A DNA stretch of 64,000 bases from positions 1,376,819 to 1,440,818 of the forward strand of contig OZ253466.1 of assembly GCA_965261605.1 (NCBI GenBank), written 5' to 3'. Shown here piece by piece: positions 1-64,000 of the stretch. This DNA is from Dehalococcoidia bacterium. Its GTDB lineage: Bacteria; Chloroflexota; Dehalococcoidia; Lucifugimonadales; UBA2985. Within the stretch, counting starts at the first letter, position 1, and each line of letters starts with the position of its first letter. Below the pieces are notes generated by a model that made no database searches, was not told the origin of the DNA, and worked only from the letters and a program-made list of their open reading frames with translations. A program made the translations under genes and the position numbers.

Positions 1-1500
1 GCTCGTCCCGGACGGCCTCGTTCCCCTCCAGGTCCATCGGGGACAGCGTCAGGAGGGTCTCCTCTGCGACTGCGCTCAGCCTGTCCTTCATTGCAGTATT
101 CCAGCCCCTGCTGGCGGCGAACCTGGCTATGAACTCGTACAGGTCCGCCAGAGCTTCGATATCCAGCCGAGACGTGAAGCGCATTCGCTTCGGGCTGGTG
201 AGCTCCAGGTACAGTATCATTGCGATAGCCGCAAACCCTCCGGTTGTCACGGCGCTTTTGAGCAGCGTTGCCAGTACCGGGTTGAGGCTTGGCAGGTTGA
301 ACAGACCAAACTGGAAGGACGCTCCAATCCAGAAGCAGACTCCCGCAACTACAACCCTTTGGCTGTTCTGCTCCGTCTGGATAACCGTCCTGGCGCCGTC
401 CACAAACAGGGTTCCGGTCACCATGACAAGGTACCCTGTCAATACGGGTCCGGGTATGGAGCTGAGCAGCCCGGACACCTTGGGCAGAAACGCCACCAGG
501 ATAAAGATGCAGCCAATGCAGTATCCCATCCTGAGAGAAGCGACGCCGGTGATTCGTGTGAACGCTACGATGCCCGGGCTGATGATGTTGGGCACCGCGC
601 CTCCTAAGCCGGCAAGCAGGTTTGTCACCCCCGCGCCCGCCAGCGCCCCCTGCACCTGACGAAAGTCGACGGCCCGGTCCTGACGCCAGGAGGCCCTCTG
701 CAGCCCGATGGCCTCTCCGTTCGACTGGATGGATATGATCACACCCAGGAACAGAAAAGACGGCAGCAGCGTCCAGAAGGGTATGCCGAATTCGAGCGCC
801 AAACCGGGCCACTCGCTCGGAAGCCCCACCCAGGGGGCCTGCGCTATCCTGTCAAAGTCGTATATGCCCAGGACTGCGGCAACCACGCAGCCGCCGGCTA
901 TGCCGATCACGGGCCCCCAGAGACGCAGCGCCGCCGAGCCGCGGAGCATCAGCGCAGCAACGATGGTCAGGGTGGCCAACGCGGTCAAAAGCGACGGACC
1001 GGCTTCAGTTTCCGTCGCATCGTCCAGCAGGCCGAAGACAACGGAAGCCAGGGTAATGGAGAGTATCATCATGACCGTGCCGCCCACGGTTGGCGTGACA
1101 ACCCTTCTCAGGATGAAAAGCCACTTGGAGATGATCAGCTGGGCGACCGCCGTGACGAGTACCAGGGTCGTAAGGGTCGCCGGCCCTCCATCCACAACCG
1201 CCGTTATGCAGAAAGGGATGGAGAAGGCGGCCGTGAACATGGGCAGAGTGGCCCCGCCTCCAACCGGCCCAATCCGGCGCGTCTGCAGCAACGTGGATAC
1301 ACCCACGACCAGCAGCGAGGCGAAGACCATCCACACAAGATATGAGTCGTCTCTTCCAGAGGCCTTCGCCACTACGACCGGCGTCACCAGCAGGGCGGCG
1401 GAGGCTATCAGGCTGAACTGCAAGCCGTAACCGACAACGGCCGGGAGGGGCGGGTTCTCGTGCACCTCGTAACGGGGGTTCTGAGAAGCTGCTGCCGTCA
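1..1500 (-). CDS. NCS2-family nucleobase (xanthine/uracil-type) permease. TTG start at 1500; the 3' end runs off the window. Carries a soluble C-terminal extension.
   Basis: Hand translation of the minus strand from TTG at 1500 gives an uninterrupted frame to position 1 (LTAAASQNPRYEVHENPPLPAVVGYGLQFSLIASAALLV...). It has multiple hydrophobic helices and an IPGPVLTGY motif resembling the NCS2 signature. It is absent from the ORF track because it has no stop inside the window. The plus-strand ORFs 129..659 and 708..1430 are low-complexity shadows. Confidence 0.6.
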
Positions 1501-1677
1501 ATGGTGTCTCCCGTATGCGGTCGCCCGGCGATCATACTAACGATGTATACAGTACCACACTTGAGCTTGTGGTTGGCCTGCGAATGCCCACCCGCATTTG
1601 CTTGCCACTCCCTCTCGCTGTTAGACTTCCTCCTGTATCCTTACTCTACCCAAATGGGTACGTCGAAAGGAGAGGGC

Positions 1678-2556
1678 ATGGCAGACTATACGCAGATACT
1701 GTACGAGAAGCAGCGCAACGGGGTCCTCATCACTCTAAACCGACCGGAGGCAATGAACGCCATCAGCGGGACCCTTCAGGAGGAGCTCCACGCCGCCCTG
1801 GACGCGGCCGTGGCCGACCCGGAGATTCGAGCTATTGTCCTGACCGGAGCGGGCAGCGCCTTCTCGTCCGGGATGGACCAGGGCGGTGGCGGTAGCCAGA
1901 GGGAGACGGTGTGGCCCTACGGCATCACCGAGGGAATGAGCGCAGCGGAGTTCATCGATTCCCGGCGCGGCAGCGGTCGCAACCCCTTGCTGCACCTGTG
2001 GGAGCTGGGCAAGCCGGTCATCGGCGCCATCAATGGCTGGGCAATGGGCGCCGGCTCCTGGTACGCCCTCTACACCCACATAACCATCGCATCGGAGAAC
2101 GCCGTTTTTGCACAGCCGGAGGTCCGCCACGGCTCCAACACCAGCTTCATGTGGACGCTGATGGCCGGGTTCAAGAACGCCCTCCGTTACGGCCTCACGG
2201 GCGACCACATAGACGCCCAGGAGGCGCTGCGCATCGGCATTGTGAACAAGGTTGTCCCCCACGACCAGCTGCTTGATGAGTGCTTCCATATCGTGGAACG
2301 GATAGCGCTGGTCCCGCCTGAGACGGTCAAGATCAACCTGGCCATAGCCACTATGGGCCTGGAGATGATGGGCCTGCGAGACGCCGTTTTCCTGGACTCC
2401 CAGCTATCGGCGTCCGCCCGCTCTATGATGCAGGAGGAGTACCGGCGGCCCCTGGACGAGACCCGGAAGAACGAGGGCGTCGGCGCTTATCTGAGGCTCA
2501 GGGACGATAAGTTCCGACCAGAGCCCTTCGGCCCGCGCTCCCGGCCGCGGGAGTAG
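1678..2556 (+). CDS. Enoyl-CoA hydratase/isomerase (crotonase) family protein
   Basis: The internal ATG at 1678 gives MADYTQILYEKQRNGVLITLNRPEAMNAI...LTGAGSAFSSG, the typical crotonase N-terminus. AGGAGAGGG lies just upstream. The longer ORF start at 1501 adds non-homologous sequence. Confidence 0.85.
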   Translation: MADYTQILYEKQRNGVLITLNRPEAMNAISGTLQEELHAALDAAVADPEIRAIVLTGAGSAFSSGMDQGGGGSQRETVWPYGITEGMSAAEFIDSRRGSGRNPLLHLWELGKPVIGAINGWAMGAGSWYALYTHITIASENAVFAQPEVRHGSNTSFMWTLMAGFKNALRYGLTGDHIDAQEALRIGIVNKVVPHDQLLDECFHIVERIALVPPETVKINLAIATMGLEMMGLRDAVFLDSQLSASARSMMQEEYRRPLDETRKNEGVGAYLRLRDDKFRPEPFGPRSRPRE

Positions 2557-2607
2557 GCCGCGATCTTATCGCCCGGACACGTTGAAGCATACAAAAAGGA
2601 GAGGCCA

Positions 2608-3498
2608 ATGACCGCCTACGAAAACCTGCTTTATGAGAAGCAGAGAAACGGACTGCTGATAACCCTGAACCGACCGGAGGCCATGAACGCCCTGAGCCAG
2701 GGGCTCCGCAACGAGATCGACGCCGCTCTTGAGGAGGCCAAACACGACCCGGACATCCGCGCGGTGGTGATGACCGGCGCGGGCCGAGCCTTCTCCGCAG
2801 GCGCGGACATCGGCGGCGGTGGAGGCGGCGGAGAGACGGAGTGGGCCTGGCCTTACGGCATCCCCGAAGGCGCGTCCCTGACGGAGCACTACGGCGACTG
2901 GAGGGACCGGGACCGCAGCAACATCGAAAGCCAGCTCTACCGGTGGGAGTACCCCAAGCCTATTATCGGCGCGATCAGTGGGTGGTGCCTGGGCGCCGGC
3001 TCGTGGCTGGCCCTCACTTGCCACATGACCATCGCCGCCGATGACGCGGTATTCGGCCAGCCGGAGGTGCGCATGGCCTCAAACTCCAACTTCATGTGGG
3101 TGCTGCTGGCCGGTGCCAAGAACGCCCTGCGATATGCCCTCACCGGCGACCACCTGGACGCCCAGGAGGCGCTGCGAATCGGCATTGTGAACAAGGTTGT
3201 CCCCAAGGAAGACCTGCTGGATGAGTGCTTCAGCATCGTGGAGCGGATAGCCCTGGTGCCGCCGGAGACGGTGAAGATCAACCTGGCCGTAGCCACTATG
3301 GGCCTGGAGATGATGGGGCTTAGGAAAGCCTTGAACCTCAACGCGGAGCTGTCCGCAATGGCCCACGTGTCCAAACGGGAGGAGTTCAACAAGCACCTGG
3401 AGGACGCCCGGAAAGAGGGCGGCCTGCGGGCGTTCCTTCAGGCCAGGGACACGCCCTTCATGCCGGAGCCCTTCGGCCCGCGCGCGAAGGGGGAGTGA
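2608..3498 (+). CDS. Enoyl-CoA hydratase/isomerase family protein, tandem paralog of the previous gene
   Basis: LITLNRPEAMNALS...MTGAGRAFSAGADIGGG. It is collinear with the 1678..2556 product. A GGAGAGG RBS precedes the ATG. Confidence 0.85.
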   Translation: MTAYENLLYEKQRNGLLITLNRPEAMNALSQGLRNEIDAALEEAKHDPDIRAVVMTGAGRAFSAGADIGGGGGGGETEWAWPYGIPEGASLTEHYGDWRDRDRSNIESQLYRWEYPKPIIGAISGWCLGAGSWLALTCHMTIAADDAVFGQPEVRMASNSNFMWVLLAGAKNALRYALTGDHLDAQEALRIGIVNKVVPKEDLLDECFSIVERIALVPPETVKINLAVATMGLEMMGLRKALNLNAELSAMAHVSKREEFNKHLEDARKEGGLRAFLQARDTPFMPEPFGPRAKGE

Positions 3499-3529
3499 GG
3501 GGTGGGGCGACTGCTGCGAGCGTATCCTT

Positions 3530-4606
3530 GTGTATAATCATTCAGCAAATATAGGAGGCTGCGCGTTGAGCACGGACTTTGAAAAGCGTATTGCCGAGAT
3601 AAATGGCAGTGCATCAATCCTAAGTGACCTAGATGAAAGGGCCGTTGAGTTGGGAGTTGTTCTGCCCTTGCTCAGGTGTGCCGGCTGGGACACTGAAGAC
3701 TTGACGCAGATATATCCTCAAAAGCCGGTATCGGAATCCAGAAGAGACAAGGTTGACTATGATCTTCAAATTGATGGTGCCAGCCGGGTGTTTCTTGAAG
3801 TCAAACGTTGGAGGTACGACCTAGGCAAAGCGGAAGAGGATCAGCTCAGGGATTATTGCCTAGAAGGGAAACCGAATCTGGCTGTCTTGACAAACGGACG
3901 TCACTGGCGTCTGTACTTGCCTCCACTGAAGCCGAAATCCGGAAAGAGTTCAGACCTCCGGCATTTCCTCGCGTTAGACATCACCAGAGAGCCTCTAAAG
4001 GAGGTTGAGGAGAAATTCAAGCGATTCCTCTCTTACGACAGCGCACAGTTCATCGGTGCTACTCGTAACGCGGCTCTGAAATTGCACAAAGAGCGCATTA
4101 GGGATGCTTCTGTACGAGAGAGTTTAATCAATGCCTTCAACGAGCTTGCAACCGATAAACAAAAACAGAAGGAAGCCGTAGAAGTGATTGCGGATCATCT
4201 CGGAATCTCGGCAAACGAATCCCAACTGGACCGGTTTCTTGAAACAGTCGGGACTATAATCAACAAAGTGGGTGACGACCGCACAACAAGAAAGCAGTCG
4301 CATCCTAAGCCCGCTTACTTTACTTTCCGAGCGGCAAGTGGAGAGGTGACCAAAACTGTAAGACATTGGAAAGAGCTTAAGCTCGGTGTCTGCATACTGA
4401 TGAACGAACTCCATCCCGATACTTTCAGAGACATCGTTCTCGGTATGGCAGGAAGCTGGTTTTCTGAGTCCGCCAAAAGCAATAGCGAACAAATAGGAGA
4501 TACGGGGATCTACGTTAAAGGAAGCAGTTCAGCCGATATCAACAAGCTTTGCTCTAGCATTGTGGCCAGGTTCGGGTATGCGGAAGGCTCTTTGACCATT
4601 GAATAG
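3530..4606 (+). CDS. PD-(D/E)xK nuclease-domain protein (Type I restriction enzyme HsdR N-terminal-like) with an uncharacterised roughly 200-aa C-terminal half
   Basis: The N-terminal half has VDYDL...FLEVKR (a D...E-x-K arrangement) followed by LAVLTNGRHWRLY, as in HsdR_N-type domains. The region is clearly AT-richer than its neighbours. The start is uncertain; TTG at about 3566 is also possible. Confidence 0.5.
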   Translation: MYNHSANIGGCALSTDFEKRIAEINGSASILSDLDERAVELGVVLPLLRCAGWDTEDLTQIYPQKPVSESRRDKVDYDLQIDGASRVFLEVKRWRYDLGKAEEDQLRDYCLEGKPNLAVLTNGRHWRLYLPPLKPKSGKSSDLRHFLALDITREPLKEVEEKFKRFLSYDSAQFIGATRNAALKLHKERIRDASVRESLINAFNELATDKQKQKEAVEVIADHLGISANESQLDRFLETVGTIINKVGDDRTTRKQSHPKPAYFTFRAASGEVTKTVRHWKELKLGVCILMNELHPDTFRDIVLGMAGSWFSESAKSNSEQIGDTGIYVKGSSSADINKLCSSIVARFGYAEGSLTIE

Positions 4607-4631
4607 AAGGGGTAAAGAAGAGCGCTGTCCG

Positions 4632-5063
4632 CTAATCTGAATCTGCGATACGAGCAGTCTCAGGATGCCACTCCGGGGAGCCTGAGATGTGATAGAAGGA
4701 CATCTGGCGCTCCTCGTTGTAGCTTGGCGGCGTGAGTTTGCGAGAGGGCAGGTCAACAGTCCATTCTCCCAGTTCTCCAAAGGAGACAAAACGGACGAGA
4801 AGACCCACGTCGAAGGTCTTGGCCAAGCGCTTCAGGGTCTTCAACGTGTATCTCCCGTAGTTGGGGTCTTCCAACCGCGAGATGGTCTCCTGTGCCATAT
4901 CACAGCGGCTGGCGAGTTCCTCCTGGGTCCATCCGCGGGCTTCCCGCAACAGGTGTATCTGAAACGCCAGCCCCACTGTGACGTGCTCGGAGACGAACTC
5001 GTGACGATACTCCTCGTCCTGTACCTCGTCCAGAAAATCTCCTCTTTCATCCTGTGAAATCAT
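4632..5063 (-). CDS. XRE-family helix-turn-helix antitoxin (HigA-like)
   Basis: LREARGWTQEELASRCDMAQETISRLEDPNYGRYTLKTLKRLAKTFDV is a classic XRE HTH. It overlaps the upstream toxin gene by 17 nt. Confidence 0.7.
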   Translation of the reverse strand: MISQDERGDFLDEVQDEEYRHEFVSEHVTVGLAFQIHLLREARGWTQEELASRCDMAQETISRLEDPNYGRYTLKTLKRLAKTFDVGLLVRFVSFGELGEWTVDLPSRKLTPPSYNEERQMSFYHISGSPEWHPETARIADSD

Positions 5064-5445
5064 GTCTTACTCTCCTATCAGCAGGCTGGGCCTCTACGAC
5101 CTCTTTGACGCTTAAGGCTTCCCAGCAGTCCTCTATGGGCACTATTTTGCCTGACTTTATTGTGCCAAGGGCCAGAGTTGCCTCGCGATGCCCCGTACCG
5201 TGAAATCCCAAGATACGGTACTGCTGACGCGCTATGCTGGCTCGTATCTCAAAAAGGCCGACGCATTCACCTGTGAGGGTATCTACAATGGGACGTTTCC
5301 ACTGTCCCGGAGAGGTGGACTCCAAGTGACTCAGCCACGCGTTTAGTTTCGCTCGTGCCGCTCTTCCAGGTCCGTTCAGCCAAGCCCTGATGGTATTGAC
5401 GCCATCCGCATCTACATAGTCAAAGAAAGTGAACTCGGCACCCAT
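5047..5445 (-). CDS. RelE/HigB (phage Gp49-like) toxin
   Basis: 132 aa. The toxin-first order with a downstream overlapping XRE partner is typical of HigBA. The pattern ...IRAWL...GLFEIR...YRILGF... fits Gp49/RelE-like toxins. Confidence 0.6.
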   Translation of the reverse strand: MGAEFTFFDYVDADGVNTIRAWLNGPGRAARAKLNAWLSHLESTSPGQWKRPIVDTLTGECVGLFEIRASIARQQYRILGFHGTGHREATLALGTIKSGKIVPIEDCWEALSVKEVVEAQPADRRVRHDFTG

Positions 5446-5552
5446 AATATCACAAACTTGTTATAGCCAGAAGCCTTGCAGTCAATAGCTCAACCCTAGC
5501 AGGCGCCAGCGTGAATATAGGCAGCAGCTCACTGCGTGCGTTGGATTATCCC

Positions 5553-6110
5553 CTACATCTGCGCCGTGTCCACTATGTGGGCTTCGCGGCTGTCCGGGGT
5601 TAGCTCCAGGATGGCGAGCGTCCCAGGCCGCATCTTCTGGCTGGGCCAGGTGGCGCTTCCGGGGTTGATAAACAGGATGCCTTGGTGCTCCTCTATCATG
5701 GTCTCGTGGGTGAAGCCCGCAACGACTATGTCCACTGGCGCGCCAAAGACCTCCGTCATCGCGTCTGCCATTGACGCCCCGGCGGGATAGAAGCGGTCTA
5801 TGGCCTTCGGGACAATCTCTTTCGACCTCATGCCCGGAATAATGAGCTCGTGGGCCATGCCGATACTGTGGCCCTCCAGCTCCAGCACGCGCGTTTGGCT
5901 CTCCACCCTGGGGTCGCCCTGAAGGTGGTCGAAGAGGCCCAAGACCGCCTTCACCGGCGCAATGCCCTCCAGCCAGTCCAGGCAGGAGACGATGAATATG
6001 TCACCGGAATGCAGGATGAGGTCGACGCCCTCAAAGGCCTGGGCTATCTGCGCCGATAGCTCCGGTCCGGCCGAGGGTAAATGTGTGTCTGCGATAAGTC
6101 CTATTTTCAT
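5553..6110 (-). CDS. Metallophosphoesterase, YfcE/MJ0936 family
   Basis: MKIGLIADTHLP...LILHSGDI...GHTHE-like motifs (D-x-H, GD, GH-x-H). Confidence 0.8.
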   Translation of the reverse strand: MKIGLIADTHLPSAGPELSAQIAQAFEGVDLILHSGDIFIVSCLDWLEGIAPVKAVLGLFDHLQGDPRVESQTRVLELEGHSIGMAHELIIPGMRSKEIVPKAIDRFYPAGASMADAMTEVFGAPVDIVVAGFTHETMIEEHQGILFINPGSATWPSQKMRPGTLAILELTPDSREAHIVDTAQM

Positions 6111-6135
6111 GTCAGCGGTCCTCTCCTAGTTAGTT

Positions 6136-6206
6136 CAGACGGTTCTGTTGCATTGAGCCGGGTAGTCCAATGGCAACTGGGCGGTTTTGTTGCATTTGCG
6201 GGGTAG
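6136..6206. repeat. Two tandem copies (6136-6165 and 6181-6206) of a roughly 26-30 nt repeat, inverted relative to the copy at 6909-6940
   Basis: cagacggttctgttgcattgagccgggtag and gcggttttgttgcatttgcggggtag match the reverse complement of ctaccccgcgaaatgcaacagaaccgttcagg. Confidence 0.8.
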
Positions 6207-6217
6207 TCACCCTACCC

Positions 6218-6886
6218 TTAATCCGTAAGTGCATCGACGAGTCTATCCCTTCCAGCCTCGAACGCTGCCTGGTTGCCGTTGTCGCACTCTTGCAACATTC
6301 TGCACCACTGTGGCGATAGGCATCCTGCCTCTTTCCAACTCCTACCCCGGACGGATAGGCCAGTTTGCTTGCAAGTGAAGTCTGTGCGGGTGTCCTGCTG
6401 CTGTTGAAGGTGCGCCCGCCACTCCTCTTCAGCTTTCAGAAACGCCTCCCATGATCTGCGGCCCTTTAGTGCGTTGCATTTCCGACAAAGCAGGTGGATA
6501 TTATCGAGTGTCTCTCCTCCCTCCGGGTCCTTATGGTCAAGCGTTGCCTCTCTACCAACAACTCGCTGTTGGCAGTATTGGCATCTACTGCTGTCGCGCT
6601 CGATTACCTGTGGCCTTAGTTTCCGTAGAGCATAACTGCGTTGGCTTTTTACCCTCTGCTCTGCGAGCAACGCCTCCAGTTCAGGATGCCCTTTGGGATA
6701 GAGGGTAGTATATCGGAACGTTTCATCTTCAAGCACACGCTCCGCCGAGTCTATGGACATTGGATAGTGTTGCGTCAGCCACTCCACGGCGAAAGCAGTA
6801 TCCTCAGTTTCCATCTGGACTTGTCGAGCTTCTATGACGGCTTTTACTAACTCTGGTTGGTCGCGGTAATATTCTGGTATCGTCAT
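6218..6886 (-). CDS. HNH endonuclease with an uncharacterised N-terminal domain
   Basis: CQYCQ...LDHKDP...NIHLLCRKCNALKG is an HNH/Cys-box motif. The GC content is lower than in the flanking genes. Confidence 0.8.
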   Translation of the reverse strand: MTIPEYYRDQPELVKAVIEARQVQMETEDTAFAVEWLTQHYPMSIDSAERVLEDETFRYTTLYPKGHPELEALLAEQRVKSQRSYALRKLRPQVIERDSSRCQYCQQRVVGREATLDHKDPEGGETLDNIHLLCRKCNALKGRRSWEAFLKAEEEWRAHLQQQQDTRTDFTCKQTGLSVRGRSWKEAGCLSPQWCRMLQECDNGNQAAFEAGRDRLVDALTD

Positions 6887-6908
6887 GCTGTGCCACCTTC
6901 TTTCTCGC

Positions 6909-6940
6909 CTACCCCGCGAAATGCAACAGAACCGTTCAGG
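6909..6940. repeat. Right-hand inverted copy of the repeat flanking the HNH gene; overlaps the recX stop codon
   Basis: ctaccccgcgaaatgcaacagaaccgttcagg. See 6136-6206. Confidence 0.8.
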
Positions 6941-7442
6941 CTGAGTCCTGTGCCGGCGCGACTGAGGAGTGGTTCACAGCCTCCCTCTCCTCCCACAATC
7001 GGTTCGCGGTTCTGCGGATGACGGCCTGGCTGAAGCCCCGGCGGTAGAGGTAGCCCCAAAGACGGCGTCGAAAGGTGTTGTAGTCGGCATCCGCCAGAGA
7101 CGCTGCGGCCCTCAGTCCGGCTCGATAGGCAGACTCCTCGTCGTCCAGGGTCTCCACCGCTGCCTGAGCCGTATCCCTGTCCACGCCCTTGCCCAGAAGC
7201 TCCCGCCGGATCGCCTTGGCGCTCCGGGGCCTGTGCGACACACGGCTCCGTGTCCACTCTTGGGCGAAGGACGTATCGTCCAGAAGGCCCTGCTCCTTCA
7301 GCCTCTGCACCACCGACTCCGCCACCAGTACGGGGTACTTTGCCTCCAGCCGACGCCTCACCTCCGACTCGCTGCGAGGACGGTATGAGAGGAATCGGAA
7401 AGCGAGGGAAGTAGCTTTCTCCAGGAGTTTGTCCTCATCCAT
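6936..7442 (-). CDS. recX: RecX, regulator of RecA
   Basis: LAFRFLSYRPRSESEVRRRL...SRVSHRPRS...RRGF is the repeat-helical pattern typical of RecX. It lies immediately downstream of recA. Confidence 0.85.
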   Translation of the reverse strand: MDEDKLLEKATSLAFRFLSYRPRSESEVRRRLEAKYPVLVAESVVQRLKEQGLLDDTSFAQEWTRSRVSHRPRSAKAIRRELLGKGVDRDTAQAAVETLDDEESAYRAGLRAAASLADADYNTFRRRLWGYLYRRGFSQAVIRRTANRLWEEREAVNHSSVAPAQDSA

Positions 7443-7474
7443 CGCAAGGGGACCTCCGCATTACTTCCTGGCGC

Positions 7475-7558
7475 CCCCATCCCCGTATCAAGTCCTGTCC
7501 CCGACTCCGATCGGGGAACGGGGCAGTCTCCAAGCTTTCCCCGCGGGCGAGGGAAGGG
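7475..7558. repeat. Palindromic intergenic repeat units (ccccgactccgatcgggg type) between recA and recX
   Basis: The same unit occurs at 42440-42500. Both give the spurious peptide SPTPIGERG in the ORF track (ORFs 7189..7641 and 42390..42947). Confidence 0.7.
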
Positions 7559-7561
7559 ACT

Positions 7562-8608
<1,047 letters not shown>

Positions 8609-8708
8609 ACAATCCTCCGCTGAGACCCTGCGATTTGGCACAATCATAGCACGGGCTACATGTGTGGACAAGGAAGCGATTTCAGCCCATACTCAGGTGG
8701 CGGCGTGT

Positions 8709-10760
8709 ATGCGCCGCAGTATCGTAGCCGGCGCAAGTCCCGGTTCTATGCACAGAGCTACATCCATATTGTTGAGCCTGCTGGCCCTTTGCCTGGCGTT
8801 GAGCTGCACGCCCGCGCCTCAGCCTTCGCCAACCGCTACGCCTTTATCTACCCCACAGCCAACCTTCCCGCCTGCCGGCGCCGGAACACCGACACCCTTG
8901 CCCATGCCTCAGGCAACCCCTTCGTCAACCAGCGGAGGGACTATTGCCTCCACACCGGCTCCCCCGGCGACACCTACAGAAGAGCCTGCGCCTTCTCCTG
9001 CGCCCGATAGAACGCTAATTCCCAACGCTCCCGACCTGGACCTGTTCGACCTGTTCCGGCGTCTTGGCAGCCCTTGGGACCGCCCTCTCCAGCCGCCGGC
9101 AGACCGAGGCAACATCAGCTTTGAGAAGGGCCATCGGGAGACTTTCTGGGCGCGCGACTCCGTGAGCAAGTCAGTATATGAGGTGGAAGCTACGTTGTCT
9201 CAAGTAAGCGAACACGCTTACTGGTACTTCGAAAGCGGCCATGATCCCGATGAGGAGGCCCTGGCCGGCGCAGTTCGGACCTTCGAGGACAACATCTATC
9301 CGGTAGTGACGTCCCACTTCGGCGGCGAGCGCGGTCCGGGAATCGACAACGACCCCCGTATAACCATCCTCCACGTCCTGAACATCGGGCCGCTTGGCTA
9401 CTACAGCGCCGGCAACGAGTTTCCCGTTGCGATATACCCCTATAGCAACGAGAGGACGATGCTCTATATGAACCTCCATGCGTTGCCTGTGGGTACTTCG
9501 GGCTACCTGGGAACACTGACCCACGAGCTTCAGCACACACTCCACTGGGGCGGTGACCCCAACGAAGAGGGGTGGGTCAACGAAGGCCTCTCGGAGGTGG
9601 CAAAGTGGCTTGCCGGTTACGGATTCAGCTATGTAGGATTCTTTCTGACATCGCCTGTCACCACCCTCACTACATGGCCCGCGAGCGGTTCGACTTTCGC
9701 CAACTACGGCGGGTCCAGCCTATTCATGGAGTATCTGGCCCAGCGCTACGGAGGCCACGACAGCCTGGGTGAGCTAGTCAAGCGGCCGGAGGACGGCATG
9801 GAGGGAATTAACGCCTATCTGGAATCGATGGGCTATCGAGAGAGTTTCGAGGACGTGTTCAGGGACTGGGTGGTGGCGAACTACCTGGACGCCCTGGAGG
9901 TCGGCAGCTACGTCTACGATGGCCTGGACGTAAGCGTCAGCCCCGGCAGGAGAATCACCGGGCCCGGCAGCTTGGCGGTGACTACGCCCCAGTACGCCGG
10001 GGAGTACATAGAGGTGCGGCTGCCGGAAGGGGACGCCCGGTTGACCTTTCAGGGACAGACTGAAACGCCCCTCCTTCCGACCGACGCCCACAGCGGCAGC
10101 CACTGCTGGTGGGGTAACCGCGGAGACGCCATCGACTCCACACTGACAGGAACCTTCGATCTCTCCCACGTCTCTCAGGCGACCCTCAGCTTCCAGATGT
10201 GGTATGCCATAGAGGAGCTGTGGGACTATGTCTATGTAGAGGTTTCCCAGGACGGCGGAGAGACCTGGAGCATCCTGGAGGGAATGCATTCGTCCATGGA
10301 AAAGCCCCGAGGCCTCCGATTTGGCCCGGGGTACACCGGTCACAGCGGCGGATGGCTTGAAGACTCCGTAGACCTGACACCCTACGCGGGTCAGGAGGTC
10401 GCAGTGCGCTTCGAGTACGTCACGGACAAGCGGACTTTCGACGACGGCATATGCTTTGACGACATATCCATCCCGGAGATAGGTTTCTTCGACGATGCCG
10501 AGGACGACGGAGTATGGGAGTCCGACGGGTTCTTCCGCACCGACAACCGTGTGCCCCAAGGCTACATCATCCAGGTCATCGAGCTTGGAGACAGCGCCGT
10601 TGTCAGGGAAATGACCCTGGACAGCGATGGCAGTGGGTCGCTGACACTTCAGGGGTTCGGAGCGGGACTGGGGAAAGTGGTGGTGATCGTAGCGCCAACG
10701 GCCCCCAGGACCACCCAGCCCGCATCCTACGTGCTAACGGTGGAGCAGGTGACGGAATAG
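8709..10760 (+). CDS. Secreted/lipoprotein zinc metallopeptidase, M6 (immune inhibitor A)-like
   Basis: Signal peptide with lipobox (LALCLALSC), a Pro/Thr-rich linker, and HELQHTLHW...NEGLSE (HExxH plus a downstream Glu). The C-terminal beta-rich domain (ATLSFQMWYAIEELWDYVYVEVSQDGGETW) resembles InhA-like enzymes. The start is ambiguous among 8664, 8709 and 8748. Confidence 0.7.
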   Translation: MRRSIVAGASPGSMHRATSILLSLLALCLALSCTPAPQPSPTATPLSTPQPTFPPAGAGTPTPLPMPQATPSSTSGGTIASTPAPPATPTEEPAPSPAPDRTLIPNAPDLDLFDLFRRLGSPWDRPLQPPADRGNISFEKGHRETFWARDSVSKSVYEVEATLSQVSEHAYWYFESGHDPDEEALAGAVRTFEDNIYPVVTSHFGGERGPGIDNDPRITILHVLNIGPLGYYSAGNEFPVAIYPYSNERTMLYMNLHALPVGTSGYLGTLTHELQHTLHWGGDPNEEGWVNEGLSEVAKWLAGYGFSYVGFFLTSPVTTLTTWPASGSTFANYGGSSLFMEYLAQRYGGHDSLGELVKRPEDGMEGINAYLESMGYRESFEDVFRDWVVANYLDALEVGSYVYDGLDVSVSPGRRITGPGSLAVTTPQYAGEYIEVRLPEGDARLTFQGQTETPLLPTDAHSGSHCWWGNRGDAIDSTLTGTFDLSHVSQATLSFQMWYAIEELWDYVYVEVSQDGGETWSILEGMHSSMEKPRGLRFGPGYTGHSGGWLEDSVDLTPYAGQEVAVRFEYVTDKRTFDDGICFDDISIPEIGFFDDAEDDGVWESDGFFRTDNRVPQGYIIQVIELGDSAVVREMTLDSDGSGSLTLQGFGAGLGKVVVIVAPTAPRTTQPASYVLTVEQVTE

Positions 10761-10844
10761 GGGTGAGGGCCAAATACCTTAGGGTATACGGGGTATACGA
10801 TTTGGGCCTTCGTAGAGAGGCCGGCGAATTGTAATTGGCGGGTC

Positions 10845-11249
10845 TCATACAAGTCTATCGAGTCGAAGTAGATCCGGGTCCGTCGTCTCGAGGATAGGGA
10901 TACTTAAGTAGAGTGCAGTAGCGAGATGTATTGCATCAGCTGGTTTGAGCCTTGGCCCATTTCTGTACTGTCTAACGAGTTCCCTAGCCATAGAAGCTAC
11001 TCGCACGTCTAGCGCGACCAAGACAATGTAGTCGCGCCCCAAGAACTCGCGAATCTTTGCCTCAGAATCTGGGTCGCTCAACCCCTCAAGGTAAGCGACT
11101 TCGGTTGCTGCCATTGTCGATACGACGATTTGGGTTTCCCCTCGAGAGGCCTGTTCAAGAATCTGCGGACAAACCTCGGCAAATTCGGTTTGGCCTGCAA
11201 GATGACCGATGACGACCGATGAATCCCATAACCGGCGGCGTGGGGGCAT
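10845..11249 (-). CDS. PIN-domain ribonuclease (VapC-like toxin)
   Basis: LWDSSVVI...VSTMAATEV...DAIHLATAL carries the acidic PIN residues in canonical order. The region is AT-richer. Confidence 0.8.
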   Translation of the reverse strand: MPPRRRLWDSSVVIGHLAGQTEFAEVCPQILEQASRGETQIVVSTMAATEVAYLEGLSDPDSEAKIREFLGRDYIVLVALDVRVASMARELVRQYRNGPRLKPADAIHLATALYLSIPILETTDPDLLRLDRLV

Positions 11250-11251
11250 GG

Positions 11252-12070
11252 CTATCTAGCGGCTGACCCCCGGACGGATTGCAGGAATGCAACTGGGTCT
11301 GTAGCTGCCCGCGCGTCAGGAATGGAGCCGAAGTCTGCTCTCGGCAAATTTGGATCTGCGGTAGCGTCCTCAATAGCGGTTACATTTGCGATCGACCTTG
11401 GTGTGCCATTGACAAAATAGTGGATATTCCCCGTAACCAGAACTCTCTTTTCGAGTAGGCTCGTGACAATGGAAAGCCATTCATCGTCTTTTGGGATGGA
11501 GCAACGGACAGGCGATCTGTTGACCCTATCCCATATTGTCACGGTTGGTGTACCGTGGACGTTGATTGCTTCCAATGTTCCCTCGAGCGAGCCCAGGTTG
11601 TGATAGCCTGCTGTGAGGATTCTGTTTGTTTTTTCTGATATGTCCAGTTTTATGGTAGCCATTTGCTCCCTGTCTCTGAGGACAGTAATGGACCTGGCTC
11701 TGTTCTTCCCACTGAATAATCGGCGCATCTTCCCTAGGTTAACCAACGCCTGTTCCGTAAAGAACTGCGGTGGATGATCAGTTCCAACGGTCACCGCCCG
11801 CAGCCCGCCACTGATCACTTCGACGGCTTGGAGGCCGTGGCCATTGCTGATCTCAGGTTGTACCGTGATGCTGGGCGCACTTGATTGGAGCTTCCGAATG
11901 ACCCATTTGTGCTGAGACTTGGCCCCATAAATTGCATAGTCCACATCGCGTAGCAGGCGGTTGATGTGCTCCAACGAATTGAGGAGCAAGCCGACCGACG
12001 CGGCTTCGGTCTCAGGGTTTACAACAAAGGTCACTTCAGAGGAAGATCCGCCAACGTCTTGGTCAGTCAT
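11252..12070 (-). CDS. Hypothetical 272-aa protein, operonic partner upstream of the PIN gene
   Basis: ATG at 12070 is preceded by AGAGGGAATGAA (RBS). Its stop at 11252-11254 lies 2 nt from the PIN start at 11249. I recognise no DNA-binding or antitoxin fold. Confidence 0.6.
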   Translation of the reverse strand: MTDQDVGGSSSEVTFVVNPETEAASVGLLLNSLEHINRLLRDVDYAIYGAKSQHKWVIRKLQSSAPSITVQPEISNGHGLQAVEVISGGLRAVTVGTDHPPQFFTEQALVNLGKMRRLFSGKNRARSITVLRDREQMATIKLDISEKTNRILTAGYHNLGSLEGTLEAINVHGTPTVTIWDRVNRSPVRCSIPKDDEWLSIVTSLLEKRVLVTGNIHYFVNGTPRSIANVTAIEDATADPNLPRADFGSIPDARAATDPVAFLQSVRGSAAR

Positions 12071-12155
12071 TTCATTCCCTCTGTGTAGTGCGCGGTAGTG
12101 CGCGCAAGCTAGCACAACTTTTAGGCCAGGTCAATCCTCATCCTCGCACCCCAGC

Positions 12156-12184
12156 TTGACACCCTGTGGGGTGGCCTTTATACT
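12156..12184 (+). promoter_or_regulatory. Sigma-70-type promoter for the T-box leader and trpS
   Basis: TTGACA (12156-12161), a 17-nt spacer, then TATACT (12179-12184). Confidence 0.55.
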
Positions 12185-12194
12185 CCGCGCAAAA

Positions 12195-12486
12195 TTCACA
12201 TAGCCAAAGGCTGCGAACGGGAATAGTACGCCTCAAGCGGGACTCAGAGAGCCGGGTAAGGTGTGAGCCGGTGTCAGCGCAGGGGTCGAATGGACCCGGG
12301 AGCCGCAAACCGAAGCCCTTGTTATCAAGGACGTAGGCCTTGCCGGGGGAGTCCCGTTACAGACTCGCGAGCCTGCCTCAAGAGGCTCGGCCGAGATTAT
12401 GAGAGGGGCGAAGCGTGATTGCCGCCTCTCCAAATAAGGGTGGCACCGCGGAGTGACCCCGCCCCTTGATGGGAGCGGGGTTTTTT
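12195..12486 (+). promoter_or_regulatory. T-box riboswitch leader, tryptophan-specific (UGG specifier)
   Basis: From 5' to 3':
- GA/AGTA-box region: tgcgaacgggaatagta
- AGAGA box: cagagag
- Distal loop: ggtgtga
- Specifier-loop context: gaaTGGa, with UGG at 12291-12293
- Conserved T-box sequence: aaataagggtggcaccgcgg (12433-12451)
- An intrinsic terminator
The downstream gene is trpS. Confidence 0.85.
12457..12486 (+). terminator. Intrinsic terminator of the T-box leader
   Basis: ccccgcccc-ttgat-gggagcgggg followed by tttttt. Confidence 0.75.
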
Positions 12487-12531
12487 GTTGGGTTTCGCAA
12501 GCCATGGTCAAGAGAAGAGCGAGGGCCGGAG

Positions 12532-13587
12532 ATGACTACACGGGAGAGGGAACTGGAGACGACAGGCCCGGGCCGCGTCGAGGGCAAGCGGCGGGTGTTC
12601 AGCGGCATCCAGCCCAGTGGAGACGTGCAACTCGGCAACTACATCGGCGCCATCAAGGGTTGGGTCGACCGGCAGGAGGAGAAGGAGAACTACTTCTGCA
12701 TCGTCGACCTGCACGCCTTGACCGTGCCCCAAGACCCGGCCGAGCTGCGCCACCAGACGCGCTCGCTGGCGGCGATGCTGTTTGCCGCCGGCCTCGACCC
12801 GGAGAAGTGCACCATCTTCGTCCAGAGCCACGTGACGGCGCACGCCGAGGCCTGTTGGCTGCTCAACTGTGTCACGCCCATCGGCTGGTTGGAGCGCATG
12901 ACCCAATTCAAGGCGAAGGCGGAGAACCAGGAGAGTGTGTCGACGGGACTGCTGGACTACCCTGTGCTCATGGCGGGCGACATCCTGCTCTACGACGCCC
13001 ATGAGGTGCCTGTCGGCGAGGACCAGCGGCAGCACGTGGAGCTCGCGAGGGACATCGCCCAGCGCTTCAACCGCATCTACGGCGACACCTTCGTTGTGCC
13101 GGTGGGCGTCATACCCGAGATCGGCGGGCGGGTCATGGGCCTCAACGACCCCACGGTGAAGATGTCGAAGAGCTATGCGCACATTCGTGGCCACGCAATT
13201 CGCATACTGGACGACACCAAGGAGATCGAGCGCACCATCAAGCGCGCCGTCACCGACACCGGCAACGAGATCCGCTTCTCCGACGAGCCGGAAAGGGCCG
13301 GCGTCAACAACCTGCTGGGCATCTACAAGGTGATCACCGGCATGGATGAGGCGGCGGTCGAGGCCGAGTTCACCAATGCCCGCGGCTACGGCTACCTCAA
13401 GAGCCGCGTGGCAGAGGTCGTAATTGAGGCGCTCACGCCCATCCGCGAGCGGTACGAGGCGCTCATGCAGGACGTCGACGTCCTCGACCAGCTCCTTGAG
13501 CGGGGCGCGGAGCGCGCGCAGTCCGTCGCCGGGCCAAAGTTGGACGAGATCAAGCAGGGCATGGGGCTGATTATGCGAAGCAAGTAA
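12532..13587 (+). CDS. trpS: Tryptophan--tRNA ligase
   Basis: RVFSGIQPSGDVQLGNYIGAI (HIGH-region equivalent)...KMSKS at MGLNDPTVKMSKSY. The start is set at ATG 12532, after the terminator and a GAGGGCCGGAG RBS. Confidence 0.95.
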   Translation: MTTRERELETTGPGRVEGKRRVFSGIQPSGDVQLGNYIGAIKGWVDRQEEKENYFCIVDLHALTVPQDPAELRHQTRSLAAMLFAAGLDPEKCTIFVQSHVTAHAEACWLLNCVTPIGWLERMTQFKAKAENQESVSTGLLDYPVLMAGDILLYDAHEVPVGEDQRQHVELARDIAQRFNRIYGDTFVVPVGVIPEIGGRVMGLNDPTVKMSKSYAHIRGHAIRILDDTKEIERTIKRAVTDTGNEIRFSDEPERAGVNNLLGIYKVITGMDEAAVEAEFTNARGYGYLKSRVAEVVIEALTPIRERYEALMQDVDVLDQLLERGAERAQSVAGPKLDEIKQGMGLIMRSK

Positions 13588-13628
13588 GCAATACAAACGC
13601 GACTCCCCAGTCGTAAGGGACTACCAGA

Positions 13629-15098
13629 ATGTACTATCCATCGTTGGAAGAAGTCAGGGAACTGTCGAAGCAGGGGAACCTGATTCCCCTGTACCAGGAG
13701 ATCAACGCGGACCTGGAGACACCCGTTTCGGCGTACCTCAAGGTTGCTGAGGGCGCTCAGTCCTTTCTCCTGGAGAGCGTGGAGGGCGGGGAGCAGCTCG
13801 CCCGGTACAGCTTCATCGGGACTGAACCGTACAAGGTTGTCAAGACGGGGCCGGGCCAGCCGTACGGGGAGGTGGATCCCCTGACGCTCATTGAGGAGGA
13901 GTTGGACAGGCACACCCTGGTGTCGATACGAGGACTGCCCCGCTTCCACGGCGGCGCGGTCGGCTTCATCGCCTACGACGTCGTCCGCTACTTCGAGCCG
14001 GTGCCACCGCCGGAAAGCGACCCGCTGGGGCTGCCGGAGGCGGTGCTCCTCTTCGTGGATACCCTGCTGGTGTTCGACCACGTGAGCCACAAGATCAAGG
14101 TTGTCAGCCACATCCGTCTGGACGGAGGGAGCGTGGAGGAGGCGTATACGGACGCGGTGGGCCGTATCGAGCGGCTGGTTGAGCGGCTGGACAGGCCCCT
14201 TCAGATGGAGCGCCGCGTTGCGCCCGGCCAGGCTGAGGACAGTCCAACCTACACCTCCAACATGTCGCAGGAGAGGTACGAGGCGATGGTGGAGCAGGTA
14301 AAGGAGTACATCTACGCCGGCGACATCATTCAGGCGGTGCCATCCCAGCGGCTGGCCAGACCCACCAAGGCGGCGCCCCTGGACATCTACAGGGCGCTAC
14401 GGGCGCTGAATCCCTCGCCTTACATGTACTACCTGTCTCTGGACGGCTTCTCCATAGTCGGCGCATCGCCGGAGCTGCTGGTGCGGGTGGATGACGGCCT
14501 GGTCTACAACTTCCCGCTGGCCGGCACTCGGCCCCGGGGAACGACCACAGAGGAGGACGAGGCGCTGGCCGCGGAGCTGAAGGCCGACGAGAAGGAGCGC
14601 GCTGAACACATCATGCTGGTGGACCTGGGGCGCAACGACGTTGGGCGGGTCTCCCAACCCGGCACCGTGGAGGTCACCGACCTCATGCGGGTGGTGCGCT
14701 ACTCCCACGTGATGCACCTGGAGTCGGAGGTGCAGGGCAGGCTGCGGGAGGACCGCACCATCTACGACGCCCTTCGCTCATGCCTGCCCGCCGGGACGCT
14801 CTCCGGCGCTCCCAAGATACGGGCGATGGAGATCATCTCCGAGCAGGAAGGCGAGCGACGAGGCCCCTACGGCGGCGCTGTGGGCTACTTCAGCTTCTCC
14901 GGCAACATGGACACCGCCATCACCATCCGCACGATGGTCATCAAGGACGGCGTGGCCTACATCCAGGCGGGCGGCGGAGTTGTCGCCGACAGCGTGCCGG
15001 AGAGCGAGTACCAGGAGACGCTGCACAAGGCGCGGTCAAGTCTGCGGGCGATAGAGGAGGCGGAGCGTTCCGGGCTTCTGGTCCAGTGGAAGGACTAG
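13629..15098 (+). CDS. trpE: Anthranilate synthase component I
   Basis: LLESVEGGEQLARYSFIG...GDIIQAVPSQR...SPYMYYL...ERAEHIMLVDLGRNDVGRV...GAPKIRAMEII...RGPYGGAVGYF are canonical TrpE/chorismate-binding motifs. Confidence 0.93.
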   Translation: MYYPSLEEVRELSKQGNLIPLYQEINADLETPVSAYLKVAEGAQSFLLESVEGGEQLARYSFIGTEPYKVVKTGPGQPYGEVDPLTLIEEELDRHTLVSIRGLPRFHGGAVGFIAYDVVRYFEPVPPPESDPLGLPEAVLLFVDTLLVFDHVSHKIKVVSHIRLDGGSVEEAYTDAVGRIERLVERLDRPLQMERRVAPGQAEDSPTYTSNMSQERYEAMVEQVKEYIYAGDIIQAVPSQRLARPTKAAPLDIYRALRALNPSPYMYYLSLDGFSIVGASPELLVRVDDGLVYNFPLAGTRPRGTTTEEDEALAAELKADEKERAEHIMLVDLGRNDVGRVSQPGTVEVTDLMRVVRYSHVMHLESEVQGRLREDRTIYDALRSCLPAGTLSGAPKIRAMEIISEQEGERRGPYGGAVGYFSFSGNMDTAITIRTMVIKDGVAYIQAGGGVVADSVPESEYQETLHKARSSLRAIEEAERSGLLVQWKD

Positions 15099-15102
15099 AT
15101 AG

Positions 15103-16326
15103 ATGACAATGCAGACCATCCGGGGGATGTTCACCGCCCTGGAGGTGCCCAACTACCGGCTTCTCTTTGCCGGGCGGCTGACCTCCAACTCCGGCAGGAC
15201 CATGCGGGTGTTCGCCCGCGCAATCTGGGTGTTCGAGGCCACCGGGTCGCCCCTGCGCATGGGCATCGCCGTCTCCGCCCTCTCATGGCCCATGCTCTTC
15301 ATGCCTCTGATAGGCGGCGTCGTAGCCGACAGAGTCGACCGCAAGAAGCTCCTGCTCTGGACGGAGGGATTGCTGGTCATACTATGGGCGGTTGTGGCGC
15401 TGATTATCTCCCTGGGGGTCTTTCAGTGGTGGTACTTCATCATCACCGCCGTGACCAGTGGCACCATACAGTCCTTCGGGCGAGCCGGTCATCAGGCCAT
15501 GATCGGCAGCGTGGTCGACGAGCAGAGACTGGGCAATGCCGTCGCTCTCGACACCATCTCGATGACCTGGCCCCGTATAGCCGCTCCCGCGCTGGGTGGA
15601 ATACTCATCGGCCCCATTGGAGTCGACGGCCTGTTCTGGCTGACGGCGGCCGGCCAGTTGGTCACGTTCATAACCCTGATCTTCATTCAGTGGACGCCGC
15701 AGGAGCGGAGGGCGGCCAGGGATAGCGTGCGCGGCAACGTGGTGGAGGCCATCCGGCACATCCGGGGCGAGAAGGTCATCATGTCCCTGGTAATGCTGGG
15801 GCTGCTCTCCTCGCTTTTCGCCGGCTCTTTGAACTTCCTGTTGCCCATCTTCGCCATTGATATTCTGAGTGTAGGTACAGGCGGTCTGGGAGTGCTTTTG
15901 ACGACTTCAGCCCTCGGCGGGGCTGTGGGCTCGGCCATCGTCCTGGCCGCCAGCAACGCCAAGCGACACAGGGGCCTGCTGCTGATGGCTATGGCGGCCG
16001 TTAAGGCGGTCATGCTAATCGTCTTCTCACAGTCGAATGTGTTCCCCGTCTCTCTGGTGGCGATGTTTGGCCTTGGGGGAGCTCAGGTGATGTTCATGAC
16101 GATGATCACCGTGGCTATGCAGCAGCTGGCCCCTGACCACCTGCGGGGCCGCATTATGAGCCTGCGGGTGGTCTTCATGGGATTCTCCCCCTTTGGCGTG
16201 ATCATAATGGGGGCCATTGCCGAGGTGCGCGGCGCTGCTGACACCGTGCTCATCGCGGGCATTCTCTACGGCGTCACTGCCCTGGCCGTATTCGCGCTTA
16301 CGGGAACTCTGCGCAGGTTCCAGTAG
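15103..16326 (+). CDS. MFS transporter
   Basis: About 12 predicted helices. GGVVADRVDRKKLL is an MFS loop 2-3 motif. It starts 4 nt after the trpE stop. Confidence 0.8.
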   Translation: MTMQTIRGMFTALEVPNYRLLFAGRLTSNSGRTMRVFARAIWVFEATGSPLRMGIAVSALSWPMLFMPLIGGVVADRVDRKKLLLWTEGLLVILWAVVALIISLGVFQWWYFIITAVTSGTIQSFGRAGHQAMIGSVVDEQRLGNAVALDTISMTWPRIAAPALGGILIGPIGVDGLFWLTAAGQLVTFITLIFIQWTPQERRAARDSVRGNVVEAIRHIRGEKVIMSLVMLGLLSSLFAGSLNFLLPIFAIDILSVGTGGLGVLLTTSALGGAVGSAIVLAASNAKRHRGLLLMAMAAVKAVMLIVFSQSNVFPVSLVAMFGLGGAQVMFMTMITVAMQQLAPDHLRGRIMSLRVVFMGFSPFGVIIMGAIAEVRGAADTVLIAGILYGVTALAVFALTGTLRRFQ

Positions 16327-16421
16327 GAACGCCGCTCACTTCCTTCGACAGGCTCAGGACTTGCTGTCGAACCGTATGCCATGTCCTGAATAGAGTCTCC
16401 CGGCCTAGGCCACTAGGGACG

Positions 16422-17109
16422 TCAGTTGTTGATCTTCGAGTTGATACGACTAGCTTCAGCAGGGTTCACATAATAGTGTGTGAACAACTCATCCACTATT
16501 TGCAGACACAATTCCGCTTCACCAGTTTCTACGTCAACAAGAGTCTGTGATTTTTCCGTATAATGGGCCGAAATGTTGCCCAAATTACGAACGGCACGAA
16601 GTTTATCCATATCAATGCTAGACAATTCGTTACTCTTCGCTAGACTCTCAAGTTGAGCGTACAATGTACTTTGCTTATGACCGTTGTCCTTCAAGACTTT
16701 CTCCAAAATGCGCCTTGCCAGAAAAGCGGATGATCGCGGACTGTCACTTAGGATTGTGTGAGCCTCTCTGCAGTCCCTCGCCAAGTCTTTAGGTACAGAA
16801 GCAGGGATTTCCTTGATGGCCGACTTTTTGTAATGATCGAATGCTATCATCGAATGCTATCTCGGGAAGTATATACAACTCTTGGCAATCGAAGGTCACT
16901 TCGACAACCGGAGTCTTACCCACCAGAGGTTTACTGTAACATATGGTCTTGGTCAAATGGCTACTGTATTTATTCTCAGGCCCGAGGACGCGCACTTCTA
17001 CGTGTTTGAGATGACATACCGGACAGGTCGAAATGGTTACTTCATTCCGGCTGAACAAGAAATCGTCCCAGTTATCATTGAAATCTGTTTCGCAACCTGG
17101 ACATTCCAT
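16422..17109 (-). pseudogene. Zn-ribbon + DUF4145-domain gene split into two ORFs by a 13-bp tandem duplication
   Basis: ORFs 16789..17109 (MECPGCETDF...CPVCH) and 16422..16850 (DUF4145-like ...AVRNLGNISAHY...) overlap. Deleting one copy of the duplication fuses them in frame (...LPEIAFD|HYKKSAIKEIP...). The region is AT-richer. Confidence 0.65.
16836..16861. repeat. Perfect 13-bp tandem duplication (atcgaatgctatc x2)
   Basis: Read directly: 16836-16848 is identical to 16849-16861. Confidence 0.95.
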
Positions 17110-17284
17110 GTGACAAACTCCTTAACCTATTCGATTTTGATGAACGGGAGGATCGGCTAGACCAGTCTATAACCTAGCCGATTCCGGCGTCCAGCGCGTT
17201 GCTGGGTTTTATCGTTACAAGTTGACAAACCTAGCGCACCCGCGCATAATCGCACACAACCCGACCCCCTGCAGGAGGTGAGAA

Positions 17285-17698
17285 TTGCCCAAACCATCCC
17301 CGATCCCTGACGAGATAAGCAAGCCCTACTGGGACGCCTGCAACGAAGACCGCCTGGTGATGCAGGCCTGCAAGACATGCGACCTGATGCACTACCCGCC
17401 CAAGCGCGCCTGCGACAACTGCGGCTCCGGTGACAATCTGGAGTGGCGGCAGGTGAGCGGCAGAGGCAGGGTGCATGGCTATGGCGTGATGTACGACTGC
17501 CGCGTCCGTGCGCTCCAGGGCGACCAGCCCTTCAACATTGCCCTTGTGGAGCTGGAGGAGGACCCGGCCATCCTGATGTACTCCCATCTCCCCGGTACTC
17601 CAGTTGACGATGTCCCCGTCGGGGCAACTGTCCAGGTGGAGTTCGAGGTGACCCCTACCACGGGCCAGAAAGTGCCCGAGTGGCGGGTGGTGAGCTAA
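17285..17698 (+). CDS. DUF35 OB-fold/zinc-ribbon protein (thiolase-associated)
   Basis: YWDACNEDRLVMQACKTCDLMHYPPKRACDNCGS... is a rubredoxin-like Zn ribbon followed by an OB fold. It uses a TTG start and is followed by a thiolase-like gene. Confidence 0.85.
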   Translation: MPKPSPIPDEISKPYWDACNEDRLVMQACKTCDLMHYPPKRACDNCGSGDNLEWRQVSGRGRVHGYGVMYDCRVRALQGDQPFNIALVELEEDPAILMYSHLPGTPVDDVPVGATVQVEFEVTPTTGQKVPEWRVVS

Positions 17699-17744
17699 GC
17701 TCGCTTGTCCCTGCACATATCTAACGCACAGAATGAGGTGACCA

Positions 17745-19058
17745 ATGACTGATATTGCACCCGCTTCAATGTATCGAAGCCAAGAGGGCTTGGGCCTGTG
17801 GGAGCATCGCGGGAAGGTGGCGGCAGTCGGAATCGGCCACTCCCCCACGTCGCGGCGCTGGGAAGAGACCCCTGAGACCAGCCTGGGCGCTTGGTCAATC
17901 TTAGCGCTCCGCAATGCTATGGAGGACGCAGGTGTCTCCCCCGACCAGGTGGATGGCCTTGTGATCAGCCCGGAGAGCCTGGGAGAGCCCTGGTCGCCAA
18001 GAACCGTCCCAGAGGACTTCGCCAATATGTTCCAGCTCACGGACAACCCCGACGACGGCCTCAGCAAGATGAGCGCCGAGTGGGTGCTGAAGAACATGCC
18101 GGAGCTGACCAACGTCAACTTCACCATGTACGGCCCGGGCTGCATGTCCAACGCCATCTGTGTCGCTGCCCAGGCCGTAGGCGAGGGTTTGACCAACACC
18201 TGTCTGGTGCTGACTGCCAGGAACAACCTGGCAGGCCGGTACGGTCAGTACGGCGCCGCGGCCGCGGACACCGTCACGGGCGGCGCGCAGTGGACCAACA
18301 CCTGGGGCGCGGTCGGACCTTACTACCCGGCGTACTGGTTCAACCAGTACACCCGCAAGTACGGCGGCAACCACGACATGATGGCCCCCTTCGTCGTAAA
18401 CTCCAAGCACAACGGCCTGCTGTTCCCGGAGGGGTTCTTCGCTCAGAACCGGCCTGAGCCGTTGACTGTGGAGGACTACCTCTCCGCTCGCTGGATAGTC
18501 AAGCCGGTGAACCTGTACGACTGCGACATCCCCATGTGCGTTACTGTCGCCTACCTCTTCACCACCGCCGAGCGTGCCAAGGACATGAAGCAGAAGCCCG
18601 TCTACATCCTCAGCCACGCGGAGTCGAGGCCCAAGTACCGGGGCATTGAGCAGACGCTGGACGAGGTGGAGGACTCGGCGGAGAGCCTGGGCCGGAGGCT
18701 GTACGAAGGCGCGGGCATCACTGCGAGCGACCTCTCCTTCGAGAATATGTACGACGGCTACACGCTGTTCCATCAGATAATGCTGGAGGGCCTGCGATAC
18801 CGGGGCGTCGGAAGAGGCGAGGCTCTGGACTTCTACCAGACTGACATCAGCATTGAGGGGCCGAACCCCGTTTCTCCCAGCGGCGGAAACGCCGGCAGCG
18901 GTCGCACCCGAATCTGGATGCACACGGACTGCATTCAGCAGATCCAGGAGAGGGCCGGCGCGCGGCAGGTCACGGGCGTGAAGCCTGAGATCGGCATCTC
19001 CGGCGGTCCGCACCCTCGTGGCGGCGACTTCGTGGTCTGGGGTTCAACGCCGGGGTAG
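17745..19058 (+). CDS. Thiolase-like (SCP-x/nonspecific lipid-transfer-type) protein
   Basis: Size and pairing with DUF35, Cys-containing N-terminal region (GPGCMSNAICVAAQAV), and C-terminal NPSGG-like motif (VSPSGGNAGSG). Confidence 0.8.
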   Translation: MTDIAPASMYRSQEGLGLWEHRGKVAAVGIGHSPTSRRWEETPETSLGAWSILALRNAMEDAGVSPDQVDGLVISPESLGEPWSPRTVPEDFANMFQLTDNPDDGLSKMSAEWVLKNMPELTNVNFTMYGPGCMSNAICVAAQAVGEGLTNTCLVLTARNNLAGRYGQYGAAAADTVTGGAQWTNTWGAVGPYYPAYWFNQYTRKYGGNHDMMAPFVVNSKHNGLLFPEGFFAQNRPEPLTVEDYLSARWIVKPVNLYDCDIPMCVTVAYLFTTAERAKDMKQKPVYILSHAESRPKYRGIEQTLDEVEDSAESLGRRLYEGAGITASDLSFENMYDGYTLFHQIMLEGLRYRGVGRGEALDFYQTDISIEGPNPVSPSGGNAGSGRTRIWMHTDCIQQIQERAGARQVTGVKPEIGISGGPHPRGGDFVVWGSTPG

Positions 19059-19089
19059 CATTCCCGTATCTCGCAAGATATCGCGTTTC

Positions 19090-19315
19090 TGTCATTCTGA
19101 GGAGCAGAGCGACGAAGGATCCCAAGTCGTTGAGCGACTGTTGCGTTTGCATTCTGACAAACGAGACTCACAGGGTGCACATAGAATCGAAGAGTCCTAT
19201 GTGGGTAGACCTGAGCGCTGGGTGGTCGGAGGTCCTGGATTCTTCACTGCGTTCAGAATGACAGAGGGGCGCGGTGACTGTCATTCTGAGGAGCGAAACG
19301 ACGAAGAATCCAAAG
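19090..19315. repeat. One copy, plus the start of a second, of a roughly 190-bp composite repeat with inverted ends (tgtcattctgaggagc...ggattcttcactgcgttcagaatgaca)
   Basis: The same unit is tandemly repeated at 51992-52410. The spurious peptide CHSEE(R/Q)(S/N)DE(E/G)S appears in ORF 19018..19326. Confidence 0.85.
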
Positions 19316-19451
19316 TGGTCAACTGACTACCGAGTCATGGGTTTTGGGATTGCGTCAGTAGATGAGGCGCTACAAATTCCTTGCTGCGCTCGGAATGACC
19401 TAAAGGGAGGACGCCCGGAGTGATGGGGCAGCGACAGAGAGGTGACGCTGC

Positions 19452-20696
19452 TTACAGCGAGCCGTGGGACTCTGAGGCGGTTGGGCGGGCCACGCGTACC
19501 CTCTTGATGCGTCTTCCCAGGGTGGTGATCACCCGGATGTTCAGCCCATTGACCTGTGCCTCGTCTCCCGGGATGGGGACCCTGCCCAGTTGGTGATAGA
19601 GCAGTCCCCCAAGGGTATCGAACCCGTCTCCCTGGAGATTGGCGTCGAACGCCTCGTTGACTTCATCCAGTGATATGCGGGCGTCCATCAGGGCCTCGTC
19701 ATCGCTTACCATCTCTCTTAGCGTCTCCGTCGTGTCGAATTCGTCCTCTATCTCCCCAACTATCTCCTCCAGCAGGTCCTCAATGGTGACCAGCCCGGTG
19801 GTGCCGCCGTACTCGTCCACCACAAGGGCAACCTGGATGTGCTGTTCCTGGAAGTCACGCAGCAGGTCGTCCAGGCGCTTGAACACGGGAATGAAAAGGG
19901 GCGGGCGGGCGATGCTTGCCAGGTGAATGTCCGCGTTGCCCGTGGCCAGGTGGCGCAGCAGGTCTCGCGAATGCACCACGCCGACGATGTTGTCTATGGT
20001 CTCCTCGTAGATGGGTATGCGGCTGTGGCCGCTGTTCCACATAAGCTCCGCCACCACGCTCAAGGGCGAAGTAGCCTCGGCCGCCAGGATGTCCATTCGG
20101 GGTATCATTATCTCCCGGGCCGTGGTCTCGTCCAGCTTCAGTATCGACCTGATCATCTCCTCTTCGTGGGGTTCCAGCTCTTCGTTGTGGTCGGTCTCAG
20201 GAAGCTCACCGAGTGCGACGAGATTGAATGGGTTGGACAGGGCAGAAGTGTCCGCGGTGACCGCGCCTCCCCTGGACAGAGCCGAAGCGACGGATATCTG
20301 CACTCGGGAGAGAAGGGATGCCGGAAGAGCCAGAGGCCATAGCATCATGGCGGGGATGCGCGCCTTCGTTCCCAAACGCGCGCCTAGGCCGGCCAGCACA
20401 CCCTGGAAGACAGGCAGGAACACCAGCAGCCCCAACGCCCCCAGCGCTACAGCCCACCAGGTGAAGTCGAGGGACAACAGCAGGTACGCGCCTGAAGCTA
20501 CGGTAGCGGCAATCAGTCCTGCCTTTATCAGGGACCGGGTTGTTTCGTCCCACAGGGCGGGGTGAAGCAGCGAGTCTTCTCCTGCGGGACCGCCTCGAAG
20601 CCTGGGCCACAGATATCCCTCAGTCAGGGAGAGGAGGCCATAGAAGACCATAGCGAGGCCCAATACTACGGCTGCTAACGAACTATCAGGGTCCAA
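19452..20696 (-). CDS. CNNM/HlyC-family membrane protein (DUF21 + CBS pair + CorC_HlyC domain)
   Basis: N-terminal TM region, then IMIPRMDI...VVHSRDLL (CBS pair) and a C-terminal GDGFDTLGGLLYHQLGRVPIPGD...ITTLGRRIKRV transporter-associated domain. TTG start with a GAGGTGG RBS. Confidence 0.85.
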   Translation of the reverse strand: MDPDSSLAAVVLGLAMVFYGLLSLTEGYLWPRLRGGPAGEDSLLHPALWDETTRSLIKAGLIAATVASGAYLLLSLDFTWWAVALGALGLLVFLPVFQGVLAGLGARLGTKARIPAMMLWPLALPASLLSRVQISVASALSRGGAVTADTSALSNPFNLVALGELPETDHNEELEPHEEEMIRSILKLDETTAREIMIPRMDILAAEATSPLSVVAELMWNSGHSRIPIYEETIDNIVGVVHSRDLLRHLATGNADIHLASIARPPLFIPVFKRLDDLLRDFQEQHIQVALVVDEYGGTTGLVTIEDLLEEIVGEIEDEFDTTETLREMVSDDEALMDARISLDEVNEAFDANLQGDGFDTLGGLLYHQLGRVPIPGDEAQVNGLNIRVITTLGRRIKRVRVARPTASESHGSL

Positions 20697-20783
20697 TTCA
20701 TACCACCTCTTCAGAGTCAGTGGTCGATGCTTCCTCTATCAGAGAAGCCCCTGTGAGGTAAGCTGAAGAGCTTTGCAAAGATG

Positions 20784-22151
20784 TCATTGTTCTTTCTTAA
20801 GGTCGCCGTTAGGCAAGGTCCTGGCCGGGACTCCCGCCACCCTGGTTCCGGCGGGCACGTCCCTGGTCACCACGGAGCCGGCGCCTGTGCTGGCTCCCGC
20901 GCCCACCCGGACCGGCGCCACCAGCATGGAGTCGCTGCCTATGAAAGCGCCCTCCTCAATTACGGTCCGGTGCTTGTCCACCCCGTCAAAGTTGCAGGTC
21001 ACGGTGCCTGCTCCCAGGTTGACATCCGGCCCTACCCAGGAATCGCCCACGTAGGTGAAGTGGCCTATCTTTGTGCCTGCGCCCAGGCTGCTCTTCTTCA
21101 CCTCGACGAAGTTGCCGATGTGCACGTCTCTGTCTATGTGGGTCTCAGGTCGAATATGGCTGTAAGGACCGATATCGACGCCCTCCTCCAGGACGGCGGA
21201 TTCCACCACGGAGTACCACACCCGGCATCCGTCGGCGATTACGGAGTCCTCTATCATGGAGCCGGGGCCTATCTGGCACCCGCGCCCGATTCTCGTCTCG
21301 CCCTTGAGAAAGGTGTTGGGGTAGACCACGGTGTCGGGCTCAATGTACACGGATACGTCTATGTAGGCAGGCTCCATGACTGTAACACCCTGGAGAAGCC
21401 AGCGCTCGTTTATCCTGCGCTGCATCGCGTCCCTGGCCCTGGCAAGCTGGACACCGTCGTTCACGCCCAGGGCCTCCATAGGGTCGTCCAGAGGCATTGT
21501 GGAAACCGCGTTGCCCTGGGCTGCGGCAAGGGCAGCCAGGCCCGTCAGGTAAAGCTCCCCACTGGCAGCCGGAGTCAGCTTGTCCAAGGCGGTCCAAAGC
21601 CAAGGGGAACTGAAGCAGTACACGCCTGCGTTGCCCTCACAGGTCGTCCCGCCGCCTTCCTTCAGGTCCGCCTTCTCGACTATGGACAGCACTTCGCCAC
21701 TCTCTCCGCGCACCACGCGGCCCATGTCCACCGAGGGAAGCTCGCTGCACGTCAGAAGAGTGAGACAGGTTTGGGCGGACTCGTGATGGCGCGCCAGAGC
21801 CGACAGGGTGTCGGAGGTTATCATGGGCACGTCGCCGTTGACCACCAGGATGTTGCCTGCGTAGTCTCCAAGCAGGTCTCGGGCCTGAGCGAGCGCGTGG
21901 CCCGTTCCCAGGGGTTCTGCTTGTTCCACCAAGCAACAGTCGGGGCCGAGTACATCGGCTATCTGCGAAGAGTCGGGAGGGACAACGACCACCACATCCT
22001 CAAAGCCGACGCCTCTCAGCGCGTCCGCGACCAGCCCAACCATCTCTCGACCGCAGATGGGCTGCAGGACCTTGGGTGCGCTGGACTTCATACGAGTCCC
22101 TCTACCCGCCGCCAGTATTATCGCCCGCCAACTATCCACTTTCTGCACCAA
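20784..22151 (-). CDS. glmU: Bifunctional UDP-N-acetylglucosamine pyrophosphorylase / glucosamine-1-phosphate N-acetyltransferase
   Basis: ILAAGRGTRMKS...N-terminal nucleotidyltransferase fold, plus C-terminal left-handed beta-helix hexapeptide repeats (...IGNFVEVKKSSLGAGTKIGHFTYVGDS...). TTG start. Confidence 0.93.
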   Translation of the reverse strand: MVQKVDSWRAIILAAGRGTRMKSSAPKVLQPICGREMVGLVADALRGVGFEDVVVVVPPDSSQIADVLGPDCCLVEQAEPLGTGHALAQARDLLGDYAGNILVVNGDVPMITSDTLSALARHHESAQTCLTLLTCSELPSVDMGRVVRGESGEVLSIVEKADLKEGGGTTCEGNAGVYCFSSPWLWTALDKLTPAASGELYLTGLAALAAAQGNAVSTMPLDDPMEALGVNDGVQLARARDAMQRRINERWLLQGVTVMEPAYIDVSVYIEPDTVVYPNTFLKGETRIGRGCQIGPGSMIEDSVIADGCRVWYSVVESAVLEEGVDIGPYSHIRPETHIDRDVHIGNFVEVKKSSLGAGTKIGHFTYVGDSWVGPDVNLGAGTVTCNFDGVDKHRTVIEEGAFIGSDSMLVAPVRVGAGASTGAGSVVTRDVPAGTRVAGVPARTLPNGDLKKEQ

Positions 22152-22384
22152 TAACTAAAGGGTAACCGCACTCCTGTTGTTGAGAAAGAGCCACGGCCAC
22201 CCTATCGAATTAGCTCTGGGTAAAACCTCATCCTGTCTGAATAGTAGCACGATTGAATGTGGGCTGTCAAGGCTAGCGCAGGCTGTAAAGCGTAACCCCA
22301 CCGGCGTTGAAAGGCGTAATCCGTAGCGATATGCGGCTGCCAGTGTGATGTCGCAAAGGAGTATGCCATGTCGGTGTCGCGCTG

Positions 22385-22393
22385 TGCTATAAT
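22385..22393 (+). promoter_or_regulatory. Extended -10 element (TGcTATAAT) upstream of the tRNA-Ser pair
   Basis: tgctataat ends 12 nt before the first tRNA. I see no good -35 element. Confidence 0.4.
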
Positions 22394-22405
22394 GCTTTTT
22401 CGGAA

Positions 22406-22496
22406 GGAGAGGTGGCCGAGAGGCTTATGGCGCCGCTCTCGAAAAGCGGTTCCCGATTGCATCGGGACGTGGGTTCAAATCCCACCCTCTCCGCCA
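22406..22496 (+). tRNA. tRNA-Ser (anticodon CGA), CCA encoded
   Basis: GGAGAGG acceptor stem pairs with CCTCTCC, anticodon loop is cuCGAaa, there is a long variable arm, and the T-loop is GGTTCAAATCC. Confidence 0.93.
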
Positions 22497-22533
22497 TTGG
22501 GTCCAGCCAAGACCCGAGTAGTGCAGGAGTCCC

Positions 22534-22623
22534 GGAGAGGTGCTGGAGCGGCCGAACAGGCGCGACTGGAAATCGCGTAGGGGAGCAATCTCCTCATGGG
22601 TTCAAATCCCATCCTCTCCGCCA
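22534..22623 (+). tRNA. tRNA-Ser (anticodon GGA), CCA encoded
   Basis: GGAGAGG/CCTCTCC acceptor stem, anticodon loop cuGGAaa, long variable arm, GGTTCAAATCC T-loop. Confidence 0.93.
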
Positions 22624-22743
22624 ACATTAAAGACGCCTTCCGCGCTCTTTGCAGCCCGGCTCTCTATGCAATCTCTCCACCTCTTTGCTACGCTATCCGT
22701 GCGGAGTACGCTGACCTGCCGGGAAAGAGCCGTCGCAGAAGCT

Positions 22744-23631
22744 ATGAAGGCCTCAAAGGTAGTATCAACATATCTGGTAAAGCCGGCGCTGGCCGTTGTC
22801 GTTCTGGTCGGGCTGCTTGCCTGCGTACCGGATGCAGTGACCGGCGAGGGGAGACTGAGACTGGCAACGACCACAAGCCTGTACGATACGGGGCTTTGGG
22901 ACACACTGGAGCGCCGTTTCGAGGACAGATACGATGTGGAGCTTGACATCCTGACCGGCGGAACGGGCAAGGCCCTGGAGTTCGGCAGGTTGGGCGAGGT
23001 GGACGCCATTGCCATCCATGACCGCGTCCGAGAAGAAGCGTTCGTCGCCGAGGGGTACGGGGTGGAGCGACATCCCATAGCCTACAACTACTTTCTCATA
23101 GTCGGGCCGGAGAGCGATCCCGCGGGGATCAGTCAGCTCGCCCCGGAGGAAGCCCTATTGGAGGTGATGAGGAAGGGCCAAGCCAGTCCGGGCCGGGTGT
23201 GGTTTGTGTCCAGGGGCGACGAGTCCGGCACGCACGCCAGGGAGAAGCTGCTTTGGGAGAAGGCGGGTTATGACTACGATACGGTGAGGGACTCCGGCAG
23301 CTGGTACCTTGAGTCGGGGGCGGGTATGGGCGCCGTCCTGCTCCTCGCCGATGAGAAGGAGGCATACACACTGACGGACGCGGGCACGTTCCTCGCCTTC
23401 AAGAAAGACCTGGACTTGACGCCGCTTGTGGAAAGTGGCGACTCCCTCCTGAACGTGTACTCCGTGATAGCGGTAAGCCCTGAGCGGTTCCCCGGCGCCA
23501 ACTCGGACATGGCCGATAGGCTTATACAGTTTCTCACATCGGAGGAAGTGCAGGACCTGATAGGGGACCACGGCGTAAGCGAGTATGGGAGGGCGCTGTT
23601 TACTCCCACACGAGGACAAGAGCCTCAATGA
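22744..23631 (+). CDS. tupA: Tungstate (TupA-type) ABC transporter substrate-binding lipoprotein
   Basis: The ATG at 22744 gives MKASKVV...LLAC (signal/lipobox). This is followed by LATTTSLYDTGLWDTL...GGTGKALEFGRLGEVD...YNYFLIVGPESDPAG, matching TupA-type binding proteins. The longer ORF start at 22540 would read through a tRNA. Confidence 0.7.
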   Translation: MKASKVVSTYLVKPALAVVVLVGLLACVPDAVTGEGRLRLATTTSLYDTGLWDTLERRFEDRYDVELDILTGGTGKALEFGRLGEVDAIAIHDRVREEAFVAEGYGVERHPIAYNYFLIVGPESDPAGISQLAPEEALLEVMRKGQASPGRVWFVSRGDESGTHAREKLLWEKAGYDYDTVRDSGSWYLESGAGMGAVLLLADEKEAYTLTDAGTFLAFKKDLDLTPLVESGDSLLNVYSVIAVSPERFPGANSDMADRLIQFLTSEEVQDLIGDHGVSEYGRALFTPTRGQEPQ

Positions 23632-24140
23632 GCGTTTGTCCACTTCCCTCGTCACTCCCGTGCAGGCGGGAGTCCATATCCCCCCTCTTGGATTCCCGCT
23701 CGGGGGCGGGAATGACAGAATGGGCCCAACAGTTTGCTGTAATGCCCGTGAAAAGAGACCTTTGCGTAACCAGCGCGGCAGTTCCGTTGAATGTCATTCT
23801 GAGCGCAGCGAAGAATCCAAAGGGTTTCATTCCAAGACAGCGCAGTTTTGCGAGCAAAGGCTTTGGATTCTTCACTTCGCTCCGCTCCGTTCAGAATGAC
23901 AGCAGAAGCGCCTCTGCTGATATACCGCGAGGGGTTACGCAAAGGTCTCAGAAAACTGGCATCCAGGGGTGGTGGGTCCATCGCTTTACGCTTACCCATT
24001 CCCTGGCTCCCTGGGCTAGGGGTTCGGTAGACCCCTGCTTTCGCAGGGGTGGTTTGGACTCGATCAGGCCGTTCACCCACAGACCATTCCTGCGGAAGCA
24101 GGAATCCAGTGCCATAGAATCCGGCAGGGGAGGCCCTTAA
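23632..24140. repeat. Cluster of short palindromic repeat units filling the tupA-tupB spacer
   Basis: Contains ggattcccgctcgggggcgggaatgaca, tgtcattctgagcgcagcgaagaatcc with its inverted partner ggattcttcacttcgctccgctccgttcagaatgaca, and cattcctgcggaagcaggaatc. These are the same unit families as at 48240-48900 and 51785-52575. Confidence 0.8.
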
Positions 24141-24144
24141 CCTC

Positions 24145-24831
24145 ATGGACCTGGTGCTGGACAGCTTCTTCACGGCCCTCAAGCTCATCTTTACCGGAGA
24201 CCGGGAGGTGTTCAGCATAGCGGGCAGGACGCTCCTGATCGCCGGGACTTCCACGCTGATTGCGACCCTCGTGTTCATTCCCGTCGGAAGCCTGATCTAC
24301 TTCCACGCATTCCCCGGCAAGGGAGCGCTGATATACGTGATTCAGACCCTCTATAGCGTGCCCACGGTCTTTGTGGGCCTGCTGGTTTTCATCACCCTGT
24401 CCAAGGACGGGCCGCTGGGAGGCCTGGGGATACTCTTCACGCCCCAGGCCATAGTGATGGGGCACGTGATACTAATATCGCCCATCATAACGGGGCTCAC
24501 CGTATCGGCTCTCCGGGGAGTGCCGCCCGAGATAAAGGAAACGGCCCTATCGCTGGGCGCAGACAGGATGCAGACCATCTACACCATTGTCAAAGAGGCG
24601 AAGTACGGTGTGACTACCGCGGCGCTCCTTGGCTTCGGGCGCGCCGTTTCCGAGATAGGACTGGCTATAATTGTTGGCGGCAACATCAGAGGGTACACCA
24701 GGACTCTGACTACGGCGATGTCCCTGGAGACGTCTATCGGAAACTTTGAGCTTGCGATGGCTCTGGGGATAATCCTGGTGTTTCTGGCTCTGGTGGTCAA
24801 TATTGTGGCGGGTAGACTCCAGCAGAGGTAG
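24145..24831 (+). CDS. tupB: ABC transporter permease (tungstate/TupB-type)
   Basis: Six-helix BPD-type permease with the EAA-like loop ETALSLGADRMQTIYTIV. Its context lies between tupA and an ATPase. Confidence 0.75.
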   Translation: MDLVLDSFFTALKLIFTGDREVFSIAGRTLLIAGTSTLIATLVFIPVGSLIYFHAFPGKGALIYVIQTLYSVPTVFVGLLVFITLSKDGPLGGLGILFTPQAIVMGHVILISPIITGLTVSALRGVPPEIKETALSLGADRMQTIYTIVKEAKYGVTTAALLGFGRAVSEIGLAIIVGGNIRGYTRTLTTAMSLETSIGNFELAMALGIILVFLALVVNIVAGRLQQR

Positions 24832-24837
24832 GTCGTT

Positions 24838-25908
24838 TTGATTGAGATCCGAGACCTGTGGAAGAGATACGGCGACAACACCGTCCTGAGTGGCATCGAC
24901 CTGGACGCGCCCAGCAACGGCGTCACGGCGCTGATAGGTCCCAGTGGCTCCGGCAAGACGACCCTCCTGCGTCTCATCGATCTGCTGGATGAGCCGACCT
25001 CCGGCGTCATACTCTTCGACGGCGTGGACGCGGGCGCGTCGGAGAAGGCGAAACTGGAGATGCGCAGGAGGATGGTCATCGTCTTTCAGAAGCCGGTGGT
25101 GTTCAACTCCACCGTCTACGACAATGTGGCGTACGGCCTGAAGATCCGCGGCAGGGGAAAGAGTGTGGTTCAGGATAGGGTGCGCCACGCCCTGGAGACC
25201 GTCGACCTCGCCGGCTACGAGAGCAGGCGAGCGAGGACCCTTTCGGGGGGCGAGATACAGCGGGTTGCCCTGGCGCGGGCTATGGTCACGGAGCCGGAGC
25301 TGCTCCTGCTGGACGAGCCTACGGCCAACCTGGACCCGGTCTCCATTGCGAGGGTGGAGAGCTTGATAGCCAGGGTCATCGGGGAGCTGCGCGCCACGGT
25401 GATCATGACCACCCACGATATGGCCCAGGGGCAGCGCCTCGCCAACCGGATAGGTGTGCTGATAGGTGGGGAGATGCTGCAGGTGGGCGCGCCCAGCGAG
25501 ATATTCAACCTGCCCCACAACACGCAGGTCGCCCAGTTTGTCGGAGTGGAGAACATTCTGGAGGGGGAGATAGCCTCCAGGGAAGCGGGACTGGTCAACG
25601 TCAACATAGGCGGCGCGGTGATAGAGGGTATTTCCGACCTGGAGCCGGGCTCCCGCGTCTCAGCCTGCATCAGGCCGGAGGGCGTCACCATAGCCTTGAC
25701 CCCGTCGCCAACCAGCGCGAGGAACTCCTTCTCAGGGACGATAACCAGTATGGCGTCCTCAGGGCCTCTTGTCCGGGTCGGGATCGACTGCGGCTTCCCA
25801 CTGGTGGCCCTGATCACAAGCAGGTCTGCGGAGGACCTGGAGCTCCGGGCGGGATCGACGGTCAGCGCCTCCTTCAAGGCGACCGGAGTGCACATAATGG
25901 AGCGGTGA
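24838..25908 (+). CDS. tupC: ABC transporter ATP-binding protein with a C-terminal TOBE/Mop-like domain (TupC-type)
   Basis: GPSGSGKTT (Walker A), LSGGEIQRVALARA (signature), LLLLDEP (Walker B), and a C-terminal NSFSGTITSM...VSASFKATGVHI TOBE-like fold. TTG start. Confidence 0.85.
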   Translation: MIEIRDLWKRYGDNTVLSGIDLDAPSNGVTALIGPSGSGKTTLLRLIDLLDEPTSGVILFDGVDAGASEKAKLEMRRRMVIVFQKPVVFNSTVYDNVAYGLKIRGRGKSVVQDRVRHALETVDLAGYESRRARTLSGGEIQRVALARAMVTEPELLLLDEPTANLDPVSIARVESLIARVIGELRATVIMTTHDMAQGQRLANRIGVLIGGEMLQVGAPSEIFNLPHNTQVAQFVGVENILEGEIASREAGLVNVNIGGAVIEGISDLEPGSRVSACIRPEGVTIALTPSPTSARNSFSGTITSMASSGPLVRVGIDCGFPLVALITSRSAEDLELRAGSTVSASFKATGVHIMER

Positions 25909-25918
25909 GGGGGGTTAC

Positions 25919-26239
25919 CTACGGAGAGAACAGAGACCGTACGGCGGTCCCTATTTCAGACTGCTTGGCCTCCGTCAACCTTCCGAATGTACGAATGAAC
26001 AGGCTATCGTTCAGTGTGAACAGCCTGTTGAAGCGAACCACACTTGGACGGTTCAGACCTCCCGTGCGGAAATCGCTACTGATAATCGCAATGTTCCCTG
26101 GTTGACTGCTTTGACGTGTAGTAATCTCACAAACGATCCAATCTCCCGTGCCCACGTAACTCAGCACTAAGACCGGACGCTTTTTTGAAGAGCTCAGATC
26201 AGTGAACGGGAAGGGCACCAGGACTACGTCTCCAACCAC
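25919..26239 (-). CDS. MazF/PemK-family endoribonuclease toxin
   Basis: GDVVLVPFPFTDLSSSKKRPVLVLS...ITTR...GLNRPSVVRFNRLFTL matches the MazF/PemK N-terminal beta-barrel pattern. Candidate starts are GTG 26239 (preceded by GGGAGG with a 4-nt spacer) and GTG 26251. Both lie inside the 3' end of the RM gene. Confidence 0.8.
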   Translation of the reverse strand: MVGDVVLVPFPFTDLSSSKKRPVLVLSYVGTGDWIVCEITTRQSSQPGNIAIISSDFRTGGLNRPSVVRFNRLFTLNDSLFIRTFGRLTEAKQSEIGTAVRSLFSP

Positions 26240-29200
26240 GCCGCCTCCCACTCCGGGTCCTCAGGCTCACTGAACCACTGCGACATCGCGAGCGCCGCAA
26301 ATTCGAATTTGTCCCGGTCGCCGAACACTATCAGGTCGTCCCCATCCCAGTAGGCCATGTCGTCCACTATCTCCATAGTGCGGACGCTGACCGTGCACAC
26401 CCGCTTGAGCAGGTCGATGACCTGCTCCTTGTAGTCGGCGAAGCGATAGGTGTTGAACTTCTCCGCAATGGTGGGGTCATCAGGTTTTTTCTCCTTGTAC
26501 TGGTCCAATACCCACTCTAGGGCCGACCAACTGCCCAGCCGGTAGCGCCAAGCCTCCGGCGGCACACCGGCCAGGGTGGTCTTGTCGTCCAGCGTTATGC
26601 TGCCCCGCTCCTTGTCTGCCTTCAAGACCGCCCTCTTTGCGCCACCCGGCTTGTCAACCCGCTCCAGGGGAAAGGGGTCCGCGGACTCGAAGCCTATGTG
26701 GAGGTCAAGGAGTTCCTGTCCCATCTTTGCCCACAGGTCGAAGTCGTGGTAGAGGGGCAGGCGCGGGAATTCCCGTAGCAGGTCTATCTCGTAATCATAG
26801 CGGTACACCGGATCGTGGAGGACGGCGTAGGTGTAGGCGAAGATGCGCTCTGGTGTGATGCCGTCCGGGTAGATGCTCTTGAAGTCCTCCCCCCACTCCT
26901 TCTTGTAGTGGTCGTTGATGAGCTTGATGCCCCACTCCGTGATGTTGCTCACTCTCTCGCCACTATCTGTGTAGCGGTAGAGGGGCAGGCAGGACGTCCC
27001 GCCGTCATTGGTTCCCGCGAATTTTTCGTTGACAAGTCTACTTGCTGCAAGAACAGCGAAGTGGTTGGCACTCGGGCCCTTTATACAAATAACGGCGTTC
27101 TCACCGCTTAAGCTACTGCCGAACATAGCGATATGGTTCTTTGTCAGTACATCGTTCATCACCAAGTCTGCAAAGAATTGCTTTGTAGTGAATGGCCGAT
27201 AAAGAGACGGCACCCTGTTTGCCTCGTTGTAAACGATCCGCCTGTCGCGACCAAACTTGTTACGTAAGTCACGGCTCCACTTGATTATGGGATCGTACGA
27301 GTAGTCATTTGTTTCCAAGAACGAGTTGTAATTGTCGGCAAAGAATAGCACTTTCGCGCGTAAGTTCTGGACATCAAAATCGTAAACCCACTCGTCACGG
27401 TTAGTTTTGACTCCAGGACAAACCAACTCGGCAAGGCACTGTTCTCGATTCCCACGTATGGGGATCAAATTATCGAAGGCTGCGTTCGACTTGTTGAGCC
27501 AGTTGTTGTATTTGTCAGGTGGGATTTCCTCGAATTGTATCTTTTCCAAATCAAGAGAGTTTAGGGCGGATAGCTTGTCTTGCGCTGACTGCTCGTCCTC
27601 AACCGCGAAGTAGTGCAACTTCCCATCTCCCGAGGTTGCTTTTCTTCGCACAAAAAATCCAATAGCTACCCCGACTTTGATGCCAAAAACATTACCGCTT
27701 TTGCCAGAGCTTTGTTGATTACCTCCCAAGTCCACAATATAAATGTCGCTGAACTCGCGTAGCATCATCTTGCGCAGACCATCATCGTTTTTGGCATCAA
27801 TATATGAACGGTTAGTTATAAAGCCTATAACCCCATCATCTGTCAATCGGTCGGAAGCCCATCGCATGAACAGCTTGAAAATATCACGATGACTTTTTCG
27901 GGCAGTGCTTTCCCTGCCATATGTTTCTCTGAACCGCTGCTCTATTTCTGAATATGCCCTGTTTGCGGTACCGTCACCCCAACTTTCGGCGCTGTCGTTG
28001 TACGGCGGGTTGCCTATGATAACGCTGATGGTCTTCTCGTTCTGAAGCTGTACCCGCATCCAGTTCTCAGCGGAGAGGCCGCCCAGGTTGAAGGACCCCT
28101 GACGCGCCACTGCGCCGCCCGTCGCTCCCTGCCAGTCCATGTTGTCCAGCGTGTCCACAAAGCACAGGTTGGGGAACTCCAGGTAGCGCCCCGTCTTCTC
28201 CTTGTACGTGTACTCTATGTTCAGGTTGGCTATGTAGTAGGGCAGTATAGCCACCTCGTTGGCGTGGATCTCGTGGCGGTACTTGTGCTCCAGGCGCTCC
28301 AGCGCGTCCGGCTCTCCGCTCCCGGCCAGGTAGCTGATGAGGTTGGTGACAAATGTGCCCGTGCCGGTGGCCGGGTCCAGGATCTGCACGTTCTTGTCTC
28401 CGAGACTGCGTCCGAAGTGCTTTTGAAGGAGGAGGTCGGCTCCCCGGATGATGAAGTCCACCACCTCATTGGGTGTGTAGACGACGCCCAGGCGGTCTGC
28501 GGCGGCGGGGTTGTAGGACTTGTAGAAGTCCTCGTAAATGGCCTTGAGGAACTGCTGCTTCTCGGCGTAGTCGGCTATCTCGTCGGCGGCCCGGCCGATG
28601 GCGCCGTAGTAGGCGAGCAGGCGGTCGATGGCCTGGCGCTGCACGTCTCCGGTGAAGAAGGTCTGCTCCAGGGCTTCCAGCCGGCCGGCGATGTTGTTCT
28701 CCCTGTGGAACTGGGTCTCGCGGAAGACCCTGAGGAAGATGTCCTTGGTGAGGATGTGCTGGAGCAGCATCTCCCGGACGTCGGCGTCGGATACGCTTGG
28801 GCCGATGCTCTGCCGACACAACTTCAGGAAGTCGGCCGCTGCCGTTTGGTACTCCGGGTTGTCGACCTCGGCCTCCTCGACGGCCTCCCGTAGATTGCCT
28901 ATGACGGTGGGCAGATCGGCCTTGAACTGCTGCTGCGCCTTGCGGAACTCCTCGATTTCCGGCAGCTCATAGTCCAGGAATGCGCGGATGAGTCGGTAAA
29001 GCTCGCCCGGGCGGGACATGTCGGCCCGCATTGCCTCCTCACGGTTCTGTATAAGGACGGCGGTCTGGGAGTCTTCAAAGATGATGTTGTCGCGGGGGTA
29101 TCCCCGGTTGAACTTGCGTTGGATCTCGGAGTCCAGGTCGTCGCGGCTGTCCTTGGCCTCCCAGTAGCCTCGGTTCATGCGCAGGGAGTCCTTCACAGTG

Positions 29201-29421
29201 CCGTCGGGCCGGTTGCCGCGCGAGTCGTCAAGCTCGTCTATGAGGGCCAGTTTCTTGTCCCGGCAGTAGGCGTCCAGGCAGTTGGCAAAGGCGCGCCGGA
29301 TGTTTGACTCGCTGTCGGAGCCGCCGAATTCGATGAGACGCTGCTTGTCAGCGTAATACTTTTCTATTAGAGGATAGGTCACCATATCCAGAATATACAC
29401 CATAGGCAGGCGTGACGCCAT
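26224..29421 (-). CDS. Single-polypeptide restriction-modification enzyme (Type IIG/IIL MmeI-like or helicase-less Type ISP-like): putative N-terminal PD-ExK nuclease, gamma-class N6-adenine methyltransferase, C-terminal specificity region
   Basis: - N-terminus: RPDGTV...GYWEAKD (PD...E-x-K)
- Motif I: QILDPATGTGTF
- Motif IV: IIGNPPY
- C-terminus: WRYRLGSWSALEWVLDQYKEKK...YRFADYKEQVIDLLKRV, as in the Type ISP/IIL C-terminal domain
The start codon is ambiguous; three ATGs lie within the first 13 codons. Confidence 0.8.
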   Translation of the reverse strand: MASRLPMVYILDMVTYPLIEKYYADKQRLIEFGGSDSESNIRRAFANCLDAYCRDKKLALIDELDDSRGNRPDGTVKDSLRMNRGYWEAKDSRDDLDSEIQRKFNRGYPRDNIIFEDSQTAVLIQNREEAMRADMSRPGELYRLIRAFLDYELPEIEEFRKAQQQFKADLPTVIGNLREAVEEAEVDNPEYQTAAADFLKLCRQSIGPSVSDADVREMLLQHILTKDIFLRVFRETQFHRENNIAGRLEALEQTFFTGDVQRQAIDRLLAYYGAIGRAADEIADYAEKQQFLKAIYEDFYKSYNPAAADRLGVVYTPNEVVDFIIRGADLLLQKHFGRSLGDKNVQILDPATGTGTFVTNLISYLAGSGEPDALERLEHKYRHEIHANEVAILPYYIANLNIEYTYKEKTGRYLEFPNLCFVDTLDNMDWQGATGGAVARQGSFNLGGLSAENWMRVQLQNEKTISVIIGNPPYNDSAESWGDGTANRAYSEIEQRFRETYGRESTARKSHRDIFKLFMRWASDRLTDDGVIGFITNRSYIDAKNDDGLRKMMLREFSDIYIVDLGGNQQSSGKSGNVFGIKVGVAIGFFVRRKATSGDGKLHYFAVEDEQSAQDKLSALNSLDLEKIQFEEIPPDKYNNWLNKSNAAFDNLIPIRGNREQCLAELVCPGVKTNRDEWVYDFDVQNLRAKVLFFADNYNSFLETNDYSYDPIIKWSRDLRNKFGRDRRIVYNEANRVPSLYRPFTTKQFFADLVMNDVLTKNHIAMFGSSLSGENAVICIKGPSANHFAVLAASRLVNEKFAGTNDGGTSCLPLYRYTDSGERVSNITEWGIKLINDHYKKEWGEDFKSIYPDGITPERIFAYTYAVLHDPVYRYDYEIDLLREFPRLPLYHDFDLWAKMGQELLDLHIGFESADPFPLERVDKPGGAKRAVLKADKERGSITLDDKTTLAGVPPEAWRYRLGSWSALEWVLDQYKEKKPDDPTIAEKFNTYRFADYKEQVIDLLKRVCTVSVRTMEIVDDMAYWDGDDLIVFGDRDKFEFAALAMSQWFSEPEDPEWEAAWLET

Positions 29422-29434
29422 TCGCCCCGGGCTA

Positions 29435-29463
29435 TTGACCCAACCAACGGGATGGTGTATGCT
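29435..29463 (+). promoter_or_regulatory. Candidate sigma-70 promoter for the acyl-CoA dehydrogenase gene
   Basis: TTGACC (29435-29440), a 17-nt spacer, then TATGCT (29458-29463). Confidence 0.4.
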
Positions 29464-29542
29464 ACGGACAATTTGTCAGTCGTAGGAGTACGCCTGACGA
29501 GTTAAATTTTGTTAGCGAAGGCATTTTTGCAAGGAGGGGCAC

Positions 29543-30787
29543 ATGGATTTTTCGACCCAATATACGGCAGAGCAAGAGGATTTCCGGAAGGAAGTTCGCG
29601 CGTGGATTGACACGAACATCCCGGAGGACAAGAAGTCTCCCGTCGACCCCGAGGGGCTGACATCGGGCCAGGAAGGCGACAACGCCGACCTGTACTTTTT
29701 CTGGAGGGAGAAGCACAAGGAGCTGGCCGAGAAGGGCTGGCTGTATCCCACCTACCCCAAGGAGTACGGTGGAGGCGGTCTCGGCGGTGAGCACGAGACC
29801 ATCATTGAAGAGGAATTCAGCAAGGGCGGCGTCGTACGCGGCTTCACCAACGGCCTGGTATTCCCGACCCTGCTGGTGTGGGGAACGGAGGAGCAGAAGC
29901 AGAAGTTCCTCACTCCCCTTCTGAAGGCTGAGACGATTGCCTTCCAGAACTTCACCGAGCCCAATGCCGGCTCAGACCTGGCAAGCCTCCAGAGCCGTGC
30001 GACCCGCGACGGCGACGACTGGATCATCTCCGGTCAGAAGCAGTTCGTCAGCGGCGCAGGCGTACCTGACATTCTCTTCGGCCCAATGGTGACCGACCCC
30101 GACGCGCCTCGCCATCGCAACCTGGGCTTCTTCCTGATTGAGAACCCGTCCGACGGTCTGCAGATCGGCCGAATGGAGCTTCTGGGCGGCAGCCGCCAGA
30201 ACCGCATCTTCATGGACAACGTCCGCGTGTCCGGCGAGAACCTCGTCGGCGGAGACCACCAGGGCTGGCAGGTCACCCAGACCACCCTGGAGCAGGAGCA
30301 CGGCGGCAGGGGCCAGGCGTTCCCCCGGGACGAGGCCCTTGAGAACCTGATGTCCTACGTGAAGAACACCGACCACGGCGACGGCAAGGTCGGAAGCGAC
30401 CCCGTAGTGCGCCAGAAGACCATGGACAGCGTCATCTCCTCCCACATCAACACTCTGTTTGCGAAGCGCAACTTCGCAATGTACCAGGCTCGCCAGGAGA
30501 TGAGCTACCACGGCTCCCAGAGCTCCATGTATCGCAAGTCCTATAACCTGGAGAACGCCCTCCGGCAGCTGGACATCATGGGTCCCATTGCCCTCCTGGG
30601 CACCGAGGAGCCGGGCGCTCCCTTCGGTGGCCACACCGAGGTGAACCAGAGGACCAGCCTTCAGGGCCTGCACCCGGGCGGAACCGTAGAGGTGCAGAAG
30701 GTCATCATCGCCCGCCGGATTGGCATCAGCCGGACCCAGGAGCGAGCCGCTCCCACGCCGGCCACGGCCACCCAGCACGGCAGCTAG
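29543..30787 (+). CDS. Acyl-CoA dehydrogenase family protein
   Basis: YPKEYGGGGL...AFQNFTEPNAGSDLASLQSRATRDGDDWIISGQKQFVSG is the typical ACAD N-terminal/middle-domain signature. A full-length C-terminal helical domain is present. Confidence 0.85.
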   Translation: MDFSTQYTAEQEDFRKEVRAWIDTNIPEDKKSPVDPEGLTSGQEGDNADLYFFWREKHKELAEKGWLYPTYPKEYGGGGLGGEHETIIEEEFSKGGVVRGFTNGLVFPTLLVWGTEEQKQKFLTPLLKAETIAFQNFTEPNAGSDLASLQSRATRDGDDWIISGQKQFVSGAGVPDILFGPMVTDPDAPRHRNLGFFLIENPSDGLQIGRMELLGGSRQNRIFMDNVRVSGENLVGGDHQGWQVTQTTLEQEHGGRGQAFPRDEALENLMSYVKNTDHGDGKVGSDPVVRQKTMDSVISSHINTLFAKRNFAMYQARQEMSYHGSQSSMYRKSYNLENALRQLDIMGPIALLGTEEPGAPFGGHTEVNQRTSLQGLHPGGTVEVQKVIIARRIGISRTQERAAPTPATATQHGS

Positions 30788-30837
30788 AGACCGCGCAACA
30801 AGCGCCTCACGTGAGGCGTTCTAGCAAGGCGTTAGAA

Positions 30838-30866
30838 GAGCGGGGCCTGCAATGTAGGCCCCGCTC
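30838..30866. terminator. GC-rich hairpin (gagcggggcct-gcaatgt-aggccccgctc) downstream of the ACAD gene
   Basis: Perfect 11-bp stem read directly. The T-tract is weak (actcttcat). Confidence 0.45.
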
Positions 30867-30949
30867 ACTCTTCATAAGCAAATGGCGCGCCGGCTGCAGT
30901 TCACGCTGCTTGGCGCCGGCCCTAGAATCCCGGAGACACTTCTCTATCT

Positions 30950-31510
30950 ATGCTTATTGGTCTGATTGGGGACACCCACCTGCCCGGCTCCGTACGCGAT
31001 CCCTGGCCGGAGGTGGCGGAGGCGTTTCGCGGGGTTGACCTGATACTCCACGCCGGGGACATCGTATCCCACCGCGTTCTGGACTGGCTGGAGAACATCG
31101 CTCCGGTCCTGGCCGCGCTGGGCAACAACGACTTCGATATGGACGATCCGCGCGTGAAGCCCACACAGATGCTGGAGTTGGAGGGCTGGAGGCTGGGCCT
31201 CCTGCACGACGTCACATCCGGCGTACAGCTTGAGAAGCCGCCGGACATCCTGGTCAGCGGCCACACCCACTACGAGCGCCTGGACTACATCAACGGAGTC
31301 GTCGAGGTAAACCCGGGGAGCCCAACACTGCCTCACCACCAGTCGACGCGGCTGGGGACCGTGGGCATCCTGGATCTGAACAGCGAGCGGCTGAAGGCGG
31401 CCATCGTCAAGCTGGGCGACGGCCCAATGGTCCGAGGCGCCCTGCTGATAAACCCCGGCCGGGAGTTGCACCTGGAGGCGCCGGGCAGGGAGTCAGGCAA
31501 AAGTTCCTAA
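30950..31510 (+). CDS. Metallophosphoesterase, YfcE/MJ0936 family (paralog of 5553..6110)
   Basis: MLIGLIGDTHLP...LILHAGDI...LGNND...SGHTHYE. Confidence 0.8.
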   Translation: MLIGLIGDTHLPGSVRDPWPEVAEAFRGVDLILHAGDIVSHRVLDWLENIAPVLAALGNNDFDMDDPRVKPTQMLELEGWRLGLLHDVTSGVQLEKPPDILVSGHTHYERLDYINGVVEVNPGSPTLPHHQSTRLGTVGILDLNSERLKAAIVKLGDGPMVRGALLINPGRELHLEAPGRESGKSS

Positions 31511-31521
31511 GGCGCTCGGCC

Positions 31522-31932
31522 TCACGCCTCCCTCTCCTTGATCCTGCGTATGATCTCGGAGGTTGAGATGCCCGGCGTATAGGGAACGGTCCGGAAGATC
31601 CCCATCTCTATGGCAACGCCGTAGTAGTACTCCATCTGCTCCTGGCTGAAGTCGTCCCCATGCACCACCAGGTGTATGTCGTATTTGGCTATCCACTCGG
31701 CGTCTATCCGCAGGGGAGCGTGTAACAGCACCTCGTCAGCGTAGCGGCAGCCGGCCACGGCGGCGGCGCGCTCCTCCATCGTGAGTATGGGCTTGCGCTT
31801 GTACTCCTCCAGCACGTCGTCCGAATAGATGCCCACAAGCAGGTAGTCTCCAAGGGAGCGGGCTTTCCTGAGAAACTCCATATGCCCGTAGTGGAACAGG
31901 TCTGCCACCGGGTCTGCGTAAACTCGTATCAT
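31522..31932 (-). CDS. Cytidylyltransferase of the TagD/CCT/ECT (HxGH) family
   Basis: VYADPVADLFHYGHMEFLRKAR...LLVGIYSDD...KRKPILTMEERA matches glycerol-3-phosphate/phospho-base cytidylyltransferases. Confidence 0.8.
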   Translation of the reverse strand: MIRVYADPVADLFHYGHMEFLRKARSLGDYLLVGIYSDDVLEEYKRKPILTMEERAAAVAGCRYADEVLLHAPLRIDAEWIAKYDIHLVVHGDDFSQEQMEYYYGVAIEMGIFRTVPYTPGISTSEIIRRIKEREA

Positions 31933-32004
31933 GGTCTGTTAGTGAGGAATTGAGGTCCTATCGCCTTCGGATGGCCTCCAGCCCGAAGAAGGCATCCGGC
32001 ATTC

Positions 32005-32757
32005 CTAAAGGTATTGAGGATCAATCGAGAATTCCAGTGGGAGGTCCTGAAGCTCCAACTCCGTCTTGGAGACGTCGGCTCCTCCCTTCTGCACCAGGAA
32101 AATGGTCATGCAAACCTCCGAGTAGGGCGTGCTGGCGTTGGGCGAAACCGTGTGGAAGTAGCCAGCGCCTCTGAGGGCCTGCGGCTTGGGGTCCAGAGAC
32201 AGGATGAAGTTGACCACCTCATCAGCGTCTGAAACGACGTAGGGGACGGTCGTTCCCTGGGATTCCCCTCCGAACTCTATCCTGTAGCGGGAGTCCTCCC
32301 GGTTGACTCCGGCGTCCGGGTTATTCAGGAGTCGCATATCGGCCAGCACCAACCGTTTGGAGACGCGGTACATCTCCCTCAGGATCTCCTGATAGCGAGG
32401 CTCGATGACAAGCACGCTTGTGCAGTGCACCAGGTCAAACTCGCCGTCGTCAAAGGGTATCTTGAGGCCGTCCGTCACCATGAATTTGGCGTTGGCATCG
32501 GGATAGAGCTGCCGCGCGGCCTCGATCGACGGCTCGGCTATGTCGATGCCCGTGTAATCTATTGCCGGCTCCAGGGTCCGCATTATGTTGAAGAATCCCC
32601 CGGAGGCGCACCCCACGTCCAGCACTCTGGCCCCTGGAAAGAGCGCTCTCGGCAGAAAGACCTTCTCCGATGGGTAGAGGTCGGCGACCTGGTGGCGGTA
32701 TTTGGCGTAGTACTCCACTGCGGAGGACTCAGACCAAGCCTGTGCACTATCCGTCAT
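32005..32757 (-). CDS. Class I SAM-dependent methyltransferase
   Basis: VLDVGCASGG (motif I)...DLVHCTSVL. Its ATG overlaps the upstream gene's stop (ATGA). Confidence 0.75.
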   Translation of the reverse strand: MTDSAQAWSESSAVEYYAKYRHQVADLYPSEKVFLPRALFPGARVLDVGCASGGFFNIMRTLEPAIDYTGIDIAEPSIEAARQLYPDANAKFMVTDGLKIPFDDGEFDLVHCTSVLVIEPRYQEILREMYRVSKRLVLADMRLLNNPDAGVNREDSRYRIEFGGESQGTTVPYVVSDADEVVNFILSLDPKPQALRGAGYFHTVSPNASTPYSEVCMTIFLVQKGGADVSKTELELQDLPLEFSIDPQYL

Positions 32758-33614
32758 GGTAGCTCCTTTCGCTGAGCGCGTCTGCGGTCGTACCCGGCTT
32801 GGCCGGAGTGATTCGGGTCCCTTCTCATCACTATGCTCTCCGCAGTTTCTTCGATGGCGTTGCCGTTCCTGGCAGGCGACGTCGCGGGGAAGAGAGCCTC
32901 GGCCTCGCGCAGGTCATCCACCGTGTCGACCTCCGTCCACTTACGGTCTCCGGTCAGGTGGACGGCCATCTTGAGCTTGCTCTGAGAGACCAGCTCCGCC
33001 AGTGCGGCTTCATAGAACGCGTTCGCGGCGTCGGTATCTACATGCCGGTCAAGTGCGGGCAGAAACCGGCGGACCATAGTATCCCGCGAGAGCGAATAGA
33101 TGTTTACTGTCTTCAGGGCGTACCTGTAATCGAACTCTTCCGACTGCTGAGACTTCAGCACCATGGATTCTGCCAGTCCCTCCTGCGCGAGTATCACTGT
33201 CCCGTCCATGGTGGAGTTGAACCAGTCCACCACTGCGATGTCCGGGTGCGTCCTCTGCGCAATGTCTTTCAGGAGGCCGTCTTCGAATACGAGATCGCAT
33301 TCCAGCAGCAGGATGTCGTCGTCCAGAAGGTTGCGGGCCAACCAGAGGGAGTAGAGGTTGTTGGTCTCCTCATAGCGTTCGTTGTTGACGTAGGTGATCT
33401 CCAGGTTGCGGAACCTGGGCCCGAACTGGTACTCCACCTGGTCTCCTCTATATCCAACTACGATGACGCACTGATCGAAGCCGGCCTTGTCCAGGGACTC
33501 CAATTGGCGCTGCATAATGGGTTTGCCGTGCAGTCGTACAAGGCACTTGGGCACCCTGTTTGTGAGGGGCATCAACCTCGTCCCCTGGCCGGCGGCAAGT
33601 ATTACTGCTTTCAT
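32754..33614 (-). CDS. LicC-like sugar/phospho-base nucleotidyltransferase
   Basis: The internal ATG at 33614 gives MKAVILAAGQGTRLMPLTNRVPKCLV (the G-x-G-T-R-L signature). The upstream extension to 33740 is non-homologous. Confidence 0.75.
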   Translation of the reverse strand: MKAVILAAGQGTRLMPLTNRVPKCLVRLHGKPIMQRQLESLDKAGFDQCVIVVGYRGDQVEYQFGPRFRNLEITYVNNERYEETNNLYSLWLARNLLDDDILLLECDLVFEDGLLKDIAQRTHPDIAVVDWFNSTMDGTVILAQEGLAESMVLKSQQSEEFDYRYALKTVNIYSLSRDTMVRRFLPALDRHVDTDAANAFYEAALAELVSQSKLKMAVHLTGDRKWTEVDTVDDLREAEALFPATSPARNGNAIEETAESIVMRRDPNHSGQAGYDRRRAQRKELP

Positions 33615-33624
33615 TTCTGCCCTC

Positions 33625-34758
33625 CTATGTGTGCGCCCGCTCCCCAACTGGAATGGTCGAACCAAGCTCCTGCATGGTCTGAATGAGCTGGGCGTTCTCC
33701 TCGACGGTACGCGAGGCGAATCTAACGAACTCGTTGCCAAGTCCTTTTTTGCGACTACAGTCGTTTATCAGTATGTTGCACTCTTTGAAGAGGCGCTCCG
33801 TTAGCTCCGATCCAGTGAGCCCGTCTTCGAGTTTGCACAGCACGAAGTTTCCCTGGCTGGGGTACGGCCTCAAATAGTGCAGCGCCTCCAGTCCGGAGGA
33901 CAGGGTGCGGGCTGCTTCACGGACATTGGCGCACGATTCCACGTACTCGTCCTGGTAGTTGTCGACCTCCTCCAGGAAGTACTGCGCCAGGGAGTTGATG
34001 CTCCAGATAGGTATGCTCCTTCGCAAGGTCGCTATCATCTCCTTGTTCGCGGAGGCGGCGTACCCCAGCCGAAGCCCCGGAACGCCGTAGTTCTTCGAGA
34101 GGCTCTTGAGCACCACGACGTTGGGAAAGTCGGAGAGCCTTCCCATTACGGACGGGGTAGGGAGACGGCTCGAAAACTCTATGAAGGATTCGTCAACCAA
34201 GACCAAGTCAAGGCCGCGCAGGGACTCAAGCAGATACCAGAGGGTGTCATGAGTCAGGAGCGTTCCGGTTGGGTTGTTGGGGTTTATAAGTAGTGCGGCA
34301 TTGGCCCCGACGCTCAGGGTGTGTCGCACGAAGTCCTCGGCGTCCAGCTCGAAATCGCCGGTCAGCTGGTACGGGCTGACCCGTTTGCCCTGTGACGCGG
34401 CGCGGTTGACGAACTCATCGAAGGTGGGCACTGGGACGGACAGGTGCTCCACGAACTGGTCGGTGATGGCGCTGATAAGCTCGCTGGCTCCGTTCGCCAC
34501 TACCAACTCTTCGTGGGTCAGGCCAAGAGGTTTGGCGGCCAGGGAGGAGATGTACCAGTTGGTGGACGGGTATGACTTGACCAACTGCCTCAGCCTGGAA
34601 CCCAGGGAGTCGATGAACTCCTGGGGCGGGAAGTAGGGATTGGTCATGTAGCAGAAATCTTTTGTGTCAAAATTCCAGAAACCTCCGTACAGCGAAGAGA
34701 CGTATCCTACGTCCGGTTGATTCACAGATATCCTCCTCAAGGGATTTATGGATCTCAC
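33625..34758 (-). CDS. PLP-dependent class I/II aminotransferase-fold enzyme (HisC/CobD-like)
   Basis: NPYFPP...VVANGASELI...LINPNNPTG...VLVDESF...VLKSLSKNYGVPGLRLGY carries the Lys of the SxSK motif. GTG start. Confidence 0.8.
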   Translation of the reverse strand: MRSINPLRRISVNQPDVGYVSSLYGGFWNFDTKDFCYMTNPYFPPQEFIDSLGSRLRQLVKSYPSTNWYISSLAAKPLGLTHEELVVANGASELISAITDQFVEHLSVPVPTFDEFVNRAASQGKRVSPYQLTGDFELDAEDFVRHTLSVGANAALLINPNNPTGTLLTHDTLWYLLESLRGLDLVLVDESFIEFSSRLPTPSVMGRLSDFPNVVVLKSLSKNYGVPGLRLGYAASANKEMIATLRRSIPIWSINSLAQYFLEEVDNYQDEYVESCANVREAARTLSSGLEALHYLRPYPSQGNFVLCKLEDGLTGSELTERLFKECNILINDCSRKKGLGNEFVRFASRTVEENAQLIQTMQELGSTIPVGERAHT

Positions 34759-34926
34759 AGAATGGCTTTAAATGCCAAACTATGGAATAGCGTCTGCCCG
34801 CGAATTGCCCCGTTCAGGGCGATATAGGTGGACGGCTCCCGGAAACTTGGAGTGGATTCCAGATTCTCTGGAGGAGTGGGCGGGGTCGATCAGCGGGAGA
34901 AAGTTATATGTAGGTGGGGAGGGAAG

Positions 34927-35073
34927 CTAACCCCAGCCGGGGAGGAGGTACTGCCGAAGATTGGCGGCACCGCCGAGAATGGTAATCGATGAACCATCTG
35001 CGCAGCCGCAACAACCGGCCCTCAGATGGCTTATACGGGCGTGCTCAATTTTCGCAACGCTTACATATCTCAT
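34927..35073 (-). CDS. Possible 48-aa Cys-rich small ORF (MRYVSVAKIEHARISHLRAGCCGCADGSSITILGGAANLRQYLLPGWG)
   Basis: ATG at 35073 with a GAGAGGAGG element 13 nt upstream. It sits alone in a roughly 470-bp AT-richer spacer upstream of the aminotransferase operon. I recognise no homology. Confidence 0.2.
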   Translation of the reverse strand: MRYVSVAKIEHARISHLRAGCCGCADGSSITILGGAANLRQYLLPGWG

Positions 35074-35231
35074 ACGCTCTGTACTACCTCCTCTCTGAGA
35101 TGTGATTGCCGCGATAAGCGGACTTCCTAATCCTAGTATTTGTACAAGAAGTTTGTCAAGTCGCCAGCGTGTGCAGGCAAATCGACGCAAAGCTGTCTTA
35201 ACACGGCGTAAATGCGCTCCGGGTATCGAGA

Positions 35232-36182
35232 TTATTGTGCGAGTGCGTCTATCTGGGCAATCAGATCCGTTGAGAGAAGGCCTTTTTCCTCGGCCTCCAC
35301 GCACTCGCGAAGCTCCTGTCTGTTCTTGACTCCAAGCACGACAGTGGAGACGCCATGCATGGAGAGGGCGTACCGGTGGGCAAGGGACGCCGGCGATTCT
35401 CCGATCTCACGGGCCAGGGCGCGGAATGGGCCGCTGCGCCGGTAGTCGGCCATGTCCGGATGGTCCTCCGGCAGATCCCGGTCGAAGGCGTCCGTAAGGG
35501 CGCCGGCCTGGACGGCTCGGATGCCCATAACGCCTACGCCTCTGGCGCCGGCAGCCTCTATGATCGCGCGCGGTATTGCAAGCGCATCGTAGCGCTTGAG
35601 AGCGCCCGGAGAATCGAGCAGGTTCGAGATGGCTTGAACGGCCGCGGGCGGCGGGTCTTCCCGGAGGGTCTCGATGATGGCGTCGGGCACTCCGATGCCG
35701 GTGATGCCCCACGCTCCAATCCGGCCGCGCTCCCGCAGATCTTCAAGGGCCGGACGTACAGCTTGGATGAACAGGCTGCGCGGCGTCCCCTGGTACAGGT
35801 CTGCTGCGTTGTCCGGGACAATCATGTTGTGGAGGAAGAACAGGTCTACGCTGTCCAGCTTCATTCGGGCGAGGCTCTCGTCCAGGCTTTGGGTCAGCAG
35901 GCCCGCCACCTCGGCGGCCTCCGGGCTGCCCAGCCTGCATTTGGTGGACACGCGCACTCCTTGCGGAAGCCTACCCTGAAAGGCCTCTCCAACCACCAGC
36001 TCCGCCTCGCCGTTGCCGTACCCGGGCGCAACGTCCAGGAAGTCGATGCCGGTCTCCACCGCCTCTATCACCGTGGCCACTGACTCCTCGCGGGTTGTGA
36101 GGCCCCACACCTGGCCTATTCCACCTCCGCCGAGGGTGAGCGCGCTGACCGGTCCCAGGCTGCCGAAATCTCTCTTACGCAT
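35232..36182 (-). CDS. Aldo/keto reductase
   Basis: LTLGGGGIG...IDFLDVAPGYGNGEAE...DLFFLHN...GAWGITG fits the AKR family pattern. Confidence 0.85.
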   Translation of the reverse strand: MRKRDFGSLGPVSALTLGGGGIGQVWGLTTREESVATVIEAVETGIDFLDVAPGYGNGEAELVVGEAFQGRLPQGVRVSTKCRLGSPEAAEVAGLLTQSLDESLARMKLDSVDLFFLHNMIVPDNAADLYQGTPRSLFIQAVRPALEDLRERGRIGAWGITGIGVPDAIIETLREDPPPAAVQAISNLLDSPGALKRYDALAIPRAIIEAAGARGVGVMGIRAVQAGALTDAFDRDLPEDHPDMADYRRSGPFRALAREIGESPASLAHRYALSMHGVSTVVLGVKNRQELRECVEAEEKGLLSTDLIAQIDALAQ

Positions 36183-36189
36183 GGAAAGC

Positions 36190-37158
36190 CTAGCTCCCTA
36201 CGGTGAGGACAATCTTGCCGAAGATGACCCGTTCCGAAAGCAGTCGCTGTGCGGACTCGGCCTCTTCCCAGGGAAGCGCCCTGTCCACTATCGGCTTTAC
36301 GGTTCCGTCCTCGAACCAGGCCTTGAGCTGCGCCCAACCTGCGCCTTCGGCATCCTCTGCTGCATCGTTGAAGACTCCCGACTGCTGCACCGACTGCCCC
36401 CTCGCTTCCATGGCGCTTTGGTCCTGCTCCGAGCGGGGGCCGGCCGGCGCGCCGACGTTCACGACGCGTCCGCCCTCGGCAAGGGCCTTCATGGTTGCAT
36501 CGAAGACGGCGCCTCCAACCGAGTCCAGGACGACATCCACGCCTCGGCCGTCCGTGAGTCGCTGAAGCTCCGCCGTCACGTCCTGGGTTGAGTAGTTTAT
36601 TCCGCCCTCCGCGCCAAGCTCCAAACCTCTCGCCACCTTGGCGTCGCTCCCGGCCGTCGTCAGCACACGCGCTCCCGACGCCCTGGCTATCTGGATGGCG
36701 GCCGTACCCACTCCGCTGCCCGCAGCGTGGACCAGCACCGTCTCGCCGGGCTGCATCCGTCCGAGCTTCCTTATGCCGTACCAAGCCGTGAGAAACACAC
36801 ATGGGATAGAGGCCCCGTCCACCATGCTCATACCTTCGGGCAGCCTGTAGGCGAGGACTGCGCGGGACGGGACGAACTCAGCGTATGCCCCCCGAGCCAG
36901 TGCGATTACGGGGTCGCCCTCTTTCCATCCGCTCACGTCAGAACCTACGGCCTCGATTGTGCCGCCGACGTCGAGGCCGGGAATGAAGGGCTCTCCGGTT
37001 GCGGCCCCGCCAACGGCCCCCCTCCCCAGGTCAGCCCGGTTCACTCCTATAGCTGAGGACCGAATCAAGACCTGGTCGGGTCGCGGCTCCGGCGTGGGCA
37101 CATCCTCCATCATGAGTCTACGCTCGTCCCCGGAGATATGAACACGTATAGCGCGCAT
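36190..37158 (-). CDS. NADPH:quinone oxidoreductase / zinc-type alcohol dehydrogenase superfamily (MDR)
   Basis: VLIRSSAIGVNRADL...GETVLVHAAGSGVGTAAIQIA (Rossmann fold)...GKIVL. Confidence 0.85.
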   Translation of the reverse strand: MRAIRVHISGDERRLMMEDVPTPEPRPDQVLIRSSAIGVNRADLGRGAVGGAATGEPFIPGLDVGGTIEAVGSDVSGWKEGDPVIALARGAYAEFVPSRAVLAYRLPEGMSMVDGASIPCVFLTAWYGIRKLGRMQPGETVLVHAAGSGVGTAAIQIARASGARVLTTAGSDAKVARGLELGAEGGINYSTQDVTAELQRLTDGRGVDVVLDSVGGAVFDATMKALAEGGRVVNVGAPAGPRSEQDQSAMEARGQSVQQSGVFNDAAEDAEGAGWAQLKAWFEDGTVKPIVDRALPWEEAESAQRLLSERVIFGKIVLTVGS

Positions 37159-37229
37159 ACTACTTCATCCTTTCGCTTGGAAAAGGCTTATTGTATCAGT
37201 CTCTTTGCCTGCGTACCCAACCCACGCCA

Positions 37230-37583
37230 TCACATCAGTCCATGGACAGAGACCAGTCTCTGACGCGCCGGATCCACTCCCATGAACGCCATCTCAAGGG
37301 CCAAAGCTCCGAGCAGGGGTGTGGTGCTCTCGTCATTGAACAGGACCAGGGTGAAGACTTCTTCTCTTCCGACTCGCACCCACGTCTGCCCGACGTCCAT
37401 CTCCCTGGTCTCGCCGTGGGCTGACTCGAAGCTCCGGCGCATTGAGGGCTGAACTCCCAGTTCACGCAGGACCGATGCCGGCACGACCGTAATGGACGCG
37501 CCCGTGTCCACCAGAGCTTCAAGGGTCTTCCAACGCCCGCGGTCGGGGTCGCCTATGCCTATCTCAATGCTGAAAGTACCCAT
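37230..37583 (-). CDS. Retropepsin-like (clan AA) aspartic protease
   Basis: ALVDTGASITVVP is the active-site D-T-G-A motif. At 117 aa, the size is typical. Confidence 0.7.
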   Translation of the reverse strand: MGTFSIEIGIGDPDRGRWKTLEALVDTGASITVVPASVLRELGVQPSMRRSFESAHGETREMDVGQTWVRVGREEVFTLVLFNDESTTPLLGALALEMAFMGVDPARQRLVSVHGLM

Positions 37584-37602
37584 TGCAACTTCATCCTTTC
37601 GC

Positions 37603-38562
37603 TTACGAAGAAGGCGTCGTCAGGGGCCAGGTGCCCGTCGACGGGACACCCATCTGGGACTCCCGCCGCTCGCGGATGCGCGTGCCCGTTGTGGGGTCGA
37701 CCGCCCGGGACCACGTGCGCTTCATCGAGTCGACCACGTTATTGGAGCTGCGCCCCACACCTTCGATCTCAATCTCCCCCACGTCGCCGTCCTGGAGCGG
37801 GCCCAGACCCTGGTGATTGGTTCCGCACAGGATGAGGTCGCCCGGCTTCAGCGTCATGTTGGCCGAGAGGGCCGCTATGAGGTAGGCGATGCTGTGCTCC
37901 ATGTCGCTGGTGTTGTAGTCCTGGCGGAGGTCTCCGTTGACCCTGTACTTGACGTTCAGGTTGTTGGGGTCCTTTATCTCATCCGCGGTGGTTATGGCCG
38001 GGCCGATGGGCAGGAAGGTGTCGAAGGACTTGCCGTACTCACCGGGCAGGGTTGCCTCTCCCTCCACCGGCGCCCTGGCCGAGACGTCCACCGAGGTTGT
38101 GTACCCGAAGATGTGGTCCAGGGCCTGGGCCACCGGCACGTTGGTGGCAGCCTTTCCTATCACAAAGGCCAGCTCGGCCTCGTGATGGAAGATGACCGGT
38201 CGGAAGGATGGAAGCACGATGGTGTCCCCCGGCCCAATGACCGCGTCGGGCGACTTGAAGAAGGTCGCCAGCGGGCGCACCGGTTCGACGGGGACGCCCT
38301 CCATGAAGTTGCCCCGGCCGCAGAGCACCTTGCCCGGTCGCGGGACGGGCGGCCGCAGTCGCACATCGCTCAGGGGGATTGTCGTGCCTTGCTCCTCCAG
38401 CCTCTCCAGCCTGGGCCGCAGGAACTGGAAGTTGACAATGATGTTCTCCAGGGTAAGCTGCGGAGAGCCGCCCTGTAGCTGATGCACCTCCCCGCTGATG
38501 TCCACCACGCCGTTTTCCTTCAGTATGCACGGTCGAAAGTCGTTGTAGAAGCCTATCTTCAT
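37603..38562 (-). CDS. Fumarylacetoacetate hydrolase (FAH) family protein
   Basis: FFKSPDAVIGPGDTIVLP...HHEAELAFVIGK...GYTTSVDVSAR...KSFDTFLPIGP...PGDLILCGT are FAH-fold motifs. Confidence 0.85.
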   Translation of the reverse strand: MKIGFYNDFRPCILKENGVVDISGEVHQLQGGSPQLTLENIIVNFQFLRPRLERLEEQGTTIPLSDVRLRPPVPRPGKVLCGRGNFMEGVPVEPVRPLATFFKSPDAVIGPGDTIVLPSFRPVIFHHEAELAFVIGKAATNVPVAQALDHIFGYTTSVDVSARAPVEGEATLPGEYGKSFDTFLPIGPAITTADEIKDPNNLNVKYRVNGDLRQDYNTSDMEHSIAYLIAALSANMTLKPGDLILCGTNHQGLGPLQDGDVGEIEIEGVGRSSNNVVDSMKRTWSRAVDPTTGTRIRERRESQMGVPSTGTWPLTTPSS

Positions 38563-38703
38563 CTGATACCTCCTGCTCCTTCAGTCAAAAGGGGGCTGCT
38601 CTGGGGATAAATTGCCTGTCTATTTATACCCTTTGCAGCAAGGCGAACGCAACCCCTTGCGCTTCGCCTAGAGATACGGGCGGGTTGTGCAACGGGACGG
38701 ATA

Positions 38704-39213
38704 ATGTGGTATCTTCCACCTGTTATGATGGAGGAAGCACGGTTCTGCCCCAGGTGCAGCGCGCGCCTGGAGATACGAGAGGTCAACGGCGCGCAGAGGC
38801 CCCGATGCCCGGATTGCGGCAGGGTCATCTACTACGACCCCAAGCTGGCCGCGACAGTGGTGGTGGAGCGCGACGATAGGGTGCTCATGGTGCGGCGCGC
38901 CATCCAGCCGGGCATCGGCCTGTGGAGCCTGCCAGGCGGATACGTCGACCGGGGCGAGGTTGTAGAGAAGGCGGCGGCCAGAGAGGTGCTTGAGGAGACC
39001 GGTCTGCAGGTGGACATCACCGGCCTGCTGGGCATCTTCTCCGAGGAGGGCCATCCCGTGGTGCTGGCGGCCTTCAATGCCCAGGAGGTTGGCGGCGAGG
39101 CCAAAGCCGGGCCGGAGGTCTCTGAGCTGGGGTTCTTCCTCCTGGACGAGCTCCCTCCCTTGGCCTTTCCCAGAGACCCAATCATCCTGGAGGCCTGGAA
39201 GCGATCGAAATAG
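38704..39213 (+). CDS. NUDIX hydrolase with an N-terminal zinc ribbon
   Basis: CPRCS...CPDCG, followed by the Nudix box GGYVDRGEVVEKAAAREVLEETGL. The start is uncertain within the first 10 codons. Confidence 0.8.
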   Translation: MWYLPPVMMEEARFCPRCSARLEIREVNGAQRPRCPDCGRVIYYDPKLAATVVVERDDRVLMVRRAIQPGIGLWSLPGGYVDRGEVVEKAAAREVLEETGLQVDITGLLGIFSEEGHPVVLAAFNAQEVGGEAKAGPEVSELGFFLLDELPPLAFPRDPIILEAWKRSK

Positions 39214-39305
39214 GGCTGCGCCGCCGGCTTGGTCAAAGAAAGCCGTGAATGCAGTCTTCCCAAACTCGCCCTACCCCGTCCATAACCTGAGTCTCTTGCG
39301 CTAGC

Positions 39306-40088
39306 TCAGCCGCCGACTTTTACCACGCGGCTGCCTGTGGGCTGGATAGGACGATTGTTGGGACCGCCGCTCAATGCCAGCAGTCTGTCGACCTGTTCCT
39401 GTGAAATAGTCTTTGGCTGGCGCATCACAAACCAGCCAACCGGCTCCTGGCACGGGGGTGTCGTCTTCGAGCCGTCGTACTGGTAATAGCCGAGTTCGTT
39501 CGGCGCGAAACCGCCGGCGTTGAGCGTAATGCCGGCGCTGATGGTATTACCGACAGCAGGGGTAGCGTCGAGTATCGCTTCCACCGCGGCGCTGGGCGCG
39601 CCCAGTTTAAACAAAAGCGCCACCGCCGCCAGGCGACCGTCGGCGCCGGCATGGACCAGGTGCAGCTCTGCCGCGAAGCTCACGCCGTCTATCCAATGTT
39701 CCGAGGGTGAATGAAGGTGCGCCGATTTCAGCTCGAAGATCTGTTTGCCGACACTCAACATGCTGCCTGGTGGGTAGTCAATGTGTACAAACCTGCCGTC
39801 GTTGCGCACTGCTGCCGCGTCGCTGTCATACAAGAACGAAATAGGCTCGGCATCGGTCATTTCGTACCCGGTGATATCCACAGGCGATTGCTGCTTACCG
39901 TCGGCGCAGGTTGCGTATTCTTCAGACAGGGAGGCCCAGTTTTCCGGCGCGCCGGGCCCGCCGTATCCCCACTCCACTGCGTCTGCCGGCGGCGGCTCGC
40001 CATCGCCGCAGGACGCAAGCACGAACACTGCCGACAGCAGGCACACCAGCACTGGCCCGGCGATTTTCATTTTCGGATTGTTTCTCAA
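39306..40088 (-). CDS. Alpha-class carbonic anhydrase, lipoprotein
   Basis: Signal/lipobox (VLASC), WGYGGPGAPENW...QQSPVDI...HLHSPSEHWIDG...AELHLVH (three His zinc ligands). Confidence 0.85.
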   Translation of the reverse strand: MRNNPKMKIAGPVLVCLLSAVFVLASCGDGEPPPADAVEWGYGGPGAPENWASLSEEYATCADGKQQSPVDITGYEMTDAEPISFLYDSDAAAVRNDGRFVHIDYPPGSMLSVGKQIFELKSAHLHSPSEHWIDGVSFAAELHLVHAGADGRLAAVALLFKLGAPSAAVEAILDATPAVGNTISAGITLNAGGFAPNELGYYQYDGSKTTPPCQEPVGWFVMRQPKTISQEQVDRLLALSGGPNNRPIQPTGSRVVKVGG

Positions 40089-40096
40089 GAGTCCCG

Positions 40097-41098
40097 CTAG
40101 TAGCCCCTGTCCGCGTCGTACACGTTGAGCAGGTCATGGCCGTCCAGGTATCGGCGAAGGTTCTCCAGGAATAGGTCGGTTGCCCGCTCCTCATAGAGTA
40201 GGGAGTTGCCGGCGACGTGGGCGGTCATCAGGAGCCGCGGCTCGTTCCACAGGGGGCTGTCCGGGGGCAGAGGTTCGCGGGCGAAGACGTCCAGGGCCGC
40301 TCCCGCCAGGTGTCCGTCTCGCAGGGCGCTGACAAGGGCGACCTCGTCAACGATGCCGCCGCGGCCCACGTTCACTATGTAGCTGCCTCGCTTCATCTGC
40401 CGGATCTGCTCCTCGCCCAGAAGGCCAATGGTCTCAGGCGTGCCCGGAAGGCAGATGATGAGGAAGTCGCTCTCCCGAAGCATATGAGGCAGATCTCTGG
40501 GCGGTAACAGCAGGTCGACGCCGCCCTGGCCTGCAACAGGTTCCGTTATCGACCTGCGCATTGCCAGCACGCGCATATCCAGCGAGCGGCACAGCCTCGC
40601 CACTCTGGAGCCTATCTTGCCAAGCCCCAGGATACCGGCCGTGCGTCCCGCAAGCTCCCCGCCGATGAACTTCCAGTAGTCCACTTTATCCTGGGCGCGG
40701 ATGGCAGCGGGGAACTCCTTGGCAAGGGCGATCATGCTGCCCAGCACCCACTCCGATATGGGTATGGCGTGGATGCCGCTGGCGGTGGTGAACACAAGCG
40801 AACTGTACTCCAGCCCCTCTCGTATCGCCACGTCCGCGCCGGCGCTGATGAGTTGCACCCAGCGTAGGTGCGGAGCGGTCTCCCGCAGGTTGGCGGGCAA
40901 TCGTGAGGTTAAGAGCGCCTGAGCCTCCGGGACCAGGGGCAGAAGCTGGTCCGGGAAGGGAAAGGGAGGCCATACGTCGGGCCTTGGCAGGTCCTGATCG
41001 GGGTCGTTGAGCAGCCGGACGCGCGGGTCCAGCGCGCCGATGCGCTCCATCAGCTCCGTTGGCAGCGCCCACCCCACGAGTACGGTCACTCTCTCCAT
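40097..41098 (-). CDS. D-isomer-specific 2-hydroxyacid dehydrogenase family protein
   Basis: GILGLGKIGSRVA (NAD-binding)...YIVNVGRGGIVDE...AALDVF...TAHVAG (catalytic R/E/H arrangement). Confidence 0.85.
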   Translation of the reverse strand: MERVTVLVGWALPTELMERIGALDPRVRLLNDPDQDLPRPDVWPPFPFPDQLLPLVPEAQALLTSRLPANLRETAPHLRWVQLISAGADVAIREGLEYSSLVFTTASGIHAIPISEWVLGSMIALAKEFPAAIRAQDKVDYWKFIGGELAGRTAGILGLGKIGSRVARLCRSLDMRVLAMRRSITEPVAGQGGVDLLLPPRDLPHMLRESDFLIICLPGTPETIGLLGEEQIRQMKRGSYIVNVGRGGIVDEVALVSALRDGHLAGAALDVFAREPLPPDSPLWNEPRLLMTAHVAGNSLLYEERATDLFLENLRRYLDGHDLLNVYDADRGY

Positions 41099-41123
41099 AG
41101 CGTCTTTATTGTACGCGTGTACG
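41023..41123. repeat. Left copy of a 101-bp direct repeat: the first 76 nt of the dehydrogenase CDS plus 25 nt upstream
   Basis: Manual alignment to 42235-42335 gives 99 of 101 identical. Confidence 0.92.
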
Positions 41124-41251
41124 TCCTAGTGCGCTACAGGCCGACCGCATTATCTCGCTCCATGACGCCCCTCACGTCGCGTATCAGAGGCGACGATACC
41201 CTGCCGCTTTTGACTCGTAATGCTATTCCTTGGTAACGCAAACGGCGAAGT

Positions 41252-42085
41252 CTATTTGATTTTCTTTGCTGTGGTGATTAGGCCGTATGGGTCCCAAATC
41301 TGAAGATTGCCTTGCCGGTCAATGATGTAGTGTTCAAACTGATCCGCAGCCTCAAAGCGACGTCCAGTTGGTGATTGGCTCTCGACAATCGCGAAATACT
41401 CCTTTGAACCGTCATCAAATACCCACTCCAGTCGCAATTGCCCACCTTGCTTGAAAATCGTTATCCGGTCTTCAAAGCCGAGGAATTCATCTATCCACAC
41501 ACCGACAATCTCAGTGCCAAGAGCCGCGTTGACGGTTGGCGTTGGCGAGTAAGTTACGAGACCCATAGTCTTTTGGGATTGAATCTCTACGCGAGCCTCC
41601 AAACTCTCGGTGTATTCTGTAGGCTGACCTTTGCTAATCATGTACGTTTGACCAAGCTCAAGAAGGTCTACCGGGAGAATCCCAACCTCGTTGAGTGTGT
41701 CGTATCTTTCTGAATCTCGCAGCGCATTGACCTCTCCTAGCCAGGAATTAAATCTACAACAAACACCGAATCCCACTCGGACGAATTCCGGATCGGTTTT
41801 GAATCCTTGAAGCTCAACAAACAGCCGTATTAGTTCCTTGGTATCCTGGGATAAATTGGACTTGCATGACCGCAGTTCCTCCAGAAGTTTTGTCACGCTT
41901 GGGTTTTCCGGCGCTGCGCAATTCACCGTCAAGGCGACAGCAGATGCGGGCACTCTCGCGGTTGCAGTGGCCGCAATTGCTGCTACCTGTGCTGGCGGTA
42001 CGGGTGTGGGACTTCCATTCATGCACGCCACTATCAGCACTGTCAATCCAATCATCGCGGCTGCTCCGACAGCTGTGCTACGCAT
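41252..42085 (-). CDS. Hypothetical lipoprotein (277 aa)
   Basis: Signal peptide with lipobox (LIVAC). AT-richer than its surroundings. No family recognised. Confidence 0.6.
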   Translation of the reverse strand: MRSTAVGAAAMIGLTVLIVACMNGSPTPVPPAQVAAIAATATARVPASAVALTVNCAAPENPSVTKLLEELRSCKSNLSQDTKELIRLFVELQGFKTDPEFVRVGFGVCCRFNSWLGEVNALRDSERYDTLNEVGILPVDLLELGQTYMISKGQPTEYTESLEARVEIQSQKTMGLVTYSPTPTVNAALGTEIVGVWIDEFLGFEDRITIFKQGGQLRLEWVFDDGSKEYFAIVESQSPTGRRFEAADQFEHYIIDRQGNLQIWDPYGLITTAKKIK

Positions 42086-42234
42086 CTCCCCCCATCTCTA
42101 GAGTCCCTTTACAGCCAATGGCCCTCCTGAGTGATGACCACATAGGTTGACGCACTCCCCAACACCTCGTCATGGTGCATATGGCTGTGCCCGTAGAGGG
42201 ACTTGAGGAATTGGTGGATTCTCAACTCGCCGAA

Positions 42235-42335
42235 GCGGGTCCAGCGCGCCGATGCGCTCCATCAGCTCCGCTGGCAGCGCCCACCCCACTAGTACGGTCA
42301 CTCTCTCCATAGCGTCTTTATTGTACGCGTGTACG
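42235..42335. repeat. Right copy of the 101-bp direct repeat, carrying a truncated 46-codon remnant of the dehydrogenase 5' end
   Basis: Same orientation as 41023-41123, with two substitutions. The remnant reads MERVTVLVGWALPAELMERIGALDP and then diverges. Confidence 0.92.
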
Positions 42336-42391
42336 GCGCTCCGCGCCACAGATCGCGGGCTACCCTGGACGGGAGGCTAATCTTCGACCGT

Positions 42392-42512
42392 GGTTCCCGC
42401 CCCCGTATCGGGGTACGGGGCACGCTCATGGAGAGCTGGATTTCTGCCCCCGCATCAAGTCATGTCCCCGACTCCTATCGGGGAGCGGGGCAAGCTCCGC
42501 GGGAATGACGGA
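42392..42512. repeat. Palindromic repeat units (ccccgtatcggggtacgggg; ccccgactcctatcgggg; gcgggaatgac)
   Basis: Same unit families as at 7475-7558 and 48470-48500. Confidence 0.75.
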
Positions 42513-42515
42513 AGG

Positions 42516-43220
42516 CTAGGCTTCCTGATCCCCTCTCAGCTTTTCGAGCAGCCACGTCTTGAGAAGGGGGTAAAGCTCGTCCCGGCACTCGCGGAGACCG
42601 TGGCCGGCGCCTGGATAGAGGACCAGCTTCTTGGGCTCCTCCGCAATGTCGTTTATAAGCTTGGAGCAGTGTGGCCCCAGCCTGGTGTCCTCCTCGCCGT
42701 GCACCAACAGCAAGGGCCTTGGGGTCACCAGATTGGCGTACTGCGCGCCGTAGGTCTGGCTGGCGAGGCCCACCACCGTCACCACCGCTTCGCTCAGGGG
42801 AGCGGCCGCTATGACCACGGCTCCGCCGAAGGAGTGTCCCACCAGCGCCACCCTCTCGTGCCCCTTGTCCTGAAGGAAGGACACACCCGCCAGGATATCC
42901 ATCATACAGTGCAGGAAGTTGTTGGGCTTCCTGTAGCTCAGCCGTAGGGACGACACCCCGTCCTCTATAAGCTCGTCGGATAGGATGGGATAGAGACCGC
43001 CTCCTCCGCTGAACCCACCTGCTGCGCCCGATACCCAGATGATGCCCTGGGTGGCGCCCTCCGCCCGATGGTACATGCAGCGAATCGGGCCCAGATTGGT
43101 GCGCACTAGGATACCCGATCCCCCGGTGGCCTCCGGCAGCCTCCAGGGCGCAACTCCCTTGTATTCGATGGGGACCGGCGTCCCCTCAAGCAGGCTCTCC
43201 CACGATGGCTCGCTAACCAC
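42516..43220 (-). CDS. Alpha/beta hydrolase (dienelactone hydrolase-like)
   Basis: Nucleophile elbow GHSFGG, followed by LLLVHGEEDT and a GAGHGL C-terminal His region. Confidence 0.75.
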   Translation of the reverse strand: MVSEPSWESLLEGTPVPIEYKGVAPWRLPEATGGSGILVRTNLGPIRCMYHRAEGATQGIIWVSGAAGGFSGGGGLYPILSDELIEDGVSSLRLSYRKPNNFLHCMMDILAGVSFLQDKGHERVALVGHSFGGAVVIAAAPLSEAVVTVVGLASQTYGAQYANLVTPRPLLLVHGEEDTRLGPHCSKLINDIAEEPKKLVLYPGAGHGLRECRDELYPLLKTWLLEKLRGDQEA

Positions 43221-44406
43221 TTCTGATCCTCCCTACAAATCGTCCTATTCTCACCAGGGCTTCCTCTATCTCGTCCGTGGCGACGGCGTAGCAGCACCGA
43301 ACGTGCCCCTCGCCGCTGGGACCGAAGGCCGATCCCGGGACCAGCGCCACCCTCTCCTCCATCAGCAGACGCTCCGCAAACTCCTCGGAGGACATGTCCA
43401 GGCTCTTGATGGACGGGAAGGTGTAGAATGCGCCCTGGGGCTCCAGACAGCTAAGGCCCAGCCGGTTCAGGCCGCGCACCATCAGGTGTCGTCGGCGGTT
43501 GTACTCCTCGCGGGTCTCCTCCACAGCCCTATCCCCAGAGCGCAGCGCCTCTATGGCCGCCATCTGGCCCTGAATGGGCGCGCACATCATCGTGTACTGG
43601 TGCACCTTCATCATCGCCTCAATGATCTCAGGGCGGCCGCAGGCATAGCCGATGCGCCAGCCAGTCATGGCGTAGGACTTGGAGAACCCGCTCAGGTGGA
43701 CGGTCTGCTCGGCCATGCCGGGCAGCGAAGCGAAGTAGGTGTGCTCCGTGCCGTACACCAGACGCTCGTATATCTCATCTGAGATGACCAGCAAATCTCG
43801 TCTCCGGGCGATGTCCGCTATCTCCTCCAACTCCTGTCGGGACATTACGGCCCCCGTCGGGTTGTTGGGATAGCCTATGAGAATGGCCTTGGTCCTGCCG
43901 GTCACTTTGGCCTCGATGTCCTCGGGACGCACCCTGAAGCCGTTCTCCATGTGGGTGGGCACCGTGATTGGAACGCCCCCGGCCAGGGTGACGCAGGGCA
44001 TGTAGGATACGTATGTCGGCTCCGGGATGATAACCTCGTCTCCGGGGTCGATGATAGCCCGCATCGCCAGGTCCAGCGCCTGGCTCACCCCCACCGTCAC
44101 CAGCACCTGGTTCGCGGGGTCGTAGCTCAGGCCGGCGCGCTTGCTCATGTACCCGCTTATCTCCTGGCGCAGCTCCATCAGGCCATAGTTGGACGTGTAC
44201 ATGGTATAGCCCTTCTCGATGGAGTAGATGGCGGCCTCCCGGATTCGCCAGGGTGTGACGAAGTCCGGCTCGCCGACTCCCAGGGAGATGACGTCGTCCA
44301 TGGTGGTCAGCAGGTCGAAGAACTTGCGAATCCCGGAGGGGGACAGGCTCTTCACTCTGCGGGAAATCATCGACGCCGCGCCCTTATCTTCGTGATAGTA
44401 GCTCAA
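43213..44406 (-). CDS. PLP-dependent aminotransferase, class I (aspartate/aromatic type)
   Basis: ISLGVGEPDF...YTSNYG...GYPNNPTG...LVISDEIYERL...LSGFSKSYAMTGWRIGY. Confidence 0.88.
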   Translation of the reverse strand: MSYYHEDKGAASMISRRVKSLSPSGIRKFFDLLTTMDDVISLGVGEPDFVTPWRIREAAIYSIEKGYTMYTSNYGLMELRQEISGYMSKRAGLSYDPANQVLVTVGVSQALDLAMRAIIDPGDEVIIPEPTYVSYMPCVTLAGGVPITVPTHMENGFRVRPEDIEAKVTGRTKAILIGYPNNPTGAVMSRQELEEIADIARRRDLLVISDEIYERLVYGTEHTYFASLPGMAEQTVHLSGFSKSYAMTGWRIGYACGRPEIIEAMMKVHQYTMMCAPIQGQMAAIEALRSGDRAVEETREEYNRRRHLMVRGLNRLGLSCLEPQGAFYTFPSIKSLDMSSEEFAERLLMEERVALVPGSAFGPSGEGHVRCCYAVATDEIEEALVRIGRFVGRIRSG

Positions 44407-44415
44407 GGCATGCTC

Positions 44416-44910
44416 CTAGGGCGCCAGTGGAAGGCGCCTGACCTTGTCCTCTCCGTCCAGGATTTCCCCGTCCTCCTTGAAGCGCTTGAGGAGGAAGTGG
44501 GTGGACGTGCCGTGCACCTCCTCCAGGGCCGCCAGCTTCTGGGCGACAAAGTTGCCGACCTCGTTCATGGAGCGTCCCACCAGCAGCACGGAGAGGTCGT
44601 AGTCCCCTGACATCAGGTACAGGGAGCGCACCTCCGGGAAGCGTGCTATCCTCTGAGCGATGCTGTCGAAGCCCACGTCTCTCTGGGGAGCGACGCGCAC
44701 CTCCACGTGGGCCATCACCACCTCTTCACCCAGCGACTCCCAGTTCACCAGGGTCTTGTACTTGACTATAGTCTTGTCCCGCTCCGCCTCGGCGATGATT
44801 GCTCTCACCTCCTCCGGCGTCTGCCCCGTCATCTCCGAAATCTCCTCCGGGGTGGCCTTGGCGTTCTGCTCCAGGACTGCCAGGATGTCCTTCATTGATT
44901 CTTGCGTCAC
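44416..44910 (-). CDS. Lrp/AsnC-family transcriptional regulator
   Basis: N-terminal HTH (ILAVLEQNAKATPEEISEMTGQTPEEV) and a C-terminal RAM/AsnC_trans_reg domain (VRSLYLMSGDYDLSVLL). Confidence 0.85.
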   Translation of the reverse strand: MTQESMKDILAVLEQNAKATPEEISEMTGQTPEEVRAIIAEAERDKTIVKYKTLVNWESLGEEVVMAHVEVRVAPQRDVGFDSIAQRIARFPEVRSLYLMSGDYDLSVLLVGRSMNEVGNFVAQKLAALEEVHGTSTHFLLKRFKEDGEILDGEDKVRRLPLAP

Positions 44911-45062
44911 TCTACTGCCGCCTCCAAGTTGTCTTATTGGGAGTCATCTACGATTCTAACCTAGCTCTAGCTTGCCGTCTCGCTCTTATGCCTGATTGAA
45001 GTGGGGTTAACTCCTTAGAGATCCCTGATTTCGGCTTCGCGGTCGCCAATTTGGTGGACAGA

Positions 45063-45575
45063 TCACGCCTCGTCAATTGTCTTCAGAATAGTGGCGGGGA
45101 GATCAGCAATAGCTAGCATATCATCAAGTTTCTTTGTGAGCTTATACGTTACAGATTGTCCCTCAGCCATTCGCACCAGTGTGCCGGCTCTGTTCTCTGC
45201 AACCATTCCCTTACGCCACATGTTGAATACAACTTGTTGCGGGCATATACCTAAACAAAGTAGATAATCGTACCGTCGATCTAAGCGGACGTGGTTGAAT
45301 TGAAACGTCCCATTTGCGCCCAGTGAAGCAGTCTTCACTTCGAATCTTGCATTGTCGATACTGAGGTCGGTCCTGGAAGTTCGGCCGCCGTTGCCAACTG
45401 TAATTCCGTATTGGTCTAAGAATCTCCTAATGAATTCCTCTCCAATCTCTCCCCTATTGGTGTTTCCAAGCATACGATACCCAATTAAGGGAGAATCTCG
45501 CCATATGTCTTCAGGAGCGTGTTCACGAATTATCGTTACAAGTAAATCTACCGGATTCACGACGGAGGCTCCCAA
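45063..45575 (-). CDS. Probable Type II restriction endonuclease (PD-(D/E)xK)
   Basis: TDLSIDNARFEVKTAS has a D...E-x-K arrangement. It overlaps the upstream DNA methyltransferase gene by 19 nt. AT-richer island. Confidence 0.5.
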   Translation of the reverse strand: MGASVVNPVDLLVTIIREHAPEDIWRDSPLIGYRMLGNTNRGEIGEEFIRRFLDQYGITVGNGGRTSRTDLSIDNARFEVKTASLGANGTFQFNHVRLDRRYDYLLCLGICPQQVVFNMWRKGMVAENRAGTLVRMAEGQSVTYKLTKKLDDMLAIADLPATILKTIDEA

Positions 45576-46315
45576 GGGCCACTATAAGAGCCTCGCTTCC
45601 AAAACACAAGGAAGTATGAATGATTCTTCCTAGCATGTACCTGGCGGACAGAACTGCTTACTCCCGGTCGGTTATTGCGGACGACCACAAAGAGGTCCTC
45701 TGCAACGAAGCCCATTTCTTGGTACGCCTGTATGATTTCTACATGTGTGAATCTCTGCCGGTTAGAACACACCTCATCCTGGCACTTGACTATCAGCACT
45801 CCACATTCCCGCAAGACGCGATATGCTTCCTTGCCCGCATCTACGTATAGGGCGAGTACGGCCTCGTGGTATTTCGCTTCAGTGCGATTGCCTGAACCAT
45901 TGTTGCGATAGTGTTCTTCAAACGCCGTATGGGTAGAATGGGCAGAGCCTCCGGGAGAGTGCATATAGGGCGGATCGAGCACCACGCAGTCAATGCTATT
46001 GTCTGTATAAGGCAGATGGCGGCAGTCTACACCCGTCTGAATATCAGTAGGCAAGACCTGATAATGCTCTGGCGGGACGTTCCTCCAAAATGCTCCCCTA
46101 CCATAAGTCACATCTGCTATCTTGCTGCCGACAGGAACGTAAAGCCCCAGAATCTGGGGGAAAACCTTCCCATTGCCATTTGTGTGGGCGGACACCACAA
46201 GGTCATTGGTGGGTTCCCCATTGCGGACAACTCTGGGGGGCGTCACTCCACCCAATTCCTCTTCGCGATCTATCTGGTCCAGATACCGAAGTTGCTCACC
46301 GTTTTGGGGTAGCAT
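45557..46315 (-). CDS. DNA methyltransferase (DPPY motif; N6-adenine or N4-cytosine)
   Basis: ADVTYGRGAFW (SAM-binding-like) precedes VVLDPPYMH (motif IV). The C-terminus is ARKNHSYFLVFWK. Confidence 0.75.
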   Translation of the reverse strand: MLPQNGEQLRYLDQIDREEELGGVTPPRVVRNGEPTNDLVVSAHTNGNGKVFPQILGLYVPVGSKIADVTYGRGAFWRNVPPEHYQVLPTDIQTGVDCRHLPYTDNSIDCVVLDPPYMHSPGGSAHSTHTAFEEHYRNNGSGNRTEAKYHEAVLALYVDAGKEAYRVLRECGVLIVKCQDEVCSNRQRFTHVEIIQAYQEMGFVAEDLFVVVRNNRPGVSSSVRQVHARKNHSYFLVFWKRGSYSGPWEPPS

Positions 46316-46416
46316 TGTGTTAAACCCCCTCTTGCTAGCCTAGTCGACAAATGGCGAGTCAACTGCCTTTTCTAGTACCGCCTGTACCTCTTGTTCGTTT
46401 TTGGGGACTCTTAGCA

Positions 46417-47877
46417 TCACAGCGCCGGCCTCATCTTGTGCCACTCCGTCGCCTGCTCGTAGGCGTAGGCGGCCCGGAGTATTGTCTCCTCACCCAGGGG
46501 TCTGCCCATAATCTGCATCCCCACCGGCAGGCCGTCGACAAACCCGGCGGGAACGGACATTGCGGGTATGCCGGCGATGTTGACGGGTATCGTGCATATG
46601 TCGCTCAGGTACATCTGCACCGGGTCCTCAACCTTCTCGCCCAGCTTGAAGGCGACCGTCGGCGAGACCGGGGTCACCAGGATATCGTACTTCTGGAACG
46701 CCTCCTGGAACTCGCGGCTGATGAGGGTGCGCACCTTCTGCGCTTTCAGGTAGTAGGCGTCGTAGTACCCCGCCGAGAGGGCGTAGGTGCCCAGCATAAT
46801 GCGGCGCTTCACCTCAGGGCCGAATCCGTGCTGCTTGGTCTGCTCCATTGCCTCCCACATACTGCCCGCGTCCTGGCTGGAGTAGCCGTACTTCACGCCG
46901 TCGTAGCGCGCCAGGTTGGCCGACGCCTCCGAGGGCGCCAGGATGTAGTACACGGCCAGGGCGTACATTGTGTGGGGCAGCGATGTCTCCTCCACCGTCG
47001 CGCCAAGCTCCTCAAGCTGCGCCAGCGCCTTCCGAAGGGTGTCCGCCACTTCGCCGTCGATGCCCTCGCCGTAGTACTCCTTTGGCACGCCCACCCTCAT
47101 GCCCTTGATGTCGGCCTTCAGGGCCGCTGTGTAGTCCGGTGCCTGTCGCGGTATGGATGTGGAGTCCTTGGGGTCGTGGCCGGCGATGGCGTTGAGCACC
47201 AGGGCGCAGTCGGTGACGTCCCTGGTCATAGGGCCGATCTGGTCAAGAGAACTGGCGAAGGCCACCAGCCCGTAGCGGCTCACCAAGCCGTAGGTTGGCT
47301 TCATCCCGACAATGCCGCACAGGGCGGCGGGCTGTCGGATGCTGCCTCCGGTGTCGGAGCCAAGAGCATAGAAGCACTCCCCAGAGGCCACCGCCGCTGC
47401 CGGACCGCCGCTGCTGCCGCCGGGAACGCGCTCAAGGTCCCAGGGATTGTGAGTTGGGAAGAAGGCCGAGTTCTCCGTGGAGGATCCCATCGCGAACTCG
47501 TCCATGTTCCCCTTGCCCACCACCACTGCGCGCTGGGCCTGCAGCCGCTCGACCACGGTGGCGTTGTACGGGGGCACGAAACTCTCCAGCATACGAGAGG
47601 AGCAGGTGGTGGGAACGCCGCGGGTGCACATGTTGTCCTTGACCTGCATGGGGATACCGGTCAGGGGCGCGCCCAGTCCCTGGGCAATAGCCTCGTCGGC
47701 CTGGCGCGCCTGGTCAAGGGCGGCCTCGCCCGTAACTGTGACGAAAGCGCTGACCCGAGAGTCCACTTCCTCGATTCGTCCCAAAGCAGCCTGCGTAAGC
47801 TCTTGAGAGGAGACCTGGCGGCTCTCCAGAAGCTCGCGGGCCTCGTGGAGTGTGAGGTTGAAGAGGCCGTCGGACAT
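46417..47877 (-). CDS. gatA: Asp-tRNA(Asn)/Glu-tRNA(Gln) amidotransferase subunit A
   Basis: The start is set at ATG 47877 ([17 protein letters not shown]...). Amidase signature [12 protein letters not shown]...[12 protein letters not shown]. The ORF-track extension to 48513 is a translation of repeats. Confidence 0.95.
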
Positions 47878-48173
47878 TATTCCAGCACCGCCTTGACGCG
47901 GAAGAAGTCGTCCTCTCTCAGCGGAGCGTTGGCCAGCGTGTCCTCCTTGGAAAAGGGTGCGATGGGCTCGTCCTCGCGCATCACGTTCTGGAGGGTCACC
48001 GAGTGGCCGGTAGGAGGAACATCGTTGGTATCCACCTGATCGAGCACCTGGAAGTTCTCCAGGATGTCCGACAGCTGATGGCGAAACCTTTCGGTATCCT
48101 CCTCGCTCAACCCCAGGCGACAGAGAAGCGCCATGTGCTGAACTTCGTCCGGGCTGAGTCTGGGAGAAGTCAT
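47877..48173 (-). CDS. gatC: Asp-tRNA(Asn)/Glu-tRNA(Gln) amidotransferase subunit C
   Basis: [39 protein letters not shown] is typical GatC. Its TAA overlaps the gatA ATG (TAATG). Confidence 0.9.
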
Positions 48174-48239
48174 GATTACGTACCGTTCCAAAGGGAGATA
48201 GGCCAAGTGTAGCAAAGAGACCCACCAGCTTCAAGGGGC

Positions 48240-48900
48240 GATGGCGCAGGGGGGACTCCTGCCCTCCGTCATTCCCGCCCACGAGCGGGAATCCAGGCGT
48301 GGGGGCTGGGATGGGCTCCCGTCTGCACGGGAGCGACGGAGTATCGTCCGTCATTCTGAGGAGCGCAGCGACGAAGAGTCCCAGGCATTGCTCGTCTGCC
48401 TCCATCTCACATCCAGAGTCGGTTGCCCAGCGCGATGTAGGGGCGGTTCGCGAACCGCCCCTACGCGGTTCCATCGTCATTCGCGCCCCCGCATCGGAGT
48501 ACGGGGCAGGCACAGAGAATCCAGGGAAGAGATGTAGGCAATGGCGGTGGCCTTGGATTCTTCACTGCGTTCAGAATGACAGGACCCCGCGACCATTCCT
48601 GCGGACTCCGGCCCTCCGTCACTCCCGCCCACGAGCGGGAACCCAGGCGTGGGGGCGGGGATGGGCTCCCGTCTGCACGGGAGCGACGGAGTGTCGTCCG
48701 TCATTCTGAGGAGCGCAGCGAGGAAGAATCCCAGGCTGTGCTCGGCTGCCTCCGTTTCACATCCAAAGTCGGTTGCCCAGCGCGATGTAGGGGCGGTTCG
48801 CGAACCGCCCCTACGCGGTTCCATCGTCATTCGCGCCCCCGCATTGGGCATCCAAGTGAGCGGAGGGGTTTGTACGGGCAAGACGAACGCCCCGACCCCT
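48240..48900. repeat. Array of modular palindromic repeats, including two 233-bp near-identical composite copies (48262-48494 and 48612-48844)
   Basis: Units read directly:
- gtcattcccgcccacgagcgggaatcc
- ggctcccgtctgcacgggagc
- cgtcattctgaggagcgcagcgacgaagag
- ggggcggttcgcgaaccgcccc (perfect palindrome)
- cccccgcatcggagtacgggg. Confidence 0.9.
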
Positions 48901-48999
48901 TCCGGCTTCTTGACAGATGTGGTTCAATATTAGAGATGTATAGCCCCTGTTTTGCACCGCGAGACAGGGCCGTAGGAGACTTTCCAGAGGAGTCTATAG

Positions 49000-51783
49000 A
49001 TGCGAAATGTAAATTCCCATTTCTCGGTAGTCGCGCTGTCCGCTCAGTCCCAGTGGCGCAGTAGTTGGACCGGGCGCATAATCCTCGTTGCTCTGCTCAT
49101 TGCGGCCTCCGCCATTGCCCTTATGCCGGACCGTACTTCCGCGCACCACACCATGGAGACTACGTACGCTACCCACTGTCAGAGCATAGATGATGTTGAT
49201 GAGAATCAAAATCAAGGATCCCTAGTGTCCAGTCTCGCGACCAGCGCCTTCATAAGCGATTGTATCGCGCTGCTCAAGGCAACAGAGAAGCTGATTGTAG
49301 GTGACGATACCAGAATCAGTTGGCTGACTACGACAGAACAATTCCTGCCAACTCTGACTGCGCGCCCTATGGGTGCCAGCGATTGGCAGGGAGTCGGGAT
49401 CGAGGAAGTCGGCGAGGCCCCCAACCAGGAGTACAGGATCACCCGGGTTAATCTCTCCGACGCGGACTTGAGCGGAGAGCTTGCGCCGGAGTGGGCCGAG
49501 CTGACCGCATTGACATCCCTGAATCTATCGGGCAACCGCCTGGGCAAGGATGACAACGGCGTGGCAGTCCCTCTCCCGTTGAGTGTGCAAACCTTCCTTG
49601 ACAACCTGGAAGCCGTCAATCTTGACGGCAACAAGGACCTGCCGCCGTCGGCTCCTCTTCAGCTGAGCGCTGCCGCGTCGAAGACAGCCGATGGTGAACC
49701 GCAGGTCACATTATCATTCGACAACATCTGGTACACGCTGGAGGTCTCGAAGCATGAGTACCGGTACAGCGTGAACGGCGGGTCCACATGGGGCCCGGAC
49801 AACGCCGTGGACAACGGTGGTTGGATGACCGCTGCGACCGGCTGCACCGACCCCGCGGACTCAGTCGAGACTCCCGGCATTGACCCCGGCGCTCCGGTCC
49901 TTTGTGAAAAGGACGACGGCGGGACGCCTCCCGCACGCAATAGAAGTACGATTGAATCCGGGGCGCTCCCCAAGTCCGACACCTACGTCTTCCAGGTGCG
50001 TGCGGTGAAGGACATAGTGACAATCACCGACGACAAAGGAAACACTGACCCAGCGGACGACGAAACGGAAACCACTACCACAAGGAGCGAGGTGTCCCAG
50101 ATTGACGTGGTGGGGCCGCAGATTTTGACCGCTGAGTCCGACTTCCTCCTCGAACTGGGAGTGATGTACACGGTGACCGACCCCAAACCGGACGCGGCCG
50201 TCCTCGTGGTCGAAAGCAGGGACAACGGACTTCAGTTCACCCCCAAGGCCCCCACCGGTGGGAATGACGTAACCGTAAATCTCACTCAGCCAACCGCCGA
50301 TGTCAGTGATTCCCAGGGCGTGGTGATCGGTCATGCCGGCGGCTCCCTCAGCTTCCCGGTGGACATCAAGCCGGCATCCGGCGCGCCCACGACAATCAAC
50401 ATACCCAACCAATCGATCTTGAGGGGTGGGCAGCCCACTCGCTTGAACCTTGCCAGTCTTTTCCAGCGTGAGGACCTGATCTACGCCGCTACGTCCTCCA
50501 GGGAAAACTTCGCCACCGTTGAAGTCGACCAGGAGACACAGGAGTTGGTGATTACCACCCTGCGCGCAGGCGTGACGGTCATTACAGTGACCGCCACAGA
50601 CGTGAACAGGGGAAAGGCCACCGATACCTTCAGGTTGACGGTCGTGTCGCCCAACAAACCTCCTGAGGTGGTAGGCAACGTGCCGGACCAGACGCTGTTC
50701 CTGGACGACGCTGGTACGCAGCTGGACATGACCCCATATTTCCGCGACGGGGACGGCGACTTACTGCGCTTCATACCACAATCGTCCAACCCCAGGGTGG
50801 TGACGGCATCTTCGTCAGGCGGCGCCATAACTTTCAACGTCATCGGCCTTGGCGAAGCAAGGATGACGGTGCTCGCTGAGGACCCGGAGGGAGTGACGGC
50901 CTTCGTCACATTCACGGTGACGGTGCTGCCGCCCAACATCGCTCCGGAGGCCGTGGGCGAGATCCCGGCCCAGACGCTCCGGTTGGGCGATCCCGCTATG
51001 GCCCTGAACCTTGCCCCCTTCTTCACGGACGCCGACGGAGACCCACTGACCTTTACGACGGTGACGGCTGACGGGTCCATACTAACGGTGGATATTGCGG
51101 GCAGCGTTGTAACCATGACGGCGGTGGCAGCAGGAGAGACCACAATGACCGTTACGGCCACCGATCCTCGCGGCGAATCCGCCATGCAAAAAATTGCGGT
51201 AACGGCGCTGCCGGCCAACAGGCCGCCGGAGGCCGTGGGGTCCATTGGGCGCCAGGTGTTGGTGGAGGGCGGCAATCCGATGAACATAGATGTGGCAGAG
51301 TACTTCAACGACCCCGACGGCGACGCCCTCACCTACACGGCTGAATCGTCCAGCACCAGAGCGGTGTGGGCCGAGATTGCCGACGGGAGCAGCACGCTGG
51401 CGCTTACACCCCTTGCTCATGCAGAGGGAGTAACCGTGACCGTGACAGCGATGGATGGCGACGGGGAGTCGGTCATGCAGGCATTCATAGTGACTGTAGC
51501 AGCGGCGTCCGGGCCTGCAATCCCAACCCCGACGACCATGCCGGGGACGGTGGCCACGCTGACCCCCACGCAGATGCCCGCGCCGACATCAAGTCCTGAA
51601 TCGCCGGCAAGCCCCGAGCCGACGTCAGGGCCTGAGGCCACGGCGACGCCTCCGCCGGACGAGGGCGGGGGGTTCCCGGTGGGATTGATCCTGGTGCTCC
51701 TGCTGGTGGTGGCAGGTGCAGGTGCGGCGGTGTTCATTATCCGGCGGCGTGGTAGTACAGGCCCGCCGGCACAGCCGATCTAA
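49000..51783 (+). CDS. Large cell-surface protein: signal/anchor, LRR-like segment, four to five roughly 95-aa Ig/cadherin-like repeats, Pro/Thr-rich stalk, C-terminal TM anchor
   Basis: - N-terminus: hydrophobic stretch RIILVALLIAASAIAL
- LRR-like: NLSDADLSGELAPEWAELTALTSLNLSGNRLG
- Repeats: NxPPExVGxIPxQTL...L..YFxDxDGDxLT(F/Y)...VTVTAxDxxGxS
- C-terminus: GLILVLLLVVAGAGAAVFIIRRRG. Confidence 0.75.
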   Translation: MRNVNSHFSVVALSAQSQWRSSWTGRIILVALLIAASAIALMPDRTSAHHTMETTYATHCQSIDDVDENQNQGSLVSSLATSAFISDCIALLKATEKLIVGDDTRISWLTTTEQFLPTLTARPMGASDWQGVGIEEVGEAPNQEYRITRVNLSDADLSGELAPEWAELTALTSLNLSGNRLGKDDNGVAVPLPLSVQTFLDNLEAVNLDGNKDLPPSAPLQLSAAASKTADGEPQVTLSFDNIWYTLEVSKHEYRYSVNGGSTWGPDNAVDNGGWMTAATGCTDPADSVETPGIDPGAPVLCEKDDGGTPPARNRSTIESGALPKSDTYVFQVRAVKDIVTITDDKGNTDPADDETETTTTRSEVSQIDVVGPQILTAESDFLLELGVMYTVTDPKPDAAVLVVESRDNGLQFTPKAPTGGNDVTVNLTQPTADVSDSQGVVIGHAGGSLSFPVDIKPASGAPTTINIPNQSILRGGQPTRLNLASLFQREDLIYAATSSRENFATVEVDQETQELVITTLRAGVTVITVTATDVNRGKATDTFRLTVVSPNKPPEVVGNVPDQTLFLDDAGTQLDMTPYFRDGDGDLLRFIPQSSNPRVVTASSSGGAITFNVIGLGEARMTVLAEDPEGVTAFVTFTVTVLPPNIAPEAVGEIPAQTLRLGDPAMALNLAPFFTDADGDPLTFTTVTADGSILTVDIAGSVVTMTAVAAGETTMTVTATDPRGESAMQKIAVTALPANRPPEAVGSIGRQVLVEGGNPMNIDVAEYFNDPDGDALTYTAESSSTRAVWAEIADGSSTLALTPLAHAEGVTVTVTAMDGDGESVMQAFIVTVAAASGPAIPTPTTMPGTVATLTPTQMPAPTSSPESPASPEPTSGPEATATPPPDEGGGFPVGLILVLLLVVAGAGAAVFIIRRRGSTGPPAQPI

Positions 51784-51784
51784 G

Positions 51785-52575
51785 CGACTAACAGGCCCGC
51801 CGGCCAGTGGATTGACGTAATGCAGGGGCGGTTCTCGAACCGCCCCTGCGAAATCCCATCGTCATTCCCGCCCCCGTATCGGAGTACGGGGCAGGCCCCG
51901 AGCGGGAATCCAGGGATGCCGGGGGGATGGGGCTCCCGTCTTCACGGGAGCGACGATGAGACGTCATGCCCGTGCAGACGCGCGCGCCCTCTGTCATTCT
52001 GAGGAGTGAAGCGACGAAGAATCCCAAGCAATGCTTGACTGCCGCGCTTGCATCCTGACAATCAAGGCTCGCAGGTAGTACGCCGACCCGGAGAATCTCT
52101 CGTGGGTAGACCTGAGCGCTTGAGCGGTCGGACGGCTCTGGATTCTTCACTGCGTTCAGAATGACAGAGTGCGCGCGGCGTTTGTCATTCTGAGGAGTGA
52201 AGCGACGAAGAATCCCAAGCGTTGCTCGGCTGCTGCGCTTGCATCCTGACAATCGAGTCTGACGGCACTACGAAGACTCGGAAAATCCCTTGTGGGTAGA
52301 CCTGAGCGCTTAAGCAGTCGGACGGCTCTGGATTCTTCACTGCGTTCAGAATGACAGAGTTCGCGCGGCGTTTGTCATTCTGAGGAGTGAAGCGACGAAG
52401 AATCCCAAGCGTTGCTCGGCTGCTGCCATTTCACATCCAAAGTTGGTTTCCCAGCGCGATGCAGGGGCGGTTCGCGAACCGCCCCTACGAGGTCCCGTCG
52501 TCATTCCCGCCCCCGAGCGGGAATCCAGGGGCGATGCGGGTATGGGCTCCCGTCTACACGGGAGCGACAACTCCC
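51785..52575. repeat. Array of the same palindromic units, including a roughly 190-bp composite unit in tandem (starts at 51992, 52183 and 52373)
   Basis: tgtcattctgaggagtgaagcgacgaagaatcccaagc...gtgggtagacctgagcgct...ggattcttcactgcgttcagaatgaca repeats with a period of 190-191 bp. The flanks carry ggggcggttc(t/g)cgaaccgcccc and gcgggaatcc units. Confidence 0.9.
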
Positions 52576-52580
52576 CGCTC

Positions 52581-52793
52581 CTACGTCCAGACGGCCGTGA
52601 CCACCGCGTCCAGGGGGTTGGTGGAGTCAAAGAGGATGACCGCGCACTTGCTGCCGGTCCTCATCCTTGTAGTGGATATGTTTCGGGCCACCGGCACGCC
52701 GTGAAGCCACGTTGCCAGGCTCCCGGCTATCTGCACGCTTGCGGTGTAGCTGTTGCGGTCGAAGCTCCTGACGAAGCCCCTTCTTATCTCCAT
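52581..52793 (-). CDS. Small phage-like protein resembling the OB-fold N-domain of baseplate spike proteins (gpV/gp5-like)
   Basis: RRGFVRSFDRNSYTASVQIAGS...LHGVPVAR...GSKCAVILFDSTNPLDAVVTAVW follows the G-x-V...D...V-x-V...G...V-x-V-x-F...P-x-V pattern of spike OB domains. Confidence 0.4.
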   Translation of the reverse strand: MEIRRGFVRSFDRNSYTASVQIAGSLATWLHGVPVARNISTTRMRTGSKCAVILFDSTNPLDAVVTAVWT

Positions 52794-52817
52794 TCCTGTT
52801 TCTCCCTTGACGCGGCT

Positions 52818-54806
52818 CTACACCCCGCCCAGTTGGATGGTGTGCCTGTACTCCGGCTTGGGGCCGCGGGAGTAATCGAGGCGCAGCCCCAGCACGCGGC
52901 GCCTGTCTGCCAGGAGACCCGCGCTTTCGTCCGTCACCTCTATCACGTCGTACAGCTCCTGGCCCAGGTTGGGCGGTACGACGACCTCCCCGTCCAACGA
53001 TGTCAGCAGCTGTTCCCGCAGCGCGGCCTCCGCCCTGCCCTGGGCCTTCTGCTGCGTGTCCAGGTTCAGGTCGTGTATCTGAAGCACGCGGTCGAAGAGC
53101 CGGTCCACCTCACCCCACGCGAAGGCCTCGCCCACGTACGCGCCGCCGAAGGCCTGAACGCGGTTGTAGGTCTGGGCCCTGGAAACGTATCGACCCCGTA
53201 GTACGGGATGGCCTACCCCGTAGCGATAGTCGGCGGCGTCCGAGGGCTGTGGATGTATCAGATAACCGCGGTGGCCGCGGAAGACCAGGACATCCGGCAG
53301 CCTGTCCAGCAGCCTCTTCACCGCGCCGGCCCAGCTCTCTCCCGGGTGAATCGTGAAAGCGGGCCGGAGAGCGCCGGCGTCGCTGCTGGCCCGGGATGCG
53401 TCCGTTTCCAGTCCCGCCCTGGCCAGGACGAACTCCAGGATGCCGGCCACGCTGGTTGAGCCTATGTCCCAAGTGTACTGCCGCCTGGCCTTCCACGCTT
53501 CCAGGAGACGCCATGCGTTCTGAGCGAAGATCACGAAGAGAGAACTGCCCGGCGATGAGCGGTGTTCCCACGACTCTATCCAATAGGCCGACCACTGAGA
53601 AGTCTCGCGTCCCGCCGGGGTCAGGTAGCCCGGGGAGATGCGCAGCTCCGCCCCATGACTAAGGGACGGGTGGGACTCGGCGCCAACGCCGCTGTAGCGG
53701 CCGTCGTCGTTTCGCAGCACCACAACTGCCTCGCCACTCTCTTGGCCCTCCCGTAGGGATACCCCCAGGACGTCGTCGGTCAGGTCTCGGATGGTGTTTG
53801 TGAGAGGGCCGCTCCAAACTCCGGAGGGAGTGGACAGCCATAGGTGATTCCCGGTAGCAGCCAGGGCCACGCCATAGGCCGGAGAGAGGTCGAAGGGGAC
53901 AGGCTCGCGCCACAAGCTGTCGGAGAAGGAGGAGCCGGTCAGGCTGTGGGAGCGAACAGGGCGCTCGAAAGCGGGAGAGCCTGTGGACTTCTCCGTGCAG
54001 ACCATTCGGAAGACGTCCGGCCTGACCATCGAAGGGAAGTGAAAGGTGGTCAGGGAGTTTGCCTTGAAGGTGTTTACCTCGCGCAGAGGCGACCAGGTGT
54101 TGGTGGCCTGACCGCCGCCGTCGCCGTATACGCAGGTCCACACCTTGGCGTCGTTGGTGGATTGCTCTGTTCCCGTGATCACCAGGTTCCAATCGCCGTG
54201 GTAGACGCAACTCAAACCCGTTATGGACGCCACGTTATGGGTCCACAAAGAGGGAGCGCTCCAGGAAGTACCCGTCTTCCTGGTGACGTATACATCATGG
54301 TTGGTGGAGGCGAAGAACAGGACCAGGACGCCGATGTCGCTGACGGCGGCCGCCAGCCAGGCGATGCCGCTCAGTTGCGGGTAGACAACGTGCACGGGAG
54401 AGTTCCATGTCGCGCCGTAGTCCGTGCTCTCCCTGCGGAACAGGTTCCTGCGCGAGGCGTTGACGTAGAAGAGGTTCACAGTTGCTCCACGGCTCACCAG
54501 GGAGATGCCGGACGCGTTTGACACGGAGTTGATGAGCGTCCAGGAGGAGAAATCGCCGGATGGGTCGGGGTTGACTACCTTCTGGACGTAAAGCCCGCCG
54601 TTCTCGGGGGTCACCCTCGCCCTTACCAGGGAGCCGTCCGCCGGGCAGGTGGCGTCGTGGTAGAAGTCCGGCTCGCTGCCGGCGTACAGTCGGGTGAGGG
54701 TGGGGCGGGGCGCCCCGGCGATGTGGTCCAGCGCTTCCACCCTGACGTGGGGTGTTCCGCTCGCCTCTTCCTGGGCAGCGCGCAGTGTAGCGGTCAGGGT
54801 ATGCAT
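52818..54806 (-). CDS. Phage tail/baseplate-like protein with an N-terminal BNR (sialidase-like beta-propeller) region
   Basis: The Asp-box STDYGATW plus repeated W/T-rich blade-like segments fill the first roughly 330 aa. The C-terminal third (VFRGHRGYLIHPQPSD...YNRVQAFGG...LDGEVVVPPNLGQELYDVIEVTD) resembles phage hub/late-control-D-type proteins. Confidence 0.55.
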   Translation of the reverse strand: MHTLTATLRAAQEEASGTPHVRVEALDHIAGAPRPTLTRLYAGSEPDFYHDATCPADGSLVRARVTPENGGLYVQKVVNPDPSGDFSSWTLINSVSNASGISLVSRGATVNLFYVNASRRNLFRRESTDYGATWNSPVHVVYPQLSGIAWLAAAVSDIGVLVLFFASTNHDVYVTRKTGTSWSAPSLWTHNVASITGLSCVYHGDWNLVITGTEQSTNDAKVWTCVYGDGGGQATNTWSPLREVNTFKANSLTTFHFPSMVRPDVFRMVCTEKSTGSPAFERPVRSHSLTGSSFSDSLWREPVPFDLSPAYGVALAATGNHLWLSTPSGVWSGPLTNTIRDLTDDVLGVSLREGQESGEAVVVLRNDDGRYSGVGAESHPSLSHGAELRISPGYLTPAGRETSQWSAYWIESWEHRSSPGSSLFVIFAQNAWRLLEAWKARRQYTWDIGSTSVAGILEFVLARAGLETDASRASSDAGALRPAFTIHPGESWAGAVKRLLDRLPDVLVFRGHRGYLIHPQPSDAADYRYGVGHPVLRGRYVSRAQTYNRVQAFGGAYVGEAFAWGEVDRLFDRVLQIHDLNLDTQQKAQGRAEAALREQLLTSLDGEVVVPPNLGQELYDVIEVTDESAGLLADRRRVLGLRLDYSRGPKPEYRHTIQLGGV

Positions 54807-54825
54807 AGGAAGACGACCCCGTCGC

Positions 54826-55458
54826 CTACCGCCGGCCCAGGTCGGCCGCCCGGCTGTAGCCCGGCTGCGGCGCGCTGTAAAGATGCCGCGTCCTAAGGCG
54901 GCTCCGGTGGTTGGCGAGGCCCTTGAGAAAGGAGTCCAGCCTCTCTCTGCCCCAGGCTTGGTAGTGCCGCCACACCTCCGCTCCGCCTACGTTGACGCGA
55001 TTGGTGGCAAAGCTGGACCACTCCAGCGCGGCGTAACCCTCCGCGCCAATGGCCACCAGCTCCTCCAGAGACGATGGTATTGTGGAGGAGTTGGCGTCCA
55101 GCTTGTGAAGCTTCCCGTAGTAGACGTACACCCTCTCCTCTCCTATTGGGGCGCTATCCACCAACAGGGTCAGGATGTCGCCCCAGACGCTGAAGGGCGC
55201 GTAGACCGGAGGGTACTCGTCTGCGGGGCGCTCCACAGCCTCAATGGACACCAGGTCCTCAAGAGATGCGATGGACAGCTCGCGGCTGCCGGCCGAGGTG
55301 GTGAGGGTAGCCTTGGCCTCCTGAGGGACGGCTAGGCTCAGCTCCCTCACCCCGTGCTCAATGTGACGGTCCAGCTCAGCGTCGCTCCAGCGGTAGTCCG
55401 CGGCGTCCAGGTCGCGGAGGTCCTGCCGTACCCGGGTCCTCATCTCAGACAGGTTCAT
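54826..55458 (-). CDS. Phage-associated protein (head-tail adaptor-like)
   Basis: The N-terminus MNLSEMRTRVRQDLRDLDAADYRWSDAELDRHI is typical of proteins encoded next to capsid genes. A GAGGAGG RBS sits 6 nt upstream of the ATG. Confidence 0.5.
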   Translation of the reverse strand: MNLSEMRTRVRQDLRDLDAADYRWSDAELDRHIEHGVRELSLAVPQEAKATLTTSAGSRELSIASLEDLVSIEAVERPADEYPPVYAPFSVWGDILTLLVDSAPIGEERVYVYYGKLHKLDANSSTIPSSLEELVAIGAEGYAALEWSSFATNRVNVGGAEVWRHYQAWGRERLDSFLKGLANHRSRLRTRHLYSAPQPGYSRAADLGRR

Positions 55459-55473
55459 TGGCGTCCTCCTCAG

Positions 55474-56362
55474 CTAGTCCCTTACGCCGGTTAGCTTCGA
55501 CAGCTTCAGGGAGTTGAATACGGCGACGGACACGTACCACTTCACCCGCGTCCTGGTGGCGTCCTTGACCTCCAGACCCCACGCGCTCCACCTGGAGACC
55601 TCCGGGGCCTGTAAGCCCAACGATTGCCCCTTCTCCGTACTGGACGGCGTAGATGGTGGAGCAATCGCGGCTTGTGCCCACCGTCTTGGCGTCGGATACC
55701 CAGTCGTTCACTCCGATGGGAACGCCGTCGTAGTACTGCGCCATCTGCCCGAACTGATTGCGGTCGGTTTCCAGCACACCGCTGCCCGCTGCTCTGGACA
55801 GGGAGGATAGCTTGCGCCGGCTGCGGCGGCTCATGAGGAGCATGTGAGGCTTGCCCGCCTTCACCTTGTCGATGACCTCGTCCAGCTTGTCCAGCGTGAG
55901 AGTTGCGCCGTTCGCCCCCATGGCCACCGTCTGCTCCGCAGCAGCCAGCTTCTCGATTCCGTCGAAGGACTTGGAGTCGCTGGTCGTGTCCCCGTTGATG
56001 AAGGTGTCGTCGAATTTCTGCTGCACCGCCTTGGCCTTGAGCTGCACCACGGCCGCCTCCAGGTCCTGAAGGTTCGACCGCGTGGCCTTCAGGAAGTTGT
56101 CCACGTCTGCGTCGCCGCCCAGGATCTTCAGGGTTGCCGTCTGCTGGGTGAAGGTGGGAGTGGACTCCGCCCAGGTGTCCCCCACTTCATAGAAGGACAC
56201 CGTTGGGGCGGCGTTCTCCTGGTTGTAGGTGAGCCCGTTGCCCACTATCTCAATGAAGGGGAGTGACTGCAATATTGGGCTCTCGTTGACGATGGTCTCA
56301 ATCACTCCTGTGACCAGGACATCGTTGGAGAGCTTTGCCGCTTCCGTTATGGTCAATGCCAT
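55474..56362 (-). pseudogene. HK97-fold major capsid protein (N4-gp56-like family) with a 1-nt frameshift near its 3' end
   Basis: MALTITEAAKLSNDVLVTGVIETIVNESPILQSLPF...LKILGGDADVDNF...LLMSRRSRRKL...IYAVQYGE. After ...LQVERVG the conserved C-terminus LEVKDATRTRVKWYVSVAVFNSLKLSKLTGVRD is found only in the +1 frame, ending at TAG 55474-55476. Confidence 0.7.
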
Positions 56363-56772
56363 GATTCATGTGCCTCCTGCTCTAGCGATGGCAAAAGAAT
56401 AGAACGGATGTATGCCTTGAGCAAGAAGCGGATGTCACTAGGGCGTAGCAAATAGTCTTCCACGTGGAAGAGGCAAGGATCTAAATTGGAGTCGAACAAA
56501 GTGGAGGCGGGAGACCACGTTCCCCGTCACACCGTTGGGCGCCCGTCCAGTTTCGCGCGACGGGACAGGCCCATCGCCGTTACGGCGTACGGGGCCAGGC
56601 TCCGAGCGGTGATCCAAGTGGGGGGGCATGGAGTCTCGCATACGCGAGAGTGACGATGAGTGGGTAACGCAAATGTCCCCGGGTGTCAGAGCCAAGACGG
56701 GAGATGAGGCTGGGCGGGCTTGGAACTAGGACGATAGACTGCAGACGACAGCGTGTGCCAAGCCGGCAGCGA

Positions 56773-57450
56773 CTACGGGAAGGTGAGGTTCAGGATCGCC
56801 GGTGTCAGGTTCCTGCTGCTGTAGGTGGCCGTCTCCGCCGCCTGGCTGACGGCTACGCCGTTTTGTATTATGTGGAAGGTAACAGTCCCTCCGTGCAATG
56901 CCAGGTCGTTAGGAGCCACACTCAGAGCGGAATACCTTCCGTTGAACGTCTCGACGGTTTTCGAATTCCACCACCTTACTCTCGCCTGAATCTGCAGGTC
57001 GTTCGGCGCGGGTTGACCTCCCACCGTTACACTCCCTGAAAAGTCAGTGAATAAGGGAGGGACCTGACCAGGAGGAACTGGCGCCGGTGTGGGCGTGCCC
57101 GTAGGCGCCGGCATAGGCGTTGATGTAGCCGTCGGAGCGGGAGTAGGCGTTGGTGTATTCGTCGGAGCGGGAGTAGGCGTTGGTGTATTCGTCGGAGCGG
57201 AAGTAGGCGTCGGTGTATTCGTCGGCACGGCCGTAGGCGTTGGTGTATTCGTCGGTACGGAAGTAGGCGTCGGCACAGGCGTGTCTGTCGGGTCTGGCGT
57301 AGGCACAGACGTAGCCGTTGGAACAGCAGTGGGTGAATCCGTCGGAATAGAAGTAGGCGTTGGCTCGGGGTCACACGCTGCAACCAGCACAAGGGCCACG
57401 AGGAGCAGACCCGCGAATATCCTTGTCGTTCTCATTGCTTGAAACATCAA
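56773..57450 (-). CDS. Secreted Pro/Thr-rich repeat protein with a C-terminal beta-rich domain
   Basis: Signal peptide/lipobox (LVAAC) and 36-nt tandem repeats encoding [12 protein letters not shown]. Confidence 0.65.
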
Positions 57451-57812
57451 TTTAGAAGTCTATCACTATAAGTCCGCTATTTCAAGCCTTTTTTAATATG
57501 CCCAAACCGCGAGTTTCGGTTACGATGGGTGACGTACTGGCAAACCGCGCCCAGGTGCCATATTGAAACGCGATTGAGGTACATGGACCATGAGTTCGCG
57601 TAGGAGACGAAGACGCGCTCGTCGGTGGAATCGTCCGGCTGCCATGAGAAGGGGAGTGCCTTGGTGGATTTTCTTACTGTTGCTGGTTCTGGTCATCGTT
57701 GTGGCCATAGCCAGGACCGCCAGATAGACCGCTGCCGCCTCCCTTTGCAAAATGCAGCCGCCTGGGTTAGAATGCTTGGAAAGGCAAGGAACATCTCAGG
57801 AGGTCTTCTCCC

Positions 57813-58031
57813 GTGAACGATACAGTTGTAATCTACACTCATCCCGACTGCAGCTACTCGTCTGCTGCCAGGGACGAGTTGGTTCAGAACGAGATAGAGT
57901 TCAAGGAGATCGACCTCAGCGTTAGCCCGGATGCTTGGGCGGAGGTGGAGCGACTGACCGGAGGCGACCGCACTACCCCGGTCATCGTTGAAGGGGACTT
58001 CGTAACCGTGGGGTTCCACGGCGTTGGGTGA
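57813..58031 (+). CDS. Glutaredoxin-like protein (CxxS active-site variant)
   Basis: VVIYTHPDCSYSSAARDEL...TTPVIVEGD..V.GF shows the thioredoxin fold, with cis-Pro in TPV. GTG start after a GGAGG RBS. Confidence 0.75.
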   Translation: MNDTVVIYTHPDCSYSSAARDELVQNEIEFKEIDLSVSPDAWAEVERLTGGDRTTPVIVEGDFVTVGFHGVG

Positions 58032-58126
58032 AGTTTCTAGGAACGGAGGCCGTCGGCTTCCGGTAACGAGGCGGGAAAGACCTTATCCTGGCCTCTTACG
58101 CCCTTTGGCGTAGCGCTTTCAAACGC

Positions 58127-58205
58127 GGCCCGGTGGTGTAGCCTGGTTTAACACGCCGCCCTGTCAAGGCGGAGAGCAGGGGTTCAAATCCCCTCCGGGT
58201 CGCCA
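58127..58205 (+). tRNA. tRNA-Asp (anticodon GTC), CCA encoded
   Basis: Acceptor GGCCCGG/CCGGGTC (one G-U pair), anticodon loop cuGUCaa, T-loop GGTTCAAATCC. Confidence 0.9.
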
Positions 58206-58266
58206 GCCTCCCAACTTCCAGTGTGTTAGCGCCATTTCAGAAGGGGAGAACCGCCTGCAAAGCTCC

Positions 58267-59046
58267 CTAGCGGATGGAGTAGGTCGCCTGCACGCTCAGC
58301 CTAAGCTCCAGTTCGCCGCCGCTTATGGACGTCGATACTGCGTCTGCTCTCGCCATTAGCGCTGCCTCGGGGAAGCCGTACTCCGACGGGGGAACGGCGC
58401 CAGCCTCGCCGATGAAGATCAACTCACCGACCTCCACGCCCGCCAGGCTTGCCAGGTGCTCAGCCTTGGCCCGAGCGTCGGCTACCGCCTCCTCGCGGAG
58501 CTGGGTCATAAACGGCTTTGGGTCCTCAATGGTGAAGTCGATGCCGTGGATGCGCGTCGCATCGCCGCCCGCCTCGGCCGCGCCGTCTATGATTGCCCCC
58601 ACACCATCCAAGTTGCGCACCTTGATTCTGGCCAGATTGCTCACCGTATACCCGACAAGCACCTGCTTCCTGGTGGAAGTCTCACCACTAAGTACCTCCG
58701 GGTACTCGTACCGAGGCCATATGTCGAAGGACTGAGTCTGGATATCCTTGTCTTCCAGTCCATGTGCCTTCACCGCCTCCACGACCGCGTCCATGGCGGC
58801 GGCGGCTTCAGCCCGCGCTTCAGCCACGGTCTCGCCCGTAGTCTCCACCCCGACGGTCAGCAGTACCAGGTCCGGCTCAACGTTAACGCTTGCCTGCCCT
58901 GTAACCCATATACCTGAACTTGATGCCGTCGTCGCATCGGAGTCTCCGTCGTCCGTGGCCGCCGGATCGCTAGTGTCGCAGCCAGCTACAGCCACCAGCA
59001 GAGCAGCTATTCCGACTATCGCTATAAGTACGGTGTATCGTCTCAA
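58267..59046 (-). CDS. SIMPL-domain (DUF541) lipoprotein
   Basis: Lipobox VAGC. ASVNVEPDLVLLTVGVETTGETVAEARAEAAAAMDAVVEAVKAHGLEDKDIQTQSF matches the SIMPL/26-kDa periplasmic antigen family. Confidence 0.8.
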   Translation of the reverse strand: MRRYTVLIAIVGIAALLVAVAGCDTSDPAATDDGDSDATTASSSGIWVTGQASVNVEPDLVLLTVGVETTGETVAEARAEAAAAMDAVVEAVKAHGLEDKDIQTQSFDIWPRYEYPEVLSGETSTRKQVLVGYTVSNLARIKVRNLDGVGAIIDGAAEAGGDATRIHGIDFTIEDPKPFMTQLREEAVADARAKAEHLASLAGVEVGELIFIGEAGAVPPSEYGFPEAALMARADAVSTSISGGELELRLSVQATYSIR

Positions 59047-59510
59047 CCTGTGACCTCCGGTGCGATGTTTTCTGGGGCATGAGCGCGCTTTGCCGCAGTT
59101 CCGCGGGCAAGCCCTTCTTTTAGTATAGCTATCACCGCATCCACGTGCTCCGGCCCTATGATGTAGTCCGGGTGTGATACCGACGGGTTCACCGGCGCCT
59201 TGTGCTTGACCAAGTAGTCCCGCAGCCGGTCCCCGTTGGGGAAGTTCTTGACACGACCGGAGTGGATGCGCGCCTGGTTCGTTGCCGAGTAGTTTTTACG
59301 AAAATACAGCGTCGCGCCCCTGTAGCCGCATTTCCCAAATCCAAAGGACAGGTTCGACTCATTCTCCACGTAGAGGTCGGGGAAGGCGTCTTTGAGCTTC
59401 ATGAGGACAACCATCGCTGCCTCCATTTCAGCCACCGTCTCCTTAATGCAGCGCTTGTGCTCTGGGGAATGGTTCTTAGTCAGTTCTCTGAAGGGTCGGT
59501 GTCCGGCCAT
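59043..59510 (-). CDS. Hypothetical protein (155 aa)
   Basis: Coding-like composition. Overlaps the downstream SIMPL gene by 4 nt. No family recognised. Confidence 0.45.
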   Translation of the reverse strand: MAGHRPFRELTKNHSPEHKRCIKETVAEMEAAMVVLMKLKDAFPDLYVENESNLSFGFGKCGYRGATLYFRKNYSATNQARIHSGRVKNFPNGDRLRDYLVKHKAPVNPSVSHPDYIIGPEHVDAVIAILKEGLARGTAAKRAHAPENIAPEVTG

Positions 59511-59551
59511 CAGATTAGACCCTCCTCTCGTAGTTCCTCAATTCTTGTTTC

Positions 59552-60352
59552 CTATACTCTAAGTATTCTATCAATGATGATAACTCGCTCTCCAGTAGAG
59601 CGCAGACGACCTCTTATCTCGAAGTGAAACTCCCTTCCCCAAGAGGGCCGAGACCGAAAACTCAAAGCTAAGAGCGTACTTACCCCTTGGTACGACTCCG
59701 CTACTACGTCGTCGGGATAGATAGCGTGAGCTAAGTAGCCGTTAGACCCCTCGACGAGCACTAGCCCTATAGGGTCTCCTCCTGCAGAGCGTATTTCGAA
59801 TGTCTCCGCGACGTTTACCGGGTCGACAATATACTCAGTCCAAAACCGGGGCTCTACCTCTATACGTATTTCGATAATACCGTCGACTCTTTGGTAACTA
59901 AAGCTTTTCAACAGTCTTCCATATGTAAGAGGCGTCGCCGTAGGCTTTGGCGTGGGCCATACTATCGTAGGAGTAGGCTTAGGCGTCGCCGTAGAAGTTG
60001 GTCTGGGCGTTGCCGTAGGAGCCTGAAAACTCGGCCGCAACTCCCACCAATCTATCGTAGCCGTCGGAGGAGGAACCGGAGTGAGAGTCGCCGTAGCGGC
60101 TTCTACTACCGGCGTCCAAGTAGGCGCCGGCGTCGGTGTCCAGGTGGGCGCTGGCGTCGGTGTCCAAGTAGACTCAGGCGTCCAAGTAGGCTTAGGCGTC
60201 CAGGTGGGCTCCAAAGTCGGCGTCGCAGTCACGACCTCCGCAAGGGGAGGAGTCGGCGCCTCTATTGGCGCCGTGGCCTCAGACGCCGTACAGGCCAGAG
60301 TAGCCCCGACCATCAGAACCGTGAGTGTTGCTAACTTAACTATCTTCATCAT
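59552..60352 (-). CDS. Secreted Pro/Thr/Trp-repeat lipoprotein
   Basis: Signal/lipobox (TLAC), TWTP(T/K)P(A)P repeats, and a C-terminal globular domain. Confidence 0.65.
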   Translation of the reverse strand: MMKIVKLATLTVLMVGATLACTASEATAPIEAPTPPLAEVVTATPTLEPTWTPKPTWTPESTWTPTPAPTWTPTPAPTWTPVVEAATATLTPVPPPTATIDWWELRPSFQAPTATPRPTSTATPKPTPTIVWPTPKPTATPLTYGRLLKSFSYQRVDGIIEIRIEVEPRFWTEYIVDPVNVAETFEIRSAGGDPIGLVLVEGSNGYLAHAIYPDDVVAESYQGVSTLLALSFRSRPSWGREFHFEIRGRLRSTGERVIIIDRILRV

Positions 60353-60382
60353 TTCCGCTTCCGCTCGATCGACAAACTCACG

Positions 60383-60739
60383 TCAGCGCCCACCAGGCAA
60401 ATAGTCCTGATGGTCGTCATAGAGCCTGTCAGCTATCGGCACATACTCCTCGTAGAATCTTCTTGTTGCTAGTCTTAACGCCGCCGGTCAGAAGGATTGA
60501 TGTCCGCCTGGGGTCCATTGCATACAGAATTCGGATTGGCCTGCCGCCGTTCTGGACTCGGAGCTCTCGCATATGCCCGTGGCGCGACCCCCTATCACAC
60601 CCGATGAATAGGGATAGGGCAGAGTGGGGCCAAGCTCCTCCAACAAGTCAACGCCGGCAGTCACTGAAAGCTGGTCATCTTCGGATAGTTCTCTCCACCA
60701 TAGAATAAACTCATCTGTGCCTTCAACGTCCCAGGGCAT
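60383..60739 (-). pseudogene. RelE/HigB-like toxin gene disrupted by two compensating frameshifts; no partner antitoxin
   Basis: Frame A reads MPWDVEGTDEFILWWRELSEDDQLSVTAGVDLLEELGPTLPYPYSSGVIGG. The family-typical continuation SRHGHMRELRVQNGGRPIRILYAMDPRRTSILLTGG is in a second frame. The C-terminus FYEEYVPIADRLYDDHQDYL is back in frame A. Confidence 0.6.
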
Positions 60740-60825
60740 GGACTCATTATATTCCTGCCATTGAAGCGTGCCAATGACAAACCGCCGCCTCTCCTTGAAG
60801 CTCGCTCTACCTGCAGGGATGACCA

Positions 60826-61260
60826 GTGAGCAATTGCTGTGCTACTATGTATCCCAAGCGCTGGCAAATCATACTGGAGGAGATGGTGCTACAGGACACC
60901 ACATATCGGGACCAGAGCAAGGTCTTTTTGGAGAAAGCTTACAAAGAGCTTGAAGAGGGAGACTTGCTCCAAGCTTCGGAGAAGGGTTGGGGGGCCGCGG
61001 CTCAGATACTCAAAGCGGTTGCCCAAGAGCGGGGCTGGGAGCACGACAGTCACAGGCGGCTCTTTAACGTCCTGGGTCGGTTGGCTTTGGAGGCAGGGGA
61101 CCAGGAACTGAGGCACGGGTTCAACGCGGCGAATGTCCTGCACGCGAACTTCTACGAGGGCTGGCTCGACAGGATTTCGGTTGAGGCTAACCTCCATGAT
61201 GTGAGGCTTTTCGTGGACAAGGCTGAGGGCTTTCTCAACAGCGCTAGAACTGCGAATTGA
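60826..61260 (+). CDS. PaREP1/HEPN-like four-helix protein
   Basis: FLEKAYKELEEGDLLQASEKGWGAAAQILKAVAQERGWEHDSHRRLF matches the PaREP1-family pattern. The start is uncertain among GTG 60826, ATG 60847 and ATG 60883. Confidence 0.5.
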   Translation: MSNCCATMYPKRWQIILEEMVLQDTTYRDQSKVFLEKAYKELEEGDLLQASEKGWGAAAQILKAVAQERGWEHDSHRRLFNVLGRLALEAGDQELRHGFNAANVLHANFYEGWLDRISVEANLHDVRLFVDKAEGFLNSARTAN

Positions 61261-61332
61261 ATGAGGATAGTAAGCCCCTGAATACTTGGGTAAGGGATGC
61301 TCAGGGCGTAATGGAGTCGTCAGGAGGAGACT

Positions 61333-62478
61333 ATGAGCGATTTGAGACAAGCGGCGATTGCGGGCGTTTACATGACCGAGCAAGGAGGTCTGCAGGACCG
61401 CACCTCCGGTAGTCTCTACGTTGAGGCTGTTAACGGAGCGCTGGAGGATGCAGGGCTGACCGCGAGGGAGATCGATGGCATCATCGGCGCTGGGCCGGAG
61501 GGAGCGGGCATTGTTGGTGACTTCACTGACGCCTTCGGCGCTCCTCTGAGGTTCCACGCCCAGACGGGAGTCGGCGCGTCCTCGTCCTCCGCGGGCATGG
61601 GCATCGCCGCAATGGCCATCGCCCACGGCTATGCCAACGTGGTGATCGTCCCCACGGCATCCGGCGGAGCGGTGCACCCCAATGCGCCCCGACGCGGCGG
61701 CGGACCGTCCGGGAGTCCCTTCGAGTATATCTGGGGCACCACCAGGGCCTCCGACTATGCCCTGGCCGCCCGTCGTCATATGCACGATTACGGCACCACC
61801 AGCGAGCAGCTGGCCGAGGTCGCGGTGGCAGCCCGTAAGCACGCTACCCTGAACCCCGGTTCCGTGATGGGAGGGCGTGGGGAGATTTCGGTTGAGGACG
61901 TGATCAACTCCCGCGTCATAGCCGACCCCCTGCACCTGTACGACTGCTGCCTGGTGAACAACGGCGGTGGCGCTATAGTTATGACATCCCTGGAGCGGGC
62001 CCGCTCTCTGCGCAAGACTCCGGTGGTTATGCTGGGCTGGGGCGAGGGCTTCACCTTCTATGACCCAATGTCGGCGCCCACGCTGACCTCCTTTGGAGGC
62101 GTAATGTCAGCGGACACGGCCTTCGGACAGGCGGGCGTGCGCCGCGAGGACATACAGGTCGCGGGTGTCTCCGACCACTTCTCCATCGACGTCATAATCG
62201 AGCTTGAGGACGCCGGCTTCTGCGCAAAGGGCGAGGGCGGCGCTTTCGTGGAGGGCGGCGGCTTGCAGATAGGGGGACGCCTGCCCACCAACACCGACGG
62301 GGGTTACCTGTCCGGCAGCCACGGCGCGGCATGCGGGCTTTACACAGTTACCGAGCTTGTCCGGCAGCTGCGGGGCGAGGCCGGTGACCATCAGGTGCCC
62401 AACGTAGAGCTGGCCTACGTCCACGGGACCGGCGGCGCATTCCAGGGCCAGTACTCAGCCATTTTCGCCAGGGGGTAG
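61333..62478 (+). CDS. Thiolase-like (SCP-x-type) protein
   Basis: Paired with a DUF35 gene. NTDGGYLSGSHGAACGL and the C-terminal GTGGAF region are typical. Confidence 0.85.
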   Translation: MSDLRQAAIAGVYMTEQGGLQDRTSGSLYVEAVNGALEDAGLTAREIDGIIGAGPEGAGIVGDFTDAFGAPLRFHAQTGVGASSSSAGMGIAAMAIAHGYANVVIVPTASGGAVHPNAPRRGGGPSGSPFEYIWGTTRASDYALAARRHMHDYGTTSEQLAEVAVAARKHATLNPGSVMGGRGEISVEDVINSRVIADPLHLYDCCLVNNGGGAIVMTSLERARSLRKTPVVMLGWGEGFTFYDPMSAPTLTSFGGVMSADTAFGQAGVRREDIQVAGVSDHFSIDVIIELEDAGFCAKGEGGAFVEGGGLQIGGRLPTNTDGGYLSGSHGAACGLYTVTELVRQLRGEAGDHQVPNVELAYVHGTGGAFQGQYSAIFARG

Positions 62479-62480
62479 AC

Positions 62481-62888
62481 ATGACACAGTACAACAAGCC
62501 TCTACCTGAGGTAACCATTCTGACCGAACCCTTCTGGGAGGGGACCAAGCAGCACGAGTTGCGATTGCAGCGCTGCGACAACTGCCTGGTATACCGGTTC
62601 ACCCCCAAGGAGGTCTGCCCCATGTGTGCGTCGGTGCAGGCCACGTGGGTGCCCGTCAGTGGCGCCGGGGCGGTGTACTCTTACTCAGTAGTGCATCGCG
62701 GCCCTGGGCCGGCTTTCCAGGAAGACGCGCCGTACATCGTCGTAATGGTGCAGCTGGCCGAAGGCCCGCGCATCCTGAGCCACCTGACGGGGTGCGAACC
62801 CGACGACGTCCGGATAGGGATGCCCGTGATGGTCGTCTTTGAGGACGTCACGCCGGAGGTGACCTTGTACAAGTTTCGGCCCATTTAG
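62481..62888 (+). CDS. DUF35 OB-fold/zinc-ribbon protein
   Basis: FWEGTKQHELRLQRCDNCLVYRFTPKEVCPMCAS..., followed by an OB fold. Confidence 0.85.
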   Translation: MTQYNKPLPEVTILTEPFWEGTKQHELRLQRCDNCLVYRFTPKEVCPMCASVQATWVPVSGAGAVYSYSVVHRGPGPAFQEDAPYIVVMVQLAEGPRILSHLTGCEPDDVRIGMPVMVVFEDVTPEVTLYKFRPI

Positions 62889-63026
62889 CCGAGCACACGC
62901 CTGCTGAGGGGTGTATACTGGGACCAGTGCCGTCGGTGAGTGGTGACTAAAGGGCGCTTCGCAATCGTATAATCCCGTAGAGTTGCTCAGGGTTCCCCAC
63001 CGATGAGGATAGGGAGGTAAGATGTC

Positions 63027-63875
63027 ATGACAACTCCATCGGAGTCCACCGAGCACATAGAGGCCTTAGTGGCCTTGGAGACGTTCCGGCTCTACGTCAG
63101 AGACTGGATGTCAGCGAATGCGGTAATCCCCGACGAAATTCGGGCCCCCGTGAAGGGGCAGCCGTTGTCCCCCGAGATGAAACAGTGGGTTGTAGAGTTC
63201 CGCCGCAAGCTGGGAGCGCAGGGATGGATAGCCCCCAACTGGCCCCGCAGGTACGGCGGTGGCGGGCTGCCCGGCGCGTACGCCTCGGTTGTGCAGCGTG
63301 AGCTTGCCAAGCAGTCCATCCCGCCCATCTACGTTTCCATAATGCACGCCGCTGCCCTGCGGACGTTCGGCACCGAGGAGCAGAAGACGACGCTGCTGAA
63401 ATCGTTGCTGCAGGGCGAGATCACGATGTGCCACGCCTTTAACGAAAGGACCCACGGCTCCGACATCAGCGCCAACACAACCGAGGCCGTAAGGGACGGA
63501 GACGACTACATCATCACCGGCACCAAGGACTACATCACCAGCATCCTGGCCCCCGACGTGGTGCTCACCCTTGCTGTAACCAACCCGGACGCGCCGCGCA
63601 ACCAGCGAATGAGCATGATCTCCGTGGACACGGACACCGATGGCGTGGTGATCAAGCCCGAGAACCTGCTTCTGGGCGGTCGAGAGCACAAGTTCCTGTA
63701 CACTGAAGCGTCGGTGTCCCGGGAGAAGTTGGTCGGGCTGGAGGGACAGGGAATTGAGATCGCCGAGTTCATGGTAGACATAGAGCGCGGCACTATGGCC
63801 AGCGTCCCGCTGGAAAGGCAGCAAGAAGTGGAGCGTCGGGAAGCCGAGTTCGACGCTGCAGAGAGCGCTCAGTAG
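63027..63875 (+). CDS. Acyl-CoA dehydrogenase-like protein lacking most of the C-terminal helical domain (possible truncated gene)
   Basis: Collinear with the 29543..30787 product through ...LVGLEGQGIEIAEFMVDIERG, then ends about 25 aa later, at 282 aa versus 414 aa. Confidence 0.65.
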   Translation: MTTPSESTEHIEALVALETFRLYVRDWMSANAVIPDEIRAPVKGQPLSPEMKQWVVEFRRKLGAQGWIAPNWPRRYGGGGLPGAYASVVQRELAKQSIPPIYVSIMHAAALRTFGTEEQKTTLLKSLLQGEITMCHAFNERTHGSDISANTTEAVRDGDDYIITGTKDYITSILAPDVVLTLAVTNPDAPRNQRMSMISVDTDTDGVVIKPENLLLGGREHKFLYTEASVSREKLVGLEGQGIEIAEFMVDIERGTMASVPLERQQEVERREAEFDAAESAQ

Positions 63876-63940
63876 TCTGCCTGTTGCGTCCCGGCAGAGA
63901 GTCGACTCAAAATGGATAGACCACAAGTGGAGAAGGACGC

Positions 63941-64000
63941 TTGACCACAAGCGAAGAACGGCTGAGCCGCCTCGAAGGCGCCTATGAGCACCTGGCCACC
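63941..64000 (+). CDS. 5' end of an unidentified ORF running off the window
   Basis: TTG at 63941 is preceded by GGAGAAGGA. Only 20 codons are visible (LTTSEERLSRLEGAYEHLAT). Confidence 0.25.
   Translation, partial: MTTSEERLSRLEGAYEHLAT

Follow-up and report, generated by a model that had tools for sequence, protein, structure and literature searches.

In the 64,000-nucleotide stretch of Dehalococcoidia DNA analyzed here (the window), the last 44 residues of a restriction-modification (RM) enzyme of Type IIL appear to form a cis-fused antitoxin module, such that the enzyme and the MazF encoded by an overlapping gene would constitute a type II toxin-antitoxin pair. We assign this reading a probability of roughly 70%, and the estimate includes the notion that the antitoxin itself lacks a DNA-binding domain and is instead carried by the enzyme. 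Because comparative genomics ties the tail to a downstream MazF gene, the enzyme most likely doubles as the antitoxin of MazF. The original prediction named the tail as a candidate fused or nested antitoxin. Its fused form now has support from co-occurrence with MazF, from free-standing open reading frames (ORFs) that resemble the tail, from an end motif shared with conventional antitoxins, and from a parallel case involving ParE, all of which point to a probable antitoxin role. The relevant features are listed in Table 1.

Table 1. Features of the enzyme and MazF genes and of their junction, in window coordinates
Feature	Positions	Strand	Basis or remark
Type IIL RM enzyme gene, 1065 aa	26224..29421	minus	Translation; Pfam, PDB, and PADLOC matches
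MazF/PemK-family gene, 110 aa	25919..26251	minus	Starts at GTG 26251; alternative GTG 26239; PF02452
Last conserved core helix, KEQVIDLLKRVCTVSVRTMEIVDD	26359..26430	minus	Homolog comparison, PDB alignment, helix prediction
Extra C-terminal tail, aa 1022-1065, MAYWDGDDLIVFGDRDKFEFAALAMSQWFSEPEDPEWEAAWLET	26227..26358	minus	Proposed MazF-neutralizing fused segment
N-terminal part of the tail, AYWDGDDLIVFGDRD	26311..26355	minus	Tail alignment A2; predicted beta-hairpin
C-terminal acidic/aromatic motif, SQWFSEPEDPEWEAAW, W-x3-P-E-D-x2-W	26236..26283	minus	Motif comparison with conventional antitoxins
Dual-coding overlap of enzyme and MazF	26224..26251	minus	Read directly from the sequence
Two in-frame ATGs, Met1016 and Met1022	26356..26376	minus	Candidate internal starts

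The enzyme is a single chain that combines an N-terminal PD..EAK nuclease motif, a helical coupler, a gamma-type N6-adenine methyltransferase, and a target-recognition domain. Its translation includes the nuclease motif as RPDG...WEAKD, methyltransferase motif I as DPATGTGTF, and methyltransferase motif IV within GNPPYN, all of which are invariant in 36 homologs. A Pfam search returned ISP_coupler, N6_Mtase/Eco57I, and Type_ISP_C (E 1.5e-76) and did not find a helicase domain. Residues 17-1022 align with residues 4-1024 of PDB 7LO5 (DrdV-like, 1029 aa; E 1.9e-262), and over this span DrdV, which is of similar length, shares the enzyme's layout of nuclease, connector, methyltransferase, and target-recognition parts. 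Both full-length similarity and motif content thus place the protein among the DrdV/MmeI-like Type IIL/IIG enzymes. The match to LlaBIII pairs residues 198-1023 with residues 752-1572 of a 1,578-residue chain and begins past the LlaBIII helicase.

These comparisons also define where the family normally ends. The PADLOC profile REase_MTase_IIG (E 6e-255) stops at residue 1022, and the boundary of Pfam Type_ISP_C is residue 1004. DrdV does not carry the tail and ends five residues past the position that matches residue 1022; the DrdV paper names no toxin partner (10.1101/2021.01.06.425610). Because every family comparison ends at or before residue 1023, the last 43-44 residues represent an extra tail. 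The premise of the original prediction, that the conserved C-terminal block of the family lies near the protein end, was thus correct, given that DrdV, LlaBIII, and the PADLOC profile all stop matching at 1022-1023. Here the ORF instead finishes with YRFADYKEQVIDLLKRVCTVSVRTMEIVDDM-AYWDGDDLIVFGDRDKFEFAALAMSQWFSEPEDPEWEAAWLET before its stop codon. Homologs without a tail end a few residues past the last conserved helix, alternative tails join at this same helix, and the tail boundary is Met1022 in every case among the loci compared.

Counted from Met1022, the tail contains four Trp residues and 12 Asp plus Glu against 2 Lys plus Arg (pI 4.05, charge about -10.5), which agrees with its initial description as acidic and bearing four Trp. 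MazF is opposite in charge, with a pI of 10.0. The tail is present in more than 100 Dehalococcoidia homologs at 63-79% identity, and about 40 diverged loci maintain its reading frame with the enzyme. Across its 35 codons outside the MazF overlap, dN/dS is 0.21, compared to 0.11 at the end of the enzyme core, and the tail is therefore under purifying selection at the protein level. As judged from sequence, the tail is a conserved module rather than read-through. Conservation within the module peaks in its N-terminal part, where W4, L9, V11, D14, R15, and D16 are nearly invariant. Three other ORFs (P0200, P0135, and P0134) join the enzyme N-terminus in frame to the tail, an arrangement that was initially read as selection to retain the tail on account of MazF. 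These mini-enzyme ORFs were ruled out as evidence of selection because their loci, L083 and L084, are without any MazF; the ORFs are deletion scars, and their in-frame state is an ascertainment effect.

Searches with the tail yielded few relatives. Among 1.84 billion proteins there were only 24 matches, nearly all of which are fragments from the family of the tail-bearing enzyme. Pfam and NCBIfam returned nothing, a PDB profile search gave matches at chance level only (best E 0.08; T4 Dmd at E 0.25, not significant), and no paralog of the tail was found elsewhere in the genome. The swapped-hairpin AbrB/SpoVT DNA-binding domain (PF04014 type) is absent from the tail according to Pfam, NCBIfam, and PDB profiles. 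Because no N-terminal AbrB domain was found, the tail falls outside the MazE family as defined by that domain.

The downstream ORF matches PF02452 with an E of 7.8e-12 and 45.8 bits, against a cutoff of 23.1 bits, and a scan of the genome (44.9 bits) found it to be the sole PemK-family gene. The predicted model of the MazF from homologous locus L035 matches MazF structures from S. aureus, B. subtilis, and M. tuberculosis with TM scores on the target of 0.7-0.78, and these matches include B. subtilis MazEF 4ME7. Both the Pfam gathering cutoff and the fold therefore assign the protein to the MazF/PemK family. The catalytic pair of E. coli MazF consists of Arg and Thr, and the motif positions ..KKRP.. 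and ..EITTR.. look consistent with such a pair. A recognizable MazE is absent from the genome, and the A4 profile, which represents the C-terminal motif of conventional antitoxins, matches nothing in it, the tail included. The three AbrB-type antitoxins of this genome are VapB-like, and each is located beside PIN toxins. As far as annotation from sequence can tell, MazF is without another recognizable partner in the genome.

Depending on which GTG is used, the MazF ORF shares 16-28 nt with the 3' end of the enzyme gene. With the full overlap of 28 nt, the first MazF codons coincide with the last nine enzyme codons and the stop codon. A GGGAGG sequence at 26244-26249, within the enzyme codons for W-E-A, lies 4 nt ahead of GTG 26239, and the overall layout of the overlap suits translational coupling. 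An identical 28-nt overlap occurs in four homologous loci (L005, L007, L012, and L019), and dS is 0.52 in the overlap, compared to about 1.0-1.16 nearby. The geometry of the tail start and stop relative to MazF is of the antitoxin-toxin operon type. Furthermore, the tail-bearing enzyme gene and the MazF gene are adjacent, co-oriented, overlapping, and co-inherited, as is the case for type II toxin-antitoxin systems. A convergent gene lies 10 nt from the MazF end. Given that the tail and MazF overlap in DNA, adjacency by itself would yield some co-loss.

To count co-occurrence, we used the window and 80 homologous loci out of at least 586 relatives. A MazF gene is located immediately downstream in 39 of the 42 enzymes with a full tail, and remnants are present in two more, whereas MazF is never found next to an enzyme that shows no trace of the tail. 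The proposed check of whether the tail occurs only where MazF follows therefore gives a strong yes. On the tree of enzyme cores, about 9.7 of 11 independent contrasts show tail and MazF changing together and none shows opposite changes (median sign-test p 0.002), and the association thus survives phylogenetic control. The tail has been gained or lost together with MazF many times. A tail without an intact MazF occurs at L004, L028, L031, and L067, as well as at the scars L083 and L084. These tail-only loci are decayed, and decay is expected to run in this direction, with the antitoxin outlasting its toxin. The decay is asymmetric, in that three loci retain an intact tail but not an intact MazF, and none retains an intact MazF with no tail at all. 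L032 and L024 are exceptions: MazF appears intact at both, with a tail that is truncated or diverged.

The distribution of two tail types, A and A', requires three changes on the MazF tree and six on the enzyme-core tree. Likewise, the enzyme core of the window is closest to that of L055, and its tail and MazF are closest to those of L003 (91% and 89%). These patterns are best explained if tail and toxin move together as a swappable cassette, with recombination at the enzyme gene's conserved 3' end. L077 and L059 each contain a free-standing 75-aa ORF that matches the tail with 79% identity across 53 aa, and the one in L077 lies upstream of a MazF remnant. Sister enzymes in L046, L071, L075, and L077 have another tail (type B) attached at the same junction, with ParE following it. 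Type B is also found free-standing, in L082, with 75% identity over 36 aa. The best explanation is a second type of cassette composed of a different tail and ParE. A likeness between the type B tail and Unstab_antitox (PF09720) was considered, but a Pfam search with type B tails found nothing to confirm it.

More distant MazF proteins (35-47% identity; 26 loci) nearly always have a conventional antitoxin encoded upstream, and the N-terminal domains of these antitoxins differ. However, 22 of them finish with ..DW-x2/3-PE(E)D-x2-W/Y..L, a spacing that is also present in the tail, and the upstream position and charge of the tail match their acidic ends as well. The end of the tail therefore seems to resemble the C-termini of conventional antitoxins, although at the motif level only. 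When the tail profile was compared to these antitoxin ends with hhalign, the expected segments aligned at an E of 0.094 and a probability of 0.6%, which is not significant. E. coli MazE (MazEF complex, PDB 1UB4) ends with W-x-x-P-x-D-x3-W, in which the two Trp residues are spaced as in the tail.

Structure predictions were made for the enzyme and for a tail-MazF chain. The AlphaFold model of the whole enzyme, based on 36 close homologs, is poor (pLDDT 62.9, pTM 0.43) and is no guide to docking of the tail on the enzyme body. It places a predicted helix at the core end (992-1014) and predicted tail strands at 1017-1020 and 1023-1026 (P0001 numbering), and the 44-aa tail is predicted to form a hairpin and two short helices. 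In L035, L015, and L014, a single stop codon naturally separates the tail from MazF, and the L035 sequence was folded as one chain of tail, stop read as Gly, and MazF. Joining the window's own tail and MazF in one chain would take two frameshifts, a contrived construct. This read-through chain has a pTM of 0.77, with a predicted C-terminal tail helix at a pLDDT of about 91 and low-confidence tail strands at 2-5 and 8-11. The tail of the window, which differs in sequence from that of L035, has a pLDDT of 44-51 within the poor whole-enzyme model (pTM 0.43).

Other explanations for the tail deserve consideration. It is unlikely, in our view, that MazF is neutralized by a free peptide of 44-50 aa made from an internal ATG (Met1016 or Met1022), although such a nested product could coexist with the fused form. 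The relevant ATGs at 26374-26376 (MEIVDD) and 26356-26358 (MAYWDG) are in frame, GGAG precedes the latter by 12 nt, gene callers sometimes report MAYW... or MDVVDDMAYW... as short separate proteins, and the tail exists as an independent ORF in L077 and L059. However, enzymes without a tail conserve Met1022 and its preceding codons just as well, and the predicted pairing with the anti-Shine-Dalgarno sequence is the same for tail-bearing and tail-less genes (-6.08 and -6.13 kcal/mol; Mann-Whitney p 0.96). Moreover, the 12-nt spacer is long, GGAG is missing from the commonest upstream codons (TMDVVDD), and the short gene calls come mostly from fragmented or frameshifted enzyme genes. Internal initiation, as raised in the original prediction, is therefore unsupported.

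An improbable alternative is that the tail is a docking site, without an antitoxin role, that recruits a MazF-fold accessory subunit such as an RNA-directed effector or regulator rather than a self-toxin. Co-occurrence of tail and MazF would fit this idea equally well, as would retention of MazF beside a damaged tail in L024 and L032, and there is a precedent in PrrC-EcoprrI, in which an RNase is held on a restriction enzyme (PMC1484252). Against this idea, Pfam and fold both show MazF to be a typical PemK-family protein, related MazF proteins from the same class pair with ordinary antitoxins that have the same end motif, decay is asymmetric (three loci versus none), and the ParE of the parallel case is a classic toxin. 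It is less plausible still that a mobile MazF cassette simply has the tail as its 5' end, for example as an antitoxin relic or a region kept for expression signals, and that the tail is in frame by chance and has no role as protein. The overlap does mean that insertions and deletions hit both tail and MazF, the MazF ribosome-binding site is within tail codons, and deletion scars retain the tail without MazF. However, chance placement does not readily accommodate the dN/dS of the non-overlapping codons, the preservation of the enzyme frame across so many diverged loci, a boundary that is invariably Met1022, or an unrelated second tail type that has the same design with ParE.

If the tail is a fused antitoxin, its acidic, Trp-bearing segment QWFSEPEDPEWEAAW would occupy the groove in which the basic MazF dimer binds RNA, in the manner of the MazE C-terminus. 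The RNase would then stay silent while it is tethered to the enzyme via the tail, and translational coupling could ensure that MazF is produced only after the tail. MazF might be released when enzyme synthesis ceases or when the flexible tail is degraded. Release upon gene loss would cause addiction, and release upon phage shut-off or an attack on the enzyme would serve as an abortive-infection fail-safe. A broader and more speculative proposal, which we hold only tentatively, is that Dehalococcoidia possess a class of toxin-armed Type IIL enzymes. In such enzymes, exchangeable MazF- or ParE-specific tails would tether a toxin, and the synthesis and integrity of the enzyme would be monitored so that the toxin is released upon loss of the gene or when a phage inhibits or degrades the enzyme. 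The outcome would be addiction combined with an abortive-infection fail-safe, a PrrC-like logic achieved by means of a fused antitoxin peptide.

The proposed arrangement resembles MazE-MazF in that an antitoxin segment is directly upstream of MazF with an overlapping stop and start. In both systems this segment is acidic, contains Trp, and is predicted to be flexible, and the toxin is a basic protein with the PemK fold (a predicted RNase in the present case). Unlike MazE, the tail has no AbrB, RHH, or other DNA-binding or dimerization domain, and therefore autoregulation is not obvious. Furthermore, MazE is a small labile protein, whereas the tail forms the end of a restriction enzyme of 1065 aa. 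The nearest functional analogy is the PrrC anticodon nuclease, likewise an RNase toxin genetically linked to an RM enzyme, which is kept latent by Type Ic EcoprrI and freed when phage inhibits that enzyme (PMC1484252). PrrC differs from the MazF system by being an ABC-ATPase-type anticodon nuclease within a multi-subunit Type I locus, and no fused antitoxin peptide is involved in its silencing; for the MazF-tail enzyme, a phage trigger is only hypothesized. In single-chain or cis-acting antitoxin fusions such as EzeT (cited in PMC10865869), an antitoxin moiety acts as a covalently joined part of a larger protein and not as a free small one, as is proposed for the tail. In EzeT, the antitoxin domain is fused to its own toxin. 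By comparison, the tail is fused to an unrelated defense enzyme and the toxin is separate.

The full-text literature searched yielded no account of an antitoxin tail fused to a restriction enzyme, and we read the arrangement as a new architecture in which a type II toxin-antitoxin system is fused to a restriction enzyme. RM and toxin-antitoxin systems are usually seen as separate modules that cluster in defense islands, whereas here the antitoxin function has apparently moved onto the enzyme. A single-chain enzyme loses cutting and methylation together and thus would by itself provide little post-segregational killing, and a tethered toxin could add addiction. Defense could also be layered, with restriction acting first and the toxin being released upon neutralization of the enzyme. 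The putative neutralizing peptide, at about 25-45 residues, seems to be portable and able to act without a DNA-binding domain. For annotation, this suggests that the partners of some "orphan" toxins may be concealed as tails of large neighboring genes. The system is also compact, comprising two genes for which many natural variants exist.

We propose that the C-terminal tail of the restriction-modification enzyme serves as a fused antitoxin for the adjacent MazF toxin, a reading to which we give a probability of roughly 0.7. Taken singly, neither the enzyme nor the toxin is unusual for its family. Besides the domains listed in the table, the enzyme carries PD..EAK nuclease, DPATGTGTF and NPPY motifs, and no helicase was found in it. 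Its closest solved relative is 7LO5 (a 1029-residue chain; E 1.9e-262; query residues 17-1022 aligned to chain residues 4-1024), which fits the Type IIL enzyme DrdV in length and description (preprint 10.1101/2021.01.06.425610). The LlaBIII alignment reaches query residue 1023, six residues short of the LlaBIII end, and the match to the PADLOC Type IIG profile ends at residue 1022. Because all three alignments stop at 1022-1023, residues 1023-1065 constitute an addition past the usual end of the family, which bears out the statement in the original prediction that this end normally lies near the conserved C-terminal block.

Features of the tail-MazF locus and of comparison loci (L handles)
Feature	Position	Strand	Basis or remark
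Enzyme ORF, 1065 aa	26224-29421	minus	translation
ISP_coupler	enzyme residues 169-284		Pfam
N6_Mtase/Eco57I	enzyme residues 290-569		Pfam
Type_ISP_C	enzyme residues 669-1004		Pfam
PemK/MazF ORF, 110 aa	25919-26251	minus	overlaps last 28 nt of enzyme gene
Type B-tailed enzymes (L046, L054, L059, L064, L071, L075, L076, L077, L079)	C-termini ~7100-7270
AbrB-type antitoxin + PIN-domain (VapC-like) toxin pairs (L113-L115)	G000:C1 ~39.5 kb, 306.5 kb, 1591.9 kb		own genome

From Met1022 the tail reads MAYWDGDDLIVFGDRDKFEFAALAMSQWFSEPEDPEWEAAWLET and, as stated in the original prediction, is acidic and rich in Trp (four Trp, 12 acidic versus 2 basic residues, pI 4.05). With the final 306 residues of the enzyme as query, a search returned thousands of relatives, and the same tail is present in almost all of the top 120 (63-79% identical); its consensus is MAYW[ED]GxxL[IV]VFGDRDKHEWxMLGLSxWFSEPEDPEWEAAWSET. 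A variant, A', ends in ...DDDPEYQAWLASLPDIRE... The dN/dS ratio is 0.21 for the tail (18 tails of the same length; 35 codons outside the MazF overlap) compared with 0.11 for the 60 codons that end the enzyme core. When a profile built on 38 tails was searched against 1.84 billion representative proteins, it gave only 24 matches, nearly all of them fragments or derivatives of the enzyme family, so the module is lineage-specific.

The distribution of the tail was then compared with that of MazF by scoring the enzyme C-terminus and the downstream 1.5 kb at 80 homologous loci. These come from species-representative genomes, every one a Dehalococcoidia or SAR202 assembly. An uninterrupted A or A' tail is present at 42 loci including the window, and MazF lies downstream in 39 of these (two frameshift-split). 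The other three have only MazF remnants (L004, L028) or a PDDEXK_3 gene in place of MazF (L031). Among the 39 loci without a full tail, no MazF is found if the enzyme ends within about 10 residues of Met1022 or has another tail type; MazF sequences are confined to loci with a tail in partial decay (L016, L024, L032, L067) or, in L077, to a position after a free-standing tail ORF. The expectation that the tail would occur only where MazF follows thus held for 39 of 42 full tails, and MazF was seen after no enzyme free of tail traces.

This association persists when shared ancestry is taken into account. A maximum likelihood tree built from the enzyme core (70 rows, without the tail columns) requires at least 11-18 changes in tail state. 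Well-supported branches provide 11 independent contrasts; MazF changes in parallel with the tail in about 9.7 of these and in the opposite direction in none (median sign-test p 0.002). For 22 loci compared on both trees, tail subtype requires three changes on the MazF tree versus six on the enzyme-core tree. The window's enzyme core is nearest to that of L055, which has an A' tail, and its tail and MazF are nearest to those of L003 (91% and 89% identity). Because of this better fit to the MazF tree and these different nearest loci, tail and MazF behave as a single cassette, with recombination at the conserved 3' end of the enzyme gene. Strong mosaicism also marks the enzyme-core tree, and the region at 27020-28000 within the gene may reflect exchange of the target-recognition domain.

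The two genes are physically interlocked. An alternative MazF start, GTG at 26239, has GGGAGG 4 nt upstream, within the W-E-A codons of the enzyme. In the nine tail codons that overlap MazF, dS falls to 0.52, as expected from dual coding. Only 10 nt separate the MazF end from a convergent ABC-transporter gene, leaving no space for a separate antitoxin gene.

Nor was another partner evident elsewhere in the window's genome, which has one PemK-family gene, no tail paralogue and no match to a profile of conventional antitoxin ends. Its three AbrB-type antitoxins are VapB-like, lie beside PIN toxins and lack the end motif; they form ordinary VapBC pairs that have no connection with the MazF locus. 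MazF matches were found in 24 of 301 sampled Dehalococcoidia genomes, the window's own counted. At 26 more distant MazF loci (35-47% identity) there is no restriction enzyme upstream, and almost all encode small antitoxins of conventional type, whose N-terminal domains are of at least three kinds: AbrB/SpoVT-like (e.g., L106, with a weak SpoVT match, E 0.013), one that looks DUF2281-like, and a form of about 150 aa. In 22 of these loci the antitoxin ends in ..S-E-x2-[LF]-A-x-D-W-x2/3-P-E-(E)-D-x2-[WY]-x2-L, and in the tail end, ..LSQ-W-FSE-P-E-D-PE-W-EAAW, the Trp-to-Trp spacing is likewise 9. Escherichia coli MazE, which ends in IDWGEPKDKEVW, also shares this spacing. An hhalign comparison aligned exactly the motif segments, but only at E 0.094; the likeness is at the motif level, short of demonstrated homology. 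As the tail has no AbrB domain, the defining feature of the MazE family, we describe it as working like a MazE C-terminus and not as a MazE. Together with MazF, it would be classed as a type II toxin-antitoxin system in a new form.

Tail sequences also occur apart from the enzyme. In L077 and L059, 75-aa free-standing ORFs (the same ORF is entered in public records as a hypothetical protein, P0196) have last 53 residues 79% identical to an A' tail, and the one in L077 sits upstream of a MazF remnant. A parallel arrangement involves ParE. Nine sister enzymes have an unrelated type B tail at the same junction (..[DE]IDPDEGLELRPEF..AAG..TIP.EEV.RRLGL), and in L046, L071, L075 and L077 a ParE-family toxin gene (PF05016, E ~1e-10) follows directly. 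In L082, a tail-less enzyme is followed by a free-standing 93-aa ORF (7131-7409) and then ParE, and the last 36 residues of this ORF are 75% identical to the type B tail. The putative neutralizing part of an antitoxin has become the enzyme C-terminus twice.

In the whole-enzyme model, which is poor (pLDDT 62.9, pTM 0.43), the tail forms a hairpin and two helices, and at pLDDT 44-51 its docking on the enzyme body lacks confidence. At three loci (L014, L015, L035) tail and MazF share one frame with a single stop codon between them. The L035 read-through chain, with the stop read as Gly, was folded from an alignment of tails and MazFs as a single chain, although MazF is normally a dimer. The model has pTM 0.77, and its MazF part matches solved MazFs (TM on target 0.7-0.78); the first 30 tail residues have low confidence and the C-terminal tail helix (PEYQAWLAS) has pLDDT ~91. 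This single-chain model gives weak support to packing of the tail end on MazF. In gene calls P0126, P0136 and P0144 (metagenome proteins) and P0110, the tail runs directly into the MazF N-terminus, and these in-frame fusions are natural or error-derived.

The candidate fused antitoxin of the original prediction gains support from the MazF linkage, the free-standing tail ORF and the ParE parallel. That prediction also allowed for a separate antitoxin made by internal initiation within the enzyme ORF, and nothing was found to favor this. Met1022 is conserved in tail-less enzymes as well, tail-bearing and tail-less genes have the same predicted anti-Shine-Dalgarno pairing ahead of it (-6.08 versus -6.13 kcal/mol, p 0.96), GGAG is missing from the commonest upstream codons, and short database proteins starting MAYW come mostly from fragmented enzyme genes. 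We regard such a nested peptide as improbable, and equally so a tail that is a docking site without antitoxin function; a passenger sequence seems a little less probable still. Decay of the cassette is lopsided: the tail is intact and MazF is not at three loci, and intact MazF occurs at none with no tail at all and at two with a damaged tail (L024, L032). Such a bias would be expected of a tail that guards against the toxin.

If the tail is a fused antitoxin, its acidic, Trp-bearing end would fill the groove in which the basic MazF dimer binds RNA, so that MazF would be held inactive on the enzyme. Coupled translation would prevent MazF synthesis without the tail, and MazF might be released when enzyme production halts or the flexible tail is degraded. 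Loss of the enzyme gene could then cause post-segregational killing via freed MazF, and phage shut-off, or attack on the enzyme, could lead to abortive infection. In function the nearest analogy is PrrC, which EcoprrI keeps latent until a T4 inhibitor of that enzyme sets it free (PMC1484252). In the literature searched, we found no description of the present combination, in which a restriction enzyme carries a fused antitoxin segment that lacks a DNA-binding domain, in two toxin-specific versions and in many genomes.

Other modules occupy the same junction. Enzymes that lack a tail or carry type B are followed directly by complete conventional toxin-antitoxin modules, RelB/DinJ-YafQ (L048, 7108-7636) and Gp49/HigB-like plus HTH protein (L076, 7337-7976). 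Because ParE, RelB-YafQ and Gp49/HigB-type modules are all found there, the 3' end of the enzyme gene looks like a docking point, or hotspot, for toxin cassettes. Small nuclease genes at the usual place of MazF, which perhaps arrived as mobile insertions and displaced the toxin, are of PDDEXK_3 (GxxExxY-type; L031 7375-7740, L059 7843-8250, L073 +216 to +584 after the enzyme stop) and GIY-YIG (L083 4302-4679) types. Deletion scars in L083 (4001-4258), L084 (4001-4180) and L085 (1237-1539) join the first 10-45 enzyme codons in frame to the last 35-60, tail included, with MazF absent. The L083 scar adjoins the same tungstate/molybdate-type ABC operon as the window and so marks the emptied site of the window's island. 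Finally, partial ParE-like matches downstream of MazF in L010 (+798 to +938 after the enzyme stop) and L072 (+521 to +649), both tail-MazF loci, suggest stacked or decayed toxin cassettes.
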